Source of the DNA: Podarcis melisellensis
Taxonomy: Eukaryota
Reading direction: 5' to 3' (one strand)
NCBI GenBank assembly: GCA_964234715.1
Contig: OZ174284.1
DNA: 64,000 nucleotides
The translations under genes and the position numbers were made by a program. Shown here in pieces: positions 1-64,000 of the stretch (its first letter is position 1; every line of letters begins with the position of its first letter). The notes under the pieces are model-generated. The model made no database searches. It was not told the origin of the DNA and worked only from the letters and a program-made list of their open reading frames with translations.

Positions 1-567
1 GGCTGCTAATAGCTGCATATGCCTCAGTTTTCCCGTCTGGAGAAAAAGACATGAATTTTGGCACACGTAGATTGCATCAGAAACCCATCCAGTAGGAAAT
101 GAAATGTAACCCCGTATCTCTGCAAATGTTTGGAAGTTAACAGCAGCCATTCACCAGTTTCTTTCAAGGACCATAAACTCAGCTCTCTACGTTACAATGT
201 ACATTGCATGTGCAGTCCATGTATGGTAAGCGGGCACTGTCAAACTCCCTACTTGGTTTTGCAAAAACTGAACTCCAACATATTTGTTGTCTTCATATTT
301 GTACAGTTTGATGAACACCCCACAGTAACGATATGAGACTAGGTGGGTCATTTCAATTAATGGGGGTTTATTTGCTCATCAAAAGGAAAAAGAAAAAGAA
401 AAAGGGTGGGGACTTGGAAGCTTATAATATGTACTTGAGAGAGGCAGGGAGTGTGCTTGCCGGGGCTGTTGGCATTTGCAAAAAAGTGAAACATGTGGCA
501 ATTTCGTGAGTTCCTCCATTTTAAGCAAGATTTCTAATACCCTCTGCTTTTGAGGACTCCTCTAAGT

Positions 568-917
568 GGACGTGGGTGGCGCTGTGGGTTAAACCACTGA
601 GCTGCTGGGCTTGCCAATCAGAAGGTCAGTAGTTCGAATCCCCATGACGGGGTGAGCTCCCGTTGCTCGGTCCCTGCTCCTGCCAACCTAGCAGTTTGAA
701 AGCACAAAGTGCAAGTAGATAAATAGGTACTGCTCCGGTGGGAAGGTAAACGGCATTTCTGTGTGCTGCTCTGTTTCGCCAGAAACGGCTTAATCATGCT
801 GGTCACATGACCCGGAAGCTGTATGCCGGTTCCCTCGGCCAGTAAAGTGAGATGAGTGCTGCAACCCCAGAGTCATTCACGACTGGACCTAACAGTCAGG
901 GGTCCCTTTACCTTTAC
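568..917 (+). mobile_element. Sauria SINE, full length
   Basis: tRNA-like head with A/B boxes (GGTGGCGCTGTGG, GTTCGAATCC), GTGCAAGTAGATAAATAGGTAC core, (ACCTTT)n tail, flanking direct repeat CTAAGT(GGA). Confidence 0.9.
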
Positions 918-2299
918 CTAAGTGGATGCTAGCTGTACAGGAAGAATGCTCCTGGTCATGAAACTGCAGAAACCAGAATGGATGCAGGATCTGAAATAGG
1001 CTAGTGGGCATAAGTAACTGGTTCTGGGTGACTGGCTTGATTTATTAACTTACCTGCTAGCTCATGCACCTTATAGATCCATTCAATCCAGACTTTACCT
1101 GTTCTTCTTTCTGACATGTATGCCTGATGTGTGGAATGTTAATTTTCATTTGCAGGGTGCTTTCAACCAGCCCCATTCTCCCTTGCTTGCAGTCCTTAAT
1201 GTGACAAATGTAACTTTCATAACAGAAGCACGAAGTATGGGGTACTGTTAATGTTAGCTACGCTGAAGCAACTTAATTATTTATAAAGATTATATTCCGT
1301 TTTTGTCCAGGAGCACAAATGATCAGAGAGGAACCCTGGGATTGACATGGCATCATAAATGCTGAAAATGCAACTCATGCAGTTCGGAACTCAGCTAAAT
1401 CCTTTCTGCTTTCTGATGTTCTGATTGCTGCCATTTGGTTGCCGCCTTGTACCATAGAAGAGAGGAGAAACTTGTTGGTCTAGTACCTTTAAATAATAAA
1501 GGTGCTTAAGGTTCTATCTCTCACCCCCAGGATCCAGATAATTAAAGTAAAGTGTCTATTTATTTTGTTCTGGGCTTGTTTATTACTGTTTAATGGATAA
1601 GATGGGACATAATACTAAACCATAAGTTAGCAGCGCTGGAATAAGCCTGGGTGAGTCTTATGTTCACACGCTCCAGCTTTCACTATTCACCACATTGGCA
1701 GTGGAAGGACTATGTGAAACATCCGCTTCTGTTTCAAAACTAGCTGCAGTTCGTCGTGAATATAAAGGGCAACCAATAGTTTAAACTAGAGGTGTTCTGA
1801 AAATTCACAGGAAACATTTCCTAGGAATAGGAGGCCTGTTTGCATATTCTTCCAAGAATATTTTATACACGTGTGTGTGGTGGCGTCCCCAAGCCCCCTT
1901 GAATGACACTGATCTGGAATTTTGTGGGGAAGCAAACTGACAGCCAAGTTGCCCACTGGAAAAATTCTGAGACATGTTTCCCCAAATTTATGTGCCCACA
2001 AAGAGAGATTGGATAATTTTGAAAATCTGTTTTTGCACAGCTCTAGTTGAAATGGTAGTTTAGTGAAACAAACCAGGAATGACTAACCAAGAAGTAGCAA
2101 AATGGTGATTGGAAGCATCCAATTCCTTTAAAAAAATAAAATCTCCTCCTTGCAACTATACTGGAAAAGGAGAAAACAGAGAGAAAAACATGGTCCTAAT
2201 GCTACCCAGGCTATTGTTTAGCACTACTTCCAAACTGGACAATTGTAACATATTTGGATTGCTTTGGTAATGGACTGGATTATATCCAACAAACTAAAG

Positions 2300-3142
2300 C
2301 ACATTTCAGATGAGACTGAGACACGGTTAGCAGGTGGTTCTCTAAGCCAGATGGATGTGGGGGTTGGCTGCTCTTGAAGGCAGTGGGTACATAGTTTTGG
2401 GGTACATCTGGATCCTTGCTGTTGCTTGAGGCTCAGGTGGCCTCAGTGGCACTGAGTGTCTTCCATCAGCTTCGGCTGATGGCCCAGCTGTGCCCCTCTC
2501 TGGACAGAGATGGCCTAACATTTGTCATCTATGCTCTGATAACCTCTAGGTTAGATCACTGCAACAACATTAGACATAGTGCTGTCTCTGAAGATGGTTC
2601 AGAAGCTTCAGCTGGTGCAGAATTCAGTGGCCAGGTTGCTCATTGGGGCAAGGCAATTTGAACATATTACACCAATCCTTGCCCAGCTGCACTGGCTGCC
2701 AGTAATTCAAAGTGTTGGTTTTGACTCTGGCTCAGATCCACAAAACCTCAAGGAGCACCTCTCCCTATATGAACCAATCTGGACCTTGTGATCCTCATCT
2801 GAGACACTTCTTTGTGTGCCTTGTCCACGAGAGGTCCAGAGGGTGCCAACATGAGAACGGATATTTTCTGTGGTGGCTCCCTGTTTGTGGAGTACTCTCC
2901 CAAGAGAGGCATGTCTGACCCCTTCATTACATATCTTTAGGCCCCAGGCAAAAATGTTCCTCTTCAACCATACCTTTGACTAATTAACATTCTAAGTCCT
3001 TTCAAATGTGTTTGTGGGAGGGGGAGTTATTGGTTTGTTTTTGTTGTTTTTTGATTATGTATTTTGTGTTCTCTTTTTGTATTTTTCTGTTGCGAACTAC
3101 TCTGGGATCTATGGAAAGAGTGGTATACAAATTTAATAATAA
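2300..3142 (+). mobile_element. L2-clade LINE 3' fragment (degenerate ORF2 C-terminus and 3' UTR)
   Basis: ALITSRLDHCN / KLQLVQNSVARLL / EHITPILAQLHWLPV across frameshifted ORFs; ends in AAT repeats; boundaries approximate. Confidence 0.85.
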
Positions 3143-3285
3143 TATACACATTATTTTTCTTTTGTATTTGTTTTATTTATTTGATTAGCATATATTATTG
3201 TTGATCTACCTTTCGGCCTTCTGGACCCTTCTGTCTAATCAATAATGCTCACATTGTCTCTATGTGAAGATGTTCGGATATAGGA

Positions 3286-3424
3286 CAGGACTAGAGAACC
3301 TTTGGCCCCGACATATGTTGCTGAACTGCAGCTCCCATCCACCCTAGGCAGCATGGCTCATGGTCAGGGAAGATGGGATTTGTAGTTTAGCAATATCTAG
3401 AGGGAAAATAGTTTCCCACGCCTG
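3286..3424. mobile_element. Older short palindromic hAT MITE
   Basis: CAGG...CCTG ends, same internal CTCCCATC / GATGGGATTTGTAGT hairpin motif. Confidence 0.65.
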
Positions 3425-5856
3425 ACTTAGGGGAGACTCTTAGTCACTAAGTGTATGATGTATTAATATGAGTACTGGCATAAAATCCCTGTCTCTGGTC
3501 ATCTAAACACCCACAAATTATTCTGATTTTTTGTGTACATAGTGATATGTAATGAACTTCTGATTTATTCATACAGAAGTTAATAAGATTCTTCTTCTTG
3601 TAGAGATACTTTGCACCAACTCTCTTCCCTACTTTTTGTTGCTATAAAAACACAGCTGGTTTTCCTGTGCATGATCACAAATAAATTTGACTCTCATGGC
3701 AGGTTAGTTATAACCAAGCATCATAACAATGATAAACAACAATAATATTTCACACTGTATGAGCATCTCTACACACAAAAGCTGTTGGGATGTTGAATTT
3801 GAAAATCATCAGGCATCTTTCTTGGCTGTGTTTTGACATTAAGCAAGAATAGCTAGGGACCAATCCTCAGGAGAAAGAGAAGCTGATGCTTTTGTGGTAT
3901 CTTGAGAGGCATAATTCCTAGAGATGTGTGAACTCATTATAGCTCAGTATGCAGCTGAAGTGTCAGAAGTATGAATTCCTAAAAAGATTAGCTTTTTTTG
4001 CTTTTCTTTTTAGTGTTCTAAGCATGTTTGACCTTTGCATGTGTGCAGGCATGTTTTCATACGATTTAGGAAAGTTCTTCACATCCTTGCTTACGTTTGC
4101 TCCATTGAAGCCCTGAAAGCTGCAGAACCCTCCCCATCATCTGTGAGTTCAGCACTAGCGGAGGAAGAGGCATGCTGTGGGAGCGCACCTCCCCCAGCAG
4201 CGCGATCCCAGCAGGGTGCCATCGCGGCTGCCCCCCTGCCTGTGCCGGGTGCCATGCCCCTACGGGCGGCACACCATGCCCCCAGGACGCATGCCACGCC
4301 CCTACAGGTGGTGCATCACATTCCTGGGACGTGTGCCAGTCCTGCCCCCGCATGCTCTCCGCCCCCCAGTGCCGGAGCATGACGCTCTGCCACTGGAGTT
4401 CAGAACCAAGCAAGGAGCCAGAAATGAGGCTTATAAGCAGGTTAAACATTACATTACAAACCCATTATTTGCACGCTCTGTCAGCATCCCTATCATTTTA
4501 TTTTATGAAGGTCATTTAAATATGTGCTGAAAATCATGTCTTCTCCAATATTTATGAGCTGGCCTTGGCGCACGGAGTCCTCTCACATATTCTCTGCTTT
4601 CTTCCCTCTGTTGAGCACTTAATGGCAGAGCAAAAAGATCACAGAATTGCCTGAAGATGGGATTCTGTTACCATGCAATTTTAGTTGTTAATACCTCCTT
4701 GTGGTGAGGGGAGCAGGGGATTAGGGAAGAGAAGGAATGGGAGTAAGGGTATGCAAGCCTATGACACATTCCTGATCTCATGGAGTACACAAACTGGAAT
4801 GAAGGCTCGTCAAGATAAGGAAAGGTTATATTTATTAAAGTATAACAAGGTAGAATTTATGCCATTCTCGCATAAAATGTGTGGCCAAGTATGACCTGCA
4901 CATACAGGTAGAAAATCTCACCTGCTGCTAAGGGCCAAACCACCCCAGAACAACTTCAATACTCAAGGAATCTTTCCCCCGGAAGTCTTGCAAAGTTCCC
5001 TCCTTAACTGTGTGGTAGGGAATGGTATTAATATGTAGTAAAGTGTGCTGTGTCGACCTGTAAATCCCATGTTCCAATTAAATACTATAGAAATTGACAC
5101 GTTGCTGCTAGAATAAATAAATAATAATTGGCAGGTCTTAAAATCAAGTGAGAGTTTAGAATTAAGTCGTTGCAGTTTAGATTTTGTATATCTTTAAATT
5201 GTACTCATGAATACTCATGTCTATTGAATCTGGATATATTTTATGTATAGAGTCTAATGCCAGTGCTTCCCCTCCCCCCTGCACAACACTAGCTGAGGCC
5301 CCCACCCTTACTTGCTAGCCAGGGGCAGTGTCTCCTTTTTCCTGTGCTGGGGCTTACTTAAAAAAAGAAATTGGGGTGGAGGAGTAGTGGGGGTGTCCTG
5401 CGTATTCAGGCTACCCTGGTCTGGCTGCAAGGGAAAGTTGCTGGCAAGTGCTGCCTTTGCCCCAGTGAGGCGCTCTTTTCAATGGGTGCTGCTGCTGCTC
5501 ATGTAGTGTGTGTGTGTGTGAACACAGGACAGAGGTATGTACGTGTGCTTTGTTTGAAAGAGGAAGGGTTGCATATGGGGTGGGTGGGTGAGGAAAGGAA
5601 AACATGTATATGAGGTCTTTGTTCATATGAGAGAAAAGAGACTATGTATGTGGGGTCTGCAGGAGTAGGGAAAGGTGAAGCTGGACAGAGGAAGGTCTAT
5701 GTGATGTGTATGTAAGTGTTTGTGTGTGCAAGATGCGGGGAGGTGTGTGTACATGTGTGGTATGTGAGAGAGAGGGACAGGTGCACCTGGACTGAGAGGA
5801 AAGGAGGCATATATGTGTGGTTGTGTGAGAGACAGACAGGCATGTGTGTCTGTGGT

Positions 5857-5859
<3 letters not shown>

Positions 5860-5913
<54 letters not shown>
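5860..5913. repeat. (AAT)n microsatellite (LINE tail derived)
   Basis: Direct observation. Confidence 0.95.
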
Positions 5914-6107
5914 TTATTTGTACCCTGCCCATCTAAATGTCAGGTTGTTGTTTCTTTGACATCTGATGGAAGGGTGTTCCACAGGGTGGGCGTCATGTAT
6001 GTTGAGTGCATGTGGGTGTTCCATGCCCGTGCAGAAGAGAATGTGGTTGGTCACCTTGTATATTTTCCATGGAACCAGGTTATGTTCCCTGTGGTTTGTA
6101 GACAACA

Positions 6108-6110
<3 letters not shown>

Positions 6111-6160
<50 letters not shown>
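6111..6160. repeat. (TC)n microsatellite
   Basis: Direct observation. Confidence 0.95.
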
Positions 6161-6163
<3 letters not shown>

Positions 6164-6727
6164 GTGTGGGTGTGTAAAATCAATATTGTGTGACTGCCAC
6201 AAAAAAACCAAGCAGGCAAGCACCTCTAATGTTGTGTTATGCCATACCTGCATGGCTAATACTGTGTGCCACATCATACACTCCACACTGGGCGTTTTGT
6301 GATTGACAGCAGTGTTAATTTTAAATTCTTTTTAACAAAACCTTCAAAATTATCTATAAATCTTCATTTTTTAAAAAATGTATTTTTAAGTTTTATTATC
6401 AACTTTTAAATTAAGGATTCCTCACAAATTCAATGGAAAAGTGGGTAGAGGGAATGCAAGAAGAGGGGAAAGGCACTTTATACTTTCTCAAGGTGTGAGT
6501 ACAGACACCTCAGTTGTTGTTGTTTTGCCACCTCCACGCTTCCCCCATACAGAGCATCAGCTAATTTGCTGTTATGAAATAACTTTGCATACTAGAAGTC
6601 ATTGTCTGTTTCATATTAGAGAAGATTCAGAGATATGTTATTGGAATGATGGAATGATGATTGAGATCTCTTCTTATATTTTTGCATGTGCAGTATATTG
6701 TTAGCTATATACGCTGTTTCGTTGCAG

Positions 6728-6836
6728 GGGAAGATCCTGAAGCTAGAAGAATGAGAACTGTAAAGAATATAGCAGATCTGAGGCAGAACTTGGAAGAAAC
6801 TATGTCGAGCCTTAGGGGAACTCAAATAAGCCACAG
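6728..6836 (+). CDS. NAV3: NAV3 internal coding exon (109 nt, GEDPEARRMRTVKNIADLRQNLEETMSSLRGTQISHS)
   Basis: ttgcag|GG acceptor, CACAG|gtac donor; peptide recognised as neuron navigator family; phase 1 to phase 2, compatible with the next exon. Confidence 0.95.
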
Positions 6837-7134
6837 GTACTATTTCACAATTGGTTAAATATATACGGGTTGAAGCAGAATGTGTGTGGGTTTTGCAAGG
6901 AGAAACCTTGAAGATGTGCACCCAATTTCATTTTTGCCAGTTTTCTTATTGCCAGTGCTATCCGGTTAAGTAGCAGCCTCCTTAAATTCCATGAATGAAA
7001 TGTGTCAGATTGGGCAATGCCTGTCAATATGCAATTCAGCCCATGCTCACAGAAAGGAGCAAGAGCACACCATTGCTCCCTACTCACCTGACATTCTTCC
7101 CCCATCTCTCCTTATCCTGGGATTTAAGTACACA

Positions 7135-7298
7135 GGACTTTCCCTTTTATCAAGTCAGACCCCTGGTCCTTCTAGCTCAGTATTGTCTACACCTAAACTT
7201 TTCAGGGTTTCAGCAAGGGGTCTGTCCAAGTCCTATCTGGAGAACCCAAGACTTTCTGCATCAAAATATGTGTTGTACTTCTGAACTATGACCCTTCC
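7135..7298 (-). mobile_element. tRNA-derived SINE (Squam3-like), decayed
   Basis: AGTCAGACC..TCTAGCTCAGTATTGTCTACAC..CAGGGTTTCAG. Confidence 0.6.
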
Positions 7299-8011
7299 TC
7301 CTGATGAGTTGGACACACACACACCACTTTGTGTGGTGGGGCTTGCATCTTCTTCTTCCAAACTCCATGCCTTAATTAAGTGGATTAGTTTTAACAGGTC
7401 CTACATGTGTAAAATCCAACACACATAGACCCAAACCATGTAGACAATTCTCTCAAATATTTTTCTAAATACTAATTGCACAAAATGGGTCCATGTATGT
7501 TGGATTTTACAAGTATAGGTTAAATGCTAAATGGACATATGTCCTATGGATATTGAGAGATGCAATAGTACAGCAGTAATGACAGATTGGCAGGAAAGAA
7601 AGATATGGGACAGATCAGAAACTGGGATTATCCAGTCAAGGCCACTGTCCATCTAAACCACAGAACATTTTCATTTACAGCAGAAATGCTAAAAATGGAT
7701 AAGCTGTCTAAAATGCCACCATGAGATTAGCTGCAACTTCTGTATATGTTGAGCATGAAAGACCCTTATTTCCCACTGAGATGTTGCATTTTGATTTTCC
7801 ACTCTTATTCTTCTCAAAATCTACCTGCAGTAAAATGATGAAACAAAAAAGTATCCTTTCTTTGAAAGTGTTGAATAAAGGATTTGTTCTTGTAGGAAAA
7901 TGAATGCATTAAATATAAACTTTGTTTTTGTTCTGACTTTTACTGTCTCTCCCCTCCCTATGCTCAGAAGTATAGATAGCACAGTTCATCAGTTTTTGTT
8001 TTGCTTCACAG

Positions 8012-8395
8012 CACATTGGAGACAACATTTGACAGTACTGTGACAACCGAAGTGAATGGGCGAAGCATCCCAGGCTTGGCAAGCCGATCCTCTCCAGTGA
8101 CCTGGAGGCTTGGACAAGCTAGTCCTCGTCTCCAGGCAGGCGATGCTCCTTCCCTGGGTGGAGGGTATCCTCGCAGTGGTGCTAGTCGCTTTATCCATAC
8201 TGACCCTTCTCGGTTCATGTATACCACGCCTCTTCGCCGTGCAGCTGTTTCTCGCCTTGGGAACATACCCCAGATAGACATGAGTGAAAAAGGAAGTAGC
8301 GATCTGGACATTTCCTCTGATGTTGATGTTGGAGGATACATGAGTGATGGGGACATTCTTGGGAAGAGCCTCCGTGCTGATGACATCAACAGCGG
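8012..8395 (+). CDS. NAV3: NAV3 internal coding exon (384 nt, TLETTFDSTVTTEVNG...SLRADDINSG)
   Basis: ttcacag|C acceptor, GCGG|gtaag donor; peptide closely resembles mammalian NAV3 as I recall it (SRFIHTDPSRFMYTTPLRRAAVSRLGN). Confidence 0.96.
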
Positions 8396-9444
8396 GTAAG
8401 TGTTTGCCTCCCCAGACCCTCACATAACACACAATGTTCTTCTTGTTTGATGTGGCCACTATAAGCACCATATGATTCGAAATATATTTTCTGGGTGGGT
8501 TGGCCCCCAAAATATTTATTATAGTGATGCTCCCTAAGGTATGCACCATCTTTCTTTTGTCTTTTTAAAGGCATGGAGAAAGGAGAGGCAGAGAGAGAAT
8601 GAAAAACTCTCAGTCATCTCGTGTTATTGATGTGTCTGAGGCTAAGTTAGGCCAGCCCCCTGGAAACAAAAATGCTTCAGGGAAATTCATTTGCCACCAA
8701 TCTTGGGGTATCTTATCTTGCCCCGGCTCCCAATGTATGGCTTAAAAACCTGGGCCTAAAAGTTTAGTATCACCCTTGTGGTGGGGCATCCGGTCAATCT
8801 GCCCCTGTAGAAACAATTCTGGTCCACCATTCTTGACAGGTGTTTGGTTTTGTGAGTCAAAAAATGTGTAAGACTGAATTAGATCCTCTTCTTAACATTA
8901 ATGGTAGATGTGTTCCTTATTTTAGTAGGGGCCAAAAAACAGAAGGAATGTGTGTGCTATAATGATCTTAGCACATTGTAATGAATGATAATTAAATGAG
9001 AAAGAGATTACAAAGTTTTCAGTTTGCTGTGCACACCATTCCCTCTAGGTTTGTTTTGTTCCAGTTGGTAGATGGCAGACATGTTTTAAATGGGGCAAAC
9101 AAAAACCTGTTTCTTACAGGCGTGAAATTTCAATACCTACCTGTCAGATTCATTCTGTTGAGAAATAAGCTTTTCTGGAGTTTATTGGTTGTGCATTTTA
9201 TATCTGACCACAGGAATAACCTCAAGAGATGGGAAGGTAACATTTATTAACTTTATCTAGTAGGGACTGCTTTGGGGCACTTCTGAATTTCAGTACTGCT
9301 TGCAATTTGATGGGGATTTAAACACAAGTGGATTTTCCCACAATGGCCACATAGATATCTTTAAAATGCTGGTATAGATGAGTTATTCATCACATTGTTG
9401 GGTGGTCACTGATATAGATTTATAGTCACCAATATTTCTATGTT

Positions 9445-9522
9445 TTTCTAGAGAGTATAGCTGTATTAGTCTGTTGCGGCAAAACAGAGTCTTGTTGCAC
9501 CTTAAAAATTAACAAATTATTT
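9445..9522. mobile_element. Penelope-like element terminal fragment
   Basis: TAGCTGTATTAGTCTGT...AGAGTCTTGTTGCACCTTAAAAATTAAC resembles reptile Penelope pLTR sequence as I recall it. Confidence 0.5.
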
Positions 9523-9599
9523 TCTACTTTGTACTGATACACAGAAATGTGTATTTTTACTGCATTACTCAAAGAGTTGTATGTGTTGAGAAGAAATTC

Positions 9600-9600
<1 letters not shown>

Positions 9601-9648
<48 letters not shown>
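9601..9648. repeat. (AAT)16 microsatellite
   Basis: Direct observation. Confidence 0.95.
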
Positions 9649-9649
<1 letters not shown>

Positions 9650-10269
9650 TCCTATATGGAAAATGATGAAAAGGTTTCCCCTGCTTGCCAGTGTTACCAC
9701 TGTTGGCAATATTATGCATCCTTTCTACATAATACATTAGATTCCTAGGACATAGAAACAGAGGCCCTCAGTTCCTCTTAAGATCACTCATGTTCAGTGC
9801 ATGGGTGTGTGATGTTCTCCTGGACATAGTTCCATGGCTGCTTTGATGCATAGGGAAGAACTCTACAAGAATGTAATGCATATATCATATAAGAATTACA
9901 GATTTAGTGTCAGTCAACATGTAACATAATAGGATCGCTGTTTTTGGTTTGTTTTATTAAGGACTAATTATCTGCCCCACACAGCTGCTTTGATGATTGG
10001 TGGGGTTTTTAAAGTCTTTCCTCTCTATAATCCAAATCAACCTCATCCAAACTGGCTATTTGTTATAAATCGGTGTAGGGCTCTAGAGTGGTGGGCAAAG
10101 AAGCAAGGCTGCATTGCTGGTCCAGCCCCCAACACCCATGTGCTGAGAGCAGATGTCAGAGGAGCTAGTAGCAGCTGTCAGGGAGAGAGCAGTTTACATC
10201 AGGGATACATAAGAGAGGAGGAGTGTGTTGAAAACTAATTGAGCCAAATGGTAGATTTCTCGCATCATT

Positions 10270-11105
10270 ACGTTTGGGTCTTTAGGAGATGGGCAGGGGA
10301 ATGGGATCTTGTTGCTCCTTCTTGATTGCTCAGTGGTTTTTAATACTGGTGACCATGGTTTCTTCCTGGACTATTTCCATGAGTTGGGACTTGGTGGCAC
10401 TGTGTTGCAGTGGTTCTGCTTCTACCTGTGGGGATAGGTTCAGAGAGTAGCATTGGGGGAGAATATGTGTCCATGCCCTGGCAATTTTTGTGTGTGTTAA
10501 ATATCTATGGGTTTCTAAACTGTGCGTTGGAGGGGGGTATGGTTTTTAAATTATGCTATGTATTTTTGTGTATTTATTTTGTAAACTGCCCTGTGATCAG
10601 CTGTTGTCCATTAGGAGATTTGGGGCATTGTATCATCATCATACTGATGACACTCATCCCTTTTTCCCATTATATCTGAGTCAGGGGATGCTTTTGTACT
10701 CATGGCTAGCTGTAGTGGTGGGCTGGATAAGGGTCAAAAAACAGAGATTGAATCATGGTAAAATGGAGACTCCATGGGGTGAGTGGTTCCCATATTCAGG
10801 AGTTAGGGAATTCTCCACTTCTGGACAAGGTTGCAATCTCTCTGAAGGGACAAGTTTGGAGGTGCCCCTAGATTCATTCTTGCTATGAGAGGCTCAGGAA
10901 AACTCTGTGCGAACGACTGCCCATTATCTTAGGTTGGTATGCCAACTACACCCTTTCCTGGACAAGAATAGCTTGACCACTGCAGTTCATGTGTTGGTGT
11001 CCTCACAGCTGGACTACTATAATGTGCTCTATATGGGACTTCCCTTGGGTCTGATTAGGAAGCTGCAGCTGGCGTTGAATACCATGGTCAGGTTGTTGAG
11101 TTGTT
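10270..11105 (+). mobile_element. L2-clade LINE fragments, degenerate
   Basis: VHVLVSSQLDYYNVLYMGLPLGLIRKLQL plus decayed RT-region sequence upstream; boundaries approximate. Confidence 0.75.
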
Positions 11106-13731
11106 GTCTGCCTTTCAAAGTATGAAAGACTGAAATCAGAATTAGAGAATTTCAGTCTCCATGTCTAAAACCAAGGCTGTGTTCCTAAGACGAAGTGTGA
11201 CCCATTCAAAGAAGTGGTGCTTATTTCCAAGTAAATCTGCTTGGGATAGAGCTGTATTGTCTGACTGATCACTGATTTAAGAGTTCCGTGGAATTTGGTG
11301 CCACTGATTTCTATGTAAGCATGCATAGAATTGAGCTCTGAAAGTTTCTTCAAGTGTCATACTCCATATTTTTTTTTACATTTTCTGGTTGGACCTGACT
11401 GATGGACCCTGGAAGTCTGGTTCAAAAATGAGAAAAAAGCAGATTGCACTCACCTGAAATCCAGCCACTATCTAGTATAAGAAACTTTGTGCATCTATGC
11501 AACTTAATGACTCATGTGAAAGCATTCAAAGCAGTGTGAGACTTTCTATCTCAGCTAATTTTTCCTTGAATATTTTGCTTGTAACATATACCGATTAACA
11601 GTTTTTGTACTGCTTGACTAAATATGTATTAATTAGTTTATCACCTTAGAGAATAAATTAAGTTGTCTCTTTTGACATCCGTAATGAGAATGACTTGGTA
11701 AATAGCAGCAAGCAGCAGCGCTCTTGGCCAGAATATTTTTAAGTACCATTTCTGTGTTAGAATAAAGAGCAAAAAATGAATAATAAGCACTGAAAATTCA
11801 TGCTTCATTCAGGCATGTCAAGTCTTATCTCTCTTTCCTCTTTCATTCCCACTTTAATTACTTTAAACACTTGGGGATGAGAATCCAGCAGTAATTAGGA
11901 ATTAATGGAAGAGGGGCCTATTTCTTGTGAGGTTCAGCCTCTTCACTAATGCACTACCATGTAAGAATCAAAATGCATTGAAGTCTTGAGTCTTGAAGTC
12001 TTCTCCTCCATTTTCTTACCTTTGTAGTTCTATAGGAATAAAGTCCCCTCCCCTCCCCTCCCCTCCCTGGCAGAAGGCATCATACAATATACACCATCTT
12101 GTATCCATTGGAAAGTAACATTCATGTTTGTATTTCTGGGTGCAAGATCACATCCATAAGTGGTTCCAGTGCCTACAGATATGACTTCAGAGTTCAAATA
12201 CCATAGGTTGGTGTGGAAACTGGGCCCCATTTCATTCACAAGACTTTCTGAAAATGACTAATAAAGAAATTGCCCCTAATAAGCAATTCAGATAGCAATA
12301 CATACCAAAATAAGATTATATAAAAATAATAGCATGGTAAGCTTCCCATTATTATAATTCTGTGGTCACAAACCTCACATCAGTTTCTCAAGCAGGTCAT
12401 CTCTATCTGGTGCATGAAGCTGGCCTGTCCAGGTGAATGTGCTGCTTTCTTGACTTCATTTTGTGATTGAGGCCAGATATGCATAGGATGGGGGCCGTAG
12501 ATAAAGCCACCTCCTCATGAAAGTGTTATGTGTGCACCATGTCACCTTTAAATACTGACAAAAATTTAGTAAGCAGCAAATCCATCCATGCCATTTGTCA
12601 CTGGTGTGCCAGTATATACTGTAAATGCAGGTGGACCAAATACATGGGAAATAATTTAAACCCACAGAGAGCGCCTTTCCATGGTGGACAAGAGTCCTTG
12701 GCCTCCTGCGGGATAGCAAAATGATTCCTTTGTGGTCCCTTCCAGCTCTGATTCTTTGACAACCTTATCTGAACTTGCCATGGATTGAACCTGAGATGTT
12801 GAACATATGGTCTTATCACTGAACTAAAGTCCTTCTCCTGCCTGTATCCTATAAAGAATAGGCCTTAATTAGGCCAGGAGGTGTGTGCCAGTGTAGTTAG
12901 TGTGTCAGTCCTTCTTTTGGTTGTTGGCAGCTGTCTGTATATATCATAATAAAATAAAGATTAGGGTACCTTTTATGGTCCTCCACTTTCACTTTACCAG
13001 GACTAGGTGTATGAGTAGGCACTCCAGGGTATACTCCACCCCATCCCCCTTTCATCATTCATTTGCTTCACTGAGATTCTCACAGAGTTGGCCAACTCAG
13101 CTTTCACATAGGAATTGGTCATATTGAAGCATTTCTGTTGAATATCTGCATCCCCAGCAAAACTGTCTCAGATGGAAGGAGAGTTTTCAAGCCTGAGGCT
13201 TCAAATTTTGACAAGCGCATTTCACATGGCAGCATCTCCTGTCAAGTGCTTTTTCATGTGAGAGGACTGTACCACCTGACAAGTGAACAGCTCAATCCAT
13301 TCCAAGTTACAGTGGTTCTGTATGGCTGCTTCCTTTGTAGAGATCTGCAGTTCAATGTTTATAGATACTTTTGGGTATATTTACTGTAACACCAGTTTAC
13401 CGTTCTCTGTGTTACTCTATTTCTTATCTGCAAGGTAGGAACTGTTCCTCAGTCCTTCCTTCCTTCCTTCCCTTGCTACAACAAAATTCAAGCAGTTATT
13501 CTTCTGACATAGGGGCAAACTAGGCATGACAGCTGTGGAAGGGGGCACTTCAAATGTGGACAACAGTGATGGTGTAGGAGGTTTCACCATGTATGATACA
13601 GGTACCCGTATGGTTTTTGTCATGGAACAAATAGCAGCTGTGGAGGTGTGCATTTAATAAGAAAATCAATACAGTGGGAGATGGTTAAGCACCCACTTAA
13701 TTGCTGGGAAGCATAAATAAGTATTCTGGAA

Positions 13732-13915
13732 GGGAGAAGCTGCTAGGCCAGAATGGTTGTCCAACTATGCCAGTGTTATCTACTCTAACAAGCAGTGGCA
13801 CTTGAGGGCATTGGACAGAAAAGAATCTTTCTGCCTGATCCTTTTGCCAGGATTTAGACCTTGGAGCTTTCTGTAAACAATGCATGTGCTGTACTACTCA
13901 GTTATAGCTCTTCCC
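13732..13915 (-). mobile_element. tRNA-derived SINE (Squam3-like), decayed
   Basis: Weak reverse-complement similarity to the same family. Confidence 0.5.
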
Positions 13916-14168
13916 CTTTGTGCTGACTGCTGTTATCATGAGATGTCCTGTATACAGAGCTACCACTTCACATTTCGTTTGGTTCTTAGTAAGGTTCACC
14001 TTGATGAAATTGGTAAAACCCTGCTTTAGAGTTTAAATTCTGCAGTTCAAAAACTTCATCTCTTTCTTTCACTCTGCCACAGCACTGCATTGACAGTGCT
14101 ATATATAAATAGGTAGCACCAGCTGGTGGCATTTTCTCATGATTAAAATTATATATTTTTATTTTCAG

Positions 14169-14288
14169 TTACATGACAGATGGAGGACTCAACCTGTATA
14201 CAAGAAGCTTGAACCGAATTCCAGACATAGCAGCCTCCCGAGATGTTATTCAAAGAGGGGTTCATGATGTGACGGTGGATGCAGACAG
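14169..14288 (+). CDS. NAV3: NAV3 internal coding exon (120 nt, YMTDGGLNLYTRSLNRIPDIAASRDVIQRGVHDVTVDADS)
   Basis: ttttcag|T acceptor, ACAG|gtaat donor; manually translated, phase 2-2; too short for the ORF track. Confidence 0.95.
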
Positions 14289-15423
14289 GTAATACCTCCC
14301 TTTATTGTCTAAAAAACACACACCCAAACAAACAACAAATTATTACAGAGACCTTTGAAAGGCTGTTGACATTCTGCAGTGCAAGGCGTAACATTTTTAT
14401 ATGGAAATCTGTGAATCTGTACCTAACAGGTTAAGCAGACATAAGAAATGATAAAGAGAAATCAAGATAGAATTGCGAATCAGAAGCTGTGGACAGAATA
14501 CAGTTATTCCTGAAATACCCTAGCCTATGTGGGAGAAAAGCAATGCTTAAACAAGATCCCTTGCACCAGCAGCCACAGGGCAGGGGATCCCTATGGCTTG
14601 GTGCCTAAAACACAACAAAAAATGCCAAACAATCAAAACAGTTGGAAAAATTATGGTTCATCAACTGTAACTACTTGGTTTTTTTATCATGAAGTATAAA
14701 TGCATGGGACAGTAGGAAATGAAGATGGAGCACCTCCTTGCTAAAAATGTGTGACACCTATTACTGACATTGTTTTTTCTTGTGTATCATATGATTGCCA
14801 GAGTTTAAACTGGCATTTTTAGCAGGAAAGAGTTTAAAGTGGCTCTTGCATGTATTTTCACTTTCTGATTTATTTTTTTATTCCACCATATGTGCATGAC
14901 GCACAGTGAGTGCATGTGTGGTGCAGCCCACTGGCCGGTTTTTAAAATGGGAACTGTAGCCTCCAGATTAAAAAATGTTTACTGTTCCTGTTTTTAAGGC
15001 TTCCTAAAGTTCTTGCGCCATCTGCTACTGGATAGAGGATTTGGCAGTTGTCTTGGGCTCAGTTCAGGCTAATCTGCTGTGTTTTCTCAGCCAAACCACA
15101 GTCAACATAACAGTTTAACAATAAAATGTCCAGATTTCACTGATATTTTAGTAACAAGCTTCTGAACTTTTAACTGATAGATTGAATGGCAGTATCATTT
15201 ATCTTTTCCTGCAAAAAAAATCCATGCACTGATCAATTTTATGTTTGTTTTGTGTATGTTTATGTGTTTTGTAAAGGCAGCCAGAGACAGGTTATTATTC
15301 AGACCTCCATTAAATCCTTTTGGGGTGGGGTAGGAGGGTGCATGAAAGGAGTGCTGCCCCCTCCCCCCGAAGAACAGTCCCAGTGTTCTTGAGATGCTCT
15401 GTTTGTCTTCTGTTACCCTCCCA

Positions 15424-15790
15424 GACGCGGGTGGCACTGTGGTCTAAATCACAGAGCTTAGGGCTTGCCGATCAGAAGGTTGGCTGTTCAAATCCTCACA
15501 ATGGGGTGAGCTCCACTTGTTTGGTCCCAGCTCCTACCCACCTAGCAATTTGAAAGCACGTCAAGTGCAAGTAGATAAATAGATACTGCTCTGGCGGGAA
15601 GGTAAACAGTGTTTCTGTGCGCTGCTCTGGTTCACCAGAAGTGGCTTAGTCATGCTGGCCACATGACCTGGAAGCTGTCTGCGGACAAAACGTCAGCTCC
15701 CTCGACCTATAGAGCGAGATGAGCGGTGCAACCCCAGAGTCATCAGTGACTGGACCTGACGGTCAGGGGTACTTTTATCTTTACCTTTAC
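15424..15790 (+). mobile_element. Sauria SINE, full length
   Basis: Colinear with the copy at 568-917; ACCTTT tail; flanking CTCCCAG repeat. Confidence 0.9.
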
Positions 15791-16930
15791 TCTCCCAGTC
15801 ATCACTGTCAGAGAAAGAGGATACAGTGGTTTATGGTGCAGCAGCCAGAGTCTAACTCAGGTGCATTTCATTTGTGGCCATGGAGTAACAAAAAGATACT
15901 TGTTTTATTTCATTGAAAAACTGAGTCCTAGTTAATTGTTATTGTTTTACACACCGGCATTTAAAAACACAATGTTGCTGGGATTTCTAAATTGCATTTG
16001 ATATCCATTAAGGTATTTTCTTTTTATGTGTTAGGGTGACAGTTGGTAAAGATAAAGGTTTGTTAAGGAGAAAGTGCTTACAGGTATGCCTTAAATTGTA
16101 ATCTTTGCAGACTCTCTGCTACAAAAATTGTTCATGGCACTGGCACTCTGCTTCTTTCCTTGATTTCTGCTTCACTCCCACATTTGCCTTTAAATGGTTA
16201 TAAATTATTTGCTTGGAGGCTAGATTTTAATTTTGATTATCCTAGTTGAGGGGAAGATTTAGAAGAGTTAGAATTTTGTGTGTGTCCCATTATTGCAGGA
16301 GAAATTGTCGATCTGTGTGGCACAGCAGGGAGTCTCAGCTGCTCGGTGCCTTGAGTGCACCTGCAGTGCAAGCATTTTTTCCTGCAACTGATTACTCTGG
16401 GAAGAAAACAGATCCATAGTCTGTCTCTAATTAAACCTTTAATATCGCAGCAAGATTTTGACCATTCACTAAGTTACTCTGGGTTTAATTGTGTGAATAA
16501 TTTGTGTGAATGTCCTCATTGTGACTGTATATATATTTGATTTTGGGAATCAGGAAATATACCATACTCCTTAGGTCAGCTTTCCCCAAACCTGGTGCCC
16601 TCTGGATGCTTTGGGCAGAATAGACTGTGGTAAGAGATGATGGGAGCTTTACTCATCTGTCAAAGTTAGCCTGCAGGGTAGAGGTGGAGCTGTCTCCCTC
16701 CAGCCTGTGTTGGTGCTAAACCCAAATACTCAGGTAGGCACAGCTGAGTCAGATTGAGTCTGCCCAGTATTGCCCACCCAGGTTTCAGTAATACATTAAA
16801 GGTCTGCTGCCTCACCCAGGATCCAATTGTGAATGAGCATAGGCCTCTTGTGAACCAATCTGCAATTTAAAGGCCTACTTCCAGGCAGGAGGGCATGGCG
16901 ACACTAACCAGGGTCTTGCTAATTCTAATA

Positions 16931-17169
16931 CAGTGGTACCTCGGTTTCGGAACTTAATCCGTTCCGGAAGTCCATTCTTAAACCAAAGCCATTCTTAAAC
17001 CAAGGGGCTTTCCCTAATGAGGCCTCCCACCACCAGTGCCCTTCCACCATTCGGCTTCCATTTGTAAACTGAGGTAAAATTCGCTAACCGGGACACCACT
17101 TCCAGATTTGCGGAGTTCATATACTGAATATTTCATAAACAGGGCTGTTCTTAAACCGAGGTACCACTG
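16931..17169. mobile_element. Tigger/pogo-like MITE, 239 bp
   Basis: TA|CAGTGGTACCTCGGTTT ... AAACCGAGGTACCACTG|TA perfect 17-bp TIR. Confidence 0.9.
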
Positions 17170-19639
17170 TACTCTACAATTCTATGATTCTATGATTCTC
17201 CAGAGGCTGAGGTATAAGGGGTTGTGTCAAAGGCTTAATATAAAGGTGGATTTTGAGGAATTGAAGTAAGAAGTAAGACAAGTAGCATCGCACAGAAGTT
17301 CTGGAAGGCAATTTTAGGCATGAGGTCTAAAAAGAGCAAAATAGTGGAAACAAAATACTTCTTGGTGGCTGAAGATGGTCATGGGCAGGTGTGTACTGTG
17401 ATATAAGAGCAGAGGCAGGAGAAAAGCCATGGAGGACTTTGAATGCAAGAAGGAAGACAGATTACCACTAGTCAATCTGACAACTAATTTTAAGTTCAGA
17501 CATAGATGAGAGAATGTGATGAGTGGTGGTGCTGATTAATATGAAGATGATATTTAAAACTCAAAAACAACAGCAGAATGGGGACTAGGGCAAGAATGAA
17601 CAAACATGGAAGGAATGAGCAAACAAGAAAAGAACTTTCAGTCCCAGAAGCTTGGTATAATCGTAGATCAACTTGTCAGACCATGATGATCTAGTCAAAG
17701 AAGAAAAACCACAGGTCACAGCAGAGAACATAACTTGCTGTTTATGGTTGCAAAGAGAACGCTGTTGTATGTTAACCTCTTTCTTTGAAGAGCTTTCTTT
17801 CATTCTTATCTGACACTTTCTGTTTTGTAAATCTAAATTATGTCACATCTAAGCTCCTTTTGATCTGTGGAGCAGAAGACAAGCCTCCCTCTTCAATAGG
17901 TTCTCATAACAGAGGTTTTTTCAGTCTTACCACCCTTGTTTTCAGTCCCCTGAGCCAAGTTTCTTTTAATAACAAATGTTTGCTACAGTAAAGCTTGCAG
18001 TTTGTTCCCTTTTGAAGTTTCAGCCTTAATCACAACTGTATCTAATTGTTAAAACATGCAACTTCCCATATCCCCTGCTTGCTGTACATAAATAAACAAT
18101 CTTGTCACAATAATGTAAGCGGGCTCAGATGCATAAAATTAACAATAGATTTTACAAAAGCTTCTTTGTACTAGTAGGTAAATACTCTTGGTATTTAATG
18201 CTACTAAATGGATAAGTTTATCTCTAGGATAAAGCTCTTTGAAAAAGAAATCATTAAATAACTCCGGGTGATTGAAACTTGCACAGAAGAGCAAACATGA
18301 CTCATATTGGTTCTAATGGTAGTATTATGGAGAGCAGCTGCCTTTGATTTGGGGCACACTGTGACATAGATTGGATAGATGCAAGGGCTAAATGGCCACT
18401 TTGGATTATGTGATTCTGTTTAACATTATGCAGGTATTGTGACTGTGCACCTAAGCAGTTAAATATTTTTAGTCACTTTGGAACAATTATACCTGGGAAC
18501 ATTTTTCAAGCTGAAACCATAATATAAAATGGTTGGCTACACTAGATACTGCTGAGTGGGTAAATTCATTAAAGCAAAAATTGCTTTATTGGATTTTAAA
18601 GGAACGTGTAGCTTTGAAAATAATTGCACTGCCTTGGGATGAATAATAATTGATGGAGCAGGTATTTGCCATTCCTCGTGGTGTTTTATCCAGAAATATG
18701 CCTTAAAAGTCTTAGAACTTTTTGCTAAACATAGTCCTCAATTTTAAAGAGGCATACCTTATTTGCTTGTGCATGAGATAAACTGTTGGCCCAGTGGCAA
18801 ATTGTCCAGGAGGGGTGATAATGAAAAAATTGCAAAGATGAAAGGCAGCAGAGACATTTTGTGGATTATTTATTAATGGTTTCTTTAAATATCCTAGGAA
18901 TAGATATTTCGTACCAGTCTGAATAAAGAGTATTTAAACACAGCACTGCCCGTGGAAGGCTTTTGCAACTTTGTATGTTAGGCAGGAGAGCAACTAGCTG
19001 GCTTGATGATAAAACCTAATTTAGTACATTCAGAGCTTATGAATCTAGACTTAACAATACTTGCTGATTAGTTAAATAGATGACAGCAGCTCTGGTTTTT
19101 CACTTAGTGCAAACATTACTGAGAGATGCAGTAGAGGTTTGTTCTCAGAGAGCTGTATTATGTCACTTGCTGGTAAAGCGTCCAGGAGAAGCTTTGGCCA
19201 GTCTAACCCTGCCGCACATAGTTGGGAGGTACTGCAAGCAGAACTTGGAATACCTGTGCGAAGCCTTCTAGTCTCCATGTTAATTCTGTAGGAAATTTAT
19301 GCCCAAGTCAGACTGGGTGTGTAATAGTTTTTCAGGAATCTACGTACTCACACTGACATTTGCAGGGCTGTTCAAATGGCTGCTATAAAATATTTTGGAG
19401 CATATATGCATGTGGAACAGCTTAGGACCATGCTACTTAAATATATTCTCATCCCGTATGTACCCAAGTGATTACTGTGTTCTGGGGGACCCTGCAGATA
19501 CCATCCTATCAGGAAGTCCATTCCTCATGATGTCATAATTGGGTCTAACCAACGGAACACCCTCCATTATATCAGAAAGATATCTTCTTTTTGGCATCTG
19601 CGCTTTCAACAAGAAACCAAGCCTTACGAGGTATTGTTG

Positions 19640-20002
19640 AGGTAATTGGGCATGTTTAGCCTGGTGAAGAGAAAATTGAGAGGTGATGTGATAGCCAGAT
19701 TATCTGAAGGGCTGTCACATAGAGCAGGCTTGTTTTTTCTGCTGTTCCAGAGGGTAGGACACAGATCAATGGATTCAAATTACAAGAAAGGAGATTCTGA
19801 CTAAACAGTAGAAAGACTTTCTGCTGGTAAAATCTGTTTGGCAGTAGAAAGGACAACCTCAGAGTGTGGTGGACTCTCTTTCATTGGAGGTCTTTAAACA
19901 GAGATTGGATGGCCTTTTGTCAGAGATTTTTGCTGTGATTCCTGCTTTTCAGGGAACTAGATGGCCTTTAGCATCTCTTCCAGCTCTAGAATTCTATGAT
20001 CC
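19640..20002 (+). mobile_element. CR1 LINE 3' fragment
   Basis: GGGCATGTTTAGCCTGG.., [26 protein letters not shown] tail. Confidence 0.85.
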
Positions 20003-21464
20003 TACAGATCCTTCTAAATGGAGTTCTTCATTGCAGTTCATACTGGTGTTGGAATAGAAGTGACAATATTTGTGTGTGTGTGTTTATATATGTAAAACAG
20101 TTTTATTATATTGTGAATGACTTTGGGATGCCTCATGGAAATCAATTTGCAAATAAAATAACTAAACAAATAAATAATTTGGACCATATAAACTAACAGC
20201 CAAGTTAATTGGAAGAAGACTTTACTTACTGTAAGAGAAATACACCACTGATACCTTCAAGCAGATTTTAGGAAAATTAAAAATAATGATACAAATAGCC
20301 AGTTGTTGGTTTTTAAACAGTACATGTCTCATCTGCTATGAAATCTCAACAACTATTTGTTAGTTACAGCAGTCACAGCATGAAATGATGTACTTCTATC
20401 AGAGCAATGAATTGCCTTCAGCAATGTTTTGAAAAGGCTTTCTTTTAGGGAAAATATAGTATGCCTGGGAGGAAACTACTTAAAGGGAATTCAGAGCTTC
20501 TTAATGGCTGAGAATGTTTCTTCCTCTTTCTCTTCTATTAAAGGTTAGGTTTCTTGCATTACATGAATGTTGTACATGATCTGACTCTTTGTATGTTGTA
20601 CATGATCTGACTCTTCTGATGGCAAAAGTGTCTTTGAATTGATGATAGATTCTAAGTGGCTTCCTACCACTTTGAATGAAAATAGCTATTTCCTTCTTGT
20701 TTGGAACGCCTCCTTTGTTTTTAGGCAAAGAAACACCTTTAAAGTTAATGATAAATCAATGCTGTCAGGAAAAAGATTTGGTGAAGGAAGCAGGAATTAA
20801 TGTGATACTGTAACTGGACTTGTAAAATGTACACTTAAAAATGCAAGAGCACACTGAAGTTTCTAATGAAATCGTCGTTCAACCTCTCTGGTAAACAACA
20901 GTCCCATGTGTCTTTGGGGACCAAGGTCATTGGGCCTAGAGCACTCCAGTTTTTTTTGCGGGAGAGATAAACAGGGAAAGTGTAACTGCTGGGATTATCC
21001 TGGATCTTTCAGTGGTTTAGTAGTTCAACAGTAGTTCAACCATGGTACCCTTCTGGGATTACTAAGTACTGTTTTGCTGTGATTCTGGTCCTTCCTGCAT
21101 GGGTAAAGTCCCAGAAGGCATTGCTAGGGCCTGCTGCTCCACACTGTGGATTTTGATATAGGGGGTGATGCCACAGGATTCCAGTCTCCTTACTACCTAC
21201 CTGAAACCTCTTGAATCATAGGCTGATGGGAAAAATTTCAGACAACTTATGTTTACACATGTAACTGGGATATGAAAGATCCCATGAGGACTTGAGAGCA
21301 TGTATGCAATGTTTCTGTATAAGTCAGGGATGGAATACATATTGGGAAACAAGTTGCCAGCAGTGACCAGTATAAATTCTGTATAGCTGAATATCACCTT
21401 GGCAGTTTCTTTTTGCCATTAAAAAGTGTCCATATTGTGTTCTAATATTTTATTGCATTATTAT

Positions 21465-21678
21465 AATATTTTAATCCTGCCCTTCCTTCAAAGAGCTCAG
21501 AGTGCCATCCATGCCTCTCTTCCCACCTCCATTTTATTCAGCTCTGTGACGTAGGCCAGATTGAGAGATTGTTGCTGGCCCAAGGTCACCCAGTTAGCTT
21601 CATGGCTGAGTGGGGATTTGAACCTAATTCCCTCCAGTTATAATACCACCAATACTCTAGCCACTTTGCTACACTGGA
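21465..21678 (-). mobile_element. MIR-like CORE SINE
   Basis: GGCCCAAGGTCACCCAG..CTTCATGGCTGAGTGGGGATTTGAACC (reverse B box and core). Confidence 0.7.
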
Positions 21679-23512
21679 TCTCTACTTTTTAAAAAGTGCA
21701 TTTATTCATTTATTGGCTAACACTTTCTAGCACTGCTTTTTCTTTGGCATATTTACCGAATCTCTTTGTTATTCTCTCATGGATAGTGTTAGTTGATTAT
21801 TTTTGAAGTGTCCTTATCTTCTGCTTGCATGAGTTGATTGACTGTGTATTATTAATTGGCTGCCACTATCCCATGCTCCATTGAGAATACTAAAGTTCTA
21901 ATCTCTGATCTTTAAACAGTTTCTTATAATGTCATTTTGAAGCTCTCTTGCTTCCTGCATTTTTAAAACGGAAACAAATATCTTCTCGAAATAAGGCACA
22001 GTGTCTGGTTCCTCATCTTTGTTGTACACAAGTCAAAACTGAGCATTTTCATATTGTTCAGCCTCTCATCAAGTTTGAGCTCGTTTTGCCTGAGACTGAG
22101 TGCCTATTAAGAAATCATGAATAATAAGGAAATAGAGGCTAAGCGGTAAAAAGATTATAGTGTGGACAAAGTATCTGCACATGGAGAGGGCTCAGTAGAA
22201 CCCACTTTTTTATCTTTCTCTTTGGTATCATCCACTCTATTTAAAAGAGAGCAGTTTCATTTTCCAGAGGGCTGGCAGTGCAGCAAGGATTTTAAATAAC
22301 AGGATTTGCATGCCTGCATGTGCTGCCAGCCATCTGTAAAATCCAGCTTTTAAAATGTGTGTTTTTATTTTGCAAAAGGGGCCACTGAGAAAGTGTGGCC
22401 ATTTTATGACCAGCCACGCCTGGCCACTACTGTGGCATTTGGCATGTGGGAAGCAACAACTCAAGTTCTGTAGCCCATCAGCTGTGCATGAAACATTTTA
22501 CAGCATCTGTATGAAATATTTACATAAGCTCCACAATGTCAGTATGCATCCTGATCTAAGCAAAAGGTTAAGCGGAAATGACCTTAACAAATGGAGCAAC
22601 AATGTAACTGTGTTTTATAGCACATCAACAAGGAACCATGGCAAGCCTGTCTTGAAAGCTGGTGCATGGACAATGTCACTACACACTCAGAAAATGAAGT
22701 GGGGAAAGTGTACCATAGTGAATTAAGCAATATAAAAATGTTAATATTAGGATAATACTGCTATTTTAATGCTTGCTGTATGATTAATTAAGTAAATCCG
22801 CTCTTGACGGTTTTGTTCAGAGTTCCTAATTGTTATAACAAATATGGAGTGTTTGCTTGGCAAGAGGATCTCATATATCTTAAGTAGCCAGAGTATTATA
22901 CTTTAATTATATAATGATCATACCACTGTGATGTTTCTGCTACCATTTAATTAAAGGAGCAGTTATTCCGTGATGAATGAGTACTTTGGCATTAGTTTGA
23001 TTTTATTTGTTCGGTTTTGTTTTATCATTTTTGTTTAATTTACATTTCCTCTGACCTGTAAAACAATTGATGTTTTAATGTATCAGAAATTAAAAAACAC
23101 CTATGTGCCAGACACTACATAACTTTTAGCATGAACTCATGGTTTGAGACTGAGACCTAGCTAAGTGAACTACCTGGAAACACCACTGGTGAAGGGTCAT
23201 AAAGCCCTCATAAAGATGGAATAGGGGAAGCAGCATCGGTCTCTTTGATTGGCAGGCAATATGAAGCCCCCAGTTTGGTCAAAGCTGGCTGACAGCCACC
23301 TGACCTAGATTTTAGTATCACCGCTCACAATTCCAGCTTTATCAGCTCTGCTAAATTACCGTATTTATTATTTCTGGTTTTGATAGCCAGAGGTGTACAT
23401 AGACTCCCTTGTGCCCTTGGCAAGGAGATGTATCAGCACCCTGCCATCTCCATTGGGGGGGGGACCATGACATAATTCATTTACCAAATGACTCTTAAAC
23501 TAGGTGTTTAAC

Positions 23513-23603
23513 AGCACAATCCTATAAACATCAACTCAGAAGTAAATCGCACCCAATTCGGTGGTGCTTACTCTCAGGAAAGTGGGTACATGGGACTGCA
23601 GCC
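23513..23603. mobile_element. Short palindromic MITE (probably PIF/Harbinger type), decayed
   Basis: CAATCCTA..CTCAGAAGTAA..TTACTCTCAGG..GGACTGCAGCC hairpin pattern; related pieces near 36085 and 60190. Confidence 0.45.
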
Positions 23604-26293
23604 TAAATCCAGCAAGCCAGAGGCAAGAACTTCTGATAATACCTCGCTTGCCTTTTCATTACTTCTGACAAGGCACCAGCAGAATGGCACTGGCTTTGGA
23701 GGTTGTACCTCAGTGCACACTTTATTCAAAAGTAACCCCCGTTTTAGTCAATGACCCTTGCTCTCTAGTAAACATGCAGCAATGCACAAGCTGGAAATTG
23801 GTCAAGGCAGGAAAGAACCCAGGGAAAAGTGACTCGGCTGTGGTAAATTAAGAGCCTAGCTTGACATATCTCAGTCACCACATCTGCTGAAAGGCTGCCT
23901 CATGGCAAGCAGGGGGAGTGGAGGGTGAGAAGCCATGTTAGGATGGAAGGCCAAGCAGTGGCGTCCTTACAGGGAGCCCCACTGCACAAACTACCATTGC
24001 TGCTGGCCAACTGGGAAGGGGTTCCACATGCCAGTGTCTGGATTCCCCTGAGGTGCTGAGAGAGGCACAATTTTTGCTCTCCCTGCCTGCACCCTTGGTG
24101 GCAGCCAACTCCAAGATTTGCCCCTGTTGATGGCACAGTGTGTGGCCCTTGAATTCTTCCTCAACATCAGTCACTGTTCTGTACTCTTCTAGCCTCCATT
24201 CCAATATAAAATCTCTTTAGCTGCCAAGACTTATCCTTTCTCTGCCTTACATTAGTTCTGTGCTCCCCAAGCAAGACCATACTTTCATGCAATTTGCTGG
24301 GAAAATCCAAAATTAAAATGCATGCAAACTGTCCATAAAGAATAGAGCTCACACCTATTTTGTATTTGGGAATGTGCTTCCATAAAGCTCCGATCCCTAC
24401 TGCGGCATCCATTTAATGGTTCCAGCAACTGCAACTCAACAGGAAATCGCCCTAAAAGTATATTCTCACTTGTCGGCATAAAGTTGTGATATATTGTGAT
24501 AATGAAGAACTCTGAAATGCAAAAGCAGCATTCTGAATTAAAACAAATTGCTTCTTGTTTAATCTAGATCTCTGCATCATGATTTGTCTTTGCAAATGCT
24601 AATGTCAGCTTTGTTGGTTTTCTCTTAACATTTCCAGCAACTTGATTTCCACAGCTTGCACAGGCAGTTTGGAAATTAAAAAGACCATGTCCAAGATAGC
24701 TATCACAGAATGCAGTCAAAGCATGCATGAGTCACAAACAAAGCAAAATAACGTCGGCGGATTAAGTGCAAAAAATATGAACAGACTGAGGAAGACATTC
24801 CTCAGAAATGAAATGTGAATATAAAAGTAGATCCCTGCATAAATGGAAATAGTGGTAAGATTCAAAATACTGTATTCAGTATAAATATTTAGCATAAATT
24901 ATGCTAAATGCATTATATCCACACTGATTTCAGATTGTTTTAAGAAAATATTAGATTTAGGTCTACTGTCCTCTCCCCACTTAAATCCATGCTAGCAGGA
25001 CAGAGGGGAAATGGCTGTTGGATTTCCTTGCAGATATTCATGAAGCACCTACACTTGTTTTTCAGGTAAGATAAGGGGAAATAGATGTGAAAAGGGGAAA
25101 GAACTTAAGTTGGATTCTCCAAATATGAAAGGACCGGCGTTGTGAAACAATATGCTGTTTGTCGGAAGCTTCTCTAATAATTTAACACAAAAGGGGAGTC
25201 AACAGCTGGAAGCAACTGCAGGGCCAAGGAGCATAGCTGCTCTGGAAGTAGGCAGTGTCAAAACACACCTCTGCTACAGCAGTGCTGTCACCTCATGTTC
25301 ACCCAGAAATCTCAGCACAGGCTTTTTCTAATAGCGCTGAAGGAAAATTTTCAGCGGCAAACATGTCATCTGTGACATAAATTCGACATAGGGTCACTGA
25401 GGAATTCTTTTTATATCAGTGGGAAGCATTGCTTGAAAGCAGACAGAGCTTCCCATGGCTATGCATTTGCATTTTGTTTACAGTTGTATGCATGCACATA
25501 TAGCGTCTTATCTCTAACTCTAAATATCCAATAAAATTATATTGTTCTTTCCATAAGTGTTCAGGTACAGTTTCCTGAAAAATACTGCAGAGGGTCTAAC
25601 CTCCCCCCCCCCCCGCCCCATTACATTTATTTGCAGAATTGAAAAATAACTGGGGCAACATGCAATGGAAATGATAGCATTTCAAAATAAGTACTAAAAC
25701 GTCATTCTTTCCACAATCTAAAAGAAAGCTGGGCAATAAGAAAACAAGTGCTGAATCATTATTAATGGTGTTTTTGCTCCCAGCACGCTATTAATGTATC
25801 ACTATTATAATTGGAATAGCCTCACATCCTAATGTCAAAAAAATCCAATAACATTTTAAAATTGAAAAATGAAAGCATTTGATAAGAACATAATGTTTAG
25901 ATTCATTTTCTCCATTTGCAGTATGGTTTTTCAACTTACACTACCACATGCAAGTCACTAATTCTAATGCAGCCAATGTTAGGTTATTCATTGAGATGAC
26001 AACAGTGCTAATGAAATACATTTTGCATTAATGGCTCAATTATAACACCAAAGATCACTTTGTTCCTGTTAAAACCACTGGTCCCCTCCCCCCACTGCAA
26101 ATAGAGGCAAATAGTGAATTAGGTCTATACCAGTGTTTCCCAACCTTTTTTGGGCAAAGGCACACTTGTTTCATGAAAAAAATCTCGAGGCACACCACCA
26201 TTAGAAAATGTTTAAAAAATTAACTCTGTGCCTATATTGACTATATATAAAGTAACTCTCTTTAATAGGCATCAAATAAACACAAAGAAAGTA

Positions 26294-26372
26294 CCGTATT
26301 TTTCGCCCCATAGGACACACTTTTTCCCCTCCAAAAATAAAGGGGAAATGTGTGTGCGTCCTATGGGGCGAA
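26294..26372. mobile_element. Orphan Tc2-like mariner terminus inside the hAT element
   Basis: TA|CCGTATTTTTCGCCCCATAGGAC plus subterminal inverted copy GTCCTATGGGGCGAA; similar to the TIR at 28937. Confidence 0.7.
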
Positions 26373-26456
26373 TGCAGGCTTTCTCTGAAGCCTGGAGAGC
26401 AAGAGGCATCGGTGCGCACCGACCCCTCTCGCTCTCCAGGCTTCAGGAAGCTGTCC

Positions 26457-27923
26457 GCAAGCCTTGCACGCCCGGCAGGAGCTCCCGCCCAGCGCGCGAG
26501 GCTTGGGGCGGCAGCCTGTTGCCCAAAGCACAGGGAGCCCTCCGGAGGGCTCCCTGTGCTTCGGGCGAGTGTTTGCAAGCCTTGCGCCCGGCAGGAGCTC
26601 CTGCCAGGCGCGCAAGGCTTGGGGCGGCAGCCTGTTGCCCGAAACACGCGGAGCCCTCCGGAGGGTGCCCCGTGCTTCGGGCGAGTGTCTGCAACCCTGC
26701 GCACCCGGCAGGAGCTCCTGCCAGGCGCGCAAGGCTTGGGGCGGCAGCCTGTTGCCCGAAGCACAGGGAGCCCTCCGGAGGGCTCCCCGTGCTTCGGGCG
26801 AGTGTCTGCAAGCCTTGCACGCCTGGCAGGAGCTCCCGCCAGGCGCGCAAGGCTTGGGGCGGCAGCCTGTTGCCCGAAACACGCAGAGCCCTCCGGAGGG
26901 TGCCCCGTGCTTCGGGCGAGTGTCTGCAAGCCTTGCGTGCCCGGCAGGAGCTCCCGCCAGGCGCGCAAGGCTTGGGGCGGCAGCCTGTTGCCCGAAGCAC
27001 AGGGAGCCCTCCGGAGGGCTCCCCATGCTTCGGGCGAGTGTCTGCAAGCCTTGCACGCCTGGCAGGAGCTCCTGCCAGGCGCGCAAGGCTTGGGGCGGCA
27101 GCCTGTTGCCCGAAGCACAGGGAGCCCTCCGGAGGGCTCCCCGTGCTTCGGGCGAGTGTCTGCAAGCCTTGCGCGCCCGGCAGGAGCTCCCGCCAGGTGC
27201 GCAAGGCTTGGGGCGGCAGCCTGTTGCCCGAAGCACAGGGAGCCCTCCGGAGGGCTCCCCGTGCTTCGGGCGAGTGTCTGCAAGCCTTGCGCGCCCGGCA
27301 GGAGCTCCCGCCAGGCGCGCAAGGCTTGGGGCGGCAGCCTGTTGCCTGAAGCACAGGGAGCCCTCCGGAGGGCTCCCCGTGCTTCGGGCGAGTGTCTGCA
27401 AGCCTTGCACGCCTGGCAGGAGCTCCCGCCAGGCGCGCAAGGCTTGGGGCGGCAGCCTGTTGCCCGAAGCACGCGGAGCCCTCCGGAGGGCTCCCCGTGC
27501 TTCGGGCGAGTGTCTGCAAGCCTTGCGCGCCCGGCAGGAGCTCCCGCCAGGCCGCAAGGCTTGGGGCGGCAGCCTGTTGCCCGAAGCACAGGGAGCCCTC
27601 CGGAGGGCTCCCCGTGCTTCGGGCGAGTGTCTGCAAGCCTTGCGCGCCCGGCAGGAGCTCCCGCCAGGCGCGCAAGGCTTGGGGCAGCAGCCTGTTGCCC
27701 GAAGCACAGGGAGCCCTCCGGAGGGCTCCCCGTGCTTCGGGCGAGTGTCTGCAAGCCTTGCGCGCCCGGCAGGAGCTCCCGCTGGGCGCGCGAGGCTTGG
27801 GGCGGCAGCCTGTTGCCCGAAGCATGCGGAGCCCTCCGAAGGGCGCCCCGTGCTCCGCGCTGCCAGCTGCCGCCTGCAAGCCTTGCGCTCCCGGGGGGAG
27901 ATCCCCCGGTGCGCAAGACTTGC
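26457..27923. repeat. Tandem array of 12 full copies plus 1 degenerate copy of a 118-bp GC-rich double-palindrome unit
   Basis: Unit starts at 26457, 26575, 26691, 26808, 26926, 27044, 27162, 27280, 27398, 27516, 27633, 27751, 27876. Confidence 0.97.
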
Positions 27924-29272
27924 CAACACCAGCGCCGAGCGGCGATGGGATTCGGGAGGGAGCTCGCTCGCCGCCCCGCGTGTGCTCGCCGCCGCCGCCC
28001 CACCTCTCGCCGCCGGACTCGCCCGCCTCCCTCCCACGGCACACCAGGCAACGTCTCGTGGCACACTAGTGTGCCGCGGAACACCGGTTGGGAAACACTG
28101 GTCTATACAATGGTTTAAAAATAAGAAAAAGCAGGCTATTCAACAATTTGGGAAATTACAGCTGTATTATATGATTTGGCCTCATGTGAATGTTAAGCTT
28201 TATGCAGCATTTATATGTGGCTATATATTAGAGTTATCTTCTCTCCTGGTTTTATCCTACATATAGGATGCAATTATCCCCTAATGAATCCTTATCACAT
28301 ATAGCAATTCATTAGTCTTCTGTGAACTGACTATGCTCCCTCTTTCCTGTCATTTTACTCTTCACAGAAAAAATCTGTAATGAGTTGACACATGTACAGT
28401 TTGCTTTTGCTGCAGCTTTTCATTTCATGCATTAATTTACAATAACTTTTGCCATCCATATCAAGTGCATGGGCGCTTAACCATGGTGCAAGTTTCTGAA
28501 ACAGGCAAAAAATAAAATAAAATCATCTGTTCCTTTTGTCAGTGCAAGGAACCCAATTTTTCCTTGGAGCTCCAGTTCATTTAAATTTATATTGCAATGA
28601 ACAGCTGACAGCTCTTTGGAATATAACAGAGGCCTTAAAAGAACAAACCAGAGAGGGGAGGAAAAGATAGAGATGGATGGATCTATCAATTTCAGTTTCT
28701 CTCTCCCCCCACCTCCCAGTTTTAAGTTCAGTTCTCCGTTCATTTTGCATCAGTTTCCACATCAGTACAGGTGACGTACAAAGGCATGATTTCTTACAGA
28801 GAGCAGACACTGCATGACATTTCACAGACAGAATTTGCATGTGCGGGTAAGGCGACCCCTTAAGTAAACTGGTCTCAAGCCTTTAGAGATGATTTGGGCA
28901 GACACAATGATAAAATACATAATAGTGTGGTATTTACCGTACTTTTCTGTGTATAAGACTATCTTTTTTTTCTTTAAAAAATCATGCTAAAAAGTTGTTG
29001 TCGTCTTATACATGGGTAGTGCATAGTGTGGACATTTGATTGGTTGCTGCCATGGCTCTCAGCGGCTATTGTGCGTGTTATTGGTGGCTGCGTCAATGGA
29101 CGGTGTTGATTGGCTGGCACTCCGGCAGTTGGGCAGGCAATTGGCGATGGGACAGATGGGAGGCGGATTTTGTAATGTGTGTAGGTGAGAGATTTTTAGC
29201 AATCCCCCCTTTAAAAAGCTCGATACCCCTGGGTAATCTCCCCCAAAAAAGCTTGACCCCTCTGTGCCATCT

Positions 29273-29638
29273 TGTCCCATTAAACTTTAATTAGTTTAAT
29301 GTAAATGCCCAGTGCACTTCCTTCTTTAAAAGTCTCACCACGGCAGAGGATTTCGCGCAGCAGCTAAGAAGGGCAGGAGAGGCAGCATCTTCCCAAAAAG
29401 GAGTCCTGGAGCATGCGGTTTGTAAATCAAAAAATAAGGTTTATTTACAAAACACCAAAAAACAATCCTGGCGACGAACCACACATCTCAGCAAAACACA
29501 CACCCAAAAGGGAGAAGGGGAAGAACAAACAAACAGGGGGACTATTTATACAGACTCATGTTCCTGGAAGCCTAACGACCTCCAGCTGCTCAGTGATTAG
29601 AGCGTTTCTGCTACTCTTTTAACCCTTTGATAGCAACA
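29273..29638 (-). repeat. 3' LTR (366 bp)
   Basis: No difference from the 5' LTR found by eye; AATAAA on - strand at 29445-29440. Confidence 0.95.
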
Positions 29639-29647
29639 CCCCCTCTC
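29639..29647 (-). promoter_or_regulatory. Polypurine tract GAGAGGGGG
   Basis: Directly abuts the 3' LTR on the - strand. Confidence 0.9.
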
Positions 29648-29673
29648 GCTCGTAACACTGAGCTGTACCAACC

Positions 29674-32600
29674 TTAATACAAATTTAAACCTGAACAGAA
29701 ACATTTATGAGATTGCGGACTCAAAGCTTTTGTAAAACCGTCTGCGAGATTTTCTTGGCTTGGACAATACTTTAGTTCAATTAAACCTTGTTTTACACTT
29801 TGGCATACATTTTGATAACGGATATCCAAGTGTTTTGTGTGCGCCTTGAATTGACCTGATTTAGCTAGTTTAATACAAGGTTGATTGTCTTCCCACACTC
29901 TGATAGGTAGGGAACATTCTCCAAACAATTCTTGTACCAGTTGCTTATAAAATTCCAGTTCTCTACATATATCTGATAACGCATTGAACTCAGATTCAGT
30001 TGAACTTAAAGCTATAAGTGATTGTTTTCTTGATCTCCAACCAATTAGTGCATTTCCAAATTTTATCGCCATTCCTGACACTGATTTTCTATCTGGTCCA
30101 GCATCTGCCCAACTGCTGTCGGCCCAACATTCAAGTTGTGTGCTGCCCTCTGCTGATAGTTTTAAGCGAAAGCTTTTGGTAGTTTGGAGATACCTTAGAA
30201 CTCTTTTTACTCCTTGCCAAGCATGCATTGATGGTTTTTCAGCTTGTCTACACAGCATGTTGACAGCATATGTTATATCGGGCCGAGTCCACTGTGCAAT
30301 GTGGAGTAGACTGCCTATCGCTGACTGGTAAACCCCGGGATTACAGAACTCTGCCTTTTGCTCAGTTTGAGCATCCTTTGTGTAACTTAACTCCATTGGG
30401 GTTTTAACACCAGCACAGTTGTTCATTTTAAACCTTTCCAGCAACTGCTGGATTTTAGCTTCTTGGCTAAGCCAATAGTTACCATTTTCATCTTGCTGAA
30501 TTTTAACTCCTAGATAAACAGATACATTGCCTAGTGATTTTAACTGAAACCTTTCTCCAAGCTTTGTGGCAAATTGTTGTGCAAGTTTATCATCCTTTCC
30601 ACTGTATAATAAATCGTCAACAAATATTAAAACTGCTTCTTGTTCACATCCCGAGCCTTTTAGATAAAGACACGCATCTGCTGCGCTCTTTCTGAACCCC
30701 ATGCTCTCTAGAGCATCGTTTAAGCAGGAATTCCAATTACGGGCGGACTGTTTCAACCCATAAATGGATTTGTGTAGGCGCCAGACCTGGTTTGGCTTGT
30801 CTCCTTCAAAACCTGGTGGTGGTGTCATATAGACTTCCTCCTGTAAGTCTGCATTTAAATAAGCCACATTGACATCAAAATGAAACAGCTTATTTCCCTT
30901 CTTAGCTGAAGAGGCTAGAAGCATTCTTAATGACTCCGATCTTGAAGTAGGGGCATAGATTTGAGAATAGTGAACACCTTTGCGCTGCGAAAACCCTTTT
31001 GCAACTAGTCGGGCTTTATATTGCAACTCTTCAGTAGTTGTGGGCTTTAAACGATATACCCATCGACAACCTACAGCTTGTTGCCCTTTCGGAAGCTCTG
31101 TACTTGTAAACACACCGAGAGACTTCATTGAAGCCATCTCCTTTTCCATTGCTTCCTGCCACTTTACGGCTTCTGAGCTTGGAAGCTGTTGTACTTCCAT
31201 ATAGCTTTCTGGCTCACACTGTGCCATATTTACGTATACACTTGTCACCTTAAACCGCTCTGGCGGCTTGCCCTTCGTGGCGCGTTTTGACCTGCGCAAT
31301 TGCTCCTCTTGTGCCCCCTCTGACCGTTGGCTGTCAGAATCTGTCTCAGACTTTATGTCTGGACGTGCCTCTAGGGATAAAGACCTCCGTTTAGATACCT
31401 CCCTTGGGCTTGGTGTTGCAGGTGACCTGCTTTGCTTTTGCTGTCTGCTAGGCCTACTGACTGGCGAAGTTGGAGCACTCCTAGATTCTGGCTTTTCTAC
31501 CTTAGGAGAAGAACCTCGTGCCTGATCAGAATCTGCATCTGAACCGTGTGCACCATCCCCTTCTGGCTCATCACTCTCTGGACTTTCTTTCTCAGCATGA
31601 ATGCCTAAATCATCTCTCAAAATGTCAGGGTTAGCGTGTAAGTGAGTCCATCCGGACTGCTCACAAAAATCAGCGCTCCTACTGAGGACCACTCTTGTAG
31701 TATCCCCACCTGGGTCCACAAACCTCCAAGATTTGGCATGTGGTTCGTACCCGCAAAAGATGAGTTTCCTAGCCCTTGGACTTCCCTTTTTCCTTAACGC
31801 TTTTGGGATAAGTACATAGGCTTGAGATCCAAACACCCGAAAGTAATTAACTTTGGGCTTCTTCCCATATAAAGCAAAATAAGGCGTAGTATCAATTACC
31901 GAATTATATACTCGGTTCAGAATATGAGTAGCCGCCTGCCAGGCTTCCGCCCAGTAACTTTGAGGAAGTTTAGCATCAAACAACATAGAGTTTGCCAACT
32001 CTTGCAGAACCCTATTTTTACGTTCGGCCACGCCTCCTTCTTGGGGGGAATAAGGTGTAGACAGACGATGCTTAATTCCCTTTTTCTTAAAGAAATTCTG
32101 CAACACAGACCCGGTAAATTCTGACCCTCTGTCTGTCTGAAAAGCAAGTACTCTAGTACCGAATTCAAGTTCTACCGCATGAACCCAATTTTTAACTGTT
32201 TCTGCAGTATCTGCTTTTGTTTTGAGAGGAAAAAACCATGTAACCTTTGTTTTGTCATCCGAGAGACACAGTGCATACTTTGAACCTCCCATGCTAGCAA
32301 CAGGCATTGGGCCACACAGGTCCATATGCACAAGTTGGAATACTTTGTCAGATTTCCTATCTGAACTGGGATAGCTGCATCTATGAACCTTCGCACTTTT
32401 GCATGCAGTACAATCCAAATACTTAGTACATTTGTTCAATTTGCACCCTTCTGATAATTCAGGTTGCCTTTTAACATACTGAAAATTAATATGCCCTAAA
32501 CGGCGGTGCCATAAATGAACACAAGAATTATGGGTAGGCGTGTTCACACAACCAGCATGAACCTGTTCAACTTCATCTGGACTTGTCTCAAAATAATATA

Positions 32601-33159
32601 ACCCATTTCTGCATTCCACCTGCAAAAGAGATACGTTATTCTTTGAAATAGTGCAAACCCCATTTTCAAACACAGTTTTAAACCCGTTTCTATCAAGTTC
32701 TGACACAGACAAAATACACCCCTTCAGTCCCTTTAGCACGTAGGCATCAATTTCTGTTTGCAAACAATTCAAGAACACTGTGCCTACAGTCTCTAAGGAA
32801 CGTTTAGTTGAATCTGCCATTGTCACAACTTTAGGGGTTAGCAAATGTCTGCAATTCTGCAAACGGACACTAGATGGCGCCACCAGGTGGTGAGATGCAC
32901 CACTGTCGATCAACCAGCGTAGATTGCTGCCTTGGCCACGCCCTTGCATCAACGCCATTGCTGAAGCCATGTGCTGTGTGCTGTGGGAGTAGCCACGACC
33001 TCCTCCTCTTCTTCGACGTCCCCTGGAACTCCTTGTCTGGTAACTAGGGGTAACGGCCTTGTTGCTGTCTTGACCAGGTTCACGTGTGCAATTCCTGATT
33101 AGGTGGGAAGGGGAACCACAGCGAAAACAGTGTCTAGCAACTCTTTTGCTTGCAACCAA
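29674..33159 (-). CDS. Copia polyprotein frame, 1161 codons: zinc knuckle, protease, integrase, reverse transcriptase, RNase H (true start uncertain)
   Basis: CFRCGSPSHLIRNC (CCHC); WLIDSGASHH (PR); HLWHRRLGH..CTAC, VHMDLCGP, TDRGSEF, VAERKNR (IN); KARLVAKGFSQ, IYGLKQSARNW, FVDDLL (RT); ADSSWA, STESEF, EDNQ, NLADGFTKAL (RH). Confidence 0.95.
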   Translation of the reverse strand: MVASKRVARHCFRCGSPSHLIRNCTREPGQDSNKAVTPSYQTRSSRGRRRRGGGRGYSHSTQHMASAMALMQGRGQGSNLRWLIDSGASHHLVAPSSVRLQNCRHLLTPKVVTMADSTKRSLETVGTVFLNCLQTEIDAYVLKGLKGCILSVSELDRNGFKTVFENGVCTISKNNVSLLQVECRNGLYYFETSPDEVEQVHAGCVNTPTHNSCVHLWHRRLGHINFQYVKRQPELSEGCKLNKCTKYLDCTACKSAKVHRCSYPSSDRKSDKVFQLVHMDLCGPMPVASMGGSKYALCLSDDKTKVTWFFPLKTKADTAETVKNWVHAVELEFGTRVLAFQTDRGSEFTGSVLQNFFKKKGIKHRLSTPYSPQEGGVAERKNRVLQELANSMLFDAKLPQSYWAEAWQAATHILNRVYNSVIDTTPYFALYGKKPKVNYFRVFGSQAYVLIPKALRKKGSPRARKLIFCGYEPHAKSWRFVDPGGDTTRVVLSRSADFCEQSGWTHLHANPDILRDDLGIHAEKESPESDEPEGDGAHGSDADSDQARGSSPKVEKPESRSAPTSPVSRPSRQQKQSRSPATPSPREVSKRRSLSLEARPDIKSETDSDSQRSEGAQEEQLRRSKRATKGKPPERFKVTSVYVNMAQCEPESYMEVQQLPSSEAVKWQEAMEKEMASMKSLGVFTSTELPKGQQAVGCRWVYRLKPTTTEELQYKARLVAKGFSQRKGVHYSQIYAPTSRSESLRMLLASSAKKGNKLFHFDVNVAYLNADLQEEVYMTPPPGFEGDKPNQVWRLHKSIYGLKQSARNWNSCLNDALESMGFRKSAADACLYLKGSGCEQEAVLIFVDDLLYSGKDDKLAQQFATKLGERFQLKSLGNVSVYLGVKIQQDENGNYWLSQEAKIQQLLERFKMNNCAGVKTPMELSYTKDAQTEQKAEFCNPGVYQSAIGSLLHIAQWTRPDITYAVNMLCRQAEKPSMHAWQGVKRVLRYLQTTKSFRLKLSAEGSTQLECWADSSWADAGPDRKSVSGMAIKFGNALIGWRSRKQSLIALSSTESEFNALSDICRELEFYKQLVQELFGECSLPIRVWEDNQPCIKLAKSGQFKAHTKHLDIRYQNVCQSVKQGLIELKYCPSQENLADGFTKALSPQSHKCFCSGLNLY

Positions 33160-33246
33160 ACCCTTACTCTAGCCTTCCAATTTTGCCAATTTTTTCCCAT
33201 TGAGTCGCGTAAACGGGACAGTAAAACTTTCCTGGGACTCTGCCAT
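33099..33246 (-). pseudogene. Remnant gag N-terminus (MAESQESFTVPFTRLNG/KNWQNWKARVRVWLQAKELLDTV), frameshifted and truncated
   Basis: Fits the copia gag N-terminal motif L-nG-N(Y/W)-x-x-W-K...L...L-x-x-x-V (DUF4219-like) if one A is removed from an A6 run; abuts the zinc knuckle directly. Confidence 0.8.
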
Positions 33247-33501
33247 CCTCCCTGGGGCTTAGGAACGATACTCACACACCTGTAGACCGTCTCCCAGCTG
33301 CTGAGGTGGCTCCTTGAGGAATCAGACGTCTTCCAGCGAGTACAAACTGCGCAGTGCCTCTTTAAAACTTTTCTAGGCACGTTGCAGGACTCAAGCTGCT
33401 TTGGAGGCTTTCGTTGTCGGCAACCGCTTCTGTCTTCACTCCAGTCCTTGCATAAATCACTCTGAACTGCTCTCCTTATCTCCTTCTTGACGTACAAACA
33501 T

Positions 33502-33509
33502 CCATAACC
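33502..33509 (-). promoter_or_regulatory. Primer binding site GGTTATGG (copia/Hemivirus type, internal region of tRNAiMet)
   Basis: Immediately follows the 5' LTR; equals the first 8 nt of the Drosophila copia PBS GGTTATGGGCCCAG. Confidence 0.75.
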
Positions 33510-33875
33510 TGTCCCATTAAACTTTAATTAGTTTAATGTAAATGCCCAGTGCACTTCCTTCTTTAAAAGTCTCACCACGGCAGAGGATTTCGCGCAGCAG
33601 CTAAGAAGGGCAGGAGAGGCAGCATCTTCCCAAAAAGGAGTCCTGGAGCATGCGGTTTGTAAATCAAAAAATAAGGTTTATTTACAAAACACCAAAAAAC
33701 AATCCTGGCGACGAACCACACATCTCAGCAAAACACACACCCAAAAGGGAGAAGGGGAAGAACAAACAAACAGGGGGACTATTTATACAGACTCATGTTC
33801 CTGGAAGCCTAACGACCTCCAGCTGCTCAGTGATTAGAGCGTTTCTGCTACTCTTTTAACCCTTTGATAGCAACA
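33510..33875 (-). repeat. 5' LTR (366 bp)
   Basis: Starts TGTTGC, ends GGGACA on - strand; TATAAAT at 33787-33781; AATAAA at 33682-33677. Confidence 0.95.
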
Positions 33876-34227
33876 CATCTCCCCCCATTTTCTTAAATAT
33901 GACTCCCCCAAAATAGGGGGTGTCTTATAGACGGGAAAGTATGGTAGTTACCATTCAACTTAGCAGCAATGTAGAATTGCTTACTTCTGTGCCTTGTATA
34001 CATCAAAGATGAGCAAAAATTGAATACATGACAGCATGCCATTTTTTTCCAGCATCAGGATGCAGTTGTGGGAAAAATGGCACTCTCTGGTTATCACTGC
34101 CTAGTTACCAATTGTTGCTATTCTTCACTCAGCATGCTTACCTGAAAGGTGAGGCTGAAAGTGAACAACTGAAGGAAGGAGGGAGCAGAAAAACTACAAA
34201 AATAATTGTCTATTTGAACTAGGAAAA

Positions 34228-34392
34228 TGGAAAGCTGCCTTATACCAAATCAGATCCTTGGTGCTCTCAGCTCAGGGCCATCTGTACAACTGGCAGTAGC
34301 TCTCCAGGATTTCGGCAGGACTCATCTCCCTTGAGATGACCAGGGCTGAATCTAGGAGCTTTTTCATGCAAAGCAGATGCTCTACCACTGAC
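34228..34392 (-). mobile_element. tRNA-derived SINE (Squam3-like)
   Basis: Reverse-complement similarity to 48540-48715 (GCTGCCTTATAC ... CATGCAAAGCAGATGCTCTACCACTGA). Confidence 0.7.
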
Positions 34393-34978
34393 AATAATAT
34401 TCCTGCAAAAAACCCTCACTGGGCTCAACCGTGAAGAGTGCTCCACATTTAATATACCTTGCAGTGCATTTACAAGCTAGCCTATATATGTGTGTGTGTT
34501 TTAGCTGAAGGGGGGGGAGCTTCATTAAGCAGCGCCTTTTTAGTAAAAATCTTCACTTTTTCAAGTTCAATCATTTCAGGGAGATAAAACTAAAAGATGT
34601 GAAAGGATAGAGATATAGTAGTCTGGTAGCTTCCTCCTCCACAAACCCTGGTAATAAAACAAACAAACAGAAAAATCGAAATACTATCAAGGGATAATTT
34701 ATATGGGGATGCCTGAGTTGGGCAGAATCTTCAACGCTTTTCCTGTGCTCTGAGAGAACCTGTGATATGTGATGGTATTGATTTTTATAGCTCCTTCCCC
34801 AGAAAGCTGTATGGTGTTTGATGTTCCTGAAAGTTAGGTCACCTAAAAGATACTGCATGTCCATCTGGATCTCAAGTAGGAGCCCCTGAACCATGTACTG
34901 ATCATTCAAAAATGAATGTATATTTCCTATGGAAGTGAAGACAGCAAATTATGTATATAGATGGAAGGACATTTACAA

Positions 34979-35113
34979 GAGGCATAGGCGAACTCGGCCC
35001 TCCAGATGTTTTGGGACTACAACTCTCATCATCCCTAGCTAACAGGACCAGTGGTCAGGGATGATGGGAATTGTAGTCCCAAACATCTGTAGGGTTGAGT
35101 TTGCCTATGCCTG
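34979..35113. mobile_element. Short palindromic hAT MITE (135 bp)
   Basis: AGGCATAGGC / GCCTATGCCT ends, 8-bp TSD ATTTACAA, internal ACTACAACTC(T)CATCATCCCT inverted repeat. Confidence 0.85.
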
Positions 35114-38100
35114 ATTTACAATATCATTAACACAGCCACTTTTAAAATCATACAATCAAGGTGGCAAAAGTGATCCCTGCCCTGTTAGGTTTCAATATGG
35201 TTATGTATAGAAAAGGTTTAAGTAAATGATTCCAAAATAGATTATGATTAAATATGTTTAACATTTAGATTTAGAGGGGGAATTAGCTATTCCTGGAGAG
35301 GTAGTGCTTGATTTCCTTTTTGCATAGTATATTCATGAGACTTTTTTTTGCAGACAGTGGCAGCTTTAATCAGTCTCTAGTATCCAACTGATAAAGTGAT
35401 TTCCTTGGCTGCGTACTGTCTGTTTTTTTTGTACAGCTCTGACCTTTGCATGTTAGATTGTTGCTGCTCTCAAGTGAGCTTTATACCATGCACACAGTTT
35501 CTTGCTCTCTTGGTTTAATTTATTACCTTCATCAAAATGCAGTGGCAATATTAAGTTCAGTCGTAGCGTTTGCTACTTTTGTTAAATCTGCTGCCTACCC
35601 AAACCATCGCATTATCCTTTGCCACTCATAATTTTCCCAAAATTAAAATTTAGATTACGGTTAATCGAACAATTATAGCTGCCCTCCTTGGAAATAGACA
35701 CTTCCCAGCTCTAGCCAAGGGGCAGTTTCAGGTATCTCCAAAGCTACCTCCATGTGTCCAGGAAGGAAATATGGGAGGTTAATGGAGATAACCGGAAGAG
35801 CAAAATTGTGTTGATCCAACCTGCAACCTTTTTTGAAATGAGCAGCTTTTATGCAGAACAATTTAATAATTTCTCATGGATTGCATTGCTTTAGAGAGCA
35901 TCAATCAACAAACTAACTCCTGGGGGAGGGGAGGCAGTTGCCATTCCTACTCCCTTTCCCTGTATTTGCCACTGCCTTGTTTCACCCTTGGCCATTTTGA
36001 AAGCTCTGAACGGAGAAGATGCACAATTGCCGTTGCCAAGCAACCTTAATGACACTATTTTGTGCACCTCCAGATGGTGCGGTCCTGTACATCTCTGCTC
36101 AGAAGTAAGCTGCATTGAATTTCTGGGAAAGTGTGCTTGCTGCATATATGACTGTCCATATATAAAGAAGAGGAGTGGTGTGCCGAGCTGGAGCCCTAGC
36201 AAGGATAATTTCTTGCCCAGGCTGTGTCAGGGGAACTATTTTGACACGTTTATGTGCATGTGTTTGTGTGCAAGCTTTATATAGAATAAGTGTTAAGGTA
36301 ATGGGGTAATGTGATCTTTGTCATGCAATGTGGTCCTCTGAGATGGTCAGGAGCATCGAACCTGGAGGGCCAGGACACTTGAGCAACAGCAGGAGATAAG
36401 TCCGCTATGTAGTAAAACAAGGCACTGAGGCAGCAGCTGCAGAACAATGTCATAAATTGCAATAAAACTGGATATTGGAGCAAAAGATCTGAGCCTCCAG
36501 GCGTGGTAATGAAATAAGAGCACATTGAAGCGAGAGCATCTTTGTACATCTTTTGCCCCAGTTGAGGCCTGGAGTACCCAGGAGCCCAGAGGCTAATTCC
36601 TGAATCCTGTCTACCTGCACCTGAATGAAATACCTGGAAGGAACAGGATTCTATACTTCCAACATCAGACCCTTCTCAACCTCCTCGTGCTAAGGAAGTG
36701 GATATAAAGGTAAATGCCCAGTCCAAATCAGATGGGCACAAGGGCCAAATCTCCTCTGTGCACAAGAAATCTCTCTAGCCCTTCCGATGATTGTTACTCT
36801 CATCCTTTGCACAAAACGGGCTTGTCAACACTTCCATTTGTCCTGTGCCTAGAAAGCATGGGTTTGAGCTGTTTCCCCCTTGCCTTGCTACTTTCCAAGG
36901 GAAAATGCATTCTTTAGTGCTAAATCAGAGCAAGCGTCAGTCTGGGAAAGCAGCGGGGAGAGAGGAAGTATGGATGAGCCCTTAAAATTTGTTTCACAAG
37001 CATATCCACGTCCCTGGATAGGGGTATGTGTTTTGCATGAGGCTGTGCACCTTTCCTTTCTTACATTAGCCCTACATAGCTGTAGTAAGCTTCCATGGAA
37101 CCAGACTATGCACATGTGTCTTAAGGCTGTGCTGTCGTGCTGAGAGGGAATCAGCAAGAGAGAATACAAAATCAACTTTCTGTTTTAGGGTAAGCAACCA
37201 TTTTACACAAGGAGATATCTGTTCATGGGATTTTGATGGTTACTTATAGACGAAGTTTGATGTGTAAACTGTTCACATGTATCATTTTTGCCCCTCTGGA
37301 TGCGAGCAATCAAGTTTATCAGAAGACTTTCATAGAATTATCCAGTGAACCATTTGCTAGTATGAACACACACACACACACACACACACACATTTACTTC
37401 CAGAAAGTTTACATATATTTTCTACAGAGTATTTTGATCCTCATAGCAATTATGCTCACCTTCTCAATATATCTTGTTACAGTACACTACACAGATTTTA
37501 AAGAATAGTTTTCTTTAAAAAACAAAAAGAAAATCCTGTAAGTATGGCTGTTAAAAGAAGAATTCAGTAATAAAATTATAAAAGGCATAGCCTGAAGAAA
37601 TGTATTGCTTATCATCATTTAACCACATTAATATCTGGTTTCAATTATACCATGGTTTAATCTTTTGTACATAGATAATTCTGTGAATGCTTAAGAGTGA
37701 ATTTAACCAATGACAGAGAGTTATGGACAGGGCCTATGTACTGTATCAGAATGGGCAACTTGTAGCCCCAATACTTCTCAGTCATTCAGCAAACCCAGGA
37801 ACTGAATCCAGTTGTCAGAAGGTTTGTCATGCATGGCCAGCAGCAGAGTTGCTAATTGCCCAGAAGTATGTTCTAGCTGGCCAAATTTTTGCTTTGGGAC
37901 CAGTTCCCAATAGTAGCATAGACATGTCTGCATGTCTGCTACATTCGGTCTCTAAAATTATCCCTGTGTCACTGGTTGATAGAAGCAAAGGCCATGGCTG
38001 TTTGTTTACTCACTAGTTATAAAAAATGGTGTGCACCTCGGGAAATAGACAAATTTTGCGCTCAACCTGCCCCAAACTAATGGACTCTGTCCCAAGAGTG

Positions 38101-38947
38101 GCAAGAAATCTGGGCTTCTTTGCCTCTTGTATATAGTGGATTGGCTCAGGGATCCACCCACACATGTTCCAGGTTTTAAAATTTATTTCCATAGCAGGCA
38201 GTCCTAGTAAATAGGCATTATATATGTTTTCCACAAGCTGCTCACAGACCTTTAAGACTGCATACAGGATTGTATTTTGCAAGCATATATTTTGGATTCA
38301 TATTCCTCCTCTAAACACCACAGAGAAGCATGAAACAAAGTGCAATTAAAATACAGTAATCATTTAAATGGGATAATGATGAAAAAAGGAGAGGACATTT
38401 ATATTACTACACAAAAAAACTTAAGTATTTCATACATAGGAAGAGAAAGTCATGAACTCTAAACAGATAAAATTAATATCCAATATATATGGAGTATTGC
38501 TGCCTTTGTTTTTAAGGTCTTGCATAGACAGTTTTTGATAAACCAACAAATAGGTGCTTAGTTAAGTATTAAATGGGAAGAAGCAGAAATTTATTTTACT
38601 TAATAACTGAAAACAAAGAATCAAGGTGACTTGCTCATTTCTGAGCTCCTGCATTTTGGCCTAAATTTAACTTGTGTTAATTAACTTGTCAGCACCTGTG
38701 TATGAAAAATGTAAACACTCTCTTGGCTGCAAGCTGTATGTTTTGCAACTAAACAAAAAGCATCTGAGCGGTAATTTTAGCTGAAGTGTTGTTCCTGTGG
38801 GTTATTAATACATCACTGTAATTTCTTGATGGAATTCTTCCATTGTGTTTAACTTTGTGTGCATGTGGTCTTCCCATGGGTTGGACACTGTAAGAACAGA
38901 GTGCTAGACTAGGGGAAGACATGACCTGATTCAGCAGGTCTCTTCCT

Positions 38948-38948
38948 T

Positions 38949-39016
<68 letters not shown>
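38948..39016. repeat. Compound (TG)n(AG)n microsatellite
   Basis: Direct observation. Confidence 0.95.
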
Positions 39017-39018
<2 letters not shown>

Positions 39019-42000
39019 CATATCTGGAGTTAAACATTTTTGAAATGCACTTAAATGTTATGCCACTAATCTGTTTTGAATATGATGAAGGATAATGAAC
39101 AACATATTGTTTGCCACTTTTTAATATTTGAGAATCTAGGTACAATCTGTTTCATTTTGACTTTGTTACCAATCCAACAGATAACTTTGTCAGATACCTG
39201 TAATACTCCAGTTGTACTCTTATTTCAAACAGAAATTGAAGTTAAAAAGTTTGACTCCCAATTAAAATTGAATCAGCAGATTAGTTTCTCCCATGCTGCT
39301 CTTGCAGAATATATATCTTCTTTCAGGCAGAGAATTTTAAACACTGGTTCTCCATATTTGTTTAATACATGTGGTAACTCAGAAATAGTTGAGGGGATAA
39401 TTTCATGTGTAAAACAAGATGCCCTTTTATTAAATGGTAAAATGCCTCATTTTATTTCACTGTATGTTTCAATTTTTCCTAAACCTAAAGGGAAAGGTAC
39501 CTTAAAGAGTAATAGACAATGGTGGTTCCATTTGTTTATTCCTATTTTTTCCCCTAGCCACATACAATTTAGCTGTGAAAATGGTGATGAAATATATTCT
39601 ATGACCCTGAAGTTATAGGGAATTTATGCTTCGGTGGGTGCCATGCTTGAAAATGACAGGTAATGCATTACGCTTGCTGTGGAAAGGAAGGTAAAGTATG
39701 AGTCTAACGGCCTTCATAGGCATTTACCTATGAAGATAGAATAGCTGTTATAAACTTCTAGAAGGATTCATTGTCTAGTCTGACTTGTACAGACAGCAGC
39801 TTGATTTTTATGTAGTCTGTGCCATCTTGAATCTGACTGGACAGGGGTAGTGCTGCTGCTTTATGACTCATTAGCCGCCATGCCCAGGACTGAACACAAA
39901 AATGGTTGATGGATCGAACTTGGTGTCATGGTGATGAAGGCAGCCTTCGCAATTGATGTTTAATGGTATATTACAGAGAGGTTTTCTCAGTAAAATGCTC
40001 CAATTATTTTCTTATCAGTCTACCTTAACGAGCTAGAAATAATTCATAAGGAAGTTAGTGAATCAGTTATAAAGTCCTTTTCCTGCCCTAATTCAGCTCG
40101 ATGGCTAAATTTAGGTTGTTATTTAATGAGCAAAGCTGCTTATGAGGCCAAACTCCAAGATTCTTCACCTTAGTATCGATCCGTAAAAGAACACATTTAC
40201 CTCTGTCATTCTGTACTGTATAGTTCTAGAATGGCAAAACCGCTTAACACCTGACCTTCAAAACTTGTAGGTGTTTATCTTAGAGGTGTTTTCACAAGTG
40301 ATGGTAAAAAAAGGCCTATTCATATCTAGAGAAAGTGTGCCACTTGAAAATACTAGCTCAGGATAGAAGGTGGGGAAAAAGCTAATTTAAAATCAGCCTC
40401 ACTTATAAAGTGGGAAAATGGGGAAAGGTGATTTAAAGTACACAAGGAACCTTTTTGTCTGTGGATTCAGAATTCTTCCCCCTATCTGCTACTTCTCTCT
40501 CTTCCCTAAACTGTAGTCCATTTCCTAAAACAGGGATGACATGGCTAACCTTTTTTGGGCTGAGGGCCACAAAGATCCAGGGCAAACCTTTTGGGAGCAC
40601 ATGTCAAAGTGGGTGTGGCTGGAGTGTAAAGATAGGTGTGGCCAAAGTTTTAAAGCGAGCATAACCAAAGCCAAAATTCCTCTCTCCCTTATTTATTGAT
40701 TCAATATGTTATCAATAATTAAATTTACTGAGCTATATTTACTCCACCCCTTATTCTGTTAAATTCTTCTGCTGTTCCATTTTAGATTCCCACACTCCCT
40801 TCCCTCCTTATTCCATGTTAAATCAACTCATTTGTGCCCAGTAATTGGGAGTGGGGGTGGGGAAGGAGTGGAGCAAAGGGTCTTTCTTCACTTCCTACCT
40901 GCAAATGAAAGGAGACAGTTTCCTCCAATCTCCTCCAATGAAAAAACCCTCAAAGACAGGTGGAGTTTTCCTGGCGAGCTGTCCCTCCCCTAGAAAAACT
41001 CTCCTCATTATTACTTGATGGACAATTCCACTGCATTGCTCCCAGAAGCACCTACTACTGTGCTATTCAAGGCAGAAAGCCACAGTGAATCAGGACAGAA
41101 GGCAAAAGCGTTGCTATTCACCATTGTCTGTGGAGCAAGGTGTTGGAGAGATCCATATCACCAACGTTGCGCTAGTCTTGAGTGGAGAGGTTTGAAAACT
41201 CTTTGCTCACACTAGCACCCTGAGAGGGCTCAGCAGACCACCTGCTGCTCAGCATCACCTCCTGCTCACATTTGCACCAGTGCGACAGCTGTATTGTTGG
41301 GGGGGGGGGCATCAGTAATTGCTTCATGCACAGATATGGCCCGTGGATTAGCCCAACCCCTGGTCTTAAAATGCAGTTATCCCTCTTCCAGGCTCCATTA
41401 CCAGAGGTCAGCACAGCTGTAAAGAAATCAGCTATAGGGAGGTTTCCTGCAGAGGAAGAAGTAGTGGATGAGACTTGCCTGTGTGTGCTTTTTTATACTT
41501 TTAACTTGCACTCTGCCCCTGCTTTACATGTGACTGCTCAAATTCACATCTTCCTCCATGAAGTTTGGCCCATCAGATGAGCATGAAGTGCTTGAATTGA
41601 ACTTCTGATGACCTAACCCAGTGATAAGTTCATTGCATGAGTTTCAGAGAAAGTCGATTAAATCTAGCAAATATAGCAAACAAAATTAATGGCACTCTCT
41701 AATTTGAGATAATTATTTTATCTCGCAGACAGTTGCTTAGGGAAATTCTTATTTAAGATAATGGCATGTTTCCGATTACACATGGACATTATCATTGACA
41801 TGATACAGCAGCAGTGAAGAGTCTAAACATTTATTGTAAAAAATCATGAAGTCGCTTTGATTTTTTTTTTTAAACAGCAGTTGTTAAACATTCCTCAAAT
41901 GATTGAGTTTCTGCCTGCAGAAGTCTTTCTAATCGCTCAGCTCCATCATGTCTGGCCACCTCACACCTCACCCCACCAGCTTCTTTTAATAGATTGGGGA

Positions 42001-42117
42001 GGATGTACTGTTCATGCAACAGCTGTGAGATGAAGCAACAGCTGCATTTGCTTACACATCAAGAAGTGTCACAGAAAAGGCTAATGTGGTACACTCAAGT
42101 GAAAAACAGCTTTTCAT

Positions 42118-42363
42118 AGAGCAATGGTTCCAAACTACAAGAAAGAAGATTCCACCTAAACATTAGGAAGAACTTCCTGACAGTAAGAGCTGTTCGACAG
42201 TGGAATTTGCTGCCAAGGAGTGTGGTGGAGTCTCCTTCTTTGGAGGTCTTTAAGCAGAGGCTTGACAACCATATGTCAGGAGTGCTCTGATGGTGTTTCC
42301 AGCTTGGCAGGGGGTTGGACTCGATGGCCCTTGTGGTCTCTTCCAACTCTATGATTCTATGAT
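42118..42363 (+). mobile_element. CR1 LINE 3' end, young
   Basis: AACATTAGGAAGAACTTCCTGACAGTAAGAGCTG..., (ATTCTATG)n tail. Confidence 0.9.
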
Positions 42364-43714
42364 AGTGTGGTGGCTCTCTTTCTTGATGTGGGAGTCTGCA
42401 GATGGTAAAACGCCTGCCATGACTGTGCAAATCAACTAAAAATCTGGCTGACCCAACTCCATTTATCAAGTAGCTCAACATCTACTTTTAATGGTCACCT
42501 CTTACTTAAACTAAAACTTGGACACAGCCCAGAATTGTTTTTGAAGTGTGCTACTGAATTATTATTATGGGGGGGGGGGGTGTCTCTAGAGAGTATGGAA
42601 AGCCTGGATACAAATACTATCAAATCCTCTCAAAACTGAGTACTAAAGATAATTAATGTCTTAATAGGTGGTTTTGAACCTGGGGCAGAAAGTAATCAAT
42701 AAGGGACAAGGGAATTGCTCAGCTTCAGTCCTGCGGCCAAAGTACTATTGCAATTTATTCATTCAATTTATGTCCTACCACATGCTATAAAATACAAAAA
42801 AAAAAGCGCCTCAGGGTAACTCACAACAAATAAATGTGAGATTTCAAAGCAATCTTGGTGGCTCCTGTTTGGCAAACATCTGAGGAATTTTGAAGAAAGC
42901 AATAGGAATCTCATGAAAAGTCGCAAATTTCTGATAGGGAAATTTCTGCTTATCTGGGATGGACAGAGCAGGGGGGTGGTTGTCACTCCCCTGTGTAGTT
43001 GGCAGCCTTCACTACATCAATCAGCCACAAGCTGTGCAGACAGGCTTGCTGAAAACGTGCAATGGATTTACATCAAGGATCTGTATCCAATCATTGCTCC
43101 CTGACACACGTCCACTGCATATCCTCCCGTTTTTGCAATCATGCTTTCCTCCTTCAGGCATTGTTGGTGTTGGCTAGACAGGGTGGACAAACTTCAAACC
43201 TAATCTGAGATCTAAAGCACGAATCGGGCTTGACAGTTGGTTAGAGTACATCCAAAATAAATATTTCTTTTCTTTTTCCCGGGAAACCCATAGAAGTGCT
43301 TCAAGCTTAATAATAAAACTAAGGCCAGAAATTCAGGCCGGTGTAATGAATTTCACTTGGCAGTGTTCCAAAGGTGATTGCAACGAACTATGAAGTGACC
43401 TGCTCTAACAACGAATATATACCTGGCCCTGCTAAAAATTGAAATTGCATTTTTTTGAATGGCTTCCTGATGGAGTTGCTAGCAAGGCATTTTTTTTAGC
43501 AAGAAATGAATGGTTAATTAAAAACACCTAGAAAATGATACATACAATGTCATGTTTAATTTCTAAGGCATTGCTTAATTTCTAACCTCTTTTTTGGGTG
43601 GGGGGGGGAAATGGTGAACTAGCTGATTTCTATTTGCATTTTCTCATCAAGGTGTGAACAGATGACATACTCATCTTCTCTTTCTTTCTCTCCCCCGCCT
43701 CCACCTGCTTGCAG

Positions 43715-43853
43715 CTGGGATGACAGCAGTTCAGTTAGCAGCGGCCTCAGTGATACTTTGGATAACATCAGCACAGATGATCTGAACACAACATCATCGG
43801 TCAGCTCTTATTCCAATATTACTGCCTCTTCAAGAAAGAATGCACATACCCAT
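43715..43853 (+). CDS. NAV3: NAV3 internal coding exon (139 nt, WDDSSSVSSGLSDTLDNISTDDLNTTSSVSSYSNITASSRKNAHTH)
   Basis: pyrimidine tract + tgcag|C acceptor, CAT|gtaggt donor; conserved navigator motif SWDDSSSVSSGLSDT. Confidence 0.93.
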
Positions 43854-45491
43854 GTAGGTGTTGACATTTTCTGCTCTGTCTAGCACTGGCAGCCTGATGA
43901 ATCCAGGCCACTGCTTAGGGGCTTTATGGCTTATTTTTCCATTTCACTATTGCACACACACAATTTCCCCCCCTTTTCCAAATGTCCTTTTTATTTATTT
44001 TTGCAGGGTGGTTTATTTTTCTTTGTTTGCAACAACCACAATCCTCCTAAGCTTCTCCTAGCACAATTTGCAGATATAATTATGCAAATCTGATGATACA
44101 GTGACGTCATCAAACCACAATGAAACAGTTAATTGAATACAAAGACAAACAAGCGCCAACTTCTGTGCATGTATCTTCGTGTACCAAAGAGGAAGACCTA
44201 TTTCCTTATCAAGGGCCTGTGGAGAGTCATAAACTCTGCTGGAGTTTAATGGCACTATCGCATTTTCTATTGCTCACAGCTTGAAATTTCTAGGAACTTC
44301 TGTACTTTATTCTGATGAGGAGGGGGTGGTTTAAAGGTAAAGTGTCATGCTATTCGAGATTATCACACCCCTTTTATAAATGCAAGCACCATACAGATCG
44401 CAGCCCAGCTATTTTAAAGAGCTATTATGCCCTATGTTGGTCTATTGGCCCCTAATGAGAGCCACATTTCAGTCAAGCCAATTATTGCAGCACTGACAAC
44501 TTTGGTAAGCATATTGCAAACTTTTGACACATTTGAATCTGCTTCTTGTTTTCTGTTTTCGGCGCATGAGCCCAAGGCTCTTAAAAATAAACATGAAATC
44601 AAGCTAAAGAGGCCCTGTTCATTGTTCCTGTTTTAAAGCCAATGGAAAGAAGTCACCTTATAGGTTTGAGCTTATAACTTTATTCTAACAAGACTCCTGC
44701 CCCAGGCCTCAGGCAAGCTCTACATGGGCCTGGTTATAAGCAGCATTTGGTAATGGCCACAATTGGTACCAACTGTTGCAAATTATTATCAGCTGGCTAT
44801 TGTAAGTGAATGCGGTGCGAAGGACATCCTCTGTAGATGCTCCAGTTTCCCATAGGCACAGCATCCATATGCAGAAGATTCCCATAGACTCAGCAGAAGC
44901 CTGCCACCTTCTCACCCCACCATATGTGCATATAGGCGCATGGGGAGATGGTACAAGAGGCTATTAGGGGGAAATGGGAAGGCTGGACAGACCCCCCTGT
45001 TTGCACCACCAACCTCTACGGCACGTGAGTGAATTTAACTGAGTAGGAGATCTGATCCTCCATTCCAACTAACAGCTGGTTGTGCAACCTGCCCATGCGC
45101 ACCTGTAGGTAGAGGAAGGTGGCGCTTAAGGATATCCTCTCCATGCAAGGACTATGCCTGCACGGTCTGCATTGTGCCCTCTGGGTTGTAAATACTGAAG
45201 GCAACAGCTTTGAATCAGAAATTCAGAAGCATTCAGGGGTGGAAGGCTGCAGCAGTACACCCAGATACATTTACTTAGTGGTATTAACATTAATTGGCTT
45301 ATGCTAATAAGATTCCAGGTTAACTCGTTATGTAATTCTAAGTCCATTGGACCAGTTTCATCATGCCAAGATTTGGGTGTTGGAGTCTGGAAAAATCTGG
45401 AGCAAGAGATTATTCATTTTTAATGTTCTCTTGTTTTCCATTTTATGGGGGCCATTGTCTTAGGGTCTCTTAGGCAATGTTGATGTTAATC

Positions 45492-45627
45492 CAGGCTTCC
45501 TCAACCTCAGTCCTCCAGATGTTTTGAGACTACAATTCCCATCATCCCTGACCACTGGTCCTGCTAGCGAGGGATCATGGGAGTTGTAGGCCAAAAACAT
45601 CTGGAGGGCCGAGGTTGAGGAAGCCTG
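45492..45627. mobile_element. Short palindromic hAT MITE (136 bp), related to 34979-35113
   Basis: CAGGCTTCCTCAACCTC / GAGGTTGAGGAAGCCTG TIR, imperfect 8-bp TSD. Confidence 0.85.
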
Positions 45628-46003
45628 TTCTAATCAAGGGGATTCAGGCAGACATGGAAGCTTCAGAGAAACACTGCTTCTTTTGGATAGGGTTTTTTTT
45701 AAAAAAAAAATTAAATAAAAATTAATTGACATTTACAAGCCAGTGTTGCTTCAAGCTAATAACATTTGAGACATCTCCCTGAAATGACACCATTAGTGCC
45801 AGCAGTATAAGTAGTGTTGTTGTTCATAAAATTAGTGGGGGAAAGCTTCTCAGAGAGACTATTAAGCATTTGGAGCTAGGGAAGAAAGATGTTAAAGTGA
45901 ATCTTTGTTTCCTCCTCCTAATCCCTGCACTCTCATGCCGTAATGAAAGAAAATAAAAGCCAGACAATTACTGAGTAATTTTCATGATATCAATTCCTCA
46001 TAG

Positions 46004-46280
46004 CTGAAGACTGATTCAGAGAAACGTTCAGTAACAGATGGCGAACCGTGGGGCAGCAGCGAGGAACTGAAGAAACCAGAGGAAGATTTTGACAGCAACA
46101 TTGACGGCAGTGGCAAATGGAAGGGCCATCCCTCTGGAGCCCTTGAAGATGCTGAGAAGGGGGGCCAGAAAACCTCTCTGTCTGTCTCTCAGACTGGCTC
46201 CTGGAGAAGAGGCATGACCGCACAAGTAGGAGCAGCGCCATCTAGGCACAAAACAGGAACAAGCACTCTCAAGACGCCTG
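46004..46280 (+). CDS. NAV3: NAV3 internal coding exon (277 nt, LKTDSEKRS...SQTGSWRRGMTAQVG...LKTPG)
   Basis: ctcatag|CTG acceptor, CCTG|gtagga donor; manual translation open; phase 0 to phase 1. Confidence 0.94.
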
Positions 46281-46984
46281 GTAGGAATGAGCATCATCAG
46301 AAACTGAACTTGCAGTCGGTTGTGCAAATTGCTCCAAGTTATTGTTCTCATTCATAAGACCCTGAGAATGGGTTAGGGAAATTTCCACATGACGTCTTCT
46401 CTTTTTGAGTAGAAAGAGGCAGCTATTGAGTTCTCGAGAGAGTTAGAGTTGCTATTCAGATAATTGCTAAGCGTGAGATGTATGAGTTGGGCTGGTATTT
46501 CACTATGTAATAAGGAAGGTTCGGCCTTTGTGAAAGATTACTTTAAAATAGCACTATGCATGTTTGTGTTAGTAAGGAGTGACTAAAATTGATAGATGAA
46601 CGAAATGAAAATCAATAGACACATTTTAGTTCGTTGGACGCCACATCTGAAACCTGCAATTATTCCTAAGTAATAGGCCCGAGGTGTTCCAACAGCTTTT
46701 AGTACAAGCTATAAGGCTACGCCAACCAAATTTAGCTAAGTGTTATTATTAACTGCAAACAGCTAATAATGGTTGCATGTGTCGGGATAGACAATAACAA
46801 TGAATTTTAATGTGAGTGGTGATGAATATATTATAATTCGGTATGCTTGTTTCACAATGCTTGGAATTACAAGCATACAATATTTTACAAGTCATAGGAA
46901 GGATTCCAACTTACCAATGCAATACAATTAAAGAAAGCAGATCGGCTCTTACTTCACATTAATAGGTTCTGGGCCAAAACTAAC

Positions 46985-47110
46985 GAAGCCAATTTCAACA
47001 AAAATAAATATAGCATTATGTACTTAGGAAGCAAAAATCAGGTACAGAAATACAGAATAGGTGACACCTGATTTAACAGCAGTGCAAGTGAAAAGCATCA
47101 AGGGTTTTTA
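46985..47110 (+). mobile_element. CR1 ORF2 internal fragment, degenerate
   Basis: HLG-KN-x-x-x-KYR-x-GD-like sequence; boundaries approximate. Confidence 0.5.
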
Positions 47111-47198
47111 GCAGAATACTTGTAATTCTAAATTGCATCATCTGAATTATAAGTCCGGATTACAAGTAGTAATAGTGCCATTCTGTTTTTCCTTATAT

Positions 47199-47396
47199 GG
47201 CGTTTCCGTGTGCTCTGGTTTCCGCCATGGTGTTCCGTTGTGCCAGAAGTGGTTTAGTCATGCTGACCACATGACCCAGAAAGCTGTCTGTGGGCAAACA
47301 CAGTCTCCCTCAGCCTGAAAGTGAGATGAGCGCTGCAACCCCATAGTTGCCTTTGTAACTGGACTTAACCGTCCAGGGGTCCTTTACCTTTACCTT
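47199..47396 (+). mobile_element. Sauria SINE, 5'-truncated
   Basis: TTAGTCATGCTGACCACATGACCC core and GGGGTCCTTTACCTTTACC tail. Confidence 0.8.
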
Positions 47397-47588
47397 ACAA
47401 TATTAATAGCAAATGATTTCTGGCTCAAAGCAAGTGTATATTATTTGAGGGGAAAGGTGGTATAGGCATCTGATTGTCCACTGTAAGTAGTTCAGAACTC
47501 CACCTAAATTCTACATATTTGCATGTATTACTGTAAATATACTACTGCTGTAAATATGAATTACTACAAAACCTCTGCTTTCTGTTAG

Positions 47589-48297
47589 GAAAAACAGATG
47601 ATGCAAAGGCTTCAGAAAAAGGAAAAACTCCCCTCAAAGGAGCTTCTATCCAGCGCTCACCTTCAGATGCAGGGAAAAGCAGTGGCGATGAGGGGAAAAA
47701 GCCACCCTCGGGCATTGGCAGATCAACAGCTACTGGTTCCTTTGGTTTCAAGAAAGCTGGGGTTGGCTCTTCAACCATAATCTCTGCAAGCGGTGCAACC
47801 ATAACAAGTGGATCGGCAACCTTGGGGAAGATGCCCAAATCTGCAGCTATCGGTGGGAAGTCCAATGCAGGGAGGAAAACCAGCCTAGATGGCTCACAGA
47901 ATCAAGACGACGGTGTGCTGCACGTGAGCTCAAAGACTACCCTGCAATACCGAAGTTTGCCGCGTCCTTCGAAGTCAAGCACAAGTGGGATTCCTGGCAG
48001 AGGCGGACACAGGTCAAGCACCAGCAGCATCGACTCCAATGTGAGCAGCAAGTCTGCAGGGGCCGCCGCTACCAACAAACTGAGAGAACCTACGAAGATT
48101 GGCTCAGGGCGCTCCAGCCCTGTTACCATCAACCAGACGGACAAAGAGAAGGAAAAAGTGGCCGTTTCTGATTCTGAGAGTGTGTCACTGTCCAGCTCTC
48201 CAAAATCAAGTCCAACCTCAGCCAGTGCCTGTGGAACACCAGGCCTCAGGCAGCCAGGTTCAAAATATCCAGACATTGCCTCGCCCACATTTAGAAG
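47589..48297 (+). CDS. NAV3: NAV3 internal coding exon (709 nt, KTDDAKASEKGK...SKYPDIASPTFR)
   Basis: ctgttag|GA acceptor, AGAAG|gtaagg donor; includes ORF 47822-48301 (LQYRSLPRPSKSS, KYPDIASPTFRR). Confidence 0.96.
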
Positions 48298-48539
48298 GTA
48301 AGGGGTTTTCTGTGAAATGGCAATGTTATGCTCAGCCCACTCCCCAGAGAGTTGAGAAGTTCCAGAGGAACAGCATGCCACATAGGCCTGGTTTCTTTTG
48401 GAATGAGATCACTAAAGACTTGGGGGCATTTGTAATATTTTAGTGTATTTACAGGCTGAACATAGGTTCATTCTCTCCAAACCTACAATCTGCCACCTGT
48501 GTAGCAGGAGGTCTGGACTCAGCTTGTTTTTGTGTGAGG

Positions 48540-48715
48540 GAAAGTGCCATAGCTCAGTGGTAGAACATTTGCTTTCCATTCAGAAGCTCTCAGGTTCAAT
48601 CTCCAACACGCCAGGTAGTGTTGGGAGAGGACCCTGCCAGAAATCCTGGAGTGCTGCCATTCAGTGTAAACAATATTGAGCTAGATGGTCAGAACCAGTA
48701 TAAGGCTACTTTCTG
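48540..48715 (+). mobile_element. tRNA-derived SINE (Squam3-like)
   Basis: GCCATAGCTCAGTGGTAGA A-box, GGTTCAATC B-box, CAGTGTAAACAATATTGAGCTAGATGG..CAGTATAAGGC body. Confidence 0.75.
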
Positions 48716-49701
48716 TCCTCCCCACATTGATACCTAGTTCCATCGCTTATAATCAGACGAGACCCCTTTTTTCATCTGTAAGTATGAACTGAACAAGTTT
48801 TCTTTTTTAAGCAACTGATATTAATATTGGCCTCATATTCCACTATTTATTCTGTTTCCTTCCCGAGAATTCTACAGAGACTTATATTCTGCTTCCCGCA
48901 ATCGCCTCCGGCTCTCGGAAGTGATGTCTTATATTTAGATAAGTGAACACGTATCCGTTCTGATTCTGCAATAGAAATGCGAAGATCTATTTCTCACATA
49001 AAGTAACCCTAGGAAGGTTCTGGAGTACAAGTGCAGTGCCTTTCAAGTAGGCATCTGAGAGAACCACATGGCTGTGAAGTGAAAAGCAGCCGATGAGAAC
49101 CACCTCCCACCCCCATTGGCATTCCAACCCATGAACTTTGATCGCTAAATCATTTGAAAATCAATAAAGCTGTATGCTGTGCGCGTGCCTCTCTCTAAAA
49201 CTCCATACAGCAGCATGCTGTTTGTGTCCTCTTTAGAGACTCTGAAGAGTGTCCATCAGGGAGGAAATAATTGGGGCAGGGCCTAAATCCAGTCATTAAC
49301 AGCAGATTGATGCTATTCCAGGTGGCTAACTCAGGGTGCAACAGCATAGCTGGGGTTGGGAAGTTTTGCCTGTAGCAACTGTTTGCAAATGCAGTTTTCC
49401 CATCCAGCCACGAATAGCACCCACATACATGGGGCTGGAAGTGGGACCTGGAGGAACTGAAACAATGTGATTGTTATAGGTAGTGGCCGAGAAGGGCATA
49501 TTGGAGACAGCTTGGTATTCCCTTAACAAACTGAAAGGCTTCCTGGTGAGGGATTATTAAGGAATAAATGTCACTCTATCTGACTGTAATTTTTCTGATT
49601 GTATTTTCTGATTGTAATTTTTCCTGGATAGCTAATGGATTCAGATGAGGAAACTGAATTTCATTAACTATATATTTTGCAAATTGTTTTAAAAATGTTC
49701 T

Positions 49702-49813
49702 GGGTTGTAGTCAGCTAACTTTTACTCAGAATAGACACAATTTAATGAATGGGCCTACTAGGCCATCGATTTCAATGGGTCTATACTGAGTAAAGCTGGT
49801 TTGAATACAACCC
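49702..49813. mobile_element. Short palindromic MITE (probably PIF/Harbinger type)
   Basis: GGGTTGTA / TACAACCC ends; internal TTTACTCAG / CTGAGTAAA inverted repeat. Confidence 0.55.
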
Positions 49814-50800
49814 GTTGGTTTTGGATCTTCTAATATTATAACAGGATTTTCAGTAGGAACTCAGATGGGAGGGGGTGCAAAATAAAATCCATCATTCTAT
49901 TTTACACTGCTGGTGGCATCTGAACACCAGCATTTACTGATCTTAGCAACTTTGCAATATACATCAAACCATAAATCTTTCTTAGGAATCCAAGCCTATT
50001 TCTTTGCTGAAACAAAGTCAATGCTGCCCTCTTGTGGCTAATTGCCAGCACAATGCTTTTGCATACGAGTTATCAAATGTGCTATTTTGGTTGCTATGGT
50101 TTTTATCATAAACGTTATGCCAGTTGCTTCTTGTTTCCTTTTAGTACACTGCACTGTAAATCTAGAAAACCCCTTGCATAAGGTGATGTAGAATATTTCA
50201 GACCCCGCAGAAAGAGAAATTCTCATAGCCTTAACTGTATATCCAAAACTTAAAATAGTATTTCTCCACACCCGCACACAATTGCAAAATCTTTTCACAC
50301 ATACGTGGATAGGGAACAGACCTCAAATTAGCATCTTGCATGTCATATAAGTATAATTACTTCTTTAAAAATAAAAAAAGATTTTGAAATGGGGGGGGGT
50401 TTCCAACTATTTACAAGGCTGTCCAGACCATGCTGTGCTAATTTAAAAACAAATGTCTTAACTACTGAAGATTTTGTGCTAACCACTGGATTTGGGTGAA
50501 AGTTTAATCTTTTTACGCAATCTCATCACACAGGGCTGTTGTGCTTTTCATCGCCCTGGGAAGGTCTGTTTCCTCTCAAAAGACAAATCTTGGAATTAAT
50601 GCTTTCGAAACAGTAAAATAAAGTATGTCCAAGGGCTTAAGCAGATTTGATTGTGAGAAGCAATGGAGGGGGGGGGAGAGAAGGGCCTTCTATTAGCTGT
50701 TTTCATTATTCCTGTGCTTTGGCTTTCAGAGCGTTATTACGGGAAACTTTGGCTTTTCCAAATAACACTTTTGTTTGTTTCGTTTGTTTCTTTCCTGTAG

Positions 50801-51289
50801 GTTGTTTGGTGCCAAAGCAAGTGGCAAAACTGCCCCTGCACCAAATACAGAAGGTGCCAAATCCACATCTGCAATGCCCAGCCCTAGTACCACGTTAGCT
50901 CGGCAAGGCAGCCTGGAATCTCCATCCTCAGGTACAGGTAGCATGGGCAGTGCAGGTGAGCAGAGTGGCGGCAGTAGCCCTCTCTTCAGCAAACCCTCGG
51001 ACTTGAATACAGATGTTGTAAGTTTAAGTCACTCCTTGGCTTCTAGCCCGGCGTCAGCCCACTCTTTCACGTCAGGCGGTCTCGTGTGGGCTGCAAACCT
51101 GAGTAGTTCCTCTGCTGGCAGTAAGGACACACCAAGTTACCAGTCGATGACTAGCCTCCACACAAGCTCTGAATCTATTGACCTCCCTCTCAGCCACCAT
51201 GGCTCCCTATCTGGACTGACCACAAGCACTCAAGAGGTTCAGAGCCTGCTCATGAGAACTGGAAGTGTGAGATCTACCCTTTCAGAAAG
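50801..51289 (+). CDS. NAV3: NAV3 internal coding exon (489 nt, LFGAKASGK...MRTGSVRSTLSE)
   Basis: tttcctgtag|G acceptor, GAAAG|gtgagt donor; ORF 50775-51293. Confidence 0.96.
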
Positions 51290-53663
51290 GTGAGTTTACC
51301 ATGGAGAGAAGTATTTCGATAAGGGTCATAACAAATGGAAGCAGCCAGAAGCATGGCTTTCAAAATATATCCTCAAATCAAAACCAACAATGTTAAGAGG
51401 GTAGGGGAGGAAGGAAAGGAGGGGAAAGTAAAATAACTGGTAATGCTTTTTGACGGTGTCCCTTGTAGAAAGCTCTATGGTGCTTCCATTGTCTTTATGC
51501 TCAGTAGAACAGATGATTCCATTGGGGGCTTTCATCAGAGGCGGTTTTAGGGTACTTCAACCGGTGCAGCTACACAGAGTACCATTCTGCAGGCAGCACC
51601 ACATCAATGCTGCAGAACAGAGTGGAGCGAATTTTAGTGTTGCACAGGGTGCTGCTGAAATTTGAGAGCCCAAAGCCCACCACTGCTTCATACCAGGGAC
51701 ATTTTTTGTTATATTTATTCTGGAGTAATTTAGTTTACACCTGGGAAATTACCATCAATTCCTGTGTGTATGTTAGGTTACAAATACTTGCAGCTCCAAA
51801 CAAACAAACAAACAAAAAAAACCTTCAATATTTATTTGACCCGGAGACTGAAAGGAGGGAAAGTGTGCATTGGGCATACACAATAAACTAGAGCCAACAA
51901 CAAAAAAACCTTCTTCCACACTCTGGAAAACATTCCAATCAAGATTATGCAGGTAGATGGTATATCTAGGAAGAGTAACGTGAAAATCAAACCACGGATT
52001 TATAAATTAAATAGTTACACTATTTCTCTAAAATTTATTCAGTTTATAATTTGAAAAAAAAACTTAGTCTGAAGTTACAAAGTGATGCATGAAATGTTCT
52101 AAAACATTTAAACATTTTAAAAGGTTAATAGTTTCCCTAGCATCAAAACTTAAACTGGCCGTTAAGCACGATTTTGAGTGAATCTGAGTATAACACAGCC
52201 AGTGTACCCTTGCAGAGAGAAAATGCTATCACATTAAAAAATTATAGGTAAATGTTCACAGGTAGCCATTGTGATGCACTATAAAAAAATAGCACTCCAT
52301 AGGCATTATCTTCTTGTGTTTCTTTCAAGATAATTAGGCACATCAGTATTTTTATCCACATTCTCTGGATCAGGGTCACGATCATGGGCCAACTTTGATA
52401 GGGGCAGAAAATCTGTCAATCACATGGCATCTTTATGCTATCACTTGATTGGCATACAGGTTGTGCCACCCACCTGTCAAAATCCCTTTTGCAAGTATCA
52501 CAAAAGAAAAGAGCATGTTGTCCCAGCCCTAATTGTGTTCATCTTAACTAGTTCTCATAATGTTAAATCAAGGTTTAGCATTATGCCCAGACATAAACCA
52601 TGAGCACATGACAAGAGTGTGATTCAAACCAGCACCTTTCCTATTCTCTTATATACTATGCTATATGAGCTCTGTTGCAGATTTGAACACTGCATTAAAT
52701 CTCAAGGATTCTCCATATTTGTTCTTTAGCAAATATAACTACAGGGAGACATTATAAAATAATTTTTGAAATAGCTATTGAGTTTATTTCTGCCTCGAGG
52801 GTATTTAGATAAAATAATAATTTAGTGTTGGCTTTGCATTTTTCCAAGTATTCTTTGAGAGAGCATTGAAATTGAATGAGTACTCTACTGAATGGAGCAG
52901 TGTTTGTAGACTCCTAATATATGTGTATTTACAAATGTTAAGCAGTTAAAGAGGCAAAACACATAGCATAAACTGACTGATTCTATAGCAGTACAGGTTC
53001 TCAGCAAAAGCCAATTAGCTCTCTAAACATAGCCCAGTCCTATATAACATCCCTCTCATAGCATTTTCCAAGTGAGAGCAGGCAAAAAACACTGCATTCC
53101 TCACTTACATTGGTGTCCATTCAAGGCACAGCAAATGGTTGACAAACTAGGCTGAAGGGGGCTCCAACTTGCAGAAAAGCATCCATTTAGCTCTTCTCTT
53201 CTGTCCTGCCACTTTTCAGGATTTCTCTGAGCTGTAACTGATACAGTGCAGTACAATGTAATCAGTACAGTTAAGTATGGTACCTTGAAACAGGTAGCCC
53301 ATATCTTTTGTGTAAGCCAGACACTTTTCTATACCCTCTTTCTCTTCAGCAGGGAGATGATGATGATTTGTTAAAAATGTGGCTTTGGATTTGCATATGC
53401 AGTGTGGCCATAATGTACATATTCATTGTATTCCCTAAACCATATTGACGATTGAATTAAGGGATGAATTCTGGCTTTTTACTTGATATTTGAACTAAAC
53501 ATAGGTCCTTATCTACCATTGAGTTACTACCTCGTTGTGAATTTGCACAGTTCACAAATGCAGGTACAAGGTTAGGTCAATCTTAGATTTGCTACATTAT
53601 CTGCAAAAGATTAAAAAGGTGCTTAATGAGGCCCCAAGGAAGGTTAAGCACACCTAAATTCCC

Positions 53664-53734
53664 ACAATGACAACATCAATCCAGAGAAAGCTAAGACTAC
53701 TCCTTAGCTTTCTCTGGATTGATGCTGTCATTGT
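53664..53734. repeat. Isolated 71-nt inverted repeat (32-bp arms, 1 mismatch, 7-nt loop)
   Basis: ACAATGACAACATCAATCCAGAGAAAGCTAAG-actactc-CTTAGCTTTCTCTGGATTGATGCTGTCATTGT. Confidence 0.95.
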
Positions 53735-56700
53735 TTTTCTGCGGGAGCAGTTACATAAGACCGATTATACGCTTCCATAAATAATTTAACTGTAAGAGAT
53801 AAAAAATATTCTACCCAGCTCCCTTTCCTTCTAGCTTAACTTGGATGCATTTGGGGTGGGGGGATTTTCCCCAATCTGTCAAAACAGATAAAATAATGGT
53901 TGGTCATCTGGATTGTAAAAGACTGTATTAAAATAGGTCTGCATGATTTGTGACCCAAGCTTGCTTGGAGCTATAAAAATAGTGAGATTGTCAAGCATTC
54001 AGCATGTGTACTTGGGGAAATCACAATGTGTGCAGGCTTGCATTGCAACAGAGAAACCCTAAAATGTTACTTTGGCAGTATACTGGCCACAGAGAATGCA
54101 ATTGTCTCTATATATATTCCTTTTCACAGAGGAAGCCATCCATTTGGAGCAGATCCCTTCTTACTTGTGCTGAATTTAATGATATTAGCAACCCTCCCCC
54201 CACTTTTTCCAGAAGGTTTTACTCTCATGAGTTGGCCTTAGGTGGAACTAAACCATTTTTAAAAAATGAAATGGAAGGGAATTCAAACTGGAGCACATAA
54301 GCAGATGAAAATGCTAAAACCACGTAAACGTTTTTCATTTGAGTGATATATAAATTTTGTTTAGATAAATAAGGAGACACTCTGCCCCACCAATGAACAT
54401 CCAGTCAATACAATGCCAGCAGGATGATCTAAGCCCCGACAAAACAATCAGGCTCCAGTGTAACAGTCACAGTCTAATTGCTACTTAATATTTGTTTACA
54501 ACCTTCCCTCCATATGCAAACATAGCCATATGCACTTAAACCGGCATTCTGCCACATATTGGGGAACAGAGCCAAAGGGCACGGTCATGTTCTCCCCTCC
54601 ACACATTAGGTCTATGCATGGAAGGGAAAGCATAGACAAAGTTTGCATCACTAGTAGCATCAGATATAGCAAAGCAGGTTAATATGTACTGATACTACTT
54701 TGTAATTACATAAAACTACATAAAATAAAATTTGCACACATACTGTGATATCCTCTTTAAAATTTCCAACAAATTTCATATCTACGTAAATCATTTTAAA
54801 GCCAAAACTGCAAAATAACACAATTTTCTAAAACTGATACATGTGTTTTTAGTAGGAAAATAATCAGTATTAGACCCTATTAAGTATTGTTTGAAGTAGG
54901 TGGTTTAATTTTTTTCTGTTCATATTCATGTTAGAAACCAACATGACTTATTTTATTAATATATACGTCATTCAGTAGTCCACAGCATCTTTCAGGTTTA
55001 GGGTATATAGCAACATTTTTTCTGTTTTTAGCCTGCAACAACCCTGCTTCTCTTGCCATGTCCACAGATGGAGAAACAAAGCCATGGTAATCAAGTGGAT
55101 TTGATTTCTCATTTGGAGATTGTGGTCACACCTGTCTGGCATTCAGTTTGGGGGCAAGGGAAATGGATGTGCTCAATAAGTAAATTCTAGCATATATAAA
55201 GTAGCCAGGGCTTCTGTGCTTCATTATGTATTCTACTGAAAGAAGTGGAAAGCTCCAGTATTTGGATGCACATACTAATGCACATCTGATGAGCAGTGTG
55301 AGGCTCCTAAAACAAAAAAAATTTTAAGACAATGCATGGACTTTCTATGGGCACCTGATGCAATTGAACAAATAAATGGAAAATATGACAGGTTGTTCAC
55401 CTCTCTAGTTGTGGCCATTCAGGGGACCCAGGAGTCTTGGACCAACATCCATATCTCATCCTCCAAACTAAACTAAGTCCTCTATATAAGTGGGTTTCTA
55501 AATTGTAGTATGGGTTAGGCAAAATAAATAAATCATGGTTCTGTCAGTTTGATGCAGCACATCATTATAATATCCTGATACGTGCTTGTTTTTTATTTGG
55601 ATATTATGTAAATTGGAGTTTGGTAAGTAGTTTATTCTATGGAATGTGTAAGAAAACCTGAAATCTTAACATCATATTTGAAAAATCAGTGACTGTTTTT
55701 TGTTTTGTTTTGAATAATACATGGATTTAAATGGTTCTGCTATTGCTGGTATTTTTCATGTATTATTCAACTTTTTTCCAACTCCTGAGTTTTTGTTTAT
55801 TTTAATGGCTGTTTAAAATACAAGGAAGAGTCATGGTCACACTGAAACACCCCCCCAACCAATCAACATGTACATACTAGTCTGAACATCTTTGTGATCC
55901 ATATGTCTTGTTTTCTAGTCTATAGATCACCGGATTCATCGCTATGTGCATAGGCTGATGTTCATGTAACCAGTATGAGCCTATGGCTGCTTTTGCAATA
56001 TCCCCTGTGTGCAAATCCAAAGAACGTCTGTACAAGGCCCTTCAAATATAATGATTATAGATCTGTCTTGGCAAATAAGTGACTCATCCATCACCATTCT
56101 TGTAATTACAGTCGATCAACAGCTACATACGAAACAACAATGTCAGAAACCAAAGCAAAAGTGGTTTTCTTTGAGACACAGATTGTTTTCTACCAATCAT
56201 TATTAGTTGATATATTTTAAAAGGTTTTAAGATATACTTGCAATAAAAGATTCCCCTTTTGGTTTGGGTGAGGTTTGGAGAACCCCCTGAACAGCAAACA
56301 GTGGGAGGAGAAGGGGATCATTCAAGCTGGCACCCATAGATATTAATGATTGGTTGGGATCTCAGTCAAGCCCTAAAAAATTGTGCTGACAGTCACACCA
56401 AAACATTGCTAGTAGTTCTTCAAGCAACTTTTCACACCTTTTGAAGTCTCGTGTTTCAACCCCAAAATTTTGAATGGGGAAATTTGATACAGCAGTAAAA
56501 AAATGTCCTTAAATAACATTTCCCTCCCCTCCTTATTGCATATCCACATATAGTGTTCTGCACTATCACAATACAGAGAGAGATAAGAAAGAGTTAAGGA
56601 AATTTATCCTCATGCTACAGAGTGGGTTCCCTTTCCTCAGCTGATGGGTCAAGCCAGATGCATGGCCAGAGAATACCTTGGGCAGGCTCTGTCTCCTGTG

Positions 56701-57074
56701 TTTGGATTGAGATGGATTTCCTTATCTTTTAGTTCTATTGAAATCATTTGGGGCTTACAAATCATAGGTAACTTGCCCCATTGATTTCAATGGGACTGAA
56801 ATGCTACAAATTTTGTCTGGAAATTCAGTTTAGATACTTTGTTCAACAGTGATTCCCTTTTGATACAGTGTCATAATAGAGTCCCAGCCTTTTCTGCATA
56901 TATCCATGTTTTTAATAATAATAATAATAATAATGATGATGATGATGATGTTGTACTTGAACCAGGCGCAATATGTTCCCCAGTTGTTCTTGTGAAATGA
57001 GTTTTGCACTTAACCTTTGAAAACCTGCCCAGAATGACTGGGGTAACCCAGTTGGGTGGGCTGAATATAAGTTG

Positions 57075-57129
<55 letters not shown>
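57075..57129. repeat. (ATA)n microsatellite (LINE tail derived)
   Basis: Direct observation. Confidence 0.95.
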
Positions 57130-57131
<2 letters not shown>

Positions 57132-57520
57132 TCCCTGGTGATGCTAGACTTCACTTTATGGAAGACAACCAAACTGAAACCCAATAAATATCCTGACCTT
57201 GTTGCCCACATGATCCTTCCTAGGACTCTTATGCTCAAATTCCATAATAACTAAGGCTGGAATGGGAATAAGATAAGCTAATTCTCAAATCAATATGTAT
57301 TTTCTTTACAAAAGTATGGCATTTTTTTTCCCTTTTGAGAAAAAAAAATAGCAATATATTACTTGCACTGATGATTTTGAGTGTTGCATAAAAGGTACCT
57401 TTCAAAGAATATATTTAAATAACTCCAAATGCCTTTTTTTGTGATACAACACTTTAGAATTTATAATTTTGAAGTGCTCTTTTTACTGTATGTCCTTAGG
57501 GGTTTTCTTTGTTTTAACAG

Positions 57521-57562
57521 CATGCAACTTGACAGAAATACACTACCCAAAAAGGGATTAAG
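57521..57562 (+). CDS. NAV3: NAV3 42-nt symmetric small exon (SMQLDRNTLPKKGLR)
   Basis: ttttaacag|C acceptor, TTAAG|gtatac donor; phase 2-2; DRNTLPKKGLR is a navigator family motif. Confidence 0.92.
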
Positions 57563-59631
57563 GTATACGATGTTTTATTCAGCATGGCTGCTGTTTCTCT
57601 GTTGTTCCGTAACTTTTTTCTATAATATTTCATCCTTTTCTTGTCACTGTGTATCCTTTTCTCCTGTTAAACAACTAATATAAAATCAATTTACAATAAG
57701 ATAAATTGTTTTAACGTTCTTTCACTTTCACTCTGGCAGTATGTGAAATGTTGAAATAGCATGCAGGTAGTGCCCTCAACAAGTGTGAAATAACATTTTT
57801 TTAAACCTCTCTTCTACCTCTGTTTAGAAATTATTCCCTCAAAATAAACCAGATGTTTAAGTGGAACCTTCAAATTTGGGACTCCCAAATTAGCTCAAAC
57901 ATAAGTTCAGCAACTCTGTTGTTTTCCCCCCTGCCTCCTTGACTTGTTCCTTGCCCTCTGTCCAATAGGAATTAATTCCTCTAAAACTTTCCCACTTATT
58001 CAGATCGGAGTAATCATATTTTCCCCCAGAAATAAACATGTAATCAATGAACTGCAGCAAGCTTTCTTTGCTTCCAGCTTTAATCACACACTCAGAGGGC
58101 TAGGACCATTGGTTAAGCGTCTGGCGTTGTCACCGCTGGTATTTTCTACGCAGGAGCAATATATGACTTCTCCTGTTGCACTTGAGTTGTAGCACATTGG
58201 GGTGCCAACCCCCAATTTGTGTCCACCAGGGGCTTTGTAAAGGAAAAATCTAAAGAACCTGTCTGCTCATCAGAAAGAATGCACTGGGTAGTAATCTTGA
58301 CTACACTGCAGATGGCAGAGCATTTTAATGTGTCTCCTGGAATCAAATGTAGATGGTGTTTATTTAGTCAGCAGTTCTCTTCCTTGCACACCATTCTGTA
58401 GAATCTGAGACATTACCATAAGAGCCAGGGAGGGAAAATAAATCCGAACTACCATCTCCCACATGGAGGCTTTTTGAAGGCCTGAAATACAGTGGCATGC
58501 AATCCTGAAGTGAATGTGGAAACCCCACCCCTTGTGCCCGTTTCAGGCATTGTTCTAAGAGCTTCGCCAAAGTTTTGCTGCCTAGCTATGCAGTCCTGTT
58601 TGTACAAATGTAGGACTCTCATTGTGGCAACAGCAGAAAGCTCCCAGTGCGCTCAAGGAGGAGGAACTGCAACAGCCAACAATGATAGGCTTGTCCGGAT
58701 GGGGGTGGGGGTGATGTTTTTGATCCCACCACAGTTGTTTAAAATGGTACTGGAACTACGTACAGTAATATATAGGTTTGCAAGAAATCTGGCTGAACGA
58801 AGCCTGCTTGTACAATGACAAAGAAAGTGCACACTCTTGAGTTGAAATCCGAACTATCTGAAATGCCTGCACAGGCTAACTTGCCATGTTAATCCATTCA
58901 AGAATTTGCTTTTCTCAGTCCCTGCCACAAAGTTTGGCCAGTGGGCTGCAGTATGTGTGCTGCTGGTGCAGTTACATTTTTGTATTTGGCAGCAGCACCC
59001 AAAAGTCTGTGAGAGGTTGGGTTTCCAAAGTTTGTTCTTTCTGCAAACGCATTTCTTTAAAAGTGAGTATTTCCCCCACCCCAATCCCTTAAATCTTATC
59101 AATTTGGGGGTAGGGCATAGCATCAAGGATCGACCCTTCTGAGAGACAAACACTGTATTTTGTCCCTTCAGATGTCACTAACAAAAATGCATTTCTTTCA
59201 CAGCTGCTCTTCCGTTTCCTTCTGCTTTCAGCCTACCTGTATACTATGCTCCTGTAGCTCATATAATGTAGGAACTGGACACCCGTCTCTCCTCCCTATC
59301 AAGCTCTCATTTTTCCAACCTTGTTGATATGCTTGAAATTAAGTTTTTGCTTTATCTTTTTTATGTGTTAGAGTTGTTGTTGTTCTTTTTTTAAAAAAAA
59401 TTAAAATAAGGCTTAGCTGTTTCTTTTGTACGTCTTCCCATCAATCACATGCCGATATGTATTGCTGATTGATTGTTTGTCTGTCTGTTTCTTGGGTAAC
59501 ATGACCCCAAGTCTCCTGTTCAGCATTGACTAAACCAACTGTATGATTATTGCTTGATTCCAAGCCACAAATCTCTTGCTAAGTGCAGCTCATGTGGAAG
59601 TTTTCAGTGTATCAGTGGTGATGTCTTTCAG

Positions 59632-59789
59632 GTATACGCCATCCTCTCGGCAGGCCAGTCAGGAGGAAGGAAAAGAGTGGCTGCGTTCTCATTCAACTGG
59701 AGGGCTGCAAGACACTGGAAGTCAGTCTCCTTTGGTATCTCCTACAGCTATGTCTTCATCTGCAACTGGGAAATACTTTTCCAACTTAG
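59632..59789 (+). CDS. NAV3: NAV3 internal coding exon (158 nt, YTPSSRQASQEEGKEWLRSHSTGGLQDTG...KYFSNL)
   Basis: tctttcag|G acceptor, TTAG|gtaaga donor; EWLRSHS motif. Confidence 0.94.
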
Positions 59790-61090
59790 GTAAGAAAAAG
59801 AAACTACTTGTGGTGCTCCATTGCTGAGCTTCCTTTATACATCTTAAGCTCTCCCTCACTCTTTTAGAATGCATAACTTCAGCTATCTAAAATTAAGCAT
59901 GCATTTTTTCCTGCTCTTACCATATCTGAACATATTCCTTGCCTCCCAGTCCATTCTGGGGATCAGTTCCAAGTACTGGTTAACATCCTGCACAGCTTGG
60001 AACCTCAGCATCTAAAGTAGGGGTGGAGAATTAATTTATTTTTTGAGCCCATTGAGCAGATCCTTATCTGTACCAACCCCCCAATGGGCCAACTTTGACT
60101 GTTGGGCTAAAAAAAACACCTGTCAAAGAAAATAATTAAAAGTGCATTCTTCTCCTGTATTTTGATGAGCGTTTTTAAGTTCCAAATCTCATTTACTCAA
60201 AAGTAAGTTCCATTTATTTCAGTATAATTGTGTGTCAATGCTTAGACTGCAAGTGTAGACAAGGTTAAACTTAGACATAGTAACAGTTTTTCCCTTTGGT
60301 AGAAACAAATCTCTGTGTTTCTGTGGTTTAGTTTTCCTCCAGTGTGGTGACCCAGTACAATGGCTTATTGAAAAAGCTTTCTTCCACCCCTCTAGCATTT
60401 CTTTTCTCTGTGGGCCATTTTCCCAGTGTGTTAAAAGACTCTCAGAAAAATACTGCTCCAGACATTTTTATTTTAGACACAGCCAGCAATGCTGGAAACA
60501 TCTTGCTGTACGCCATTAGTTCAAAATATTTGACCCTAATGTCTGAAGGGGCAGATAAATGCTGTTTTCCTTGGCCCTAGTTCCACACCAGCTAGATGGG
60601 TCAAAAATGTTCCCTTTAAGCTTGTTGAAAAACAGGTTTCCAAACCGCGAGAGCAGCATTTGAACCAAGAGGGGGGTCTGTTACTTCTCTTTTCGATAAA
60701 GCCCACACATGTGAAAGTTCCCATTTAATATCAGGATTGGTGTGTTTGTGTGTGTTTTAGCAGGAGGAAAAAGTTGTTTGAGCAGATACTGGTAATCTTG
60801 GCAAAAATATCTCCATACTACAGACTTAGGAAATACCATATTATAATTGTAAATAAATTTGGAATTATTGAAAGCAAAAGCCTTTTTCTATGGGATCTGT
60901 TTTAACTCGGTAGGGAGGAGCTTCAGACAAAAATAAGCCAAACTTGCTTATGAGAAACCACTGTAAAAGTGTTCCTAGTTCATCAAAAAATTAAAAGCAC
61001 AAATGTTATTTGACAGAGCTTTCTTCCCCCCTGTAGTGCAGTAATATATAATCAAAACTTATGGTATTGTTATTATTATTATTATTTCAG

Positions 61091-61279
61091 TGAGTCCAAC
61101 AAACTTATCCCAATTCAAACTCCCTGGTCCCAGTATGATGCGGTCTAACAGCATACCTGCACAAGATTCTTCTTTCGATCTTTATGATGATTCCCAGTTG
61201 TGTGGCAGTGCCACATCCTTGGAAGATAGACCACGTGCAATCAGTCATTCTGGGTCATTCAGAGACAGCATGGAAGAAG
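61091..61279 (+). CDS. NAV3: NAV3 internal coding exon (189 nt, VSPTNLSQF...RSNSIP...GSFRDSMEE)
   Basis: atttcag|TG acceptor, GAAG|gtaagg donor; phase 1-1. Confidence 0.95.
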
Positions 61280-62058
61280 GTAAGGCTATGTGTGGTATAT
61301 ATAACAGAGGCTGCCTTTTGATGTAGCATGAAACTATGCTTTGTGCCATAGAGTTAACTAGAGTTAAGAAGCCACACCATAGTTTCAGCTTCAGGTGTAC
61401 AACAGGTTTATTTTACAGATTGATTTCACTGTTCAAAGATAAATGGAAATAAATGCATCCAGCTATACCTATTCTATTTTTGTAATCAAGCCAACACTTG
61501 CCAAATTGCATCCTTTTGGGTCTCTTCATGGCCCTCTGCTGGTTTCTTCGTCTTGCAGCCCCCAGCTGAGCAAACCAACACTGTTCAGTGTTTCACCCCA
61601 TTTTCTCTTTTGCAACTCTTTAACCCTCTTCAATTCTGACTTCACAACTTTAATCCAAAACTAAATAACAGTACCATGTTTTCTAGCTTGACTTCTATAC
61701 ATTCTTCCCTTCCAAACCTTTTATCTAATCAGGAGAAAGAGTCTTGAGTTTCCTTTTCCCTTAATTGTCAATTTCCTAGAATAAATATTTTATCCGTCAG
61801 TGCAAAGCTTACTGGGCAAAACATCTCTTAAACTTTTGACTCTCCTGTGAACAAAGCAGCCCCTTGTACTTTAAATCTTCCTGTGAACTTCTCGTCATCC
61901 TATGCACAAAAATGTTTAAAGGCAAAAGCAGCAATTTTACAAACAGGCTGAAAGACTTATTACTTCACACAGGCATAACAGCAAACCACAGTAAGCATAA
62001 ATTATAATTTGCAAATCAGCTTCAAACTGTGGTTTCACATCCTGGTTTGTTAGCTATA

Positions 62059-62112
<54 letters not shown>

Positions 62113-62215
62113 TTATTTATACCCCGCCCATCTGGCTGGACTTCCCCAGCCACTCTGGGTGGCTTCCAAAAAAATATTAAAATACTTTAATACATCAAAC
62201 ATTAAAAGCTTCCCT
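62059..62215 (-). mobile_element. L2-like LINE 3' terminus with (AAT)n microsatellite tail
   Basis: (AAT)n-TTATTTATACCCCGCCCATCTGGCTGG..CCCCAGCCACTCTGGG; related tails at 5860-5995 (-) and 57017-57129 (+). Confidence 0.65.
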
Positions 62216-64000
62216 CATAGATTGTGAGCAGGCTCGCTTTGAGCAGTCCATTTTGGGACATTGCATATAAATATAGGGGAAAGTGTTTGACTGCAAAGAT
62301 CTGAATTCAAATTCCTGCTCATGTCACTTGGACCAGACATGGTTCCTCAGCTTTGAACTTTATAGGGTCAGTCAGAGGTTAAAGTAAGATAAGAGAGGGC
62401 TACAAATATGATAAAGGTGAATTGTGTTTGAATACGCATGTACATGTTTAGGTGCAGATAAGTGGTAAACCCTGCCACGAAGCCCTGTGGTACCACTACA
62501 ATATGAATACACTCAGAAGCTAGTTGTCGGTGAGGCAGATGTGCTAACAACTCTTCTTTAATATTTAGGCAATTGTAGTTCTTCAATATGTAGAACTTTG
62601 TTAAAAACGAAGGCAGCTGCCATATACTATAATTAATACAACATAATATAGCATTCTTACACATATTTAGGCTTATCTCTACTCAAATGAGTATTCATGC
62701 AGACTCTTTTTGTCAAGCTCTAAAAACCTCCCATATGCTTTACCTATTCAGATCTCTGCTGGGACAATAATTCACAGCTGTTTATCTTTCTGCCAGGGAT
62801 GATGATCCATGCCACCCGGGCTGCTAAGCTGTTGAAGCTCTCCCAGGCTTTTGCTTTCATCAGCCTGATTTTCACTTTCCCCACTTTTCTCAAGAGTTGC
62901 TGGCTACGTGCCTAGTTAAGCTCTCCCACACTGCCTCACTACACAAAAAGTCAGTGTTTTTCCCCCACCTCCAGTTCACAAGCACTATCTGTCTAGCTAT
63001 TTTTCTGTCTAGAGCTGGCAGCAGCCCAGGCTTTGCAGATCCCTTTTTTTCTTCTTCTGGCATTTGCTGACTTTATACCATGCATTGTTCCAACAAGCTT
63101 AAGCAGGCCTTGGCTAGGCATCCTCAGCTAAGGATATCAGCATTGGAAAAGTAAGGGATATTGTGGAACAGGTGTGACTGAACTTTGGGGATGAATAGAT
63201 CTCTACCGATCTGAAAAAAGGAATGATGTTTTGCATTTTTCTTGACGGAGAAATATGGCAATGTTAGCGTTGACCCAACATATCTCTATCACAGTTTTTC
63301 TGGGGAGTGCCAAGCAATGTGGTGTTATAATTCTGCCTGAGTGATAGCAGGTAGAGCATTTCAGTATGGATATCAAATTCACATCTATGCTGTTCCGTTA
63401 AAGCTTACTGGCTGGCTTTAGGGTAGATCATAAGTAGGATATGTTAGATACTAATATCTATCTAAAGTGTTAAATCATAATAAAAGTAACAGTTCTGGAG
63501 TTCCAATAATATTTATTGGAAATTCAGCTTTTAACAGTGAAAATAGGTTAGCCCCATTCAGACATTCTAAATCTTCCCCATTATCTTACACAAATAAATA
63601 TTTAGAGAATTTTATGTTAGGATTAAATTATCCTAACCCCAACTCCCAAATCATAGCCCTAATCTGGATTGAGCCCTCTATTACAGTATTTGCTTTTTGA
63701 GTCATCCAATCAGTTGGTAGTTGTGTGAAGGATATGCACACACAAACACACACACAGTTACACAGACAGACCAAGATGTACTTTCATTCTAAATCACAGC
63801 TTAGAAGTCATCCTTTTCTTTGCCAAAAGGTGATGTTCAGATGACATTTTACTATCAAAGAAGGGTAGCATAATTGTTGTTTGCTACCAAAAAGGCAGTG
63901 GACTATTACAATCCAAAGGCAAGTGTTTTTCAGTGGACAAAAACCATTCTAGGTGTTATAGGGACAACCGGTGTGTGTGTGTGTGTTTCTAAATGGATAA

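Follow-up and report, generated by a model that had tools for sequence, protein, structure and literature searches.

Element structure

The window (the whole stretch of DNA analysed, 64,000 nucleotides) carries on its minus strand one copia element, the parts of which are listed in Table 1. Its direct LTRs have TG..CA ends and are identical at 366 of 366 positions, and AGATG on both sides forms a 5-bp target-site duplication, as an earlier sequence-only reading of this DNA had noted for both the LTRs and the duplication. The internal region has the copia domain order (protease, integrase, RT, RNase H), with the integrase upstream of an RVT_2-type RT. By descent the element is of the Ty1/copia (Pseudoviridae) type, although it is incomplete in that the capsid-like domain is missing. 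Eight nucleotides of the putative primer-binding site presumably resemble the complement of the tRNAiMet anticodon loop. Over the 64-kb window, a tRNA scan gave no tRNA genes, an Rfam scan gave no matches, and six other long ORFs had no Pfam matches.

Table 1. Features of the copia element and its gag lesions.
Feature	Position	Strand	Basis or remark
copia element, whole	29273-33875	minus	two LTRs and target-site duplication
Target-site duplication AGATG, 5' side of element	33876-33880	minus	perfect 5-bp duplication
5' LTR, 366 bp	33510-33875	minus	identical to 3' LTR; TG..CA ends
TATAAA in 5' LTR	33782-33787	minus	
AATAAA in 5' LTR	33677-33682	minus	
Putative primer-binding site GGTTATGGATGTTTG	33495-33509	minus	placed by position alone, adjoining 5' LTR
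Gag residues 1-18	33193-33246	minus	start ATG 33244-33246; pol frame; 100% identical to P0204 1-18 (tblastn)
A-run, first break (one-base gag frame change)	33190-33195	minus	homopolymer assembly error possible
Gag residues 19-36	33138-33191	minus	different frame; weak DUF4219 match, E = 2.4e-5
TAG closing the AUG-initiated frame after 25 codons	33169-33171	minus	
Deletion junction, second break	33137-33139	minus	GAGTT[G]CTAGA; codon logic and tblastn
Open frame, 1161 codons and stop	29674-33159	minus	no internal stop
CCHC zinc knuckle CFRCGSPSHLIRNC	33088-33129	minus	translation and weak Pfam zf-CCHC
Protease	~32680-32916	minus	within 1161-codon frame
Integrase	~31648-32604	minus	within 1161-codon frame
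RT	~30391-31113	minus	within 1161-codon frame
RNase H	~29677-30390	minus	within 1161-codon frame
Polypurine tract GAGCGAGAGGGGG	29639-29651	minus	sequence, adjoining 3' LTR
3' LTR, 366 bp	29273-29638	minus	identical to 5' LTR
Target-site duplication AGATG, 3' side of element	29268-29272	minus	perfect 5-bp duplication

The pol reading frame

The stop-free frame of 1161 codons, running from the zinc knuckle to RNase H with its catalytic motifs, was described in the sequence-only reading and can be followed in the translation, in which the DSG, HHCC, D/D/E, FVDD and RNase H motifs are all legible. Pfam matches within this frame are a weak zf-CCHC, Pol_BBD (residues 82-160), gag_pre-integrs, rve (272-372), SH3_retrovirus and RVT_2 (683-923). 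The term “intact Pol” used in that reading is apt for the open frame, but there is no simple route to its translation. The frame opens at a TTG just past the TAG that closes the gag ORF, and its earliest AUG is codon 64 (32968-32970), which lies downstream of the zinc knuckle.

The gag remnant and the deletion junction

The intact form of the family is represented by P0204, a 1381-aa Gag-Pol protein found in public read assemblies. By tblastn, P0204 matches the window in three segments (residues 1-18, 17-36 and 227-1380) that lie in frames -2, -3 and -2, respectively, and the second gag piece is 95% identical to residues 17-36 of a further family member, P0121 (tblastn). The Retrotran_gag_2 domain of P0204 spans residues 28-201, and ∼95% of this capsid-like domain is deleted in the window copy, where neither Pfam nor tblastn with P0204 detects it. 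The segment missing at the junction is 574 nt long (3n+1, and thus out of frame) and codes for Gag residues 37-227 of P0204, in agreement with the earlier statement that there is no capsid domain. A short gag N-terminus is retained, as was also stated, but it amounts to 36 codons split over two frames, rather than to about 40. The “LDTV” previously assigned to it arises when the right-hand side of the junction (..A R H C..) is read out of frame, and the junction itself, previously placed at 33121-33134 (GACACTGTTTTCGC), is a few bases upstream of that sequence, at 33137-33139.

The sequence at the junction is GAGTTGCTAGAC, with a microhomology of 1 nt, or 2 nt at most. When the codons for L36-W37 (TTG TGG) and A227-A228-R229 (GCN GCT AGA) in P0204/P0121 are combined with this junction, and the progenitor is assumed to have had these residues, no placement yields GT..AG, GC..AG or AT..AC ends. 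This result bears on the possibility that the copy is derived from a spliced subgenomic RNA without the capsid region, an option raised in the sequence-only reading together with a check for GT..AG. A spliced subgenomic RNA is made by Drosophila copia. Other copia-type elements also produce such RNAs, for example BARE-1 (PMC3735527), but in the known cases splicing removes pol or abolishes its expression, and does not remove the capsid region. Because canonical intron ends are lacking and the junction is out of frame, we rejected a spliced-RNA origin, and consider it barely credible.

The window copy does not have the coding organization of an autonomous element: the gag AUG gives an ORF of only 25 codons, there are two frame breaks, and Gag and Pol are not continuous. 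From its sequence, it is predicted to be unable to make either Gag or Gag-Pol. We also considered whether the two breaks might be a compensating pair that restores a fused ORF, and rejected this; the gag ATG and pol do share a frame, but the TAG sits in the 20-codon out-of-frame stretch. Between this TAG and the codon-64 AUG there is no AUG in any frame, and the 5' leader holds about seven further upstream AUGs.

Full-length relatives

P0204 has the same gag N-terminus, zinc knuckle and domain order as the window copy, and the two Pol sequences are 97.14% identical over 1153 residues, with zero gaps. P0121 (354 aa) likewise comes from read assemblies; together they represent a full-length sibling form with complete Gag, at 95-97% identity to the window copy. 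This close family was recovered by a search with a 300-aa piece. A word search with the whole ORF gave only relatives at ∼50% identity or less, because the representative of the family's 90% cluster is the 354-aa protein, which is outside the length range. Members of the P0121 cluster with lengths of 41-46 aa were examined as possible junction peptides and rejected, since they are unrelated Harbinger-like peptides joined to the cluster by a clustering artefact.

A second copy with the same junction was not encountered in the collections and DNA searched here. Family members recovered in the piece searches of proteins were all full-gag or pol-only, a word search with the junction peptide gave no candidate proteins, and the ORF of the window copy, looked up as an exact match for each of four start points, is absent from the protein collection. 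The 64-kb window contains no second copy, solo LTR or other gag or family fragment. In metagenome contigs the only matches were four loci at 27-33% identity, none of them a close relative, while viral contigs and prokaryote genome contigs gave zero matches to the element.

More distant vertebrate copia elements include the Podarcis lilfordi protein P0002 (49% identity), which is annotated as “Pol polyprotein from transposon TNT 1-94”. A sister family at 51% identity is represented by P0001 and P0210, two distinct proteins that are 99% identical to each other. Like the window copy, which belongs to the same clade, they combine a truncated capsid-like domain with an open Pol. Their truncation differs in that it is smaller (positions 78-172 of the Retrotran_gag_2 profile are missing), is in frame so that a single Gag-Pol frame is kept, and is common to both proteins. 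Since the two share the truncation together with an open frame, such pol-open forms can apparently persist in the clade.

Age and constraint

With the squamate rate of 0.0013 substitutions/site/Myr (PMC13295347), a hand calculation from the zero LTR differences gives a 95% upper bound of ∼3 Myr for the age of the insertion. Compared with P0204, the Pol of the window copy has 33 replacements that are far more conservative than expected for random changes (mean BLOSUM62 score of +0.61, vs. -0.40 ± 0.28; P = 2e-4), and pol contains zero nonsense codons where approximately two are expected under neutrality. Taken together, these values indicate that pol evolved under constraint for most of the divergence between the window copy and P0204, which fits a recent loss of gag.

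Origin of the gag deletion

We favour the reading that the window copy is a deletion derivative of an ordinary kind, either defective (“dead on arrival”) or mobilised in trans, with pol still open owing to its youth. The deletion-derivative option offered in the sequence-only reading is supported by the full-length sibling form with complete Gag (P0204, P0121). According to this scheme, the 574 nt would have been lost through a near-blunt, non-splice deletion, for which the likeliest cause is a template jump by RT in the replication cycle that yielded this insertion; the lesion would therefore be private to the window copy. The open pol would reflect a young copy whose lineage had until recently been subject to purifying selection, and not a maintained gag-less state. 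Any further move would depend on the RNA being packaged and copied in particles of full-length relatives. The timing and mechanism of the deletion are what we infer, as is the private junction, for which we draw on priors. Coding defects are common among new insertions of LTR retrotransposons, at ∼30-40% in two wheat families (PMC9744471). In its full form, in which a recently integrated copy of an autonomous family lost gag in its generating cycle and the lesion is found in this copy only, we hold the account to be slightly more probable than not.

Some observations count against a private lesion. Gag carries two separate lesions and the 3.5 kb of pol carries none. A parent that was already gag-defective and passed on one or both of the lesions would account for this somewhat more easily, but such a history would require one or more rounds of trans-mobilisation. 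The A-run frame change might itself be a homopolymer assembly error. The capsid-truncated, pol-open forms of the sister family (P0001/P0210) point in the same direction as the paired lesions.

The deletion could also be a genomic event that postdates integration, caused by replication slippage or end joining at the locus. A microhomology of 1-2 nt fits end joining as well, and the LTR identity permits up to ∼3 Myr in place. We nevertheless consider this quite improbable: few spontaneous indels are deletions of >500 bp, whereas RT produces deletions comparatively often, and a copy with zero LTR differences should have acquired very few mutations. A further possibility is that the deletion and/or the A-run length are assembly artefacts. 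Errors in homopolymer length are typical of long-read assemblies, but a clean loss of 574 nt in a 97%-conserved, gap-free element with identical LTRs would be an atypical error, and this explanation seems extremely unlikely.

A more serious alternative, which we regard as possible though unlikely, is that the copy belongs to a propagating, parasitic gag-less sublineage of the barley BARE-2 type. Here a single ancestral deletion would have been followed by mobilisation of the descendants in the particles of the full-length family, with the LTRs, primer-binding site, polypurine tract and packaging region kept, and with pol open either from youth or because it is refreshed by recombination with co-packaged full-length RNA. 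Two independent gag lesions together with identical LTRs are consistent with such a history, as are the existence of a full-length candidate helper family (P0204, P0121), the capsid truncation common to two distinct sequences in the sister family, and the precedent of BARE-2 and BARE-1 (PMC4350172, PMC3735527). Against it, the junction was seen in no second copy in the window or in the metagenome, viral and prokaryote contigs; the empty junction-peptide search and the restriction of the protein piece searches to full-gag or pol-only members are, like this result, weak negatives.

The stronger proposal is a true two-component system, in which the gag-less element is selected as a supplier of Pol and takes its capsid from a partner element. 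Ribosomes would have to reinitiate after the 25-codon uORF and translate Pol from the next AUG, which is in the pol frame at 32968-32970. The open pol frame with its constrained past evolution is compatible with this, as is the lack of an intervening AUG in any frame, and BARE-2 RNA is found on polysomes, and the authors of that study suggest that BARE-2 pol is translated (PMC3735527). Against this, the 5' leader has about seven further upstream AUGs, full-length relatives already make Gag-Pol so that it is hard to see what an extra Pol donor would add, the constraint on pol may wholly predate the deletion, and the evidence is a single copy. A designed Pol donor is also hard to reconcile with a frame-changed gag remnant and the lack of a pol-frame AUG before codon 64. 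We consider such a system most unlikely. A propagating vertebrate gag-less copia sublineage with pol under selection, reinitiation after the uORF, and Pol joining the Gag particles of the full-length family, is judged very improbable.

Comparison with known systems and implications

That a gag-defective element can borrow capsid is an established concept from barley. According to PMC4350172 and PMC3735527, BARE-2 makes no Gag, retains pol and uses the Gag of BARE-1, and the pair (Copia superfamily; Tanskanen et al. 2007, cited in PMC4350172) is explicitly called a two-component system in PMC4350172. The generalization in the sequence-only reading that non-autonomous LTR elements usually lose pol and not gag is broadly right, but on the same accounts BARE-2 is a published exception. 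Both elements are copia-type, and both have an untranslatable gag and an open pol. BARE-2 has an autonomous sibling able to supply Gag, and a candidate counterpart for the window copy is the 97%-identical full-length protein P0204, known at the protein level from read assemblies. The two also differ. BARE-2 keeps its gag coding sequence and has lost the start codon through an 8-bp deletion, whereas in the window copy ∼95% of the capsid-like domain is gone and what is left of gag also changes frame; BARE-2 is a conserved, abundant subfamily whose packaging in BARE-1 particles is proven experimentally, whereas the present case is a single copy known from its sequence. BARE-2 resides in a plant, and the window copy in an animal, probably a squamate reptile.

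The window copy also resembles the “dead on arrival” copies of the wheat elements Angela and Cereba (PMC9744471), which are young, have intact ends, and carry coding defects that probably come from error-prone reverse transcription. The wheat estimates count in-frame stops and not large deletions, whereas here one module is cleanly removed and the others are open. TR-GAG, LARD and TRIM elements (PMC4350172) are likewise non-autonomous and helper-dependent, and keep their LTRs, primer-binding site and polypurine tract, but they have the opposite pattern, in that pol (TR-GAG, which has gag only) or all coding sequence is lost.

If the junction is private, the window copy is one more defective young insertion. 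It would still mark very recent copia activity in the genome and provide a clean example of a reverse-transcription-type deletion, and the population may be polymorphic at the locus. Should the same junction turn up at independent sites, the element would, to our knowledge, be the first known gag-less, pol-retaining copia parasite of an animal, and would constitute a useful natural experiment on how much of Gag and of its coding RNA packaging requires in cis. A propagating sublineage with pol under selection would be an animal counterpart of BARE-2/BARE-1 in which the capsid module is physically lost, and in that case the short-gag forms P0001 and P0210 would suggest that the clade has taken this path repeatedly.

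Structure of the element

Two LTRs, identical at 366/366 positions, bound the element, which is on the minus strand; each has TATAAA at LTR position 89 and AATAAA at LTR position 194. AGATG is present at both flanks, and catalytic motifs are legible in the translated open frame, so the identical LTRs, perfect target-site duplication and open Pol frame described in the sequence-only reading are borne out. No further LTR of this kind was found in the 64-kb window. In the open frame, Pfam identifies a CCHC knuckle (weak), the Pol beta-barrel (protease), gag_pre-integrs, rve, the SH3-like integrase domain and RVT_2, which is the copia order. The sequence directly 3' of the 5' LTR, a candidate primer-binding site (PBS), starts GGTTATGG; this would be complementary, over 8 nt only, to the anticodon loop region of tRNAiMet, the internal priming site of Drosophila copia.

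Positions of the element and its parts, of matches to the full-length sibling P0204, and of other repeats in the window
Feature	Position	Strand or frame	Remarks
Element	29273-33875	-	4603 bp
5' LTR	33510-33875	-	366 bp, TG..CA ends
Candidate PBS	33495-33509
gag ATG	33244-33246
A-run	33190-33195
TAG	33169-33171
Open frame	29674-33159	-	1161 codons
Junction (codon logic)	33137-33139
Codon 64 of open frame	32968-32970		first AUG of frame
Polypurine tract (PPT)	29639-29651	-	adjoins 3' LTR
3' LTR	29273-29638	-	366 bp, TG..CA ends
P0204 residues 1-18	33246-33193	-2	tblastn
P0204 residues 17-36	33197-33138	-3	tblastn
P0204 residues 227-1380	33141-29680	-2	tblastn
Minisatellite	26452-27854		118-bp unit, about 12 copies, 93% matches
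SINE-like repeats	about 565-920; 15461-15786		82-88% alike
Inverted 111-nt pair	34973-35083; 45523-45633		86% complementary, 10.4 kb apart
(AAT)18	5860-5913; 62059-62112		perfect
(TC)25	6111-6161		perfect
(ATA)18	57075-57129		perfect

The window also holds four perfect microsatellites and, 1.4 kb beyond the 3' LTR, a GC-rich minisatellite (lifting local GC to 66%) with open frames in all six frames. The inverted 111-nt pair probably stems from another interspersed repeat that is present here twice. Two further repeats have a tRNA-like head and a body that we take to be that of a SINE. Their tail ends in (ACCTTT)n, the ending described for Bov-B and the squamate Sauria SINE (PMC13295347). These repeats and the Podarcis lilfordi match noted below point to a squamate as the likely host.

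Full-length relatives and extent of the deletion

Searching with the whole ORF found only relatives ~50% identical, the best named of them from the lizard Podarcis lilfordi. The first 300 residues, searched as a separate piece, led to P0121 (95% identical), a read-assembly protein fragment covering gag and protease. Its cluster includes three pol fragments as well as P0204, a complete 1381-aa Gag-Pol whose contig measures 4401 bp. Starting at the knuckle, P0204 and the window's Pol align over 1153 residues with no gaps and 33 differences (97.14% identity). P0204 matched the window in the three tabulated pieces of the element and nowhere else by tblastn, and Pfam places Retrotran_gag_2 at its residues 28-201. 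The element therefore lacks residues 37-227, a loss of 574 nt (191 codons and one extra base) that takes out ~95% of the capsid-like domain. The gap is likewise seen in an alignment whose window pieces are linked only by X at both breaks, in agreement with the earlier observation that the capsid domain is missing.

The final 7 residues of P0121 (EIGRAHV) are presumably Illumina adapter read-through. Its 90% cluster also has unrelated short peptides (41-46 aa; MKNIKMLEGNRLLE...FRMSRETF) that derive from many ENA contigs; they look like the N-terminal end of a Harbinger transposase and are evidently a clustering artefact.

Deletion junction and gag remnant

The window sequence spanning the junction is AAAGAGTTGCTAGACACTG. 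The full-length proteins have W37 (sole codon TGG) next after L36, and R229 directly after A227-A228 (GCN GCT); from these codons the junction is read as GAGTT[G]CTAGA, presuming that the progenitor's flanking residues were those of P0204 and P0121. In matching placements the missing segment starts with TG.. or GT.. and finishes with ..NG or ..CN, and by the same codon logic no placement gives GT..AG, GC..AG or AT..AC ends. The lack of intron-type ends, the deletion length of 3n+1 and an ambiguity of one base, at most two, speak for a template jump or for end joining and against splicing. An origin from reverse-transcribed spliced RNA, one option of the sequence-only reading, is thus the least probable of all the explanations considered; of the GT..AG or microhomology ends that it had raised, the former would be absent and the latter would amount to that small overlap.

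Translation of the three frames upstream of the zinc knuckle shows that the gag remnant occupies more than one of them. The gag ATG opens MAESQESFTVPFTRLNGK in the same frame as pol, and the following 18 gag residues, NWQNWKARVRVWLQAKEL (a weak DUF4219 match in Pfam), are in another frame, the change sitting within the A-run. The AUG-initiated frame meets the TAG after 25 codons; the 1161-codon frame begins right after it, and its first AUG is downstream of the knuckle. A gag N-terminus does exist, as had been reported, but its ending '..LLDTV' came in part from reading the right-hand side out of frame, and the remnant is split over frames.

The copy keeps all that is needed in cis (LTRs, putative PBS, PPT, 5' leader and the initial 108 nt of gag). 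It can make neither Gag nor Gag-Pol, and further movement would need the particles and enzymes of full-length relatives. Speculatively, reinitiation at codon 64 might give rise to Pol; the stretch from the TAG to this codon has no AUG in any frame. Against this, the leader carries about seven other upstream AUGs, and Pol would already be supplied by the helper.

Age of the insertion and origin of the lesion

The squamate substitution rate is given as 0.0013 per site per Myr (PMC13295347). A hand calculation from 0 differences between two 366-bp LTRs puts the insertion at no more than about 3 Myr (95% confidence), with a best estimate near zero. Compared with a random non-synonymous set, the 33 replacements that separate the window's Pol from P0204 are considerably more conservative (mean BLOSUM62 +0.61 vs -0.40 +/- 0.28, P = 2e-4), and Pol has 0 nonsense codons against about two expected under neutrality. 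These values indicate that Pol was subject to purifying selection over most of the path between the two Pol sequences, and are silent on selection after gag loss. Such constraint is expected of a copy whose ancestors were full-length and active.

On balance, we lean towards a private lesion, made in the reverse transcription that yielded this copy ("dead on arrival"). New LTR retrotransposon insertions are often defective (PMC9744471), no second copy was seen, and the out-of-frame junction is unlike a selection-shaped product. Metagenome, viral and prokaryote-genome collections contained no close relatives of the element, and neither the junction peptide nor exact look-ups of the ORF gave a match; these negatives are weak because the host genome lay outside the searched collections. 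A deletion after insertion is unlikely, a selected two-component system very unlikely and an assembly artefact highly improbable. A passive parasitic sublineage carrying an inherited gag lesion is a possible but distinctly less probable origin, suggested by two separate gag lesions against none in pol, and by P0001 and P0210. These two read-assembly proteins belong to a sister family with 51% identity to the window's Pol; they are 99% identical to each other and lie on separate contigs. Both are missing, in frame, the C-terminal half of this domain (only Retrotran_gag_2 profile positions 3-77 of 172 are left), with the Gag-Pol frame open (1276/1277 aa). They could represent a short-gag lineage or the normal form of the sister family.

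Relation to known systems

Fishes, amphibians and reptiles are known to have copia elements; birds and mammals lack them (PMC4350176). The closest described system is barley BARE-2, which synthesizes no Gag, keeps pol and is packaged in BARE-1 particles (PMC3735527), the pair being termed a two-component system (PMC4350172). Unlike BARE-2, the element has its capsid module physically deleted, resides in an animal genome and is known as a single copy. On these grounds we class it as a defective copia-family member that works, at most, like BARE-2, and not as a demonstrated BARE-2-type subfamily.
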